IMG/VR virus record: IMGVR_UViG_3300030376_008412 | Location: 1 to 38,255 of that record | DNA length: 38,255 nt | Direction: 5' to 3' (one strand) | From: a virus | Taxonomy: Duplodnaviria > Caudoviricetes | Shown here: positions 1-38,255 of the stretch, one piece after another | Position numbering within the stretch: position 1 is the first letter of the stretch | Layout: every line of letters starts with the position of its first letter | Translations under genes and position numbers: made by a program | Notes under the pieces: generated by a model | Database searches by the model: none | Told to the model about the DNA's origin: nothing | Seen by the model: the letters and a program-made list of their open reading frames with translations, nothing else

Positions 1-1
1 T

Positions 2-190
2 GCTCCTACAATTGAAGCTAAAATTGATGCTTTTAATACTATTGCCATAGAGCCTATAAACCTTGGAGTAATTGAAGATATGCAGAATAAGATGAGTTTT
101 GAGTCATATACTGTAGATCAAATGCTTGCTATAATGTTTGCAGAATCAGGCGGTAGAAGTGAAGCTATAAACGTAAATGATAGGAGATAG
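2..190 (+). CDS. 3' end of a virion protein (5'-partial) ending in a lytic transglycosylase-like motif
   Basis: Open frame 2 from the window edge to TAG 188-190. It translates ...QMLAIMFAESGGRSEAINVNDRR*, resembling the SLT catalytic AIxxxESgG motif. Confidence 0.6.
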   Translation, partial: APTIEAKIDAFNTIAIEPINLGVIEDMQNKMSFESYTVDQMLAIMFAESGGRSEAINVNDRR

Positions 191-193
191 ATA

Positions 194-745
194 ATGCCTT
201 ACGATTCTTTAGGTAATTGGATTACGCCAATGGGTTTTGAAGATTATGACCAAAGCTCACTATTTGAACAGGTTCAGTCTGGAAACACAGCTAATATTGT
301 TACAGATATGTTAACTAATTATAATTATTGGGATGAGTTTGTAGATGCTTTTGAACAAGGAGATCAAACGATAACTAATCCTGTTACAGGTGAGCTCTAT
401 GAAGGTGGGATTGACGATATAGGCACTTTTATATCAGGGTATATAACTCCCTATGATGCTAGAGGCATGGAGCAAATAAGAACTTCTTCTGAAGCTGAAA
501 AGATTCGCGCTAGAGAAGAGATGTATACAGGTACCTTACAAGCTTCTAAAATGGCTGGTAAAGGAGGTTTTTCAAGTGGCTATGCTTCTTCTCAAAGAAA
601 GGCTAATTTATGGGATGAATATATGCGTACTAATCGTCAAATAGATTTGAGTAAAGCTAGTAAAATCAATAAAGAAAAAGGCGACTATTTAGATCAAATG
701 TTTGATGAAATAGCAGATACCTGGACTTTAATGTATGGAGATTAA
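194..745 (+). CDS. Putative virion/ejection (pilot-like) protein, paralog of the next gene's N-terminus
   Basis: 183 aa with AGGAG SD. Shares TPYD...ASxxxGxGGFxSxY...QIDxxK...D blocks with 752-1729. Confidence 0.6.
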   Translation: MPYDSLGNWITPMGFEDYDQSSLFEQVQSGNTANIVTDMLTNYNYWDEFVDAFEQGDQTITNPVTGELYEGGIDDIGTFISGYITPYDARGMEQIRTSSEAEKIRAREEMYTGTLQASKMAGKGGFSSGYASSQRKANLWDEYMRTNRQIDLSKASKINKEKGDYLDQMFDEIADTWTLMYGD

Positions 746-751
746 TAATAA

Positions 752-1729
752 ATGAGCAATGGAATGGATTATGGAGATATGTCTGGAATGTCTCTTTATC
801 AATTGTTAGAGCAATTTGGAATGGATCACCAAGATTATGGTGACATCTATGATAATGAGTGGGCAGATCAATACAGCAGATATTTTACTCCATATGACCC
901 TACTGAGCAAGAATATATAGTTAAAAAGTCAGGAATAGCAAAAGAGACTATTATGTCCTCTTTGGGAGATAATTTATCAAAAGCATCTAATATTGTAGGT
1001 TCAGGAGGATTTCAGTCTAGTTATCAAGAAAATATGTTATTAGACAGTGTTTTTACGGAAGCAGACACAAAAATTTCACAGATAGATATTACTAAAGGAG
1101 CTAACATATATAAAGCTCAAAAAGATTGGGCAGAAGATTTTTACGACACAATTTCAGACCTTGCTAAAGTAGGGGCATTTATGCCATATGAAGAGGAAGC
1201 AGTAATTGCTGAAGATACTTTTGTTGATACAGGAGCCCCTATTATTGATCCTCTAGAAATTCAAGGTGAATGTGAGAGTTCTGGAGGAGTATGGGTAGGT
1301 GGTGAATGCTTATATGTTGACCCAGAAACAGGAGAAGGGACATGTTATAATCAAGCTGGAGGTGTTGTTGATTGTAGTTCATCTGAATGTATTTCTGGTC
1401 CTTGTGGGGATTCAGCTGGAGGAGGCGGTGGTTGTCCCCCAGGGTATGTAGATGTATTTGGCTCTTGTGTGCCAGATACTGGTGGCTGGGGTGGTTTTCC
1501 TTCAGACGCACGATTAAAAGAAAATATTTATCATGTTGGGGAGGAGAAAGGGTTAAATATATATGAGTTTAATTATAAAGATACAAAATATGGAGAAGGA
1601 AGATATACTGGAGTAATGGCTCAAGAGTTATTGCAAACAAGTTACAGAAATGCTGTACGTTTTGATGACGATGGCTATATGATAGTAGATTATTCCCAGC
1701 TCCCAGTTAACATGGAAAAGGTAGAATAG
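752..1729 (+). CDS. Virion protein with Cys/Gly-rich segment and C-terminal peptidase S74 autoproteolytic chaperone domain
   Basis: C-terminal SDARLKENI...IYEFNY...GVMAQEL...DGYMIVDYS is the S74 pattern. It is preceded by 8 Cys in a Gly-rich stretch. Confidence 0.8.
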   Translation: MSNGMDYGDMSGMSLYQLLEQFGMDHQDYGDIYDNEWADQYSRYFTPYDPTEQEYIVKKSGIAKETIMSSLGDNLSKASNIVGSGGFQSSYQENMLLDSVFTEADTKISQIDITKGANIYKAQKDWAEDFYDTISDLAKVGAFMPYEEEAVIAEDTFVDTGAPIIDPLEIQGECESSGGVWVGGECLYVDPETGEGTCYNQAGGVVDCSSSECISGPCGDSAGGGGGCPPGYVDVFGSCVPDTGGWGGFPSDARLKENIYHVGEEKGLNIYEFNYKDTKYGEGRYTGVMAQELLQTSYRNAVRFDDDGYMIVDYSQLPVNMEKVE

Positions 1730-4447
1730 ATGTCAATAAAAATGAGCACCCCTTTAGCAGATTCTTTAAATACTTTACAAAAAGTAGCAACAAATATTTT
1801 AGACCAAGAGTATAATTACCGAAGGTCTAAGAAACTAGCAGAAGATACTCGTGAAATTGATTTTAAATGGAAACAAAGAGAAAATGCAGATGCTAAAGAT
1901 ATTGTGTATAAAGATGATGGGTCTATTGATTGGAAAGTTACTGATAATAAAATTCAATATACTAAAAAATATAAAGAGGTAGGAACAAATAATGCTAAGC
2001 TAAATACTCATTCTTGGTGGTTAGATACGAAAAAACTCCCTAGTGGAGAAATTGTAGGAGTAGATAATACTCCTGAGCAGCTAACAAAAGAAGACTTAGA
2101 TGCCGATACGGATGCTATTAGAGCTATAATTAATGGTACTAATGACGAATTAACAGATCATGATATTAAAGGTTTAATGTATTATGGTATATTTGACGAT
2201 TCTGACGACGAGCTTCATATTGGTGGTCAAGAAGAAGAAATGATAGCAGAAATTAGAGCAGGTTATTCAGATGAGTTTATGGGGCCTAAAATAAGAAGTA
2301 TTATTGGTAGGAGATGGGATATTATTTCTCAAGGAATATTAGAGAATAAGCAGTTCAAAGATAAAGATTCTGTTATGAAGTATAGGGCTGATAAAATTAC
2401 ACTAGCTGGGGCTACAATTAGTGCATTAGGAGAGCAGAATTATATACAAAATGTTGCTACTAGTTTAAATTCTGTTAGAACTGGTCTAAAAAATCCTGAA
2501 GGTGCACGCTTAGGGTCTATGCTTTTTAACAGTATAGATGACGAAGGCAAGACTCAATGGTTCGACAGAGATGGGAATAAACTAGATAGAGATGAGTTTG
2601 AGGGCCAGTATAAGATAGCTTATGGTATAATAAATTCTGGAGATCCAGTTCGAGCATTTACTAAAGCTTATAATGATGTTCCAGAAGAGCAAAGGGATAA
2701 GTTTTTAGAAACATTTAAAAAAGAATCTCCAGAACTTTATGAGACTATGATAACAAGTAAGGACCAATTTGCAACATACGCTATGTATCAGTCCGCTCAC
2801 GATGCTATTATAAGGTCAGGAATAGGCGATACAAGGGTAGATTTATCTGTTTTTGAGGGTAATGGTGGCGATCTAAGAAGAGGGCTTAAAAACATTAAAA
2901 ATAACTCTGCTATAAGTGTATCTAAAACAGACTTATCAGGCATTGATATAGACTCAAAAACTGATGAACTTGTTGGCGCAGGTATCCCTTCAACATATAT
3001 GATAGGTACCCCAGAAGTTCTAGCCTCAGGAACTACAGAAGAAGCAGTAATATCTTATAAAAGCGATTTAATAGATAGAATGTTTAACAAAGATACTACA
3101 TCTCAGTGGAAAGAATCATTATTGCATGCAGAGGCAGATAAAGGATTTTCAGAAACTTCTAACTCTGCTAAAGTTACATTAAGCGAAATAAAAGAATCAA
3201 TAGGCTCCGATAATTGGGCTGAATATGAAAATTGGAAGATAGAGATTGACGATGAATACAAAGACCTTATTTTAGAAAACAGGATAGAGCCAGGATGGTC
3301 CTCTGACCAAGTTATAAAAGGAGTAAAGGAGTATACGCAAGCTATTGTAGAAGTTCAAAGAACTCATAAAAGAAGACAAGACTTACTTCCTGAGCTAGAA
3401 AACTGGTATACAAAATGGCAAGATTTTGCGAATAGAGCAAACTCTATGTCTCAAGGAGTTGAAGGAGTAGGTCAAGGTGCAGACTGGAGAAATCCTGATG
3501 CGTCAGATGGAATAAAATGGGAAACCGTTGGAGGAGATAATTTTTTTAGAGCTCACCCTGCATTTAAAGAAGAATATCTAGCTCTGTCTGAAGAACACGA
3601 TATTTTAATGAACTCTTTTACTGGATTAGATCAAAAAACAGATTTTGATTGGACAGATTACCCAGATTTAATGCTTAAAAATATTAGAGCAGGAGCCCAA
3701 AGAGGTGAGGGAATGGTGTATAGGCATGGAGGAGGAATTGTTGGTGTACCAGGAGAATGGGCTCAAGAAACTACAGGAACAGTTTCAGGTGCTCCATGGG
3801 ACGATACAATGCAAACATCTCAGCTTCAAATTCCACATATATTAGGGCATTCAAGAATACATCCAGACATGTTTAACGATGAAACTAACTCATGGTATGT
3901 AACCTATTTTGGTAGTGAAGGATTGGAAATGAAGGCTACAGGTGCAGGGCCTTATAATATGGCTGGAGGATATGTTAGTAGTCATGAATTAGGTCCCACA
4001 TCTCTTGTCCCTAAGTATGACGCTCAAAATAGAGAATATATTGGCGCTAGTCCGATATACACTGGAGGCCCCTCTGATCTCTTGGAACGAGGCGGTGAAA
4101 GAAATCCAGCATCAACATCATCTGATGTTATGGGTTCTTTAAGTTTAGGTGCCTTATTTAATGAAAGACGCCCTGGAGCTGGACCTTACGATAGGCCTGG
4201 CAGAAGAGAAGGAGTTGGTGAAGATGCAGGTTGGGCTGGAAACTATGCTTGGGAAGACTTAGTGCGTATGTCTGAGGGCGAGGGCGAGGCAGCTAATTAT
4301 GCAAATGCTCTAATAAAATTGGGTGTCGCTAGAAGCAAAGTTGAGGCTATGTATGATATGGGAGACTTTGAAGGTCTTAACGATTTATATAAAACAAATA
4401 GTTTAAATGAATTAGTTGAAGATATCAAAAGAGGACTTGGGGATTAA
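1730..4447 (+). CDS. Large virion cargo/ejection protein
   Basis: 905 aa, acidic, no Cys seen, directly upstream of the RNAP-like gene. Function inferred from position. Confidence 0.55.
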   Translation: MSIKMSTPLADSLNTLQKVATNILDQEYNYRRSKKLAEDTREIDFKWKQRENADAKDIVYKDDGSIDWKVTDNKIQYTKKYKEVGTNNAKLNTHSWWLDTKKLPSGEIVGVDNTPEQLTKEDLDADTDAIRAIINGTNDELTDHDIKGLMYYGIFDDSDDELHIGGQEEEMIAEIRAGYSDEFMGPKIRSIIGRRWDIISQGILENKQFKDKDSVMKYRADKITLAGATISALGEQNYIQNVATSLNSVRTGLKNPEGARLGSMLFNSIDDEGKTQWFDRDGNKLDRDEFEGQYKIAYGIINSGDPVRAFTKAYNDVPEEQRDKFLETFKKESPELYETMITSKDQFATYAMYQSAHDAIIRSGIGDTRVDLSVFEGNGGDLRRGLKNIKNNSAISVSKTDLSGIDIDSKTDELVGAGIPSTYMIGTPEVLASGTTEEAVISYKSDLIDRMFNKDTTSQWKESLLHAEADKGFSETSNSAKVTLSEIKESIGSDNWAEYENWKIEIDDEYKDLILENRIEPGWSSDQVIKGVKEYTQAIVEVQRTHKRRQDLLPELENWYTKWQDFANRANSMSQGVEGVGQGADWRNPDASDGIKWETVGGDNFFRAHPAFKEEYLALSEEHDILMNSFTGLDQKTDFDWTDYPDLMLKNIRAGAQRGEGMVYRHGGGIVGVPGEWAQETTGTVSGAPWDDTMQTSQLQIPHILGHSRIHPDMFNDETNSWYVTYFGSEGLEMKATGAGPYNMAGGYVSSHELGPTSLVPKYDAQNREYIGASPIYTGGPSDLLERGGERNPASTSSDVMGSLSLGALFNERRPGAGPYDRPGRREGVGEDAGWAGNYAWEDLVRMSEGEGEAANYANALIKLGVARSKVEAMYDMGDFEGLNDLYKTNSLNELVEDIKRGLGD

Positions 4448-4470
4448 AGGTAAAGCAAAAGAGGAGATAG

Positions 4471-7400
4471 ATGGCTAAGGATGCTGTACAAAGTTATTTA
4501 GATTTAATAGAATCTTCTAATCAAGGGGTTTCTTTTTATGATGCTATGAATTTATCTAAGGATGAAGATACTTCTACAATCGGTACTGTTGAAGACTCAC
4601 AGGAACTTGCTCCAAAAACAAGTCCTTCCCCTAATATGACATCTTCTATAGCTCAAAGCTTTCTTCAAAGAGAAGAAGATGCTCTTAAACCTAAGAAATA
4701 CAAAGATCAGAATTGGTGGAGTACAGTAGGTAATGCTGTTTGGAGTTTTGGAGATGAGGCTTTATTTGGTGTTCCTGAATGGATAGCTACCAAAGGCTTC
4801 GGTGTTGAATTTGAGAAATGGGAAGACCAAACAGGTACGGAGAGGGCTCTAGAGACATTAGGAAGATTTGGAGGATTTGCAGTTGGAGCACCTTTAAAAC
4901 TAGGTAAAAAAGCCGTTGAAGTTGTTGGCGGAAAAGTTATTAATAAAGTTTTAAGAGAAGAAACTACAAGTCAACTAGTTAATAGAACTAGAAACGCAGC
5001 TGTAAAAGCAGTAGGAGACCTTCCTGGAGCATCTGCAGCCGTAGGACAAACTATTAAAGAAGCAGGTAATGCTTATTATCAAATTAATAAACGAGCTCAA
5101 TGGTCTAACAGTTTTGGAAAAAACTTTACTACAAAAGCTTCTGATACTATGAGAAAACTTGTAGATAAGCGAGTTGCTAGAAAAGAAGTCACTTATGATG
5201 AGGGTGAAGCTTTGTTTAAAATATTTAATGATAATTTAACCAAGCAATCAGCACATGATTTTGCTAGCCTTATGCAAATAAAATATAAGGGAGGAAAAAA
5301 AGGAGCTATTCTTGGAGAAATGATTAATGAAGCTCTTGTTTGGGGGACTATTGATGCAGTCATGGAATACCCTCGTTCTCAAGCTGAAGATAGACAATAT
5401 GACTGGACAGTCCCTATTTTTGGATTTGCAATGGGTTCTGCTTTAGGTCCTTTAGGGATGTGGAATTTAGGTGGTAAAAATGCAAGCTTTAAGAAAACTC
5501 TTGGTGATGGTATGAGAGCATTGTTCAGTACTAATATCTATAAAAATATGGAACTTTCTAAGTTACGAGATTATTCTAAATGGCATGGTGACGATATGCT
5601 TTATGATTTAGCTGGAAGAAAATATAAAGATGCACCAAAGCCAACAACAACAATAGAGCATAGAGGGGAGAAATATATTGTTGATTTTTCAGAGCCTAAA
5701 GGTTCACTATCAATTGATTTAAGTACTAAAAAAGCTATGTCTGAAGATACTCAGGCAACAATATTGAGAAAAGCATTAAACAAAGAACGTAAAAAACATG
5801 GTAAAGATTTAGTTAAAATGGCTTTTACTGAAGAATGGGATAATTTAAAGAAAGTTTTTCCTAGAATGATTTCTGGAGGTTTAATAATGGGTGCCCCTAA
5901 TGCTGCTATGATGGCATTAGGTGAAGAAGATTTGGACTGGCAAACTACATTTACTCATATTCTTATGGGTGGATTTATAATGAGAAAAGGATATGGAGCA
6001 AACTGGGACATGCAAGGTGCTAAAATGGCTAAGCTTAGAAGAGGTATAGCTACTTTAGGGGTGGATGTTCACAGTGATAAGTTTAATATACCTATATTTA
6101 AGAGATATGGTACTAGTAGCTTAGACCCTTTTAATACTAGTGGTGGCTTGGGTGAAATAAAATCACAAGCATTGCAACTAGGGGTTCTTACTAAAAATAG
6201 CGATGCAACAGACGGAGTTCTTCCTAAAGGAGAAAGGTCAGCTTATGATGAAATAGCTGAAGGAAATCTTGGACTATTTCATAAATTCTATTTAGAGGTT
6301 TCTAATCCAGGTATTGATACATACAGAGTATCTTTACATGATATCCCTGCAAGCGCAGCCAAGAATCTAGAATCTAGAATAAAGCTAACCGAATGGGATG
6401 AGCTTGGTGGAGCTAAAATGACACATCCTCAAGACTGGGATATGGTTTGGAATACAGCTGTTGAAGATGGTATTGGCCATATGTCTTCTGTTTTTGACAA
6501 TGCTTTAAGACAAGTGTTAACCGATAGAGGATTAAATTTTGATACTGATTCTGGTTACAATATGGGTAATTTATGGGAAAATGTTTATGTAGGGGATGCA
6601 TTAAAAGACGAAGCCAGAAAAGGGCTTGATGGAAAGTTAGACTTTTTGTTTAGGGATGACCCAGATGGAGATTGGGTAAATGATCCTGATTTAAGACCTG
6701 AGATACTTGTATCCGAAATGAACAAAATAAATAAGCTTATAGCCATTAATCAAAGAGTAGGTAGGGCTGGAAAGAATTTAAACACTCAAACAAATAATAG
6801 AGAGCTCGGTGGCAAAGATCATGATGAGCAAAATATTGATATTGCTGCTGATAAAGTTAGACATATATACAGTACTATTAAGGCTGCTGAAGACCAACTT
6901 ACTGCAGACTTAGGAGGTAGTGTAAAAATAGATCTGTCAAATGTAAATCAAGATATAGTTTCATTGATGGATATGAATACTACTAAAAGGGGAGCTCAAA
7001 AGGTTGAGCTTGCTTTTAATAAAGATGAAATAACTCATGAGGGCTTGAGAAAAAGTTTAATAAATGCAGGTATACTTGTCAGGGACGATGATGGTGATAT
7101 TAAGCTTCCTAATAGGTTGGGTGAATTAGAAGAAGCAATAATTGAAGCACCTATCAATGACCATGTTGCTAAAATGGAGGCAGTTAAGCTAGTTAGAGCC
7201 GCTTATGGTCTGTTGGGAGCAATAAGACAATATAAGGGTGTAGACAAACCTATAGGAAAAATAGACTATAGAATATTGATGGGTAATTCAAAAGGTTCTT
7301 TGTATTACGAGTTAAATCAAAGAGGGATTCAGCCTCAAGTTTTTACAAATATCGCCCAAATGGTATCGTCTAATATAATTGCAAAAAAAGTTGCAAATAC

Positions 7401-10400
7401 CAAATTAGTAACTGAGCAGGTTTCTTTTCTTAATGCAGGTATGATTGAAGAGTCTATGCCAGACTTAATGATTTACAATTCTCCTGGCGAAGGTAGACTT
7501 GGTGGATTTGAGGGGAAAAAATTAGTAACGACCAGTAAAGATGCTGATGATATTGCTATTGTCAATCAATACAACAGAAAGATAGACCAGATATCTAAAG
7601 ACTCAGAATCTCCTGATGGTGGTAGATTATTTCAAATAATTGGTGAAAAACCAATTACTAATCCTAATCAATTAATAAAAATTCAAGATTTGATGATTAG
7701 AGAAAATCAGTTTTTTGATCAGTATGATCAGCCTTCAATATTTCTAAAATCATTCTTTGATGCTATAGAGGGATTTGAACCTTTAAAATATGCAGCTAAA
7801 GAGTTTATAGACCTTAATCCAGGTAATGCAGGTAAGCTAATAGCTATGATGAAATCTACAGGTATTATAAAAATAGATCCTTCAATGGGTACTCCTGCTT
7901 ATAAAGTTGATGAACAAGAATGGTTTAAAACTCTTACAGATGAAGGTAAGGATAAGATGATTAAGTTCATGAAAGGATATGGAACTAGTATCGATGTAGT
8001 AGAATCTAGAATGAGTGACTATGCTGCAAGATATCATCATAAGTCTGAAAATATGTTTGCCTCATCTATAGGTGAAAAGGGATTAACTCAAGCAGAATTT
8101 TTTCAAAAATATTTTGGAGGAAGTGCTTCTGATGTTAAAGATCAAAATGAAATAATTTTTAACGCTTTGTCTAAGGACGATAACATAGATTCAGTCTTAG
8201 ATATTATAAGGTCTATGACCCATATTGACAAAGAAGAGCTTATTTTTGATGTTAACGCAAAATTACCAATGCTTTCTAACGAACAATATGATTTAATGAT
8301 AATGGAAACAGTTAGCCTTATTCACAGTAGAATAAATAGTGATAAAATGAATCATATTGATTTTTCTGGAGGAGATTTTAGGCATAGTGTTCAAACTATT
8401 CAAAAAAACCCTATAACCGATTACTTAAGTCAAAATATTGCAGGAGAGGGTATAGATAGCTTTTTTATAGACCCAACTATTCGATACAGAGATGATGAAG
8501 GAAATCTTCACATAGTAGATGTAACTACCGTTACCAATACAGATATTAAAAGAGATCCAGGAGGGAAAAAAGCTAAGGGTTATAGACATCTTAAAGAATC
8601 TTTGCTGGGAGTAGAGGATATCGTATCAGTAGATAGAAAGGATAAAAATTTAGTTATAAAAAGGTCTTCATTAGATGCTTCAGGGACTAAGCAAGGGATA
8701 GAAACTATTGTTATAGGAGAAAAGATTCCTATGCTTGGTATATTTAGAAAGGATTTTGCCAAGATTGAAGCAGAGTTTATAAATGTTATGAAAGATTTTG
8801 ACAGGGGTGGAAAATATGAAAACTTATTGACTGCTGATGGGAAAATAAAGCTTAAAAATATGTTAAGTACTTTTGACACAGACGTAACTACTGGACAAAG
8901 TATTAATAAGCAATGGAACCCAATGCATTCTCAAGCTATAAGAGATTTACTTTATCTTAAAATGGTTGGACCTAAAGAATTTGCCTCTCTTTTTAGCACA
9001 GGCTTAGATACGGCTGGAAATACGCTTGATAAGGTTGCTAAAAGATTTGGGTTGGCCTATACCCCATCTGCTAAAAGAATGAGCAAGGATCTCTATAAAA
9101 TGACTTCTAGGGCTTTTTGGGAACTTTCGCTTAAAGGTAATTATATACGTATAGGCAATGATCGACTTGAAACTAGACAGGCATTAAACCATTATGCTAA
9201 AAGAGGCAAGTATGGTGTTGCTGTTTATGATGACGACCCAATTACTAATTCGGACACTTCTATTAAATTAAAGTATGAAAAATTAATGGATCAACTCTAT
9301 GGAGATAGCCCTAACAAACCTACTTGGGAAGATTCTCAAGCTGGGAGAGATGATGTTTCTGGCTTTGACTCTATAGCATTTATAGGTACTAGAAAAGCAA
9401 GAGCTTTATCCGCAGGTACAGGTATGCTTGCAAAAGGTATTCATTCCATATTTAAGCCTATAATAAGCTCTAATGATCCCAATGCTATGCTTTATGGAAA
9501 AACAGTATTTATATATGACCCATATATGGCTAAAAATGTTATCGATAAAAATGATAGACTAGATGTCTTGCTTATGGGTACAGGTGCAAAGCTTGGTGGT
9601 GGAGATCAAATTAAAATGTCTGTAAACGACCTAACAGGCGAAACTCCTGGAATAAACAATAAGCACAATTACTTAGATAAAAATATTGTAGACTATGATT
9701 TAAATTCCTTAGGCATTATTCAAGCCCCTAAAGTTCAGGCTGCTGCAAAATTTGGACAACAATTAACATCCTATATGAATGATATAGAATGGAAACCTAT
9801 TTACGAAGCTTATTATCAGAATAATGTTGATAAAGCTAATCAAATGATGGATGAGTACTTAGACAATCCTGTTATGCTTAGAGAATTTATGTTAGATGCT
9901 AACGGTTTAAGTGATGACTACATTTTAGCTGAAATGGCTGAGGGAGGTGGAGCTGGAGCTCAGCTTGCATCTTTTGGAACTTTTTTAGCTTCTTCTAAAT
10001 TTGCAAATCCAATGGCTTTTGGTGAAAATATGATTATGAATGTCTTTAAGAGAAAGATGCTAGATAAAATATTAAATCCTTCAGCTGTTGTAAGGCAAGG
10101 AAGTGAAGAAGTTCAGTTTGGAGGAAAATCTGTATTAATTCAAAGTATGGACCCTCGATACAGAGCCTTAAAAGGCACTATAATTGAAGGTGAAGGAGAA
10201 GATGCAAAAGTTATTCAATACGGAGAAACTGTGCTATCTAATTCTACTGCAGATATTCCTTTAAGAGAAATTCTTGATACTAAAGGAACTCAAAAGCATG
10301 ATTTTTCTCTTAGATTTATAAGAAGAACCAAAGAAAGGGATGCAGATGAAGTTTGGACTAAAAAAGAATTACTAGACTATTTAGAAAAATCAGGTCAGAA

Positions 10401-13167
10401 GGAGTCTAGAAATTATAAGAGAGTGGAAAATATTCTTACAGGTAAGGATACTGATATCGAGACTTTAGGGCAGTTCCATGATATGGTTGTATCGCAAATA
10501 CCAGATCTACAGATAGCAATAGCTAGTACTAGATTTCCTAGAACAAGAACAAATGATTTAACATTCTTAGGCGTTAAAGGGTTTTTAGATGAAGAATATG
10601 GAAATTCGATGATTATTAACGATCATGATGTTTTAACTGTATTTGAGGGAGATTATGATGTAGATAAAGCAGATTTCTTTTTCCAGGGAACAGATGCTTT
10701 CTGGGGACATGTAGAAAAGGCTAAAAATAGATGGGTATGGGGTGCTAATCCTGATTCACAAGCTCCTATGAGATCTAATATTCAATTAGGTGCAGCTAAT
10801 CTTGCAGACGCTCAAACTAATAATGATCAATGGCAAAATCATGTAGGTAGGAGCGCAGCATATTCTGGAGCTATAGGAACGGTTCAAAAGTTGTCTCGTA
10901 ACTTAGGACACTTAAGTGCTGCTGTAAGAGAGGTTAAAGGGGGCATTATAGCTGAATACAGAGACCCTCAAAGTGGTCAGCTAAAAAGAGTAGTTATGAA
11001 TCATGACAATACCTTGGAATCTCACAGAAGAGCTTTTGAAACACAAGCCATGATTGATGCTAAGGCAAACCCTAGTCTATTTACAAAACTAGAAGATTGG
11101 GCAGAATCATATCTTTTTCCTTCATATATGAGATCTGTTAGTCCCGATGATCCTAATGCTATGGAAAAACATAAGGCGGATATAGCTTCTGGAAAAATAC
11201 CTGGTGAAAGAATAAGGCTTTTTGAAGAACTTAAATATGATTCTAGTTTAAAAGAATGGGTTCCTACTGAAGATGATTTAAGTATATATGCTAAAGAAGG
11301 AATAATGAATTTAATAGACCATCACGGCAAGATTTTAAGTTTAGGTACAGAAATTTATGATAATGGTACTCCTAGAAGCCCTAAATACAAAGATATGATA
11401 GATATATCAAAAAGTTACTTTGACCATGCTTCTGATATTAATAAGAGTTTATATCGAAGAACTAAATGGAAAAAAAGATTAAACAAAGATACCATTGTTG
11501 CTACAAATGAGTTATTTGACTCTACTGAAGGTAGCTACATAGATTATAGTAAAGGAAAGGATGAGAAAGGTAATTGGAGAAAACAAAAATATTATTATAT
11601 GGGGCAAAAGGCGAGATTCTATAATCCTTCTCTAATTAATTATTATAAAAATATTGCTAAAGGTGAAGCTGGTAGTCCTCTTGAAAGGGGATTACATACT
11701 ATAGAGGCTAAGGATGAGTTTAGGAAAGATAATAGAGTATTGCTTGAGGGAGATCAATTTCTCGCTATGGAAAAAGCTTTCTACAATTTCTTAGATGACG
11801 AAGGTACGGCTGACCTATTAATGCAAAATGTTGCAGGAATTATGAAAACTTCTAAAGACGCTAGAAAAGCTATTTTGTATTTTAAAAGTCAATTATATAG
11901 GGTTAAAACAGCGAAACAACGAGAAGGCTTAAAAGAAGCAATAGCTAAGCACGAGACTATTTTAAGCAAATTGCATGGAAAAGAAGCATTTAAAGACTAT
12001 CTTACAACTGAACAAGTTAAAGATTTGCCTGAGACATTACAACTAAGGTCTATTGACAAAGATTCTGATATGATTCAAGGAACAGCTCAAATGTATACTC
12101 TTTCTCCTGTTACTAGCATGTTTAAAGGTTCAAGTAAAGAATTTGACAAAGATATGTCTAATATGATGACCATGGATGCTAGATTCTGGGGAGATGAGCT
12201 TGATGCCTTGAAAAACTCAATGCCTTTTAAACATACCACTCTCCTCACTAAAGAGCAATCTGCAAAATTTCAAGATAGACCTAATCCTGATACTATAGAG
12301 CAGCTTATGATGGAAAACTTAGACAAAATGGTTGAAAAGCATGGTATCATGTTCTTGTGGAGATATGCAAAGCCTGCAGAAGGAACAGGTGTTGGAGTAT
12401 TTAATAATAAGCCTATTCCATATGCTGCTAAAAGCTCTAAAAATAGATTTAAAAGGATGATGCAGTTTTTAGGTAATAAAGCAAATGAAGGAGATGTTTA
12501 TTATCAAAAGATTTTAGGTATAGTAGCACAACGTCATGGAATGTATATGAATCTTTTTTCAAAAAAGACTAATTTAATTCCAGATAAAGATTGGCTTCTA
12601 AAAGAACAGATAAGGATCCCTAAGTTTGGAGATACTGCAATTACTCAATTAGATAATTATAGTAGTGTTAGTTTTGGTAGAAATAAAAACGATATGAGCC
12701 CTTTTTCTGGTGGCTTGCATTATGACCATACTATCTCTCTTTTTAGAGAATTTTATAGAATGGCTGGCAGAGAAGGTGAATTTGATACATTTTTAGGAGA
12801 TTTATCCAAACTTCATGAAATGACTATGAGTCAAGACATGATAGATCCTGCTAGTTATCTATTAATGATGGAAAAAATGCAGACCGATATGTATGATTTT
12901 GTAAGGAATCAATTTGCATTTCAAGGCAAAGAAGGAGATGTAAAGACCCTTAATAGGAATTTAAAAGATAATGAGCTATATTTGTTAATGGGTGGAGACG
13001 ATCATCAAGGAGCAGGAGTAACTTTAAATCCATTTAATGCTTTAAATAGATATTTTAAAACTCAAAAAGAAATGTTGGCTGGGCAAGCAACTGAAATGAC
13101 TTCTAAACCTTATGAAAACAAAGTAGAGGAATATCTCTACGGAAAATGTGGAGGCAGAGCGCAATAA
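4471..13167 (+). CDS. Putative virion-packaged single-chain RNA polymerase (double-psi beta-barrel type)
   Basis: 2898 aa. STRFPRTR is followed ~35 aa later by FEGDYDVDKAD (DxDxD at nt 10651-10665). GAGGAG SD; sits in a cluster of three giant late genes. Confidence 0.8.
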   Translation: MAKDAVQSYLDLIESSNQGVSFYDAMNLSKDEDTSTIGTVEDSQELAPKTSPSPNMTSSIAQSFLQREEDALKPKKYKDQNWWSTVGNAVWSFGDEALFGVPEWIATKGFGVEFEKWEDQTGTERALETLGRFGGFAVGAPLKLGKKAVEVVGGKVINKVLREETTSQLVNRTRNAAVKAVGDLPGASAAVGQTIKEAGNAYYQINKRAQWSNSFGKNFTTKASDTMRKLVDKRVARKEVTYDEGEALFKIFNDNLTKQSAHDFASLMQIKYKGGKKGAILGEMINEALVWGTIDAVMEYPRSQAEDRQYDWTVPIFGFAMGSALGPLGMWNLGGKNASFKKTLGDGMRALFSTNIYKNMELSKLRDYSKWHGDDMLYDLAGRKYKDAPKPTTTIEHRGEKYIVDFSEPKGSLSIDLSTKKAMSEDTQATILRKALNKERKKHGKDLVKMAFTEEWDNLKKVFPRMISGGLIMGAPNAAMMALGEEDLDWQTTFTHILMGGFIMRKGYGANWDMQGAKMAKLRRGIATLGVDVHSDKFNIPIFKRYGTSSLDPFNTSGGLGEIKSQALQLGVLTKNSDATDGVLPKGERSAYDEIAEGNLGLFHKFYLEVSNPGIDTYRVSLHDIPASAAKNLESRIKLTEWDELGGAKMTHPQDWDMVWNTAVEDGIGHMSSVFDNALRQVLTDRGLNFDTDSGYNMGNLWENVYVGDALKDEARKGLDGKLDFLFRDDPDGDWVNDPDLRPEILVSEMNKINKLIAINQRVGRAGKNLNTQTNNRELGGKDHDEQNIDIAADKVRHIYSTIKAAEDQLTADLGGSVKIDLSNVNQDIVSLMDMNTTKRGAQKVELAFNKDEITHEGLRKSLINAGILVRDDDGDIKLPNRLGELEEAIIEAPINDHVAKMEAVKLVRAAYGLLGAIRQYKGVDKPIGKIDYRILMGNSKGSLYYELNQRGIQPQVFTNIAQMVSSNIIAKKVANTKLVTEQVSFLNAGMIEESMPDLMIYNSPGEGRLGGFEGKKLVTTSKDADDIAIVNQYNRKIDQISKDSESPDGGRLFQIIGEKPITNPNQLIKIQDLMIRENQFFDQYDQPSIFLKSFFDAIEGFEPLKYAAKEFIDLNPGNAGKLIAMMKSTGIIKIDPSMGTPAYKVDEQEWFKTLTDEGKDKMIKFMKGYGTSIDVVESRMSDYAARYHHKSENMFASSIGEKGLTQAEFFQKYFGGSASDVKDQNEIIFNALSKDDNIDSVLDIIRSMTHIDKEELIFDVNAKLPMLSNEQYDLMIMETVSLIHSRINSDKMNHIDFSGGDFRHSVQTIQKNPITDYLSQNIAGEGIDSFFIDPTIRYRDDEGNLHIVDVTTVTNTDIKRDPGGKKAKGYRHLKESLLGVEDIVSVDRKDKNLVIKRSSLDASGTKQGIETIVIGEKIPMLGIFRKDFAKIEAEFINVMKDFDRGGKYENLLTADGKIKLKNMLSTFDTDVTTGQSINKQWNPMHSQAIRDLLYLKMVGPKEFASLFSTGLDTAGNTLDKVAKRFGLAYTPSAKRMSKDLYKMTSRAFWELSLKGNYIRIGNDRLETRQALNHYAKRGKYGVAVYDDDPITNSDTSIKLKYEKLMDQLYGDSPNKPTWEDSQAGRDDVSGFDSIAFIGTRKARALSAGTGMLAKGIHSIFKPIISSNDPNAMLYGKTVFIYDPYMAKNVIDKNDRLDVLLMGTGAKLGGGDQIKMSVNDLTGETPGINNKHNYLDKNIVDYDLNSLGIIQAPKVQAAAKFGQQLTSYMNDIEWKPIYEAYYQNNVDKANQMMDEYLDNPVMLREFMLDANGLSDDYILAEMAEGGGAGAQLASFGTFLASSKFANPMAFGENMIMNVFKRKMLDKILNPSAVVRQGSEEVQFGGKSVLIQSMDPRYRALKGTIIEGEGEDAKVIQYGETVLSNSTADIPLREILDTKGTQKHDFSLRFIRRTKERDADEVWTKKELLDYLEKSGQKESRNYKRVENILTGKDTDIETLGQFHDMVVSQIPDLQIAIASTRFPRTRTNDLTFLGVKGFLDEEYGNSMIINDHDVLTVFEGDYDVDKADFFFQGTDAFWGHVEKAKNRWVWGANPDSQAPMRSNIQLGAANLADAQTNNDQWQNHVGRSAAYSGAIGTVQKLSRNLGHLSAAVREVKGGIIAEYRDPQSGQLKRVVMNHDNTLESHRRAFETQAMIDAKANPSLFTKLEDWAESYLFPSYMRSVSPDDPNAMEKHKADIASGKIPGERIRLFEELKYDSSLKEWVPTEDDLSIYAKEGIMNLIDHHGKILSLGTEIYDNGTPRSPKYKDMIDISKSYFDHASDINKSLYRRTKWKKRLNKDTIVATNELFDSTEGSYIDYSKGKDEKGNWRKQKYYYMGQKARFYNPSLINYYKNIAKGEAGSPLERGLHTIEAKDEFRKDNRVLLEGDQFLAMEKAFYNFLDDEGTADLLMQNVAGIMKTSKDARKAILYFKSQLYRVKTAKQREGLKEAIAKHETILSKLHGKEAFKDYLTTEQVKDLPETLQLRSIDKDSDMIQGTAQMYTLSPVTSMFKGSSKEFDKDMSNMMTMDARFWGDELDALKNSMPFKHTTLLTKEQSAKFQDRPNPDTIEQLMMENLDKMVEKHGIMFLWRYAKPAEGTGVGVFNNKPIPYAAKSSKNRFKRMMQFLGNKANEGDVYYQKILGIVAQRHGMYMNLFSKKTNLIPDKDWLLKEQIRIPKFGDTAITQLDNYSSVSFGRNKNDMSPFSGGLHYDHTISLFREFYRMAGREGEFDTFLGDLSKLHEMTMSQDMIDPASYLLMMEKMQTDMYDFVRNQFAFQGKEGDVKTLNRNLKDNELYLLMGGDDHQGAGVTLNPFNALNRYFKTQKEMLAGQATEMTSKPYENKVEEYLYGKCGGRAQ

Positions 13168-15977
13168 TGAGAAGAGTACAGCCAGGTTGTGATTTAATTG
13201 GAAATCAAGTCAAGTCTAAGATTACCTCCCTTTATGAAGGCATGAGAGATAGTAGTGTTTTTAAAGAAAACTTGGGGGACACTGCTACTGCATTTAGGCA
13301 AATATTTGAAAATGAAACAGGTGTAAAATTAGAAGATAGTGAGTTTTTCCCTCCTTCTCCAGGTGAGTTAAGAGCTGTAGGAAATAGGATACAGGATATA
13401 AAAAAATATATTAATAAAGGGGGTAAGATAGCTCCTAGTTTTTGGAGTAAGTTTTACGCAACAAGCGCTTTGGCAGACAGGATGCCTACAGTTAAAGGAT
13501 TAGTAGAAGAATATATTAAAGTTAATTATGAAATGAAAGGAAGGCAGCATGAATCTAATCAATTATTTAGAGGAATTGTCTCGAACCTTAAGAGAGAGTC
13601 TATTGAAAGAAATTTTAAATGGAAGAAGTTTAAAAATCCTAAAGCTAAGGCAGATAAGTTAGAGTCTGATAAAGTTAAAGCATTAGCTGTTTTAAAAGAT
13701 AGTCCTCCAAATACCAATGAATATAAAGACGCTTTAAAAGTCTGGAATGCTGCAGTAAAGGCTGAGTCTGATTTTTACAATAGAGCTGAAGGAAAGGTAT
13801 TTAAAGACTTAGTTTATCATATTGAAGAGAATGTTGTTAAAGCAGATACGGACTTTATTAATAAACATTTAGAGAAACAAAAAATAGATTTAACTATTTT
13901 TAGAGCTATGACTAAGAGTGAGCAAAAAAAAGTGATGCCTTCTCTTTCCTCTAGGCAGAAAAATATTATAAATTCTATCTCTAGCTTTAAAGATGTAGAC
14001 GGAAAAGTTATTTCAGGAAATATGGTTAGTGCTGTTCAAAATCATTTTACCTTAATGGATGGTATGTTTAAAACTCAAGAACAAGGCCTTGTAAAATGGA
14101 TTGAAGGCGTACGTATGAGTCTTGAAGAAAGCGTTGATTCAACTGCTATTGAAGGCATTGTAGACAAATTAAAAGAAAGAATAATGCCTGAATACAGAGT
14201 AGGTTATTACCATCATCAAATAATAGATCAAAATGCAGGCTTTATGGAAGGTATTATGCCTCACATTGAGCAAGTTAGTCAAGCAACATCTCTTAAGTTA
14301 GTAGGCAATAATGACCAGTCAGTTAATGATGCCTTAAAAGGTCTTGACACCTATTTAACAGGTTATGAAAGAGCTAGACAGCCTGGTAGCGATTTAGATT
14401 ACTCTAAAAACTATTTAACAGTTACTAAAAACTATATAGATGAAATTAATAGATTTAACTATATCTCAAACTCTAATACTGCAAGTAAGAATGCTATATT
14501 AGAAGTTGCTAAAGTTTGGAATAAAGGTGATGGAGAAATGCATGGATTTGCTAAAACTATGCATGATTTCATTGTTCAATTACATGCTGCTCAAACAGGT
14601 CATGCAAATATTAAAAATCCAGAAATAGACGCAGGATTAAAGTTTATGCTTGGTGCACAATTCGTATCTAAGCTAGGTTGGAATATGAGATCTGGTTTAA
14701 GAAATGCAACTCAAAGTGTTTTGAATTGGCAACATTTTGGATTTACTGCAAATAAAAGAGCTAACGATTATATTAGAGAAAATGCTCTTGGAGAAGAAAT
14801 TGATAATCATTTAAGAAATAAAGGACTATTGTTTTTAGACTTAGCTCCAGAATTACAAGAGGCAGTTGGTTTAAAAGGTGCTGCTCATAAAGTTATAGAG
14901 GTTGATTCAGAGGGCAATGTTAGATTTAAAGCTCCTGGAATACTTGAGAAAGGCGAAAAAGCATTTAGAGAGATGTCTCAGTCTGGTTTAGGTGAATATC
15001 TTTCTCCTGGATCTATAATGCAGAAAGTAGAAAACTATAATAGGAAAAGAACCTATAAAACAGCTTATGCTATTATGCATCAGAAGTTACAGAATAATCA
15101 CGCTTTTAGGTTATCTACTGGAAAAAGTGCAGATCAATTTAGTGCCTCAGTTAGAAGCAGGGCTGATCGCTTTGCTACCAATATGGTTACTATGCTTCAT
15201 TTTGATTATAGTGACGTATCTAAGTCTCAAGCAATGAGATCTCCTTTAGGTAAAGTTCTTTTTCAGTTCCAGCATTATGGTGTAAAGTTTTTTGAGTATA
15301 ACATGAAAACACTTAAAGGAATGAAAAATGATTGGTTAGAGGGTCAAGCATTACAAGGACAGAATGCCTGGAGAGCTTATAGAATGGCTATGATTTATTT
15401 TATAGGAGTTCAAGCTGCAGAGTCATTAACAGGTATAGGTTTTTCAAAATTATTGCAGCACGATACTCAGCAAAGATTAAGTCAAATTGCAACTGTTTTA
15501 ACTGGGACTACAGAAGAAATAGCTGCAGCTACTCATAATAGAGGACTTACAGGTATTGCAGGTTTGGGTGGTCCAATGGTATCAGATTCATTAAGAATTG
15601 CTAATTTAACTGGAGTTATAGATCAAAATAGTAGTGATTTTGCTAGATTTGCAGCAGGCTATGAAGAGGCAGCATTGTTTGATGGTGATAGAGACTTATA
15701 TGAAATTTCTAGTATTCTATCAACAGCAGGAACAAGATTTTTTGGAAACACTCTTCCAATGGCCTTAAACGGGCACATGGGTCGAGCAATGCAACATGAA
15801 TTTGGTTTATATCCTACAAAAGAAGCAAGAGGTAAAAAGAAATTCCTTATTGATACTGTTTCTGACGCCACAGATAACTCAGCTGTATTAGCATCGCTTG
15901 ATTATATTCAGAACTTTCCTAAGAAGGGAAAGAAGAAGCCCGCAAAGCAGGCCCCTTCTAGTATGTATAACATTTAG
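13167..15977 (+). CDS. Large virion cargo/ejection protein
   Basis: ORF track gives 13146-15977; the likely start is ATG 13167 (TAATG coupling with the RNAP stop). Helical, with hydrophobic Gly-rich C-terminal segments typical of ejected proteins. Confidence 0.6.
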   Translation: MRRVQPGCDLIGNQVKSKITSLYEGMRDSSVFKENLGDTATAFRQIFENETGVKLEDSEFFPPSPGELRAVGNRIQDIKKYINKGGKIAPSFWSKFYATSALADRMPTVKGLVEEYIKVNYEMKGRQHESNQLFRGIVSNLKRESIERNFKWKKFKNPKAKADKLESDKVKALAVLKDSPPNTNEYKDALKVWNAAVKAESDFYNRAEGKVFKDLVYHIEENVVKADTDFINKHLEKQKIDLTIFRAMTKSEQKKVMPSLSSRQKNIINSISSFKDVDGKVISGNMVSAVQNHFTLMDGMFKTQEQGLVKWIEGVRMSLEESVDSTAIEGIVDKLKERIMPEYRVGYYHHQIIDQNAGFMEGIMPHIEQVSQATSLKLVGNNDQSVNDALKGLDTYLTGYERARQPGSDLDYSKNYLTVTKNYIDEINRFNYISNSNTASKNAILEVAKVWNKGDGEMHGFAKTMHDFIVQLHAAQTGHANIKNPEIDAGLKFMLGAQFVSKLGWNMRSGLRNATQSVLNWQHFGFTANKRANDYIRENALGEEIDNHLRNKGLLFLDLAPELQEAVGLKGAAHKVIEVDSEGNVRFKAPGILEKGEKAFREMSQSGLGEYLSPGSIMQKVENYNRKRTYKTAYAIMHQKLQNNHAFRLSTGKSADQFSASVRSRADRFATNMVTMLHFDYSDVSKSQAMRSPLGKVLFQFQHYGVKFFEYNMKTLKGMKNDWLEGQALQGQNAWRAYRMAMIYFIGVQAAESLTGIGFSKLLQHDTQQRLSQIATVLTGTTEEIAAATHNRGLTGIAGLGGPMVSDSLRIANLTGVIDQNSSDFARFAAGYEEAALFDGDRDLYEISSILSTAGTRFFGNTLPMALNGHMGRAMQHEFGLYPTKEARGKKKFLIDTVSDATDNSAVLASLDYIQNFPKKGKKKPAKQAPSSMYNI

Positions 15978-16177
15978 TTTTTTGATTTATCTGTAGTAAA
16001 ATTAGATAATTCTTCTTGAAGCATTTCAATTTGTCCATTAACGCTAGTTTCAAGGTTACTTAAAAACCCTATTAAGTTTCTTAACTTGTCTTCATGTGGC
16101 AATGTCTTTTCAGATGCTTCTATTAATTTAACTGTTTTTAGTATTGCCGTCAATTCGGTTGTTAGTAATTCTAGCAT
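15974..16177 (-). CDS. Hypothetical coiled-coil protein
   Basis: 67 aa with GGAG SD. Last gene of the minus-strand block; its stop overlaps the convergent gene. Confidence 0.6.
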   Translation of the reverse strand: MLELLTTELTAILKTVKLIEASEKTLPHEDKLRNLIGFLSNLETSVNGQIEMLQEELSNFTTDKSKN

Positions 16178-16179
16178 TA

Positions 16180-16428
16180 TTATTCTCCCAAATCAAGAGT
16201 ATGTACTACTCTACCTGTTTTATATAGCTCCATTTTAATAATAAAGCCATTTTTATCATAGTATTTCCAATTTCCCTCTTTGATTTTTCTAATTTTTAAA
16301 CCCTCTGCTTTAACAGATCCATTCTTATAGAAAGTTGCTACCTTAGTAGTATCTCCATATGTTGTAGTCATTTCTGTCATCTGCCCAAATCCTAAGCAAA
16401 ATAAGCTTATTATTAGCACTTTATTCAT
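16180..16428 (-). CDS. Secreted MORN-variant/YwqK-like repeat protein
   Basis: Likely start MNKVLIISLFCLGFGQ (signal-peptide-like, ATGA overlap, AGGAG SD), followed by FYKNGSVKAEG...KEGNWKYYDKNG repeat motifs. Confidence 0.7.
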   Translation of the reverse strand: MNKVLIISLFCLGFGQMTEMTTTYGDTTKVATFYKNGSVKAEGLKIRKIKEGNWKYYDKNGFIIKMELYKTGRVVHTLDLGE

Positions 16429-16790
16429 TTTTTCTCCTTGATTAATTCTAACCATCTATCAAACTCTATAACAGCGTATGTTTTAGTATGGTTTCTTTTG
16501 ATTATTGTTACAGGTGTACGTTTACCGCAATTGCTTTCAGCTTGCTCTAATGCGCTCCATATATTCAGTCTTTCAACATTTTTGCACTCAAAGCTATAAG
16601 GTATAATTTTACGGGCAGCAGGAGATAGAACTATATCTTCTCCTGTCATTCCCATAGTTTGAGACTTTATATCATCAGGTTCTAACTTTGGAAGTAATGT
16701 CCATTTATCAATAAAGTATTCTCTTAACTTATCCCTTACAAAGTTTTGCAATCTTCTTCCTTTTGCTTTAGATGAAGAAGCGTTCCCCAT
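16425..16790 (-). CDS. PD-(D/E)xK nuclease, Holliday junction resolvase-like
   Basis: SKAKGRRLQ...GEDIVLS...FECKN...QA is an Hjc-like pattern; located in the replication block. Confidence 0.75.
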   Translation of the reverse strand: MGNASSSKAKGRRLQNFVRDKLREYFIDKWTLLPKLEPDDIKSQTMGMTGEDIVLSPAARKIIPYSFECKNVERLNIWSALEQAESNCGKRTPVTIIKRNHTKTYAVIEFDRWLELIKEKK

Positions 16791-16832
16791 TATTTACCCC
16801 AAACGTACTTGTCAAGCTTAGCTTTCATAAAA

Positions 16833-17099
16833 CTAGTCCACTGTTTTGCTGTTGTCTTTAGTGGGTTTGTTGATTTCTTTTTTACTGATTTTTTCTTCAT
16901 TGTTTTGCTCCTTTTGTTCATTTCCTATTGTTTCTTTTAAGTAATTCATAAACTCTTTATCATCTTTTTTAAATCTAATATAAGAGTCTAATGTTTTACT
17001 CATTACATTTATATTGTAATTTACTTTTGATTCAAGAAAGTTCACATAACTCATCAACTGGTTGTAAGTTACTTTCTTTTTGTTCGGCTGTTTGCTCAT
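16833..17099 (-). CDS. Hypothetical protein
   Basis: 88-aa ORF with GGAG SD inside the operon. Confidence 0.6.
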   Translation of the reverse strand: MSKQPNKKKVTYNQLMSYVNFLESKVNYNINVMSKTLDSYIRFKKDDKEFMNYLKETIGNEQKEQNNEEKISKKEINKPTKDNSKTVD

Positions 17100-17256
17100 T
17101 TTTATGCTCCCTGATTTTTCTATCTTTAACCAAATCTTTAATTGGACCTCTCCATAAATAGGAATTTAATATGTGGCTTTCTACCCACCAACACCTTCCA
17201 TTATCAGAGGCCTCTTTTGCAGCTTTTCTAACTTTAACACTAAAATCTAATTTCAT
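17032..17256 (-). CDS. Hypothetical protein
   Basis: 74-aa ORF in operon orientation; its tail overlaps the next gene. Confidence 0.5.
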   Translation of the reverse strand: MKLDFSVKVRKAAKEASDNGRCWWVESHILNSYLWRGPIKDLVKDRKIREHKNEQTAEQKESNLQPVDELCELS

Positions 17257-17257
17257 A

Positions 17258-17339
17258 GTATAGGGATACCCTTATGGTTTCTTTTCGACGATTATTCTTC
17301 ATTATCTTACCAATAATGCTATAAGAATACCCCTATATT
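17258..17339 (-). ncRNA. Intergenic stem-closed structured RNA element
   Basis: Minus strand AUAGGGGUAUUCUUAU pairs AUAAGGGUAUCCCUAU (16 bp with 3 G-U wobbles), with an inner CAUUAU/AUAAUG hairpin. Confidence 0.55.
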
Positions 17340-17341
17340 AC

Positions 17342-17635
17342 TTATTTATTTTTTAATTTCCAAGTATGAACTCGTTTTCCCCAATTTCCCATCTTCTTTT
17401 CATCTGTTTTTTCAAGATTACCCTCAGAGGTTAAATCGGTAATAGCTCTTCTGATGCTTGTTATTGGAAACTCTCTATTAAAAGTGTTAACAATATACTT
17501 GGCTACTTCGTTTGGACTAAGATTATCGTTAGGAAATAGTTTAAATACATTTAAAACTAATACGTTTTGATTTATTGCTTTTTCCCTACTTTCTGACAAG
17601 TTAGATCCTTTTTCGTCATTTGTATTATAGTACAT
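17342..17635 (-). CDS. Winged helix-turn-helix DNA-binding protein
   Basis: LSPNEVAK...PITSIRRAITDLTSEGNLEKT...GNWGKRVHTW is a wHTH pattern. Confidence 0.7.
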   Translation of the reverse strand: MYYNTNDEKGSNLSESREKAINQNVLVLNVFKLFPNDNLSPNEVAKYIVNTFNREFPITSIRRAITDLTSEGNLEKTDEKKMGNWGKRVHTWKLKNK

Positions 17636-17784
17636 TACTTGTTCTCCCAGTATGTTTCTGCTTTAATTTGATCTTCAGCTACTTTATCTAAATCGCTAAA
17701 ATCAGGAGCATTACTCATGCTATAGCCTAAGTTATGCCCCCAATTTTCTAACCATTCATGTAAGTAGCTTTTTATTGCACCCAC
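17635..17784 (-). CDS. Small hypothetical protein (49 aa, not in ORF track)
   Basis: GTG start with GAGGA SD, MGAIKSYLHEWLENWG...YWENK*. Overlaps both neighbours by 1 nt. Confidence 0.65.
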   Translation of the reverse strand: MGAIKSYLHEWLENWGHNLGYSMSNAPDFSDLDKVAEDQIKAETYWENK

Positions 17785-17969
17785 TAATCCTCTTCTTTAA
17801 GAGATACAGCGCATGAAATATTCCCGTCTTTAATCCAACCAGATATTAATATTTCTTCACCTTTCATAACATCTTTATCTAGTTTTATCTTACCTCTGTA
17901 TTGAGGCTTATTTCCACTTGTATCTTCTTCTTTATTTAAGAAAAAGTTTGCTACTCTTTTAAATCCCAT
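17784..17969 (-). CDS. Small DUF736-like putative ssDNA-binding protein
   Basis: KPQYRGKI...ISGWIK...ISCAVS beta-rich pattern; AGGAG SD. Confidence 0.5.
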   Translation of the reverse strand: MGFKRVANFFLNKEEDTSGNKPQYRGKIKLDKDVMKGEEILISGWIKDGNISCAVSLKEED

Positions 17970-18342
17970 CTTTGTACTCCTTAGTGTTTGTAGATGTCCA
18001 ATATCTATTAGTCACCTTAGTTGTTTCTTCATTATATTCCATGTTGTCTTCTTCTATCATAGCCCATAATAACATTAAATAAACTATAGAGTCTTTTATT
18101 CTTCCGCTAACATGCTCTCTCTGAGATTCATGTCCTCTTATGAATGACCCTATACCTCTTATATGTTTGTTTAAAAAGGTATAGAGAACCATTCCAGGAG
18201 TAGTACCAGTAAGCTCTGCTGTTTGAACAAAATCATCAAAAACATCACTTGCTTTGGCATACTCTTTTTGACCTTCGTCTCTAGTTTGTTTAATCTCATT
18301 AACCATGTAGTCAAAGAACTCATCAAAATGCGTTTTTTGCAT
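17959..18342 (-). CDS. All-alpha nucleotide pyrophosphohydrolase-like protein (MazG-fold/DUF1599-like)
   Basis: KEYA...DVFDDF...KH...E...RIKDSIVYLMLL helical pattern. Confidence 0.5.
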   Translation of the reverse strand: MQKTHFDEFFDYMVNEIKQTRDEGQKEYAKASDVFDDFVQTAELTGTTPGMVLYTFLNKHIRGIGSFIRGHESQREHVSGRIKDSIVYLMLLWAMIEEDNMEYNEETTKVTNRYWTSTNTKEYKDGI

Positions 18343-20072
18343 TACATCTCCTTGGTTATTTTAACATTATTAACATTTAGCTTAACATTTAAATGCTCTT
18401 TCTCTCTATTCTTATCACTTTTAAGATGAATCATTTCAATCAATCCAGTCTCTTTATTCTTATAAGGTGCTAAAGATAATAGTTTGTTTGCATTATATGC
18501 TATTCTAAATGAACCTCTAGAAGAAGCCATATTCATACCTTCATGAAAAGCTTGTTTAGTAATTTCACTTACAGCAAACAATATTAGTTTATGTTTAACT
18601 GCAAGTTCCATTAATTGTTGAGATACTTCTTCAACTTTCATATTATTATCTCTTTGTTTTGATTTAAAGAGACCCATATGATCCACTACAACAATCTCAG
18701 GCTTAACTTCTAACATAGCTATTCTTTTTTCTAGCTCGGAAACATAAGGGGCTGAATAATCTACTGTTAACCATTTAAACTTTTCTTCCATGCCATTACG
18801 CATTTGTTTATAGTGATTAACAAGCTCTTTTTCATCCCAATTGTTTTCAATCATAACAAACCTAGACCATATCTGTCTTGGACTCATTTCCATTTCAAGA
18901 AAATAAGTTGGACGCTTAAATGCATTCATCCAATTCTGAAGAAGCATAGTTTTCATACTAGCAGGTGGTGCTTGTAGTATAACAACTTCTCCTGGATAGA
19001 TTGGGAAATCTTGACCATATAAGCCTCCAAGATTTAATGGTTCTATATCTGCTTTATAGAAATCGATAAGTTCTTTTTCCATTGTTTCTGCACTCATTAT
19101 AGCTTCTGGGACTAATGTTCTTCTCCCTCCGTGAAGCTTACATGATGAATCGCAATAGAATCTAACTATAGGGTCATCCCAGCCATATCTGTAACCTTCT
19201 CCAGCATGACCAGTATAACATCCTTCTATTATCTTATCCATTTCTTTTTCTTTGAAAGGGCTATCTTCTGTACTAACTCTCTTTCTCCATGCATCCATTA
19301 TCATTTTAACTACATATTCAGGAAATCTCCATCTAAGATATGAACCTATTCTTAAGGCAACCATATGTCTTTTTCCTTTAGGAGCTCCTTCCATCATCTT
19401 TTGAATACATGTGTGATGTTTTGTATCTTTGGGTATTACTACTGTTTTTTCCTTTTTAACAGCTTTAATAACATTAAACACGGGTTCGCATTCAAATGGT
19501 TCTTCAGGAATCTCAGATGGATCAGATGCAATGCTAATAAGCGTATTGTTATCGACAATATCATTGATGTTTTGTATCCAAACTTTCCATAGTCCAGACC
19601 TACTATTTTTTGTATTTAATAGCCTAACAATGCGCGATTTATCTGTAACTGAAGGATCTGCATACTCAAATATACCTGCTTTAGTTAAAGCTTCTTTTAC
19701 ATTTAAGTGTAGATTCTTATCAGGTTTCCATCTGAATGCTGTACCAGGTATACCTACATGGAATCCTCTTCCACTAAAGTATATTCTGTACGGAATTAGC
19801 AAGTCATCTAATATGATTAACAATGCTTTTGTTTTCTCTTTAGCTTGACTTGCTGTTGAACCGTCTATATCAAGGATAAATTCATCAGGCATATATATAA
19901 GCCCATCAAACCCTGATAAAGATTTGTGCTTAGTGTAATACTCTATTACATAATCATCATAATCATAAAGAGAAATAAAAGTATCTCTATCTGAACCCAT
20001 CCAGTCAACTGCTTTATCAGAATTTTGGAAGTGATGTCTATTAGATACTCCAAATGCAAGTTCTTTTATCAT
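18342..20072 (-). CDS. Primase-helicase (AEP primase-polymerase, PriCT-like domain, DnaB/SF4-like helicase)
   Basis: AEP motifs LDID, FSGRGFH, D..RIVRL; HTCIQKM..G...GKRH; helicase APPASMKT, FLEMEM, VVVDHM, KSDKNR. Confidence 0.85.
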   Translation of the reverse strand: MIKELAFGVSNRHHFQNSDKAVDWMGSDRDTFISLYDYDDYVIEYYTKHKSLSGFDGLIYMPDEFILDIDGSTASQAKEKTKALLIILDDLLIPYRIYFSGRGFHVGIPGTAFRWKPDKNLHLNVKEALTKAGIFEYADPSVTDKSRIVRLLNTKNSRSGLWKVWIQNINDIVDNNTLISIASDPSEIPEEPFECEPVFNVIKAVKKEKTVVIPKDTKHHTCIQKMMEGAPKGKRHMVALRIGSYLRWRFPEYVVKMIMDAWRKRVSTEDSPFKEKEMDKIIEGCYTGHAGEGYRYGWDDPIVRFYCDSSCKLHGGRRTLVPEAIMSAETMEKELIDFYKADIEPLNLGGLYGQDFPIYPGEVVILQAPPASMKTMLLQNWMNAFKRPTYFLEMEMSPRQIWSRFVMIENNWDEKELVNHYKQMRNGMEEKFKWLTVDYSAPYVSELEKRIAMLEVKPEIVVVDHMGLFKSKQRDNNMKVEEVSQQLMELAVKHKLILFAVSEITKQAFHEGMNMASSRGSFRIAYNANKLLSLAPYKNKETGLIEMIHLKSDKNREKEHLNVKLNVNNVKITKEM

Positions 20073-20095
20073 TTTTTCTCCCTATTGGTTAGTTG

Positions 20096-20629
20096 TTAGA
20101 ATATTTCAGCTGCTTCTTCTGTTGCGTTATTTGGACCGTCTGAAATAAATCCATTAGATGATGTCTTATTGGCAACATAATTATTGAAGTACTTTTCAGC
20201 ACTACTTTTCCAATAGTCTACATCTTTTTCCTGAAATGATTCTACATCATTAGCAAATACAGTAGGAGCAAATTGCTTTAATACTCTTGTGTATTTTCCA
20301 TCAGGATGAAAGTATGCATTAAGTTGCTTGCCTTTAAGTAATTCTGGATTATCATCCATCTTAACAACTATTCCTTCTGGACCTTCTAATCCACCAGTAA
20401 TACCAGCATTAGCAAATCTAAATACTTGACCAATAGCAAATTCTTCACCATTAGAGCCTTTAGTTGCATATATTCTAGCATTAAATGTGTCAGGATATCC
20501 TTCAAACCACATATCAAGGAATTGAGTTCCATTGAAGTCGCCATAACTAGCTTTAGATATCGTTACTGTTTTCCAACCTTGTGAAAAGTCGGTTCCACCG
20601 CCTTTCTTAATTGTCATAGTTCTTGACAT
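20096..20629 (-). CDS. Putative single-stranded DNA-binding protein
   Basis: Beta-rich with acidic tail ending EEAAEIF; lies between the Sak4-like ATPase and the primase-helicase. Confidence 0.6.
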   Translation of the reverse strand: MSRTMTIKKGGGTDFSQGWKTVTISKASYGDFNGTQFLDMWFEGYPDTFNARIYATKGSNGEEFAIGQVFRFANAGITGGLEGPEGIVVKMDDNPELLKGKQLNAYFHPDGKYTRVLKQFAPTVFANDVESFQEKDVDYWKSSAEKYFNNYVANKTSSNGFISDGPNNATEEAAEIF

Positions 20630-21423
20630 TATTTATCTCCTTCGATTTGTTTGTTATATTCTTCGGTTGCAACATTTGGTTTAGAAACCTCTTGAGTTAA
20701 TGTTTGTAAACTCATAGTTTTTCCACTACCTGGACTCCCTATTATAAGTATCCTAGTGTTGCTAAACCCTTTCTTTTTTGCTGCTTCTTTAACTAAAGAA
20801 AAGTCTTGATCTATCATATCATCTAATAGATTTGTTCTGTCTTTAGCATTGTCATACATTTCATCTCTTTTAGTAACCCATACAAACTTTCTCATATTAT
20901 TCTTTTTGATAGTTTTTGTATAGAAGACAAAATCAAACCATTTACTAATATCATCTTTAGTAGAACCATCGATATATGGCTGTATTCTTGTTGAGCCATC
21001 ATCCATAGTTTGAGTCTTAGAATGACATGTTAGTACTATAGTTCCAGGGATTCTGCTAATAAACTCTAAGCACGAATCAAGCTTATTCTTTAATTGTCCC
21101 CATCCCTGAATTTTCATTGCTCCAGATTTATCTGTTAAGCTTCTTTGAAACTTTTTAGATAATTCAGAAAATGTATCAAGTACTAAAGCATCTACTTTAA
21201 CATTATCTTTTGGTACTACAACTGTGTGAGTTTCAGGTATCTCAAGTGAACCTATCTTCTTAACTACTGTTTCTGTTTTAGAGGTATATATATTACTTAA
21301 TATGCCTTGAAACTGATCCCATGTAGATGGGCTTAAAACAGGTAATCCAAAGATTCTTTCACATTCTTCTTTCGAACCGAGCGTTTGATGCCCATGTTCT
21401 AAATCAAAATAAAGAACTTTCAT
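20629..21423 (-). CDS. AAA_24/Sak4-like ATPase, circularly permuted
   Basis: VLYFDLEHG at the N-terminus, LVLDTFSEL, LTCHSK, FDFVFY, AKDR, and Walker A GSPGSGKT near the C-terminus. Confidence 0.8.
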   Translation of the reverse strand: MKVLYFDLEHGHQTLGSKEECERIFGLPVLSPSTWDQFQGILSNIYTSKTETVVKKIGSLEIPETHTVVVPKDNVKVDALVLDTFSELSKKFQRSLTDKSGAMKIQGWGQLKNKLDSCLEFISRIPGTIVLTCHSKTQTMDDGSTRIQPYIDGSTKDDISKWFDFVFYTKTIKKNNMRKFVWVTKRDEMYDNAKDRTNLLDDMIDQDFSLVKEAAKKKGFSNTRILIIGSPGSGKTMSLQTLTQEVSKPNVATEEYNKQIEGDK

Positions 21424-21475
21424 TAATGATTTTCTCCTATTTATTGGTTGTTTTTGTTACAAATAATGGTCATTA

Positions 21476-21503
21476 AATTTAACTAAAATTCGGATAAATT
21501 CAA
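21476..21503 (-). promoter_or_regulatory. Putative sigma70-type promoter for the replication operon
   Basis: TTGAAT-N16-TAAATT, about 50 nt upstream of the AAA_24 start. Confidence 0.4.
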
Positions 21504-21529
21504 AACATTATTTACTGTTTTTTGGAAGA

Positions 21530-21670
21530 AAATAAGTGCTTATACCCTCTGGGGGAACGGCAGTCCATAACAGCTACCTTACGCCACCGCTAGAAGGTCA
21601 AACGGCCCGAAACTTTTGTTATCGGGTACATGTGGTGGAGGCGTCACTTGCCCATTATAAGCACTCATTT
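21530..21670 (-). ncRNA. Structured RNA candidate (~140 nt)
   Basis: 15-bp closing stem with one G-U on the minus strand. Inner helices CCACC/GGUGG, CCCGA/UCGGG and GGUAG/CUGCC; loops AUAACA and UGUUAU are complementary. Confidence 0.6.
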
Positions 21671-21822
21671 TATTTATTTGAAGATACTGCTTCCTCAATC
21701 AGCCATGTGACTTGTCCAGTCATACTTCTGTGTTGAGAATTAGCTAATTTAGATAACTTTTTATAAGTATCCAACTCTATTCTAAAAGCTACTGCTTTCG
21801 TATCTTTGTAGTATTTCTTCAT
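21670..21822 (-). CDS. Arc-like ribbon-helix-helix DNA-binding protein (50 aa, not in ORF track)
   Basis: MKKYYKDTKAVAFRIELDTYKKLSKLANSQHRSMTGQVTWLIEEAVSSNK* with AAGGA SD. Matches the Arc pattern (strand, helix, RS, helix). Confidence 0.8.
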   Translation of the reverse strand: MKKYYKDTKAVAFRIELDTYKKLSKLANSQHRSMTGQVTWLIEEAVSSNK

Positions 21823-21856
21823 TTTTCTTCCTTTATTAGCCTTAGTGCTAATTTTT

Positions 21857-22246
21857 GGGGGGCACTCCTGCCTAGGAACCAGCTCTCACCCCCCTGCTAT
21901 GCAAGCAATTCTTTGGGACGAACCATAAGTTACTTCTTAGGCTATTTAGAGTGGTCTTCATGTCGTCCCCGTGTTGTATATAGTGTAAGCATCTGTTATC
22001 TGCAGCCACAGTGATCATCTAGTTACACTTAACACATAGACCTTGCCACCTGACATTATTCCGCCTTTACGGTACGGTGCCTTGTGTTGGTCATAAGTTT
22101 ATGAGAGCAATAGTTCAGGAGGTGCCTGGTTATACCTGTCTATGCTTAAGCTCGCCAATTACCTATTGCTCTCTAATTAATCAGGGGAATATTGAGTGTG
22201 TGGGTCTTTGGCGAGATCCAACTGCTAGGTGAGTAGCTATTCCCCT
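21857..22246 (-). ncRNA. Tandem array of ~6 short stem-closed structured elements
   Basis: Inverted-repeat pairs G6/C6 (21857-21894), GGGACGA (21915-21969), AGTGTAA (21982-22029), a weaker unit ~22035-22095, GAGAGCAATAG (22103-22173) and AGGGGAATA (22183-22246). GC-richer than flanks, no credible ORF. Strand assumed from the operon. Confidence 0.55.
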
Positions 22247-22250
22247 AATA

Positions 22251-22904
22251 TTATTTATTCTTCATTAACATTGCTGGAAAACTGAATACAATTTCTTTCT
22301 GTACTCTTTCTCCAGTTATAAACTTCTTAACAGTATTAACTATAAAGCTCCCACTCATATTAGAGCAATAACTAGTAGCCTTACTAGTACAAGGTTCTGG
22401 ATCTCCCTCACTATCAGGATACCATTTCTTCTCATAGCTTTTAACTGTTGGTTTAGCAAAGAAATACTGCTGATATTGTTCTGCTCCCATTCTACCGTCT
22501 ACAATAAATAGCGGTTTAATCCTAGGGTTTTCGCATAAAACTTTAACAGCATCTAATCTTGATTGCATTGAATCAAATCCTAATATAGCAACATCATTGT
22601 CACCTTGATATTCGAATATTTCAAATAATCCATCAAAGCTTTTAACTGTAGCGCTGCTATTAATGCTTAAGATATGATCTTTTAGTGCATTTACTTTAGG
22701 CTTGTTTACATCATTTAATATATAATGTGATACACCTATGTTCTCAAGACTAACTCTGTCCATATCATATAAACAGAATTTTTCTGCACCCATTCTTGCT
22801 AATTGGATAGCTGTGGAACTGCCAATAGCTCCACAACCTAATATATGAAAATAATAGTTGTCCAATCCTTCAACTATATCTTTAAAACGAGTAGTAATTG
22901 ACAT
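22251..22904 (-). CDS. ThiF/MoeB-family E1-like adenylyltransferase
   Basis: ILGCGAIGS...LARMG...YDMDRVSLENIG...KVNAL, D...SR, DGRMG. Candidate catalytic Cys in EPCTSKAT. Confidence 0.92.
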   Translation of the reverse strand: MSITTRFKDIVEGLDNYYFHILGCGAIGSSTAIQLARMGAEKFCLYDMDRVSLENIGVSHYILNDVNKPKVNALKDHILSINSSATVKSFDGLFEIFEYQGDNDVAILGFDSMQSRLDAVKVLCENPRIKPLFIVDGRMGAEQYQQYFFAKPTVKSYEKKWYPDSEGDPEPCTSKATSYCSNMSGSFIVNTVKKFITGERVQKEIVFSFPAMLMKNK

Positions 22905-22914
22905 TCATTTCTCC

Positions 22915-23820
22915 TTATTGATACCATCCACTTTTCCAAGAAAGCTCAGTTATTAATACTGATTCTATATCTTCAAACTTTTGATTTACGTCTATAAAAT
23001 CAGCAGGTTCTTTATAATGAATAGTTGTATCATCTTCTTTAAAGTCTTTTATTTCAAATCCCGCTTCAGCAGTTTTTAATTGCATATTGCAAACACGAAT
23101 TTGTTTGTTAACTTCATTGTAATCAACTTCTCCACCCATAAGCTCTCCCATTAATTGGTCTAGCATGTCCCATGTTTGTTTGTAGTATCTTTCAAACGTA
23201 GCATTTTCAATAGTATTTTCATTAATACTGTCAATTGCTTTGTAATTATTAATATTAAATAAATTACTTTGATTGCCATTCTTATATGAATTTATTTTAC
23301 TACTATAGCTTGAAGTTTGTGTAGAGCACTTATCATTTACTTCTTTAATAATTGATTTAGGGACTTCTTTTTCATTATTCTCAATTAATAGTTCAACATC
23401 TTTGTGCACCTCAATGGGCTCCCAGACAGAAACTCTTAATTTATACTCTTCTTTAAGATTTACTACTAAAGCAAAGCTAAAATCTCCTTCATTAAACTCT
23501 TCAATAGCTTCTAAGTCTGTTGAGGACCAGAATGCTGCCATTGTATGATGAGAATGCCACCATAAGAATCTATATTCAGCATTTTTATACTTTTTGCTAG
23601 ATGCTATTTTAGTATAGTATTTTGCTAATTCATCTTTTTGCAACACAGTGTTGCCTCCAGATATTACTTGCTTAAGTATTACTGGATCTTCAATCCACCA
23701 ATCATCATCTTTTTTGATGCATACTGCCATTCCACCTATTTCAGCTCTGTGTAAATCATATGCAGCTTCAGAATAGTTTATAATCTTTTTCCAGGACTTA
23801 CTATCTATGTGAATTTCCAT
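22915..23820 (-). CDS. JAB/MPN+ (JAMM) metalloprotease with C-terminal extension
   Basis: EIGG...WWHSHHTMAAFWSSTD fits the E-xn-HxH-x7-S-xx-D JAMM motif. Confidence 0.9.
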   Translation of the reverse strand: MEIHIDSKSWKKIINYSEAAYDLHRAEIGGMAVCIKKDDDWWIEDPVILKQVISGGNTVLQKDELAKYYTKIASSKKYKNAEYRFLWWHSHHTMAAFWSSTDLEAIEEFNEGDFSFALVVNLKEEYKLRVSVWEPIEVHKDVELLIENNEKEVPKSIIKEVNDKCSTQTSSYSSKINSYKNGNQSNLFNINNYKAIDSINENTIENATFERYYKQTWDMLDQLMGELMGGEVDYNEVNKQIRVCNMQLKTAEAGFEIKDFKEDDTTIHYKEPADFIDVNQKFEDIESVLITELSWKSGWYQ

Positions 23821-23968
23821 TCTTTTTACTCCTTAAATAATGTTTCATAGTATCTAATTTTATAAATATATGATCATCTGGGCGAAATAATTCAATCCAA
23901 TGTTTTTTCTCCTCTTCATAATACATATCTATAATATCGTTTAAAGCATTTTTTGTATTTGTATCCAT
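23801..23968 (-). CDS. Small hypothetical protein within the Ubl module
   Basis: Likely start MDTNTKN with GGAGG SD; overlaps the JAB start. Confidence 0.6.
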   Translation of the reverse strand: MDTNTKNALNDIIDMYYEEEKKHWIELFRPDDHIFIKLDTMKHYLRSKKNGNSHR

Positions 23969-23979
23969 AATTCCTCCAA

Positions 23980-24089
23980 TATTAAAAGAGAGCCTCACAT
24001 ATTCCTTTGCCTGTCAGTATTGGTCGGGTATCTACGGGACTGACTGCCATTTAGGACTTACAGGACCAGTTATTGGCTCTCTCTTAATA
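23980..24089 (-). ncRNA. Structured RNA candidate directly after the Ubl gene
   Basis: 15-bp closing stem UAUUAAGAGAGAGCC/GGCUCUCUUUUAAUA (one G-U on minus strand). Inner GUCAGU/ACUGAC helix and potential UGGUC/GACCA pseudoknot. Confidence 0.6.
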
Positions 24090-24099
24090 AACTTAAATA

Positions 24100-24318
24100 T
24101 TACTGATTGCCACCAGTTTTGTTACTGATAACAGCAGCTACTTGATCATCATCTTGTAGCTCATAAGTATCCGTAACATCTCTACCATTAACAGATATGC
24201 TAGCACCATTAGGTATTTCCATTTCTGTTCTTAGTTGAGATATAGTTCCAGATTGAACTTCTGTATCTACAAAGCGTGCGCCTCTCAAGTATTTAATTGT
24301 TTTTGTTGTTGTTGACAT
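24100..24318 (-). CDS. Ubiquitin-like (beta-grasp, ThiS/MoaD-like) protein with pro-extension
   Basis: 72 aa: TISQLR...ISVNGRDV...YELQDDDQVAAV...KTGGNQ; AGGAG SD. Confidence 0.88.
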   Translation of the reverse strand: MSTTTKTIKYLRGARFVDTEVQSGTISQLRTEMEIPNGASISVNGRDVTDTYELQDDDQVAAVISNKTGGNQ

Positions 24319-24340
24319 TGTTGTCTCCTTGTTTAATTAA

Positions 24341-26116
24341 TTAAAACGGTACTTTTTTCCATACTCCATCTATATCTTCATACCATCCTTCACCATGTCC
24401 TACTGCAGTGAACTTCTTTAGATCAGGTGTGATAGAAGAATTAGAATCTTTTTTCTTTTCTTTAGGTTTAACCCATTTGAAATATTCATTAGCCTTATCA
24501 AAATCTATATTTAAATCCTTATATGATAAAGTGTAATCTTCTTGTTCAATATAAAGCATATCTTCTTCAATAAAACTAATTGAGGTAGCTATTAAATCAT
24601 CTTCATATAACTTGAAATCATTTATTAATAGTTCTTTGAACCTACCATTACCAAAATGTTGGTTCCACATATATTCTAAATGATTACATGAATTAATTAT
24701 TGTAGCAGGATTACCTTTAAATGGTAAACAGTCATTTTCATGCATCCATTCTTCTTTTTCATTTAACATATCTTTGAAGAATATCATGTATGATATGAGT
24801 CTTGAATTTTCTCTGTGTTTATCTAAGAATTTATAAATATCTTCAAAATCAGAATCACTAAGCATTATATCTTCTATCTTATCATTTCCTATTTCAGATA
24901 TTTCCATAAGAACAGCTTCTCTCTTATATTGAAAACTTTCATCAAAATTCTCTTTATAAAAGCTGCAACTATTCTTTAGAGAACAATTCATTTTATTGCA
25001 ATAAACATCTTCTAACTCTATATTGCTTCCAAGCTCTTCATGATCACCAGGATACATACATGATTCTGCAGAAGTATGATTCCTTACTATTGTAAGCAAC
25101 CTTTCATCGAAACTTGAAGGTCTTCCATAAAATAGCATAGAAATATCATTCATTGGTGCAGTTTTGTTTACCACGTATGTGCTCATCCATTTATTAAAAT
25201 GATAAAAGAATGATGTATAGTCTAATTGTAGCAAAGCTATTCTCATGTCTGATTGCAATTCTCCTTCACAGATATATTCCCACTTAGTTCTATTTCTTGT
25301 ATTACGACTCATGTAAGGATGTAGTAATCTTCTATTGTCATTAACACAATATCTAGCTTTAACTGCATATGAGTCCCAGCTACCTATTCTAGTTACATAG
25401 TTTTGACTCCTATATCTAGCATTAGGTAATTGAGTAATATTTTCTATAGAATTATTACATAATGAGTTTATCCATTTGACTATAGGTATTTGAAAGCAAA
25501 CCTGTATAGGCCATTGAAGTTCAATAGGTTGATTGACAGGTTCAGAACTTGTATCGTTAGCAATAGTTACATTTATTTCATGACCTTTCTTTACTGTGCA
25601 TAATACATACAATAAAGGTATGTTGCTTTCTAAGTCATTCTTATCTATAAATGCATCGATATGAATAGTACTTGAACCAGAATTAAATAGCTCTTCAATT
25701 ACTTTATCTTTTACAAATTTAAACTTTTCTATAACAACATCAGAGTTATCTTGAAATTCAGCATTTGAGCTCCTTAAATCGTCTAACAGATTTTGCAAAC
25801 TATTTAGTTCTTGTTTAAAGTTTCTATATCTCCATGTAGACTGATCTATTTTATTTAAGAAAGTAGATACTTTACTTGTTCTAACATTCCAGCCTAGTAT
25901 ATCAGTATAAGCTTTTCTAATCTTATTATATATACCAGGAGACCATCTAAATGTCTTGGTAACCCCTATATCAGAATTATATCTGTAATTAAAGTCTTCA
26001 ACCTTCTCTAATATTTCTTTTTGAGGGCCCAGTAACACTTGTTCTGACAGATTCTCTATTTGACTGTTACTTATTTCATCTAGAGAGATTTTTTCAAAGT
26101 TTGGATCTACAAACAT
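24341..26116 (-). CDS. Multidomain protein with putative prokaryotic E2-like domain
   Basis: LLHPYM-x11-ICEGE (HP...C-x-G) followed by helices and Y...P. Also a Cys cluster SC...CNKMNCSLKNSC. Adjacent to Ubl, JAB and E1. Confidence 0.6.
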   Translation of the reverse strand: MFVDPNFEKISLDEISNSQIENLSEQVLLGPQKEILEKVEDFNYRYNSDIGVTKTFRWSPGIYNKIRKAYTDILGWNVRTSKVSTFLNKIDQSTWRYRNFKQELNSLQNLLDDLRSSNAEFQDNSDVVIEKFKFVKDKVIEELFNSGSSTIHIDAFIDKNDLESNIPLLYVLCTVKKGHEINVTIANDTSSEPVNQPIELQWPIQVCFQIPIVKWINSLCNNSIENITQLPNARYRSQNYVTRIGSWDSYAVKARYCVNDNRRLLHPYMSRNTRNRTKWEYICEGELQSDMRIALLQLDYTSFFYHFNKWMSTYVVNKTAPMNDISMLFYGRPSSFDERLLTIVRNHTSAESCMYPGDHEELGSNIELEDVYCNKMNCSLKNSCSFYKENFDESFQYKREAVLMEISEIGNDKIEDIMLSDSDFEDIYKFLDKHRENSRLISYMIFFKDMLNEKEEWMHENDCLPFKGNPATIINSCNHLEYMWNQHFGNGRFKELLINDFKLYEDDLIATSISFIEEDMLYIEQEDYTLSYKDLNIDFDKANEYFKWVKPKEKKKDSNSSITPDLKKFTAVGHGEGWYEDIDGVWKKVPF

Positions 26117-26131
26117 TACACCTCCTTTAAT

Positions 26132-26596
26132 TTAACATATTACAAAACCTCCTGATTCATTACAGAAGTTCATAAATTCTACAACATTTTCCTCTGCAAA
26201 AGGATAATTACATTGCCAATGGTCTGACTTACCATTACCTTCGCAACCATTACATTCACCTTTTACATGTTCATCATCACGCTTACCTGTCCCTTCGCAT
26301 AAATCACAAATTTCAGTTTTACGAAGCTTTTTTATCTTAGCCATATACTCCTCTTCGTATTTCTTAACTTCGCCTTGTGATATCAATTCTGCGAGTCTTT
26401 CAGCGATCAACTTAGATTTTCCTTCAGATATTTCCCATCCACCATTAAAGTCACCATTCTCTATATCTTCTTTGGTTAATATTTCTTTACATGCCTGTGA
26501 TATGAAGAACCATAAAGGTCTCCACCACCATACATTATTGCGAAAATAGTCACCTTTTTCACTTTTTGGTTGTAATCCACTGACATCAAATCCCAT
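26132..26596 (-). CDS. Phage protein with inserted DnaJ-type zinc finger
   Basis: YFRNNVWWWRPLW N-terminal motif; CDLCEGTG...CNGCEGNG (2x CxxCxGxG). Confidence 0.75.
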   Translation of the reverse strand: MGFDVSGLQPKSEKGDYFRNNVWWWRPLWFFISQACKEILTKEDIENGDFNGGWEISEGKSKLIAERLAELISQGEVKKYEEEYMAKIKKLRKTEICDLCEGTGKRDDEHVKGECNGCEGNGKSDHWQCNYPFAEENVVEFMNFCNESGGFVIC

Positions 26597-26700
26597 TATA
26601 GTCTTCTCATATATGTTTTAAGTGCCTGAATAGCTATAATACATAAACATATTTGCATGATAGCACTTGATATATATAATAAATCGAAAATTACGCTCAT
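26596..26700 (-). CDS. Small membrane peptide (34 aa)
   Basis: MSVIFDLLYISSAIMQICLCIIAIQALKTYMRRL* with AGGAG SD; overlaps neighbours. Confidence 0.6.
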   Translation of the reverse strand: MSVIFDLLYISSAIMQICLCIIAIQALKTYMRRL

Positions 26701-26873
26701 TTTTTGTTCTCCTTTTCATCTAAAGTTAATTCAACAATACTCTTGAAAAAAGTATCCTCATCTATTGCCCCGTCCCAACGAATATCTATTAGTTTTCTAA
26801 TATTATCAACTATATCTTGATATTTATGTAGTAAACTTTCATTTTTAGTCGCTCTATTGCTATAATATGCCAT
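26697..26873 (-). CDS. Small hypothetical protein (58 aa)
   Basis: MAYYSNRATKNESLL...KENKK*, AGGAG SD, TAATG and ATGA overlaps. Confidence 0.65.
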   Translation of the reverse strand: MAYYSNRATKNESLLHKYQDIVDNIRKLIDIRWDGAIDEDTFFKSIVELTLDEKENKK

Positions 26874-27127
26874 TAGAATAACTCCTTTTCTTCGTTAGTT
26901 TCTTCATAAAGTTTATAAAATAGGCTATCAGTTCCCCATTTATTGGCAAAAGTCCATAGTTCTATCTTGTAAACATTATCTTTTATCTTAATTTCTCCTG
27001 AATAAGAAGGTTTTATAGTAACAAATTGACCATTTTTAGTAACTCGGCCTCTCCATTTGCCTGTTTTCTTATCAGGTTTAAAAGCTTTAGTGTCTTTTCT
27101 TAAAAATCCATCAGTTATCTTTTTCAT
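26873..27127 (-). CDS. Hypothetical basic beta-rich protein (possibly DUF736-like)
   Basis: KPSYSGEIKI...IELW resembles 17784-17969 (KPQYRGKI...ISGW). Confidence 0.55.
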   Translation of the reverse strand: MKKITDGFLRKDTKAFKPDKKTGKWRGRVTKNGQFVTIKPSYSGEIKIKDNVYKIELWTFANKWGTDSLFYKLYEETNEEKELF

Positions 27128-27367
27128 TTACTTCAAATTAACCCTCCCATCTACAAGAATCTCTAATTTTAATACATAACGAACCATATCAGGCATAGTA
27201 TGCTTATCATGATCAGGCATATGTGACAATAAATTAGGTTTATTAGATATAAATGTTATTTCAGGATAATCACCTTCCATGTCTAGCGTTACATTCTTTA
27301 TTTCTTTTAATCCGTAATAATTACGTAAATCTTCTAATGCTTTAGATATTTTATATACATCACTCAT
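27128..27367 (-). CDS. Hypothetical protein
   Basis: 79-aa ORF in operon. Confidence 0.6.
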   Translation of the reverse strand: MSDVYKISKALEDLRNYYGLKEIKNVTLDMEGDYPEITFISNKPNLLSHMPDHDKHTMPDMVRYVLKLEILVDGRVNLK

Positions 27368-27719
27368 TGTCTTTTCTCCTCATTAGTTTCCAATCACCTT
27401 CTACAAACAAGTGGTAATTTATTTTATCAAAAACTTCTCCTAACTTTAGTTCTCCGTCTTCCCATAAATCTTCACTAGGTACTTCTTCCCATAAATAAAG
27501 CTGTTCTTCAAGATTATTAAGTTCTTTTTTTAACTTGCTTAATTCATCTTTTAAGCTATCAATTGTACCTTTATAGGCTATTTTATCAAGTTTGTATCCA
27601 GTTCTTTCATTTCTAATATCTCTATATTCTTGATAGGTAGGCATTGAATTTGTCCCTGCATCTTTCCAAGTATTTAATATCGCTTCAGTTACTTTTTGAA
27701 TAGTTTTATCAATTTTCAT
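27360..27719 (-). CDS. Hypothetical coiled-coil protein
   Basis: 119 aa, AGGAG SD, central heptad repeat. Confidence 0.65.
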   Translation of the reverse strand: MKIDKTIQKVTEAILNTWKDAGTNSMPTYQEYRDIRNERTGYKLDKIAYKGTIDSLKDELSKLKKELNNLEEQLYLWEEVPSEDLWEDGELKLGEVFDKINYHLFVEGDWKLMRRKDNE

Positions 27720-27737
27720 TTTCTCTCCTTAAGTTAT

Positions 27738-27801
27738 AATTATTAAGAGAGACCACGCTGGTTAACGAATGGTGGTTTTAGCCGTAACTCTCTCAATAAT
27801 T
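27738..27801 (-). ncRNA. Short stem-closed structured element
   Basis: AAUUAUUGAGAGAG/CUCUCUUAAUAAUU closing stem (one G-U on minus strand) with inner ACCAC/GUGGU helix. Confidence 0.5.
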
Positions 27802-27814
27802 TCCAGGTGATACT

Positions 27815-28030
27815 TTACTTACGCCTGTCTCCATAGAATCGTCTATCATAATGACCATCTCTACATATTTGATCCATTCCAGATCTCCAAGCGTTATGTC
27901 CAACAGCACGAAAGCCTAGTCTAGGATTAAAGAACTCATCAACAGTCATATCTTTAACTCTAGCCCATTGGACATTAAATCTTTTAAACCCTAATTTCTT
28001 ACCATCAGAGTATAATTCTTTTAATTTCAT
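27815..28030 (-). CDS. Hypothetical basic protein
   Basis: 71 aa, GGAG SD. Confidence 0.6.
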   Translation of the reverse strand: MKLKELYSDGKKLGFKRFNVQWARVKDMTVDEFFNPRLGFRAVGHNAWRSGMDQICRDGHYDRRFYGDRRK

Positions 28031-28057
28031 AGATTCTCCAATTAATTTTAAAATTGC

Positions 28058-28545
28058 TTAAGAAGCTTGGTGAAGGATTTGAGATTACCTTCAAAATGTC
28101 TAGTTCATATGGGATTTCTCCTCACGATGTATAGAATCATAGCTGTCGCTACTGGCCTCATGCTCACTTGCGCTCGTTTACAGATTAGCCTAAAGGGAAT
28201 GGATATTACTTATTGGTCCCTCATTCTATCTTATACAGCCCTGAACATGAGCATAGTATAAGTTAACACCGCAACCAAATCTCTACCCTTTCGGGCTTTA
28301 TTTAATTGTATTCGACATTTGCCATACTTAAGGGCATCCTCCCTCTTTCACCTCGTTCATTTGAACTTAGTGTCAGCCAACGCTGAAAGTATGCTGATGT
28401 AGGCCTTTGGAAACAAGCCTTTCACATCATTACCAACTAAGATATCATTAAACCACCTCGGTCTAGACTTTTATACATAATACCTAAGTATTAAAGCTAA
28501 TACAATATACCGTCGCATATTATACTAATAATATCAACTTCTTAA
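28058..28545 (-). ncRNA. Large (~490 nt) ornate structured RNA candidate
   Basis: Ends pair (UUAAGAAG/CUUCUUAA). Many nested helices, a GCCC-GAAA-GGGU tetraloop and a candidate pseudoknot. No SD-led ORF. Confidence 0.65.
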
Positions 28546-28550
28546 ATTTT

Positions 28551-28603
28551 TGGCAGAGCATTGGATTCTCAAATACGAAACTCGAGCATTAGATTCTCTG
28601 CCA
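28551..28603 (-). ncRNA. Short stem-closed element
   Basis: TGGCAGAG/CTCTGCCA inverted repeat abutting the large RNA. Confidence 0.4.
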
Positions 28604-28623
28604 TGCCTATGGAAGCATTAAAT

Positions 28624-28860
28624 TTACCAGAAGCCTATCCATTTAGTCTTACGATAGCTTCTATCTGAATACTCACGTCTATTCCTTACAATACTGGTAT
28701 AAACGTCTTCCACTTTGTTGCATTCAGCTTGAGTATACTTGCCATATTTCATATCATATTTTTCACCACAATGAGTACAAGCATAATCATTAAATCTCGA
28801 ACAGCTATTCATGGTTGCTGCCTCACCACAATCACATCTTACCATAGTATCCATAGACAT
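28624..28860 (-). CDS. Small zinc-ribbon protein
   Basis: RCDCG...ACTHCG; AGGAG SD. Confidence 0.65.
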   Translation of the reverse strand: MSMDTMVRCDCGEAATMNSCSRFNDYACTHCGEKYDMKYGKYTQAECNKVEDVYTSIVRNRREYSDRSYRKTKWIGFW

Positions 28861-28865
28861 TCTCC

Positions 28866-28994
28866 TTAATAGTTAATTAAAAACATTACTGAAAACTTAA
28901 CAAGCCATATTACGCCTACTACACCAAATATATGTAGGGCAATTACTGTATATCCTCTTAATATGCGTAGAGGATCTTTTGAAAATTTCTTCAT
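28866..28994 (-). CDS. Small membrane peptide (42 aa)
   Basis: MKKFSKDPLRILRGYTVIALHIFGVVGVIWLVKFSVMFLINY*, GGAG SD. Confidence 0.6.
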   Translation of the reverse strand: MKKFSKDPLRILRGYTVIALHIFGVVGVIWLVKFSVMFLINY

Positions 28995-29020
28995 ATTTAC
29001 TCCCATAGTTAGTTAAAAGG

Positions 29021-29164
29021 CTATTTCTTCTTTACTTCAACCTTTGTATTACCATTTTCTATTGTAGGTTTAAGCCAGCCTAAAATATCTTGTACTGCAG
29101 ATGCTTTAGATTTCTTGCTGACTACCACCTTTGAAACTAAGTCTCTAAACTTTACTATATTCAT
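29021..29164 (-). CDS. Small basic protein (47 aa)
   Basis: MNIVKFRDLVSK...EVKKK*, GAGGAGG SD, ATGA overlap. Confidence 0.6.
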   Translation of the reverse strand: MNIVKFRDLVSKVVVSKKSKASAVQDILGWLKPTIENGNTKVEVKKK

Positions 29165-29331
29165 TCATTACCCTCCTCAATATATTTAACTTCACATCCA
29201 GAATCTAAAGAAGCTTGAACATATCCAACTAAGTATCCCACAGATTTATGCATAGGATCGCCAGACACATCTAATTCTTTAGTTACACAAAACTTACCAT
29301 CCTTACTTATTAACAACTTTATCTTATTCAT
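29161..29331 (-). CDS. Small hypothetical protein (56 aa)
   Basis: MNKIKLLISKDGKFCV...EEGNE*, GGAGG SD. Confidence 0.65.
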   Translation of the reverse strand: MNKIKLLISKDGKFCVTKELDVSGDPMHKSVGYLVGYVQASLDSGCEVKYIEEGNE

Positions 29332-29413
29332 TTATAAAACCTCCATAGTTATTATTGTCAAGTATTATTGGGTATTATACTACAAAAATAGTAGTATTTT
29401 ACTACAAAATTTA

Positions 29414-29534
29414 TTGCTATAATGGTGCACACACAGTTTAGTTCCTTCCCTACTAACTCATAAGTTAACAGTTTGAGCCTGTTAGATCTCAATCCCTCAT
29501 GTTTAGAGTGGGTATCCACTGATCATTATAGCAA
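29414..29534 (-). ncRNA. Structured RNA candidate
   Basis: TTGCTATAATG/CATTATAGCAA 11-bp closing stem; inner AGUGG/CCACU and UAACAG/CUGUUA hairpins. Confidence 0.5.
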
Positions 29535-29550
29535 ATTACATTAATTCCGT

Positions 29551-29666
29551 GCCACCTCTCCTTAGATCATCATGTTATACGTTTCGACTGCAAGGTACGG
29601 TGTCTTACGCTTAAACACTGGTAAAGAGAGGTTGAGATATAAACACCTTACTGTCTTATCTCTGGC
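29551..29666 (-). ncRNA. Structured RNA candidate immediately 3' of the tmRNA-like gene
   Basis: GCCA/UGGC closing helix with GAGAUA/UAUCUC and ACCUCUC/GAGAGGU arms (three-way junction). Confidence 0.45.
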
Positions 29667-29671
29667 TTGAG

Positions 29672-29749
29672 TGGAGCTGGTGAGAATCGAACTCACGTCT
29701 TGATGAAAACTCTTTCAAGTCTTAACATCAATCGAAACCATTCAGCCCC
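29672..29749 (-). ncRNA. Minimal tmRNA-like RNA (tRNA-like domain only, 78 nt)
   Basis: GGGGCUG-AAUGGUUUCGA-[helix 2 capped by GAAA]-GAC-GUGAG UUCGAUU CUCAC-CAGCUCC-A. Shows tmRNA 5' and 3' ends, a G3-U70 pair and a stemless D-loop. Confidence 0.8.
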
Positions 29750-29756
29750 TATAAAT

Positions 29757-29872
29757 GAGAGATAGCTATGTATCATAGTATTAAATGGGCCTAGATTGCC
29801 TATCTAACGTATGATTACAAAAGGTTCAAGGGTTCAACCCTATCGGCTCTTTACATAGCTTTCTAGTCTCTC
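29757..29872 (-). ncRNA. Structured RNA candidate
   Basis: GAGAGA/TCTCTC plus AGCTATGTA/TACATAGCT closing helices. Confidence 0.45.
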
Positions 29873-30002
29873 TTAAGCCTTTTAATGTACCTAGTCAACT
29901 AACACAACAGTTAGTCCCAAATGTACGCAAACACCTAATTGGTGTCTTCCTCACATTGCTTAGGAGGCTCGAAGGGCAGTTTAACCTATTAACTACCAAG
30001 GT

Positions 30003-30176
30003 ATTGTTCACTCATTAGTGTGTTACTTTGTAAGGCTAACACCTACCTGTATTACTAGTATAACATATTAGGTTAAGCCATATGTTAGGGCTAATTAAGT
30101 ATACACATTCCCATATCGCCCGCCTTCATCATATGGTATTTTACTCAAAGAGTTGCAGCTGTACTGCATGAACAAT
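30003..30176 (-). ncRNA. Multi-branch structured RNA candidate
   Basis: ATTGTTCA/TGAACAAT closing stem with four inner hairpins (GTGTTA, TAACATAT, CCATAT and TGCAG arms). Confidence 0.5.
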
Positions 30177-30195
30177 CTTAAATGTATATAAATAG

Positions 30196-30268
30196 TTACG
30201 GGGACAGGAGTCGAACCTGCTGTCTCTAGCTTATGAGGCTAGCGAGTAAACCGTTTCTCTCACCCGTA
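30196..30268 (-). tRNA. tRNA with CAT anticodon (Met, or Ile2 if lysidine-modified)
   Basis: UACGGGU...CUAGC-CUCAUAA-GCUAG...GCAGG-UUCGACU-CCUGU-CCCCGUA-A cloverleaf. One acceptor mismatch; CCA not encoded. Confidence 0.85.
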
Positions 30269-30286
30269 TTAATTACAAAAGCTAAA

Positions 30287-30629
30287 AGAGAGAGACTACA
30301 CAAAAGGATTTTCACCTTCACCATACCCCGTCTACGTGCATTTACTTTCGCACACCCCATCTCTCTCTCTAACATTAAATTACATGTACACACACCGTGT
30401 TTGTTCCTAGAGTTCGCCTGACCGTATTGTCTCCAAACATGTAAAGTTTCCTATAAGTTTCTATATATTACTTGCACACACACGCACAGTATTAGACTGG
30501 TTTCCATTAACCATGAGTAAAGAGTTGGTTAGTGTACTGTATTGTGCTAAAACCATGCGTTTGTGCTAGCAATAGTAGTTATAGTATGTTAAAAGAGAAG
30601 ATAGTCCGCTATCACCTGGAGTCTTCTCT
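30287..30629 (-). ncRNA. Four further stem-closed elements upstream of the tRNA
   Basis: AGAGAGAGA/TCTCTCTCT (30287-30370), TTACATGT/ACATGTAA (30380-30444), a nested GCACA/TGTGC unit (30474-30566) and AGAGAAGA/TCTTCTCT (30594-30629). Confidence 0.45.
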
Positions 30630-30638
30630 CTTATTTAG

Positions 30639-30905
30639 TTACACTATGTCTTCAAGCTTATCCATTTCAGTAACTGTTAAACAGTTTTGACCTGTAATAG
30701 ACAAACAAGTAGCATCGAGCGATCTAAGCATATTTCTAAACTTAGCGGTAACTCTTCGCGCTGACACTGCTACCTGAGTACCAAAAGCATACTGGTCCTT
30801 ATCAGGTGCAGCTCCTACCTTTTTTAAATGCTGAATGTGTAGGTCATTCTTAGCTCGTTGAAAATCCTCGAACTTAGGATTAGCTGGTAAGTTTATAGTA
30901 AACAT
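30639..30905 (-). CDS. Hypothetical protein, first gene of the early block
   Basis: Likely start MFTINLP at 30905 with AGGAG SD. The upstream extension in the ORF track is just poly-T sequence. Confidence 0.65.
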   Translation of the reverse strand: MFTINLPANPKFEDFQRAKNDLHIQHLKKVGAAPDKDQYAFGTQVAVSARRVTAKFRNMLRSLDATCLSITGQNCLTVTEMDKLEDIV

Positions 30906-31111
30906 ACGATCTCCTTTCTTATTATAAAAAGTTAAAGAAAAACAAAAAAAACAAGCATAAAGATTCAAAAAAATCAAATGAAAAAAAACGAAAGTCGCTT
31001 TGCGACCAACCGCCAATGGCGGGCACCTACTCTATATTTACCTACATACCAAAATGCTACAATTTTTGAAACTAGCTTGATTTTTAATAGCAAATAGTGT
31101 TAGGTTCTACC

Positions 31112-31300
31112 ATGTCTAATCCTAAAAAATATATTTTGACAATAGAGTTTAGTGATGATAGTGATGTGTGTGATTCGGTAACAGAAGAGCTTATATATGA
31201 TGAATTATGCTTAATTGTTGATGATCTAGATATAACAGAATATTTTGATAGAGAAGGGTTAGAACTATGTAAGGATTGCTATGACATTGCTATATCATAA
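31112..31300 (+). CDS. Small acidic hypothetical protein
   Basis: ATG 31112 (MSNPKKY), just after TTGATT-N18-TAGGTT; possibly leaderless. Confidence 0.55.
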   Translation: MSNPKKYILTIEFSDDSDVCDSVTEELIYDELCLIVDDLDITEYFDREGLELCKDCYDIAIS

Positions 31301-31343
31301 GCTTATGTTATTAGTAAACACAACTCTTACGAGTTGTTTAGGA

Positions 31344-31414
31344 TATAAGAGTATATATAGAGTATGTTATAAGAGTATGTTATAAGAGTATATATATATA
31401 TATATATATAAGAG
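31344..31414. repeat. TATAAGAGTAT-like direct repeats plus (TA)~11 run
   Basis: Four to five TATA(A)GAG units and a TA dinucleotide run at 31389-31410, preceded by a CAACTC/GAGTTG hairpin. Confidence 0.8.
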
Positions 31415-31417
31415 AAT

Positions 31418-32152
31418 ATGAGAATTTACAAAGTCAACAGTATAGAACATAAGGTTTACGATGAGGGAGATATAGTCCCTAATGATATTCGTATAACTCG
31501 GGATTGGAGGGATGGTCACGTTGGTGATTGGGTTCAGACGGACGACGATTGTATAATTCAAATATTGCGTAGAGGCACTATGTTTGCTCGTGAGGGGACT
31601 AAAAAGAAACGTGAATATGTTGGTACTTGCACAGGAACATTCCCAGTAACAAAGAATACAAAGATGGATGCATCTAGACGGATTAACATTTATTCTTTTG
31701 GGGGAGGCAAAAAACCTGATGATATTTTAATAGAACGTAGTAAATTAAGTACTTGCGAGGAAATGTTTGTTATGTATATTACCCAGCATAAGATGCTTCC
31801 AAGGGAGGCTTATTTAAAAGCTTTTGATACTAATAACCCTAAATATGCATTACAGCAATCAGCTAAGCTAGTTAAAACAAAGAGGATTAAAACAGCAATG
31901 AAAGAAGAATTAAAACCCGTTTTAGAGAAAGCAGGAGTAGATGAGGAGTATATTATTAAAAGAATAAAATCTGAAGCAGATACTGCTGATAAGCCTGATA
32001 CACGCTTAAAGGCGTTATTTAAGTTGTCTGACATTATGGATCTTGAAGATAAGAATAAGACTACAGTTCAACAAATATCAGGTGCAGTATTTAAAGGGTT
32101 CGATGCAGATGTATTAGAAGAAATAAAAAGACCAGAGGAGTTAGATGCATAA
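31418..32152 (+). CDS. Putative terminase small subunit with N-terminal extension
   Basis: C-terminal half EAYLKAF...YALQQSAKLV...IK...RLKALFKL resembles TerS HTH/oligomerisation; upstream of TerL. Confidence 0.6.
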   Translation: MRIYKVNSIEHKVYDEGDIVPNDIRITRDWRDGHVGDWVQTDDDCIIQILRRGTMFAREGTKKKREYVGTCTGTFPVTKNTKMDASRRINIYSFGGGKKPDDILIERSKLSTCEEMFVMYITQHKMLPREAYLKAFDTNNPKYALQQSAKLVKTKRIKTAMKEELKPVLEKAGVDEEYIIKRIKSEADTADKPDTRLKALFKLSDIMDLEDKNKTTVQQISGAVFKGFDADVLEEIKRPEELDA

Positions 32153-32175
32153 TAACAGTATAATTTTAGGAATTA

Positions 32176-32355
32176 ATGATATTTAAAGCATCAGAGCAAA
32201 CTTTCTATAAAAGATTAGAAGAATGCTTAAAATGTGAACATATGCATAAGATGAAGTTTCGTAAAAAAGTAATAGCTAGGTGTAGAAAATGTGGATGTAT
32301 TATGAATATAAAAGCTAGGCTAATAAACGCTGAATGCCCTGTAGGTAAGTGGTAG
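32176..32355 (+). CDS. Small Cys-rich zinc-binding protein (DUF6171-like, 59 aa, not in ORF track)
   Basis: RLEECLKCEH...CRKCGCIM..KARL...CPVGKW*, AGGA SD; stop overlaps the TerL GTG. Confidence 0.75.
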   Translation: MIFKASEQTFYKRLEECLKCEHMHKMKFRKKVIARCRKCGCIMNIKARLINAECPVGKW

Positions 32356-33911
32356 TGGCAAATATAAATCTACATAATGTTTCTAAAGAGGAGGAGGCAC
32401 TACATCTAGCTAAAAACGATTTAATTGCATTTGGTAAGTTATTTTTACCTGATGATTTTATGCGTAGTGAGACACCTTTCTTCCATTATGAGGTGTGTGA
32501 TGCTTTAGACGATATGAATCAAAGACAACTTGCAGTTATATTGCCTCGTGGTCACGGAAAGACAGTATTGACTAAATGTAGCATACTTCATGATTTTGTT
32601 TTTACTAAGGAACCTTTATTCTATGGATGGGTAGCTGCATCTAGTAAGATATCAGTTCCCAACCTCGACTATGTCAAATATCATTTGGAATTTAATGACA
32701 AATTTTTGTATTATTTTGGTAGTTTAAAAGGGAGAAAATGGACGGAAGATGATATTGAGCTTACGAACGGTTGCAAACTTATTAGTAAATCCAACTTATC
32801 AGGGATTCGTGGAGGCGCTAAGCTTCATAAGAGGTACGATCTTATCATATTGGACGATTTTGAAGATGAGAATAATACCATTACAGCTGAGTCTAGAGCA
32901 AAAATCTCTAACCTTGTTACAGCTGTTGTTTTTCCCGCTCTTGAGCCTGGCACTGGTCGTCTCAGGATCAACGGGACTCCTGTTCATTTTGATTCATTTA
33001 TACAAAATATTCTTGTCGGTCACGACCAAGCTAAAAAACGTGGCGAAAAATATAGTTGGAAAGTAATTACGTATAAGGCTTTAATGCCTGATGGTACTCC
33101 TTTATGGCCAAGTTGGTTTGGTGAAAAGGAGATGGAAAGAAAGAAAAAGTTTTATACAGATTCAGGACAACCTCATAAATTCTACCAAGAATATATGATG
33201 GAAGTACAAAGTAAGGATGATTCAATCTTTACAAGGGAGCATATAAAATATTGGGATGGACACTTACAGTATGATGAAGAAATGGACATTCACCTTCTTA
33301 GAAAAGAAGATGGTACTGAAGTACCTGTTAATGTTTTTGCGGGCGTCGACCCAGCTACTGATAGCGCTAGGCGTGGGAGTGATTACAGCGTTATCCTTGT
33401 TGTTGCTGTTGATGCAACTAATAATGTCTATGTTATTGACTATATTAGGAAACGCTCATTGTCAGTTCTCGGTATTCCAGGAGAAGATAAGAAAGGTATT
33501 GTAGATTATATTTTTGATTACAATAAATTATACAAGCCTTCGCTTTTTACAATTGAAGATACAACAATGTCTAAACCTATATTTCAGTCATTGATAGCTG
33601 AGATGAGGAGAAAAAATGATTTTAGCGTTAAATACGTTGCGGAGAAACCTGGTACAAGAATGTCGAAACGTGATCGTATTCAAGAAATACTCGCTCAAAG
33701 ATTTGCTATAGGTGGTATGCATTTAAAGAAAACGCAATATGACTTACAGCACGAAGTATTAACATTTGGCCCACGTATGGGACATGATGATGCCATAGAT
33801 GCATTAGCTTACGCATGCAAACACGCTCATCCTCCTATGGGTATAAATGAAAACAAGGAAGGCGTATTTAAAAAACACAGACCCACAGCTAAAAGCTGGG
33901 TCACAGCTTAA
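32355..33911 (+). CDS. terL: Terminase large subunit
   Basis: Walker A PRGHGKT, Walker B LIILDDFE, INGTP, FYQEYM, nuclease GVDPA and HDDAIDAL. Likely start GTG 32355. Confidence 0.95.
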   Translation: MANINLHNVSKEEEALHLAKNDLIAFGKLFLPDDFMRSETPFFHYEVCDALDDMNQRQLAVILPRGHGKTVLTKCSILHDFVFTKEPLFYGWVAASSKISVPNLDYVKYHLEFNDKFLYYFGSLKGRKWTEDDIELTNGCKLISKSNLSGIRGGAKLHKRYDLIILDDFEDENNTITAESRAKISNLVTAVVFPALEPGTGRLRINGTPVHFDSFIQNILVGHDQAKKRGEKYSWKVITYKALMPDGTPLWPSWFGEKEMERKKKFYTDSGQPHKFYQEYMMEVQSKDDSIFTREHIKYWDGHLQYDEEMDIHLLRKEDGTEVPVNVFAGVDPATDSARRGSDYSVILVVAVDATNNVYVIDYIRKRSLSVLGIPGEDKKGIVDYIFDYNKLYKPSLFTIEDTTMSKPIFQSLIAEMRRKNDFSVKYVAEKPGTRMSKRDRIQEILAQRFAIGGMHLKKTQYDLQHEVLTFGPRMGHDDAIDALAYACKHAHPPMGINENKEGVFKKHRPTAKSWVTA

Positions 33912-33920
33912 GGAGATATT

Positions 33921-34040
33921 ATGCCACAAGGTAAAGGAACATATGGAAAAAAAAGAGGAAGACCTCCAGTTAAGAAAAAAGTAGCTAAGAAACCTATAAG
34001 GAGAAAAAATGGCTTACGGAAAAAAGTCTCAAAAAAATAG
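33921..34040 (+). CDS. Very basic peptide with AT-hook-like motif (39 aa, not in ORF track)
   Basis: MPQGKGTYGKKRGRPPVKKKVAKKPIRRKNGLRKKVSKK*, AAGGAG SD. Confidence 0.7.
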   Translation: MPQGKGTYGKKRGRPPVKKKVAKKPIRRKNGLRKKVSKK

Positions 34041-34326
34041 GACTATAAATAGAAATCCATGGACTAGAGAATCTCAAGGTAAACCTTTTTCTGGAAACTT
34101 AAATACTTCTATGTTTAAAAGAACTCCGACGGGAATATTGACAGGTGATAGAAATAATGCAGGCTCTACTAATCCTTCTGGAAATTTTACTAACCCAATG
34201 TCTTCAAGATTTAATCAAGGAATAAAGCCTATAGCTAATAATCAATCATCTATGTCTGAAAATAGGGGTGGCGCAAGAAGAGCTCCATTTTTATCTAATA
34301 CGGGTCCAGGTAAAAAGAAGTATTAA
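34009..34326 (+). CDS. Basic, disordered hypothetical protein
   Basis: 105 aa rich in N/S/G/R/K; AAGGAG SD. Confidence 0.6.
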   Translation: MAYGKKSQKNRTINRNPWTRESQGKPFSGNLNTSMFKRTPTGILTGDRNNAGSTNPSGNFTNPMSSRFNQGIKPIANNQSSMSENRGGARRAPFLSNTGPGKKKY

Positions 34327-34772
34327 TGGCTACAGAAGAAAATAAAGTTATAAGCAAAGAACTGTCTAAAATGGACGATATAGATATGGTAATAGCATCA
34401 TTGTTACCAAATCTAGACCCCGAAGACCCTCAATCTGTAGGTCAGTTGCAAAATTTTTTAAATATAAAATATGATGATGCTGTAACTATTGATGGAAAAT
34501 ATGGTTCTGAAACAGGACAATATATTAGAACTTGGCTAGCTGAAACGGAGTATCTTGACAAACTAGCTGTAGGAGCATCCAATACGTTAATTGACCCAGA
34601 GTCAGCTTTGACTCAAGGTAACGCTTTAGGATTCACTCCTTTTGAGAGTCCTAGTGTAGCTCAACTAGTTACCGACTCTGCTAAAGCAGCAAAGGGTTCT
34701 GATCAAATATTAAGACAAGTTTTGCACGAAATATCGATTGATGATTTGGAGGATAAAAATGAAAATGCATAG
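34326..34772 (+). CDS. Protein with peptidoglycan-binding-like (PG_binding_1) domain
   Basis: VGQLQNFLN...TIDGKYGSETGQYIRTW matches V..LQ..L...DG.YG..T... Confidence 0.6.
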   Translation: MATEENKVISKELSKMDDIDMVIASLLPNLDPEDPQSVGQLQNFLNIKYDDAVTIDGKYGSETGQYIRTWLAETEYLDKLAVGASNTLIDPESALTQGNALGFTPFESPSVAQLVTDSAKAAKGSDQILRQVLHEISIDDLEDKNENA

Positions 34773-34883
34773 ATGACCATCGGATGGCAAACTTCATCCA
34801 GTTGGGAAGAAACATAAAAAGTATAAAAAAAGATCTAATGGTGGATATAAAATGGCTAACAATAAATATGTAGAAGGTAAATA

Positions 34884-37205
34884 ATGGCAAAAAGAGTTGA
34901 CAAACAGGCGCAAAGAGTTCAAGATATATTTAATCTGGCAAACGGACAATCAAGAACTCAGTGGGAATTTATAAATCAAAAAGGTTATGATTTTGCAAAT
35001 GATAATCAAATAACCGAATCAGAAAGAGCATCTCTTGAAGAGCAGGGAATGCCTACCTTTACAATTAATAGAATAGCTCCAGTAGTTGAGATGTTAAATT
35101 TTTATGCCACTGCGAACAATCCTAGATGGCAAGCAATTGGTGCGGAGGGAAGCGATGCTGATGTTGCAGCCGTATTTTCAGATTTATCTGATTATATATG
35201 GAATCTGTCAGATGCTGACTCATTGTATGGAAATTGCGTAAATGACGCTATTACAAAAGGTATAGGATATTTACAAGTATCTGTAGATCCTGATTCTGAT
35301 AGCGGAATGGGCGATGTTAAAATATTGCAGCCTGAGCCATTTGATATTTATGTTGACCCTAAAGCAAGAGACATATTGTTTAGAGATGCATCATTTATTG
35401 CTATAAGAAAAGTACTTCCAAAATCTCATTTAATGCAATTATTTCCAGAATATAAAAGAAAAATAAAAGCAGCATCAGGGTCTACTACTTCTGAATTTGA
35501 TTACAGTGAGGCATCTAGAGACCAATATAAAAAAGATTTTCATTATAAAGAAATATCTGAGGGAGAATCTATAAACACCAAGGGTGAAAATGATGAGATT
35601 GTAGAGTTTTTTGAACTATTTGAAAAAATAAAAATAGCTTATGTAAATGTATACTACAATATTCCTCCTAACGAAGAAATGATGAAAGAAATAGAGGCAA
35701 GAGTTAAGGAAGGGCTAGCAGAGCTTCAAGAAAAACTAGCTGTAGAATTAAAAGAAAGTCAAATGAAGCTTCAGCAAGCATTTCAAGCAGGTCAAATGAT
35801 AGAAGAAAGATTTAATTTAGAGATGAAAAATCTTCAGAAAGGAGTTGAAGAGCAATTTGCAGTAGCTGAAGATACTCTAAGAAATAGAATGATTCAAGAT
35901 TATAGCCAAATAGGGAACAAAGTAGTTACTGAAAAAGAATTTGAGTTATTAGTAAAGAGACCTGAATTTGCACAAAGTATTGTAGATAGTGTGAAATTTT
36001 ATGGGACTAGAATACAGCAAACTTGTGTTTGTAGTGATAAAACTATATATCAAAAAATTCTACCAGAAAAAATTACAGAATATCCGATTGTTCCATTCCA
36101 TTATAAATGGACAGGGACACCATATCCAATAAGTGCGGTTTCTCCTCTTATAGGAAAACAAAGAGAGATAAACAAAGCTCATCAAATAATGGTTCATAAC
36201 GCCTCACTTGGATCTTCACTAAGGTGGATGTACGAAGAAGGGTCAGTTGATACTGATTATTGGGAAAAGTATTCCAGTTCTCCTGGAGCATTACTGCCTA
36301 TGAGACCTGGAGCAACTCCTCCTACAGTTGTGCAGCCCGCACCTTTATCCAATGCGTTCTTTGGGATTGTACAGGAGGGGAAACAGGATATGGAGTATTT
36401 AGCTGGAATATATTCTTCTATGCAAGGAGATACTGGAAGTCAGCATGAAACTTTTAGAGGTATGTTGGCGTTAGATGAATATGGTACTAGAAGGATAAAG
36501 CAATGGATGAACAATAGTATAGAGCCTGCATTACGTCAATTAGGAAGATTGGTAATGATGTTCTCTCAGTCTGTTTATTCAGCACATAAAACATTTAGGA
36601 TTATACAGCCAAATGCATTGCAAGAAGAAAGAGAAGTCGAATTAAATATTCCTCTATACAATGATATGGGTAAAGCTATTGGAAAGTCTCTTGACTTGCA
36701 AAATGCTACATTTGATGTCAGGATTGTTTCAGGTTCTACATTACCTGTAAATAGATGGGCTTATTTAGCAGAATTAAAAGAATTAATGCAATTGGGAGTA
36801 GTAGACGATATTGCAGTCCTATCTGAAACAGATTTAAGAAATAAAGAAAAGATTGCAGAAAGAAAATCTTTATATGCTCAGTTGCAGGGTCAATTGGAAT
36901 CAATGCAGTCTACTGTTAAAGATCAAGCAGGAACAATAGAAACTCTAGAAAGACAATTGGTTCAAGCAGGAATAAAAGGCAAAGTTATGCAAGCTGAAAT
37001 GGAAATAACTAAAAAGAAAGAAGAAGTTAAGTCCAGCGTTAATAAAGAGTATATTGAGACCGAAGCAAAACAAAAACTTTTACAAAATGTAATGAAAAAT
37101 AGAGCAGAGTTAAAAGGAAAGCAGTTAGGAATGGAAGTTGACTCAGCTATTCAAAAAGTAAAAGATTCAGAAAAAGAGTTGCAATCGAACAGCAACAGTG
37201 AATAA
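34884..37205 (+). CDS. Portal protein (P22-like) with coiled-coil insertion
   Basis: 773 aa; PTFTINRI, DAITKGIGY, YPIVPF, QREINK, FDVRIVSG; located between TerL and scaffold. Confidence 0.9.
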   Translation: MAKRVDKQAQRVQDIFNLANGQSRTQWEFINQKGYDFANDNQITESERASLEEQGMPTFTINRIAPVVEMLNFYATANNPRWQAIGAEGSDADVAAVFSDLSDYIWNLSDADSLYGNCVNDAITKGIGYLQVSVDPDSDSGMGDVKILQPEPFDIYVDPKARDILFRDASFIAIRKVLPKSHLMQLFPEYKRKIKAASGSTTSEFDYSEASRDQYKKDFHYKEISEGESINTKGENDEIVEFFELFEKIKIAYVNVYYNIPPNEEMMKEIEARVKEGLAELQEKLAVELKESQMKLQQAFQAGQMIEERFNLEMKNLQKGVEEQFAVAEDTLRNRMIQDYSQIGNKVVTEKEFELLVKRPEFAQSIVDSVKFYGTRIQQTCVCSDKTIYQKILPEKITEYPIVPFHYKWTGTPYPISAVSPLIGKQREINKAHQIMVHNASLGSSLRWMYEEGSVDTDYWEKYSSSPGALLPMRPGATPPTVVQPAPLSNAFFGIVQEGKQDMEYLAGIYSSMQGDTGSQHETFRGMLALDEYGTRRIKQWMNNSIEPALRQLGRLVMMFSQSVYSAHKTFRIIQPNALQEEREVELNIPLYNDMGKAIGKSLDLQNATFDVRIVSGSTLPVNRWAYLAELKELMQLGVVDDIAVLSETDLRNKEKIAERKSLYAQLQGQLESMQSTVKDQAGTIETLERQLVQAGIKGKVMQAEMEITKKKEEVKSSVNKEYIETEAKQKLLQNVMKNRAELKGKQLGMEVDSAIQKVKDSEKELQSNSNSE

Positions 37206-37208
37206 ATT
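37179..37208 (+). promoter_or_regulatory. Putative sigma70-type promoter for scaffold/capsid
   Basis: TTGCAA-N18-TAAATT, same -10 hexamer as 21476-21503. Confidence 0.35.
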
Positions 37209-37238
37209 AACAGCAAAGTTTTACAGGGAGAAAAAAAT

Positions 37239-38147
37239 ATGACAAAAGAAAATGACACTCAAGGTAACCCAGAGACTAATCCAACGAATGCTTCTGAAGA
37301 AGCAATCAATAATGAGGTTTTTGGCTCGGAAGGTGATGATTTTTTTAATCAGTTAGAAGATAGTGTTAATGGAATGGTTTCAGATGGACCCACTCCTGCA
37401 ACAAAGCCCGTAATGGCAACCCAGAATGAGAGTGGCTCCAAACAGGTAACCCACGAATCGCAAACTGGCTCCAAGGAAGGGGATAATTGGGAACGAAGAT
37501 ATAAAGATTCTAGTAAAGAAGCTATAAAAATGGCAACGCAATTAAAGCAACTAGAGCCATTTATACCAGTTCTCGATGCAATGAAGAAAGATAGCGGACT
37601 TGTAGATCATGTTCGTGGTTATTTGGAAAATGGTGGTGCTCCTGCTGGAGACATAAAGCAGCAACTTAAACTAAAGGATGATTTTGAATTTGATGCTAAT
37701 GAAGCATATGCAGATCCAGAATCAGATTCGGCTAAAGTAATGTCTGCTCATCTAGATAAGGTTGTAAATTCAAGAGTAGGAAATATTCTTAATAAAGAAA
37801 AAGAAAACTCAAGAAAAATACAAGCTGAACTAGTAAGAAGAAGGCAGGAAGAAGACTTTAAGAGAAAGCATAAGATGTCTAATGAAGAATTTACTGATTT
37901 AGTGTCTTCTGCTAAACAAAGAAAGTTGACCTTAGATGATGTTTATTATCTTTTAAATAAAGATAAAGCAGCTGCAAATGCTGTAAACTCATCCAAACAG
38001 GATATGCTAAACCAAATGAAAAATGTACGCGACATACCAACAAGTGCTAGCGATTCAAATAGTCAAGGTCAAAGCAAAAGCAATTCAGACTCATTGTTTG
38101 ATAGCATGCTAGGTCTTGATAGTGGTACAGATAATCTGTTTGGATAG
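37239..38147 (+). CDS. Putative capsid scaffolding protein
   Basis: Acidic disordered N-terminus, WERRYKDS coiled coil; follows the portal. Confidence 0.7.
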   Translation: MTKENDTQGNPETNPTNASEEAINNEVFGSEGDDFFNQLEDSVNGMVSDGPTPATKPVMATQNESGSKQVTHESQTGSKEGDNWERRYKDSSKEAIKMATQLKQLEPFIPVLDAMKKDSGLVDHVRGYLENGGAPAGDIKQQLKLKDDFEFDANEAYADPESDSAKVMSAHLDKVVNSRVGNILNKEKENSRKIQAELVRRRQEEDFKRKHKMSNEEFTDLVSSAKQRKLTLDDVYYLLNKDKAAANAVNSSKQDMLNQMKNVRDIPTSASDSNSQGQSKSNSDSLFDSMLGLDSGTDNLFG

Positions 38148-38243
38148 ACACTTTTTTTAAGACTGTCTAGTCAAACATTAACTCGCCCTACTCGAAGGTC
38201 CTAATAGGACAGCTGAAATGAGGGCAAAATTAAGGAGACAGTC

Positions 38244-38255
38244 ATGTCAGACGTT
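38244..38255 (+). CDS. Start of next gene, presumably major capsid protein (3'-partial)
   Basis: TAAGGAG SD then ATG TCA GAC GTT. Identity is by synteny only. Confidence 0.4.

What the first reader, a model, noticed from the sequence alone, without database searches (positions are those of the whole stretch)
28058..28545. ~490-nt ornate non-coding RNA candidate
Seen on the minus strand: terminal UUAAGAAG/CUUCUUAA; long-range AUUGUAUU/AAUACAAU, CAUACUU/AAGUAUG, CUUAGU/ACUAAG and AUAGAAU/AUUCUAU; hairpins GAUGU/ACAUC, UCAGC/GCUGA, GCCC-GAAA-GGGU and UGAAGG/CCUUCA. A CUUAUAC/GUAUAAG hairpin has a loop (AUGCUCA) complementary to downstream UGAGCAU, a pseudoknot. Known: large ornate RNAs (ROOL, GOLLD) occur in phages near tRNAs. 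Inference: a member of such a class or a new one.
Basis: partly seen in the sequence, partly recalled or inferred. Interest (0 to 1): 0.8.

Follow-up and report, generated by a model that had tools for sequence, protein, structure and literature searches.

The report
Double-size relative of cage-forming manA RNA
A gene-free 490-base stretch of an uncultured phage genome is very likely a folded RNA gene, a double-size relative of the small manA RNA, whose matching loop pairs are predicted to clip copies together into rings or cages; expression and assembly are untested.

Summary
The RNA fold is real. The minus strand 28057-28546 folds far better than shuffles (z -5.7). I found 22 distinct close homologues and 13 distant loci, all in uncultured phage or metagenome records. 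Across 20 aligned sequences, 93% of cells pair and 62 of 95 pairs change on both sides. It is not GOLLD, ROOL or OLE. It is a relative of manA (RF01745) at about twice the size: a model built only from the distant relatives' 5' hairpin plus four-way junction ranks this RNA first in the window (E 4e-4) and hits the matching part of manA in 60 of 60 manA loci (best E 2e-6). It misses Rfam's manA cut-off. A second hairpin plus four-way junction is nested inside, and three loop-loop pairings covary. manA was recently shown to build pentamers and cages through such loops, so self-assembly is the likeliest mechanism (about 0.55, untested). Sister phages carry GOLLD at the same genomic slot instead. 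This scan noted a homologue before on another genome (e1-6317023).

The parts
28057..28546 (-). Large manA-like RNA, 490 nt, closed by P1 (28546-28536 with 28067-28057)
   Evidence: z -5.69; P1 of 5 bp or more in 17 of 18 long homologues, lengths 404-490 nt
28438..28535 (-). Variable P2 arm (98 nt here, 50-61 nt in 16 of 18) with a GACG tetraloop at 28514-28511, like the GACG hairpin that opens manA
   Evidence: GACG in 9 of 18; GACG in the first 20 nt of 46 of 64 manA sequences
28323..28437 (-). Outer manA-homologous module: P3 5' strand (28436-28433), hairpin P4 (28428-28396), four-way junction A = P5 with P5a (loop GUUG 28381-28378), P5b, P5c (loop AGGAUG 28340-28335)
   Evidence: top hit of model R2 in the window, 23.7 bits, E 3.7e-4; R2 hits manA P3-P7; coordinates
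28272..28320 (-). P6 5' strand (28320-28314) and P7 with GNRA hairpin P7a; kissing strand GAGAU 28283-28279 (pairs with L15)
   Evidence: (helices 7-9)
28125..28271 (-). Inner module absent from manA: P8 closing hairpin P9 (loop strand GUUCA 28246-28242) and four-way junction B = P10 with P11 (loop holds UAUCC 28205-28201), P12 and P13 (invariant GACA loop)
   Evidence: helices 10-18; two P13 pairs covary at E<0.05; coordinates
28094..28124 (-). P14 (UGAGGA-GAAA-UCCCA), linker with kissing strand UGAAC 28107-28103 (pairs with L9), P6 3' strand
   Evidence: (helices 12, 19)
28067..28093 (-). Terminal hairpin P15 with 11-nt loop (kissing strand AUCUC 28085-28081), followed directly by the P3 3' strand; counterpart of manA P9
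29669..29749 (-). Mini-tmRNA (tRNA-like domain only, no tag reading frame); companion RNA of the same region
   Evidence: Rfam tmRNA 60.5 bits with 300 model positions replaced by 9 nt
30195..30268 (-). tRNA-Met(CAT); companion RNA, 1.65 kb upstream on the same strand

Best explanation
This is very likely a stand-alone phage RNA gene, a manA relative enlarged to about twice the size by a nested second hairpin and four-way junction, and it is predicted to self-assemble into RNA-only rings or cages through loop-loop kissing, as manA does in vitro. Shown: the fold and its covariation; kinship of the 5' module with manA P3-P7; the same outer helix order as manA (GACG arm, closing helix, hairpin, four-way junction, long arm, terminal 11-nt-loop hairpin); three covarying loop-loop pairings (L7-L15, L9-linker, L5c-L11); GOLLD at the same slot in sister phages. 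Inferred: it is co-transcribed leftwards with tRNA-Met and the mini-tmRNA and P1 protects its ends; L7-L15 corresponds to manA L8-L9', L9-linker to L3-L8', and L5c-L11 (perhaps also L5a-L13) to L5-L7', now running between two different junctions; some of these contacts join neighbouring molecules and close a ring or cage; the particle serves as an optional scaffold or decoy during infection and is exchangeable with GOLLD. The physiological job is the weakest step.
For: 93.1% of 1872 cells pair, 62 of 95 pairs change on both sides, slid controls 37-44%. Blind scan: 3 pairs at E<0.05, all canonical. Loop pairings: L9-linker 4 bp or more in 20 of 20, L7-L15 in 17 of 20, four wrong-partner controls in 1-2 of 20; L5c-L11 3 bp or more in 20 of 20 against 3-11 of 20 for controls. 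In the window both L5c and L11 changed together (GGAUG/UAUCC), and L281 swaps C-G for U-A. Model R2 (six distant relatives, no manA, no window): window top hit E 3.7e-4; 5' module hit in 18 of 18 homologue loci, one a training sequence, E 5e-15 to 0.93; manA hit in register in 60 of 60 loci, 14 at E<0.003, 29 at E<0.05, best non-manA hit 12.3 bits; manA is the top hit of the whole S-SSM7 (E 2e-4) and S-CREM1 (E 0.1) genomes. R2 gives GOLLD at most 6.7 bits. Rfam manA aligns end to end on homologue L134 (20.2 bits, E 0.005). manA forms pentamers, 8-, 10- and 60-mers via L5-L7', L8-L9' and L3-L8' (bioRxiv 10.64898/2026.07.01.735769). Slot exchange: L035 (GOLLD) is sister to L038 (this RNA), and L060 (GOLLD) groups with L046 (distant form), both starred in the small-terminase tree. 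No GOLLD in 5 of 5 near-complete carriers; no R2 hit in the two GOLLD genomes.
Against: No Rfam manA hit on the window itself or above cut-off in any homologue. Models of the 3' half (R1) and of the inner module (R3) do not find manA, and R3 does not find the 5' module, so an internal duplication is unproven. R2 missed manA in 2 of 4 manA-bearing genomes under the fast first look. R2's training rows and structure were chosen by me as the most manA-like, the 60 manA loci are close kin, and E-values are rough (R1 gave an unexplained E 0.0014 hit). The kissing pairs are not individually significant in the blind scan (E 2.4-6.2). One clade (3 of 20) breaks L7-L15. L5a-L13 is only 2 Watson-Crick pairs and a same-junction L5a-L5c pairing is possible in 15 of 20. 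Covariation cannot tell pairing within a molecule from pairing between molecules.
Confidence: 0.55

Rival explanations
1. Same RNA and same kinship, but the doubling turned manA's between-molecule contacts into within-molecule ones, so it is a compact monomer or dimer that binds a host or phage protein or acts as a decoy.
For: All three covarying kisses join loops of the same chain, and the two four-way junctions are cross-complementary. OLE, another large ornate RNA, is only a dimer (bioRxiv 10.64898/2026.07.01.735769).
Against: The corresponding manA contacts are intermolecular. A ROOL pairing first read as tertiary from covariation proved quaternary (PMC12286853). The RNA swaps with the cage-former GOLLD at one slot.
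Confidence: 0.24
2. It is a cis-acting leader or riboswitch that controls the downstream genes, as first proposed for manA.
For: A ribosome-binding site and start codon lie within 80 nt downstream in 19 of 26 loci, 26 nt in the window. manA was described in potential 5' UTRs (PMC2864571).
Against: The downstream proteins are mostly unrelated and short; 7 of 26 loci have no nearby start. In L015 the mini-tmRNA follows 4 nt later, and in L223 and L307 the RNA starts right after tRNA-Met. No terminator-like site lies in or next to the RNA. manA in S-CREM1 sits exactly between two tRNAs.
Confidence: 0.1
3. It is an unrelated new class whose likeness to manA is convergence on a common hairpin plus four-way-junction layout.
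For: R1 and R3 miss manA. A sequence-only manA profile puts only 6 of 26 family members above the 95th percentile of 520 shuffles, best 6.4 bits.
Against: R3 has the same layout and finds no manA, while R2 finds 60 of 60 in register with shared junction letters. tRNA-bearing loci and GOLLD score at most 7.3 and 6.7 bits off-target. The six weak profile hits all fall on the predicted counterparts.
Confidence: 0.08
4. It is a ribozyme or the remnant of a mobile intron or RNase P-like RNA.
For: Size, multi-branch fold and patchy distribution among related phages.
Against: No Rfam ribozyme, intron or RNase P match at E<=10 or in 8 homologue loci at E<=5. It interrupts no gene and has no fixed partner ORF.
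Confidence: 0.03

Closest known systems
manA RNA (Rfam RF01745; PMC2864571; cryo-EM in bioRxiv 10.64898/2026.07.01.735769)
   Same: Outer helix order; 5' hairpin plus four-way junction found by one model in both; terminal GG-UA...AAU-CC hairpin on the closing helix; GACG hairpin at the 5' end in half the members; a kiss between the long arm and the terminal loop; phage-borne, next to tRNAs.
   Different: 404-490 nt against 189-242 nt; an extra closing stem P1; a second hairpin and four-way junction plus P14 nested in the long arm; junction loops pair across junctions (L5c-L11) instead of GGU/ACC within one; below the Rfam cut-off; found in podovirus-like phages of unknown host, not T4-like cyanophages.
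GOLLD RNA (RF02032)
   Same: Large ornate phage RNA near tRNA-Met; occupies the same genomic slot, in L035 also directly before a mini-tmRNA; cage-forming (PMC12286853).
   Different: No match of the GOLLD model here and no match of my models to GOLLD; about half the length reported for many GOLLD members.
ROOL (RF03087) and OLE (RF01071)
   Same: Size class, multi-pseudoknot fold, RNA-only multimers.
   Different: No match at E<=10; no positive control was run for these two models.

Membership tests
manA (RF01745) | Score at or above the Rfam cut-off (55.2 bits) | tested here: not met
   No hit on the window; best homologue 20.2 bits; positive controls 123-182 bits
manA (RF01745) | Hairpin followed by a four-way junction (P3-P7) | tested here: met
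   R2 hits the window (E 3.7e-4) and 60 of 60 manA loci in register
manA (RF01745) | Terminal hairpin with GG-UA...AAU-CC loop directly before the closing strand | tested here: met
   P15 97.5% paired; aligned by the Rfam model; weak profile hits at model positions 150-189
manA (RF01745) | L5 GUGGUG complementary to L7 ACC in the same junction | tested here: not met
   Present in 64 of 64 manA. Here replaced by cross-junction L5c-L11; the same-junction pairing is 1 Watson-Crick pair in the window
manA (RF01745) | Kiss between the long arm (L8) and the terminal loop (L9) | tested here: met
   L7-L15 4 bp or more in 17 of 20, with both-side changes at 3 of 5 pairs; the loop correspondence is inferred
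manA (RF01745) | Length about 200 nt, one junction module | tested here: not met
   404-490 nt, two junction modules
manA (RF01745) | Assembles into pentamer-based closed oligomers | not testable with these tools
   Needs SEC-MALS or cryo-EM
GOLLD (RF02032) | Match to the conserved 3' domain model | tested here: not met
   0 matches at E<=10, 7 candidates scored; the model rings at 173 and 155 bits in related phages
ROOL (RF03087) / OLE (RF01071) | Match to the family model | tested here: not met
   no positive control rang
RNase P, group I/II introns | Match to family models; interrupting a host gene | tested here: not met
   None at E<=10; intergenic in all loci examined

The most novel reading that the evidence does not exclude
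A manA protomer acquired a second copy of its own assembly module. The two junctions now kiss each other instead of themselves, building an RNA-only cage of a new geometry. Phages of one clade swap this RNA with the unrelated cage RNA GOLLD at a single genomic slot, so the two cage families do the same job.
Probability: 0.3. Interest if true: 0.9.

Novelty: new variant of a known kind. Interest (0 to 1): 0.72.

Why it matters
The function of RNA-only cages (GOLLD, ROOL, manA) is an open question. This family links the ~200-nt manA to the 400-500-nt class. It supplies natural compensatory swaps that name the likely assembly contacts before any structure is solved, and it shows sister phages carrying either GOLLD or a large manA-like RNA at the same slot. 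That gives a direct comparative handle on what the cages are for and how their geometry evolves, plus ready cryo-EM targets. It also argues against manA being a riboswitch.

Tried and rejected
Rfam at cut-off and at E<=10: nothing on the RNA. blastn against 50,697 GenBank phage records: 3 chance matches. GTDB genome scan: 14 pattern matches, none a homologue by nhmmer, so no host or prophage was found; the best cultured terminase match is 26% identical. Public RNA runs: none was listed, which says nothing about expression; read laying was therefore not used. Promoter scan: 10 sites against 16 expected by chance; one weak site at 28556-28528 overlaps the 5' end and is not trusted. Structure-aware MAFFT did not run, so all alignments are sequence-only, with known one-column register slips between subgroups in P4, P5, P5a and P7; P5 and P7 stems were left out of the pair count. 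Coding explanation rejected. R1 and R3 against manA were negative; R3 against the 5' module was negative. A candidate L5a partner in the distant group C (UAGU/ACUA) is broken in L003 and L011 and is not claimed. A 5' extension upstream of canonical manA was not seen in 4 cyanophage loci (looked at by eye). Six literature searches listed no description of a large manA-like RNA; subscription journals and supplementary alignments were not covered.

Full report
Setting. The window is a 38,255-nt linear viral record, 69% complete, with terminase, P22-like portal, DnaB primase-helicase, Sak4 and ThiF genes: a podovirus-like phage with no close cultured relative (best terminase 26%). The finding lies between a 78-codon ORF ending at 28624 and a 71-codon ORF starting at 28030, on the minus strand, downstream of tRNA-Met (30195-30268) and an 81-nt tmRNA-like gene (29669-29749).

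Observation. The strand folds with z -5.69, the opposite strand with -2.35, and 32 other samples of the window no lower than -2.8. Rfam has no match on it at cut-off or at E<=10.

Homologues. One came from 69 loci around relatives of the small terminase. Others came from five pattern scans of viral contigs and one of metagenomes (the metagenome scan stopped at 34 of 64 parts), filtered by nhmmer. That gave 23 distinct sequences including the window. Three 5'-truncated ones (L138, L152, L264) were dropped; the other 20 form alignment A6 (mean identity 66%, minimum 50%; 13 effective sequences). Part of the apparent invariance of UCGUGAGG and AAAnCCC comes from the patterns used. Covariance models then found 13 more distant loci at the same slot upstream of the small terminase: L003, L005, L011, L015, L016, L020, L027, L042, L043, L046, L049, L050, L051, some near-identical to each other.

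Structure. P1 closes the molecule: a helix of 5 bp or more was found in 17 of 18 long homologues, in 16 of 18 at a near-constant distance, with different letters (a best-match search, so the constant position is the evidence). Inside are a variable P2 arm and P3, which closes P4, four-way junction A (P5), the long arm P6 and the terminal hairpin P15. P6 holds P7, P8 [hairpin P9 and four-way junction B] and P14. On the sequence-only alignment, 93.1% of 1872 cells pair, 62 of 95 pairs change on both sides, and slid controls give 37-44%. The structure was drawn from these sequences, which favours it over the slid versions, and P5 and P7 stems were omitted for register slips. A blind G-test with a tree-aware null gave 3 pairs at E<0.05, all canonical; 9 of the top 12 pairs are in the structure, three of them loop-loop pairs at E 2.4-6.2 (pair 161-303 was discovered there). 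The plus-strand ORF is broken in 19 of 19 homologues.

Loop-loop pairings. L9 with the linker after P14 (window GUUCA/UGAAC): 4 bp or more in 20 of 20, all five pairs with both-side changes. L7 with L15 (GAGAU/AUCUC): 4 bp or more in 17 of 20, broken in one clade of 3. L5c with L11: 3 bp or more in 20 of 20; the window changed both loops together (GGAUG/UAUCC). Four wrong-partner controls reach 4 bp in 1-2 of 20. L5a with the invariant GACA loop is only 2 Watson-Crick pairs and cannot be tested; a same-junction L5a-L5c pairing is possible in 15 of 20 with G-U pairs but is weak in the window.

Kinship with manA. I fetched true manA RNAs (64 distinct, 189-242 nt). Model R2 was built from the 5' module of six distant relatives only, with a structure that I set by hand and that RNAfold gives for L046 and L011; these rows were picked because they looked most manA-like. 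R2 ranks this RNA's 5' module first in the window (E 3.7e-4) and hits it in 18 of 18 homologue loci, one of them a training sequence. Given 60 manA loci (the 4 named ones and 56 of the 120 pattern loci), it aligns in register to manA P3-P7 in all 60, as top hit in 59, best 33.9 bits, against 12.3 bits for the best other hit. On whole genomes manA is the top hit in 2 of 4 carriers and missed in 2. Controls: R3, with the same hairpin-plus-junction shape, finds no manA at E<9; GOLLD scores 6.7 bits at most. Against: R1 (3' half) finds no manA, R3 does not find the 5' module, and a sequence-only manA profile is weak (6 of 26 above the 95th percentile of shuffles, all on predicted counterparts). 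So the outer scaffold is manA-related. That the inner module is a duplicate rests on layout and on the one Rfam alignment only.

Mechanism. In bioRxiv 10.64898/2026.07.01.735769 (I read parts 1-4 of 5 of the main text; figures and supplement not seen) manA RNAs form pentamers through intermolecular L5-L7', L8-L9' or L3-L8' kisses and close into 8-, 10- and 60-mers in vitro. I mapped the loop numbers from the Rfam structure and from complementarity in manA itself (L5/L7 in 64 of 64; CUGUA/UACAG the commonest L8/L9 pair); the paper's unseen supplement could correct this mapping. Each contact type has a positional counterpart here. I therefore infer self-assembly into rings or cages (0.55), with a compact monomer or dimer as the main rival (0.24), since doubling could make the contacts internal. 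PMC12286853 (passages) reports that a ROOL pairing first seen by covariation as tertiary was in fact between chains.

Context. ARAGORN calls a tRNA-Met near the RNA in 7 of 26 loci; in L015 the mini-tmRNA follows at once. Downstream genes are mostly unrelated, which speaks against a ligand-specific leader, the role first proposed for manA (PMC2864571, passages). In S-CREM1 manA lies exactly between two tRNAs (PMC9964418, passages). Of 19 terminase-relative loci without this RNA that I scanned with Rfam, 2 carry GOLLD at the same slot. In a 38-row small-terminase tree (rows with under 4 kb upstream and no RNA left out), L035 (GOLLD) is sister to L038 (this RNA) and L060 (GOLLD) groups with L046 (distant form). 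Five near-complete carriers have no GOLLD and the two GOLLD genomes have no R2 hit. The numbers are small and 'none' means only not detected. The RNA is thus optional cargo that appears exchangeable with another cage-forming RNA.

Novelty. It fails RF01745 membership (score, length, L5/L7 letters) but works from the same scaffold, so I file it as a new variant of a known kind. Six searches listed no large manA-like RNA; 10.1101/2020.02.04.933952 (passages) mentions manA only as an example. This scan reported a homologue earlier as a new ~400-nt RNA closest to manA (e1-6317023). What this report adds is the reciprocal model test, the kissing map and the exchange with GOLLD. Interest 0.72.

Noticed in passing
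window 29669-29749 (-); also L134 2990-3071, L111, L015 7348-7430, L035 2509-2590, L059 5170-5251: Tag-less mini-tmRNA of about 82 nt (tRNA-like domain only) recurs in this phage clade, directly after the large RNA in L015 and after GOLLD in L035. [quoted passage not shown]
   Followed up: partly
L035 2604-3013 (-); L060 2048-2467 (-): True GOLLD RNAs (173 and 155 bits) at the slot that holds the large manA-like RNA in sister phages.
   Followed up: partly
L016 3225-3655, L046, L020, L011, L005, L003 (group C); L050, L015, L042/L043 (group D): Distant subfamilies keep the 5' module and terminal hairpin; group C has a different interior in the long arm, and L042/L043 have extra hairpins in junction A. 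Group C returned no earlier finding.
   Followed up: partly
window 30285-30372 (-): An 88-nt stem-loop closed by GAGAGAGA/UCUCUCUC just upstream of tRNA-Met, z -3.6; no Rfam match.
   Followed up: partly
window 30435-30492 and 31044-31087 (-): Short non-coding motifs conserved in several related phages; the first does not fold well (z +0.5); possibly promoter or origin elements.
   Followed up: partly
window 29330-30190 (-): About 800 nt without an ORF of 60 codons on either side of the mini-tmRNA, with several hairpin-like stretches; may hold further small RNAs.
   Followed up: no
window 22251-26116 (-): ThiF/E1-like gene (Pfam ThiF) beside a 301-aa ORF with an HSH-containing motif, a 72-aa small ORF and a 591-aa ORF; recalls a prokaryotic ubiquitin-like conjugation cluster (recalled, not tested).
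   Followed up: no
L199, L223, L307, L312 (P4 region): A ~57-nt structured insertion in hairpin P4; three of these four also lose the L7-L15 pairing.
   Followed up: no
NC_015287.1 81204-81286 (+): Unexplained hit of model R1 (20.6 bits, E 0.0014) outside manA in Synechococcus phage S-SSM7.
   Followed up: no

What the first reader, a model, noticed from the sequence alone, without database searches (positions are those of the whole stretch)
29672..29749. Miniature tmRNA: tRNA-like domain only, no tag reading frame
Seen: minus strand reads GGGGCUGAAUGGUUUCGAUUGAUGUUAAGACUUGAAAGAGUUUUCAUCAAGACGUGAGUUCGAUUCUCACCAGCUCCA. It has a 7-bp acceptor with G3-U70, discriminator A, a stemless D-loop ending UUCGA, a GAC linker and a T-arm. 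Helix 2 is closed by a GAAA tetraloop. Known: these are the tmRNA determinants for AlaRS and SmpB; bacterial tmRNAs carry a ~250-nt pseudoknot/tag region here, and tag-less forms are known mainly from protist mitochondria. Inference: an SmpB decoy that blocks trans-translation, or a tag-free ribosome rescue RNA.
Basis: partly seen in the sequence, partly recalled or inferred. Interest (0 to 1): 0.88.

Follow-up and report, generated by a model that had tools for sequence, protein, structure and literature searches.

The report
Phage tag-less mini-tmRNA
A marine phage carries a 78-base RNA gene that copies only the tRNA-like head of the bacterial ribosome-rescue RNA (tmRNA) and has no tag message; this kind is published for one mycobacteriophage but is common in phage sequences, and it likely works as an alanine-charged competitor that would keep the host from tagging stalled proteins for destruction.

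Summary
29672-29749(-) scores 60.5 bits on Rfam tmRNA, with 9 nt where about 300 are expected, and 26.5 bits as a tRNA. CCA is not encoded. The contig is a marine podovirus-like phage. The kind is known: the TLD-only tmRNA of mycobacteriophage DS6A (PMC4131195, PMC11915505), which scores 61.5 bits against 75.8 for the window on a model built from neither. This scan noted such genes before on other DNA (26 findings). The family is large: an estimated 180-980 IMG/VR stretches, depending on the pattern. With the identity positions left free, G3-U70 and A73 were kept in 96 of 96 while neighbouring pairs covary. The 30-34 nt capped arm has a conserved A-rich bulge. SmpB was found in 0 of 50 carrier records and an integrase in 4 of 50. 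The gene is accessory: 0 of 13 near-complete terminase relatives carry it. Best reading (inferred): it is alanine-charged, binds host SmpB and EF-Tu, and displaces host tmRNA at stalled ribosomes. Expression is not shown. Verdict: new member of a known, under-described kind.

The parts
29672..29749 (-). Mini-tmRNA gene (tRNA-like domain only), 78 nt to the discriminator; CCA not encoded
   Evidence: RF00023 60.5 bits; own model R1 75.8 bits; parse
29743..29749 (-). Acceptor stem 5' strand, G3 at 29747
   Evidence: sequence
29732..29742 (-). Stemless D region ending UUCGA (predicted SmpB contact surface)
   Evidence: sequence; contacts U17, C18, G19 named in PMC8363625; mapping to this motif through the Rfam consensus
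29700..29731 (-). 32-nt helix-2 arm: 6 outer pairs, AA at arm positions 9-10, cap stem with GAAA tetraloop; replaces the pseudoknot and tag region
29697..29699 (-). GAC linker; middle A is the predicted equivalent of E. coli A334
   Evidence: sequence; middle A in 80 of 86 with the position left free; numbering equivalence recalled
29680..29696 (-). T arm, 5-bp stem and 7-nt loop
29672..29679 (-). Acceptor 3' strand with U70 equivalent (29675) and discriminator A (29672)
30195..30268 (-). tRNA-Met(CAU), same strand, 445 nt upstream; recurring neighbour (lies just downstream of the mini gene in L506 and next to it in a contig of run X2)

Best explanation
This is a phage-encoded, structurally conserved tmRNA head without a message, which is likely matured and alanine-charged by host enzymes, is predicted to bind host SmpB and EF-Tu, and would take the place of host tmRNA at stalled ribosomes so that stalled chains escape the degradation tag. 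Shown: the gene, its anatomy, family-wide covariation, invariant alanine identity, the absence of a tag frame, and no smpB in carrier records. Inferred steps: (1) it is transcribed with the neighbouring tRNA-Met, cut at the 5' end by RNase P, trimmed and given CCA; (2) host AlaRS charges it through G3-U70 and A73; (3) SmpB binds the D-loop and linker, which also drains SmpB from host tmRNA; (4) EF-Tu delivers the complex to an empty A site and the chain is transferred to its alanine; (5) with no resume codon no tag is added, and the chain is freed by drop-off and Pth or by a back-up release factor. Step 5 is the weakest.
For: G3-U70 96 of 96 and A73 96 of 96 among unique matches to a pattern that left these positions free, while pair 4-69 takes five pair types. 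First six arm pairs: 462 of 480 cells paired, shuffles 247.5 +/- 9.5, maximum 284. Model-fitted alignment: 97.9% of 1834 cells paired against 43-53% for slid controls; pair 3 GU in 98 of 98 (part of that set came from patterns that fix G3-U70). With D loop and linker left free: linker middle A 80 of 86, T(C/T)GA 58 of 86; the window has both. SmpB in 0 of 50 carrier records (0 of 16 near complete) and none in this contig. 10 of 12 prokaryote genome assemblies with a mini gene also hold a full-length tmRNA. Literature, seen as passages: a DS6A-like TLD inhibits tmRNA (PMC4131195, PMC11915505, both citing Mao 2009); peptidyl transfer to a TLD-only RNA is implied in vitro (PMC3895274, citing Shimizu and Ueda 2006); TLD-SmpB-EF-Tu was crystallised on the ribosome (PMC8363625).
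Against: No expression, charging or binding data for this RNA; RNA run X20 did not cover it and no promoter-like site lies just upstream. PMC4131195 says the inhibition held whether or not the RNA was chargeable, so charging is not needed to inhibit. A reference title in PMC2862035 (O'Connor 2007, title and one-line summary only) says that minimal translation of the tag region is needed for ribosome release, which argues against clean release in step 5. Some phages need host trans-translation (lambda-immP22, PMC2862035), so blocking it may cost. 28 of 86 family members lack the T(C/T)GA D-loop motif. The gene is dispensable in this lineage: 0 of 46 relatives' records, 0 of 13 near complete (positive control 5 of 5). 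The host is unknown.
Confidence: 0.5

Rival explanations
1. Passive SmpB sponge: it binds and drains SmpB without acting on ribosomes; alanine identity is kept only because charging and EF-Tu binding protect the RNA.
For: Inhibition reported for chargeable and unchargeable forms, 'perhaps by titrating SmpB' (PMC4131195 passage). Carriers encode no SmpB.
Against: G3-U70 and A73 in 96 of 96, and a fixed arm length (30-34 nt in 87 of 96, where the pattern allowed 24-40) with a conserved A-rich bulge, are more constraint than SmpB binding alone seems to need.
Confidence: 0.2
2. Decoy or spare substrate for host defence enzymes that attack tmRNA or tRNA-Ala, or an alanine donor for an SmpB-independent reaction.
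For: Patchy, accessory distribution. Sits beside tRNA genes in 16 of 80 loci. Defence systems with SmpB-like folds are predicted to bind tmRNA (PMC11090510 passages). A third of the family lacks the canonical D-loop motif.
Against: No such defence activity is shown. The window keeps the SmpB-contact motifs intact.
Confidence: 0.12
3. Template-free alanine tailing: after the first mini-RNA/SmpB translocates, the A site is again empty, a second one enters, and repeated cycles add an alanine tail.
For: Invariant alanine identity. Two SmpB sites on the ribosome are described (PMC3022190 passage). No conserved stop or resume frame in the arm.
Against: Pure inference. Nothing would end the cycle, and no such activity was found in the papers searched.
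Confidence: 0.07
4. tRNA-like processing signal or recombination anchor that punctuates and shuffles small RNAs in the phage early region.
For: Contigs of runs X4 and X5 share an identical mini gene plus about 350 nt upstream at about 98% identity and diverge exactly at its 3' end (29671); a second breakpoint lies near the 3' end of tRNA-Met. Order relative to tRNA-Met differs between relatives.
Against: Neither cutting nor recombination needs G3-U70 plus A73 (96 of 96). This explains how the gene moves, not why it is conserved.
Confidence: 0.07
5. Decayed ssrA pseudogene or attP remnant with no RNA function.
For: ssrA is a common integration target (established knowledge; PMC11915505 abstract). 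Absent from most relatives.
Against: Both ends are present and pair. No duplicate of either end on the same strand in the window. No tyrosine integrase in this 69%-complete contig and in 4 of 50 carriers only. Compensatory changes in all four helices. 83% DNA identity to L506, whose shared proteins are 27-32% identical.
Confidence: 0.03
6. One piece of a split tmRNA whose message is supplied in trans.
For: A weak RF00023 interior hit at 33019-33132(+), E 2.9, and an unknown conserved RNA at 28065-28307.
Against: Helix 2 is closed by its own hairpin. The weak hit lies inside the terminase gene. The 28065-28307 element also occurs in L121 and L136, whose records have no mini gene.
Confidence: 0.01

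Closest known systems
TLD-only tmRNA of mycobacteriophage DS6A (tmID 11587; 'Standard, no CDS' class; PMC4131195, PMC11915505, citing Mao et al. 2009)
   Same: Same plan: G3-U70 acceptor, stemless D loop, closed arm with A-rich bulge and tetraloop cap, T arm, no encoded CCA. It scores 61.5 bits on model R1, built from 31 IMG/VR sequences. Not annotated in its GenBank record.
   Different: This one is from an uncultured AT-rich marine podovirus-like phage, keeps the canonical GGUUUCGA and GAC motifs (DS6A has GGUCGA and CAC), has a GAAA cap, and sits near tRNA-Met.
Standard bacterial tmRNA (Rfam RF00023)
   Same: Acceptor, D loop, start of helix 2, linker and T arm all align to the model.
   Different: No pseudoknots, resume codon, tag frame or stop. 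A at arm position 10 in 81 of 93 mini clusters against 1 of 11 full-length tmRNAs examined (small sample, and the Rfam consensus has a GAa a little further along).
CDS-less organellar tmRNAs (mitochondrial RF02544; jakobid and Mallomonadaceae forms)
   Same: No tag frame (PMC11915505, PMC3985003 passages).
   Different: No RF02544 match at this locus; not permuted; where tested in prokaryote genomes it usually coexists with a full tmRNA (10 of 12).
Full-length or two-piece phage tmRNAs (Bxz1 group, phage G, Melnitz)
   Same: Phage-encoded ssrA-like gene.
   Different: Those are complete one- or two-piece tmRNAs (PMC4131195, PMC9004378 passages); this one has no message.

Membership tests
TLD-only (CDS-less) phage tmRNA, DS6A type | One-piece TLD with 7-bp acceptor, G3-U70 and discriminator A | tested here: met
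TLD-only (CDS-less) phage tmRNA, DS6A type | Stemless D loop, linker and T arm of tmRNA type | tested here: met
TLD-only (CDS-less) phage tmRNA, DS6A type | Helix 2 closed by a short hairpin; no tag frame | tested here: met
   32-nt arm; window and DS6A both match model R1 end to end; no fixed stop register in the family
TLD-only (CDS-less) phage tmRNA, DS6A type | Phage-encoded | tested here: met
   terminase, portal and helicase hits; virus record, 69% complete
TLD-only (CDS-less) phage tmRNA, DS6A type | Inhibits host tmRNA when expressed | not testable with these tools
   needs a bench assay
TLD-only (CDS-less) phage tmRNA, DS6A type | Expressed as a mature RNA | tested here: inconclusive
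   one RNA run, contigs only, no cover of the gene and little of the region
Standard tmRNA (trans-translation competent) | mRNA-like domain with resume codon, tag and stop; pseudoknot ring | tested here: not met
   9 nt in place of 300 model positions
Canonical tRNA-Ala | D stem and anticodon stem-loop | tested here: not met
   ARAGORN no call; RF00005 26.5 bits, under cut-off; terminal loop is 4 nt
Mitochondrial tmRNA (RF02544) | Match to the family model | tested here: not met
attP remnant of ssrA | Gene-end fragment beside an integrase | tested here: not met
   both ends intact; no tyrosine integrase in the held 69% of the genome; serine integrases not searched separately, none among the 37 ORFs scanned

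The most novel reading that the evidence does not exclude
Hundreds of phages encode a purpose-built, message-free rescue RNA that works on ribosomes: charged with alanine and carried by host SmpB, it takes nascent chains from stalled ribosomes and releases them untagged, or adds alanines without any template through repeated cycles, with its fixed-length A-bulged arm acting at the ribosomal B1 bridges.
Probability: 0.25. Interest if true: 0.85.

Novelty: new member of a known kind. Interest (0 to 1): 0.5.

Why it matters
The 2025 tmRNA database lists 9 'standard, no CDS' sequences (PMC11915505, Table 3), and ARAGORN misses this gene, whereas pattern scans here point to several hundred stretches in IMG/VR. 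So a published curiosity is a common phage accessory gene. The invariant alanine identity turns two open questions into direct experiments: can a TLD with SmpB and no message free a ribosome (the same question stands for mitochondrial tmRNA), and why would a phage silence SsrA tagging? A natural 78-nt inhibitor of trans-translation would also be a handy laboratory probe. This particular copy is a typical member, not an outlier.

Tried and rejected
blastn against isolate phages found only T-arm-sized hits, 0 of 77 records covering 80% of the query; DS6A was among them. A mis-registered pattern (my miscount by one base) gave 1 match against about 390 for the corrected one, an unplanned negative control. 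A window-like pattern in metagenome contigs gave 2 matches. Terminase relatives: no mini gene in 80 loci (one E 0.76 hit on a tRNA-Met) or in 46 records (4 of the 50 asked for were not held). Of 31 GTDB pattern matches, 19 were dropped because no local 5' acceptor strand pairs (12 cyanobacterial, probably 3' parts of their own tmRNA, not checked; 7 others); 12 were kept. Whether those 12 lie in prophages was not checked. Stop codon in the arm as a built-in terminator: 87 of 134 against 79 +/- 3.7 in column shuffles (47 of 2000 as high), spread over three registers and mostly explained by the A-rich bulge; rejected. An ARAGORN tmRNA call on L048 has no tmRNA-like 5' end and was treated as spurious. 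RNA run X20 gave no cover, which is no evidence either way. The promoter scan found fewer sites than shuffles. The host was not identified: the best isolate terminase hits are about 25% identical. Mao et al. 2009 is not held. The one supplementary file of PMC11915505 gave no hits for the terms tried, so the identity of its 9 no-CDS sequences was not seen.

Full report
1. Observation. The sequence is as quoted at 29749..29672 on the minus strand. Parsed from the 3' end it gives a 7/7 acceptor with G3-U70, an 11-nt D region ending UUCGA, a 32-nt arm, GAC, a 5/5 T stem and discriminator A, followed by CUC, so CCA must be added. Rfam's tmRNA model scores it 60.5 bits end to end with 9 nt where 300 positions are expected. 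The tRNA model gives 26.5 bits, under cut-off, the mitochondrial tmRNA model nothing, and ARAGORN does not see it. A contig of run X1, possibly the source sample, spans the region without a difference.

2. Context. The window is a 69%-complete virus record with terminase subunits, a P22-like portal, a helicase and large virion genes. The runs holding a fifth or more of the region's words are marine metagenomes. The gene lies in an ORF-poor stretch of the minus-strand block, 445 nt downstream of tRNA-Met(CAU). No smpB and no tyrosine integrase are in the held sequence. The host was not identified.

3. Family. Pattern 1: 119 stretches, about 180 estimated, 80 unique sequences including the window. 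Positions it left free pair fully: acceptor 5 and 6 and T-stem 1 and 2 in 80 of 80, and the first six arm pairs in 462 of 480 cells against 247.5 +/- 9.5 for shuffles (related sequences are not independent). Pattern 2 left the alanine identity free (120 stretches, about 390 estimated): among 96 unique sequences U70 and A73 are each 96 of 96, G3-U70 96 of 96, while pair 4-69 is GC 57, CG 22, UA 7, GU 6, AU 3, unpaired 1; the arm is 30-34 nt in 87 of 96; CCA is encoded in 24 of 96. Pattern 3 left D loop and linker free (120 stretches, about 980 estimated): of 104 unique sequences 86 were fully paired and not called tRNA (18 dropped); the linker's middle A is kept in 80 of 86 and T(C/T)GA in 58 of 86. 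Across patterns 1 and 2, A stands at arm position 10 in 119 of 134 sequences and 81 of 93 clusters, against 1 of 11 full-length tmRNAs. A model from 31 sequences scores the window 75.8 and DS6A 61.5 bits; on its 98-row fitted alignment all four helices show double changes. These genes are therefore not random deletions of host ssrA but a family with its own constrained arm.

4. Distribution. In 185,579 GTDB genomes pattern 2 found 31 stretches, 12 of them true mini genes; 10 of those 12 assemblies also hold a full-length tmRNA. Among 50 carrier virus records chosen mainly for length, 0 have SmpB and 4 a tyrosine integrase. 16 of 80 loci have a tRNA within 1.5 kb. In this phage's own lineage the gene is accessory: 0 of 46 records of terminase relatives (74-81% identity), 0 of 13 near complete (control 5 of 5). 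It still recurs nearby. Contigs of runs X4 and X5 (two studies) carry an identical gene and diverge exactly at its 3' end; X5 holds a second allele with 7 differences; X2 holds an allele next to a near-identical tRNA-Met. The closest IMG/VR relative I picked out, L506, has the gene just before tRNA-Met, 83% identical in DNA, while shared primase, ThiF and JAB proteins are 27-32% identical. That means strong selection, recent exchange, or both.

5. Mechanism. I commit to a charged competitor of host tmRNA (0.5). Alanine identity is invariant although, according to PMC4131195, an unchargeable similar RNA also inhibits; selection on charging therefore suggests something beyond SmpB titration, most simply EF-Tu delivery to the stalled ribosome. 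The SmpB contacts named in PMC8363625 (U17, C18, G19, A334) have equivalents in the window; the A15 position is U, and the A334 mapping is recalled. TLD-only RNA accepts peptide in vitro by the account in PMC3895274. Helix 2 passes the B1 bridges during translocation (PMC8363625, section 9), which offers a reason for a fixed arm length; this link is inference. What happens after transfer is open: release by drop-off and Pth or a back-up factor, a jam, or repeated alanine addition. Against the model: no expression data, a third of the family lacks the canonical D loop, one cited study indicates that some tag translation is needed for release, and lambda-immP22 depends on host trans-translation (PMC2862035). 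Rivals: passive sponge 0.2, defence decoy or SmpB-independent donor 0.12, alanine tailing 0.07, processing or recombination anchor 0.07, remnant 0.03, split tmRNA 0.01.

6. Known or new. The kind is in print: DS6A 'TLD only' (PMC4131195) and 9 'Standard, no CDS' sequences (PMC11915505). The two papers differ on whether the DS6A RNA itself or a similar molecule was tested; Mao 2009 is not held. Eight paper searches listed no paper whose title or shown passages describe a large phage family of such genes; the library lacks most subscription journals, and the 2025 database's sequence files were not seen. This scan has 26 earlier notes on such genes in other genomes; one gave me DS6A as the closest known case, which I then tested.

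7. What I saw of each paper. Passages: PMC4131195, PMC11915505 (one supplement searched without hits), PMC3985003, PMC11590407, PMC5648845, PMC8012679, PMC9004378, PMC3022190, PMC11090510, PMC2862035, PMC3895274. Passages and section 9: PMC8363625. Second-hand only: Mao 2009, Shimizu and Ueda 2006, O'Connor 2007, Withey and Friedman 1999. The roles of RNase P and the CCA-adding enzyme are established knowledge, not tested here.

8. Verdict. A real, conserved, probably functional RNA gene; a typical new member of the DS6A-type TLD-only tmRNAs. Interest 0.5: the locus itself is not new in kind, but the size of the family and its invariant alanine identity make the function directly testable.

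Noticed in passing
window 28065-28307 (-): A second, unknown non-coding element of about 240 nt: 77% identical to L506:4-227, also in L121 and L136, with a 5' tetraloop hairpin and a 3' hairpin followed by CCA. 21 of 54 predicted pairs show a double change among 4 sequences; its 3' motif occurs in 5 IMG/VR stretches; no Rfam match. A candidate lineage-specific structured RNA.
   Followed up: partly
window 22251-26116 (-): ThiF/E1-like gene (PF00899, E 2.7e-18) beside weak Prok-JAB and ThiS/ubiquitin-like hits and a 591-aa unknown: looks like a phage ubiquitin-like conjugation cassette; the ThiF and JAB genes are also in L506.
   Followed up: partly
window 29551-29632 (-): Long hairpin just downstream of the mini gene (120-nt window z -3.2, 30 shuffles, the lowest of 35 windows). 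The sequence downstream of the gene differs in contigs of runs X4 and X5.
   Followed up: partly
window 30280-30375 (-); L506:761-910: A stem closed by AGAGAGAGA ... GUAGUCUCUCUCU flanks tRNA-Met in both phages with different interiors: a conserved shell with variable content.
   Followed up: no
window 30195-30268 (-): tRNA-Met(CAU) without encoded CCA; a tRNA-Met lies upstream of terminase in 9 of 50 related loci scanned.
   Followed up: partly
window 29400-29560 (-): Possible further structured RNA with a long closing stem (MFE -36.3, no shuffle control for this span).
   Followed up: no
window 4471-13167 (+): 2898-aa ORF with no convincing Pfam or PHROG hit, among the virion genes.
   Followed up: no
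records KF787094.1, NC_053515.1, NC_048017.1: Unannotated matches to the 3' end of the mini gene in Achromobacter phage JWDelta, Mycobacterium phage MrMagoo and Microbacterium phage Eden; may be further mini genes in cultured phages.
   Followed up: no
L328 (Nitrosotalea MAG) and L310: A mini gene with a longer 40-nt arm in an archaeal assembly in which no full tmRNA was found.
   Followed up: no
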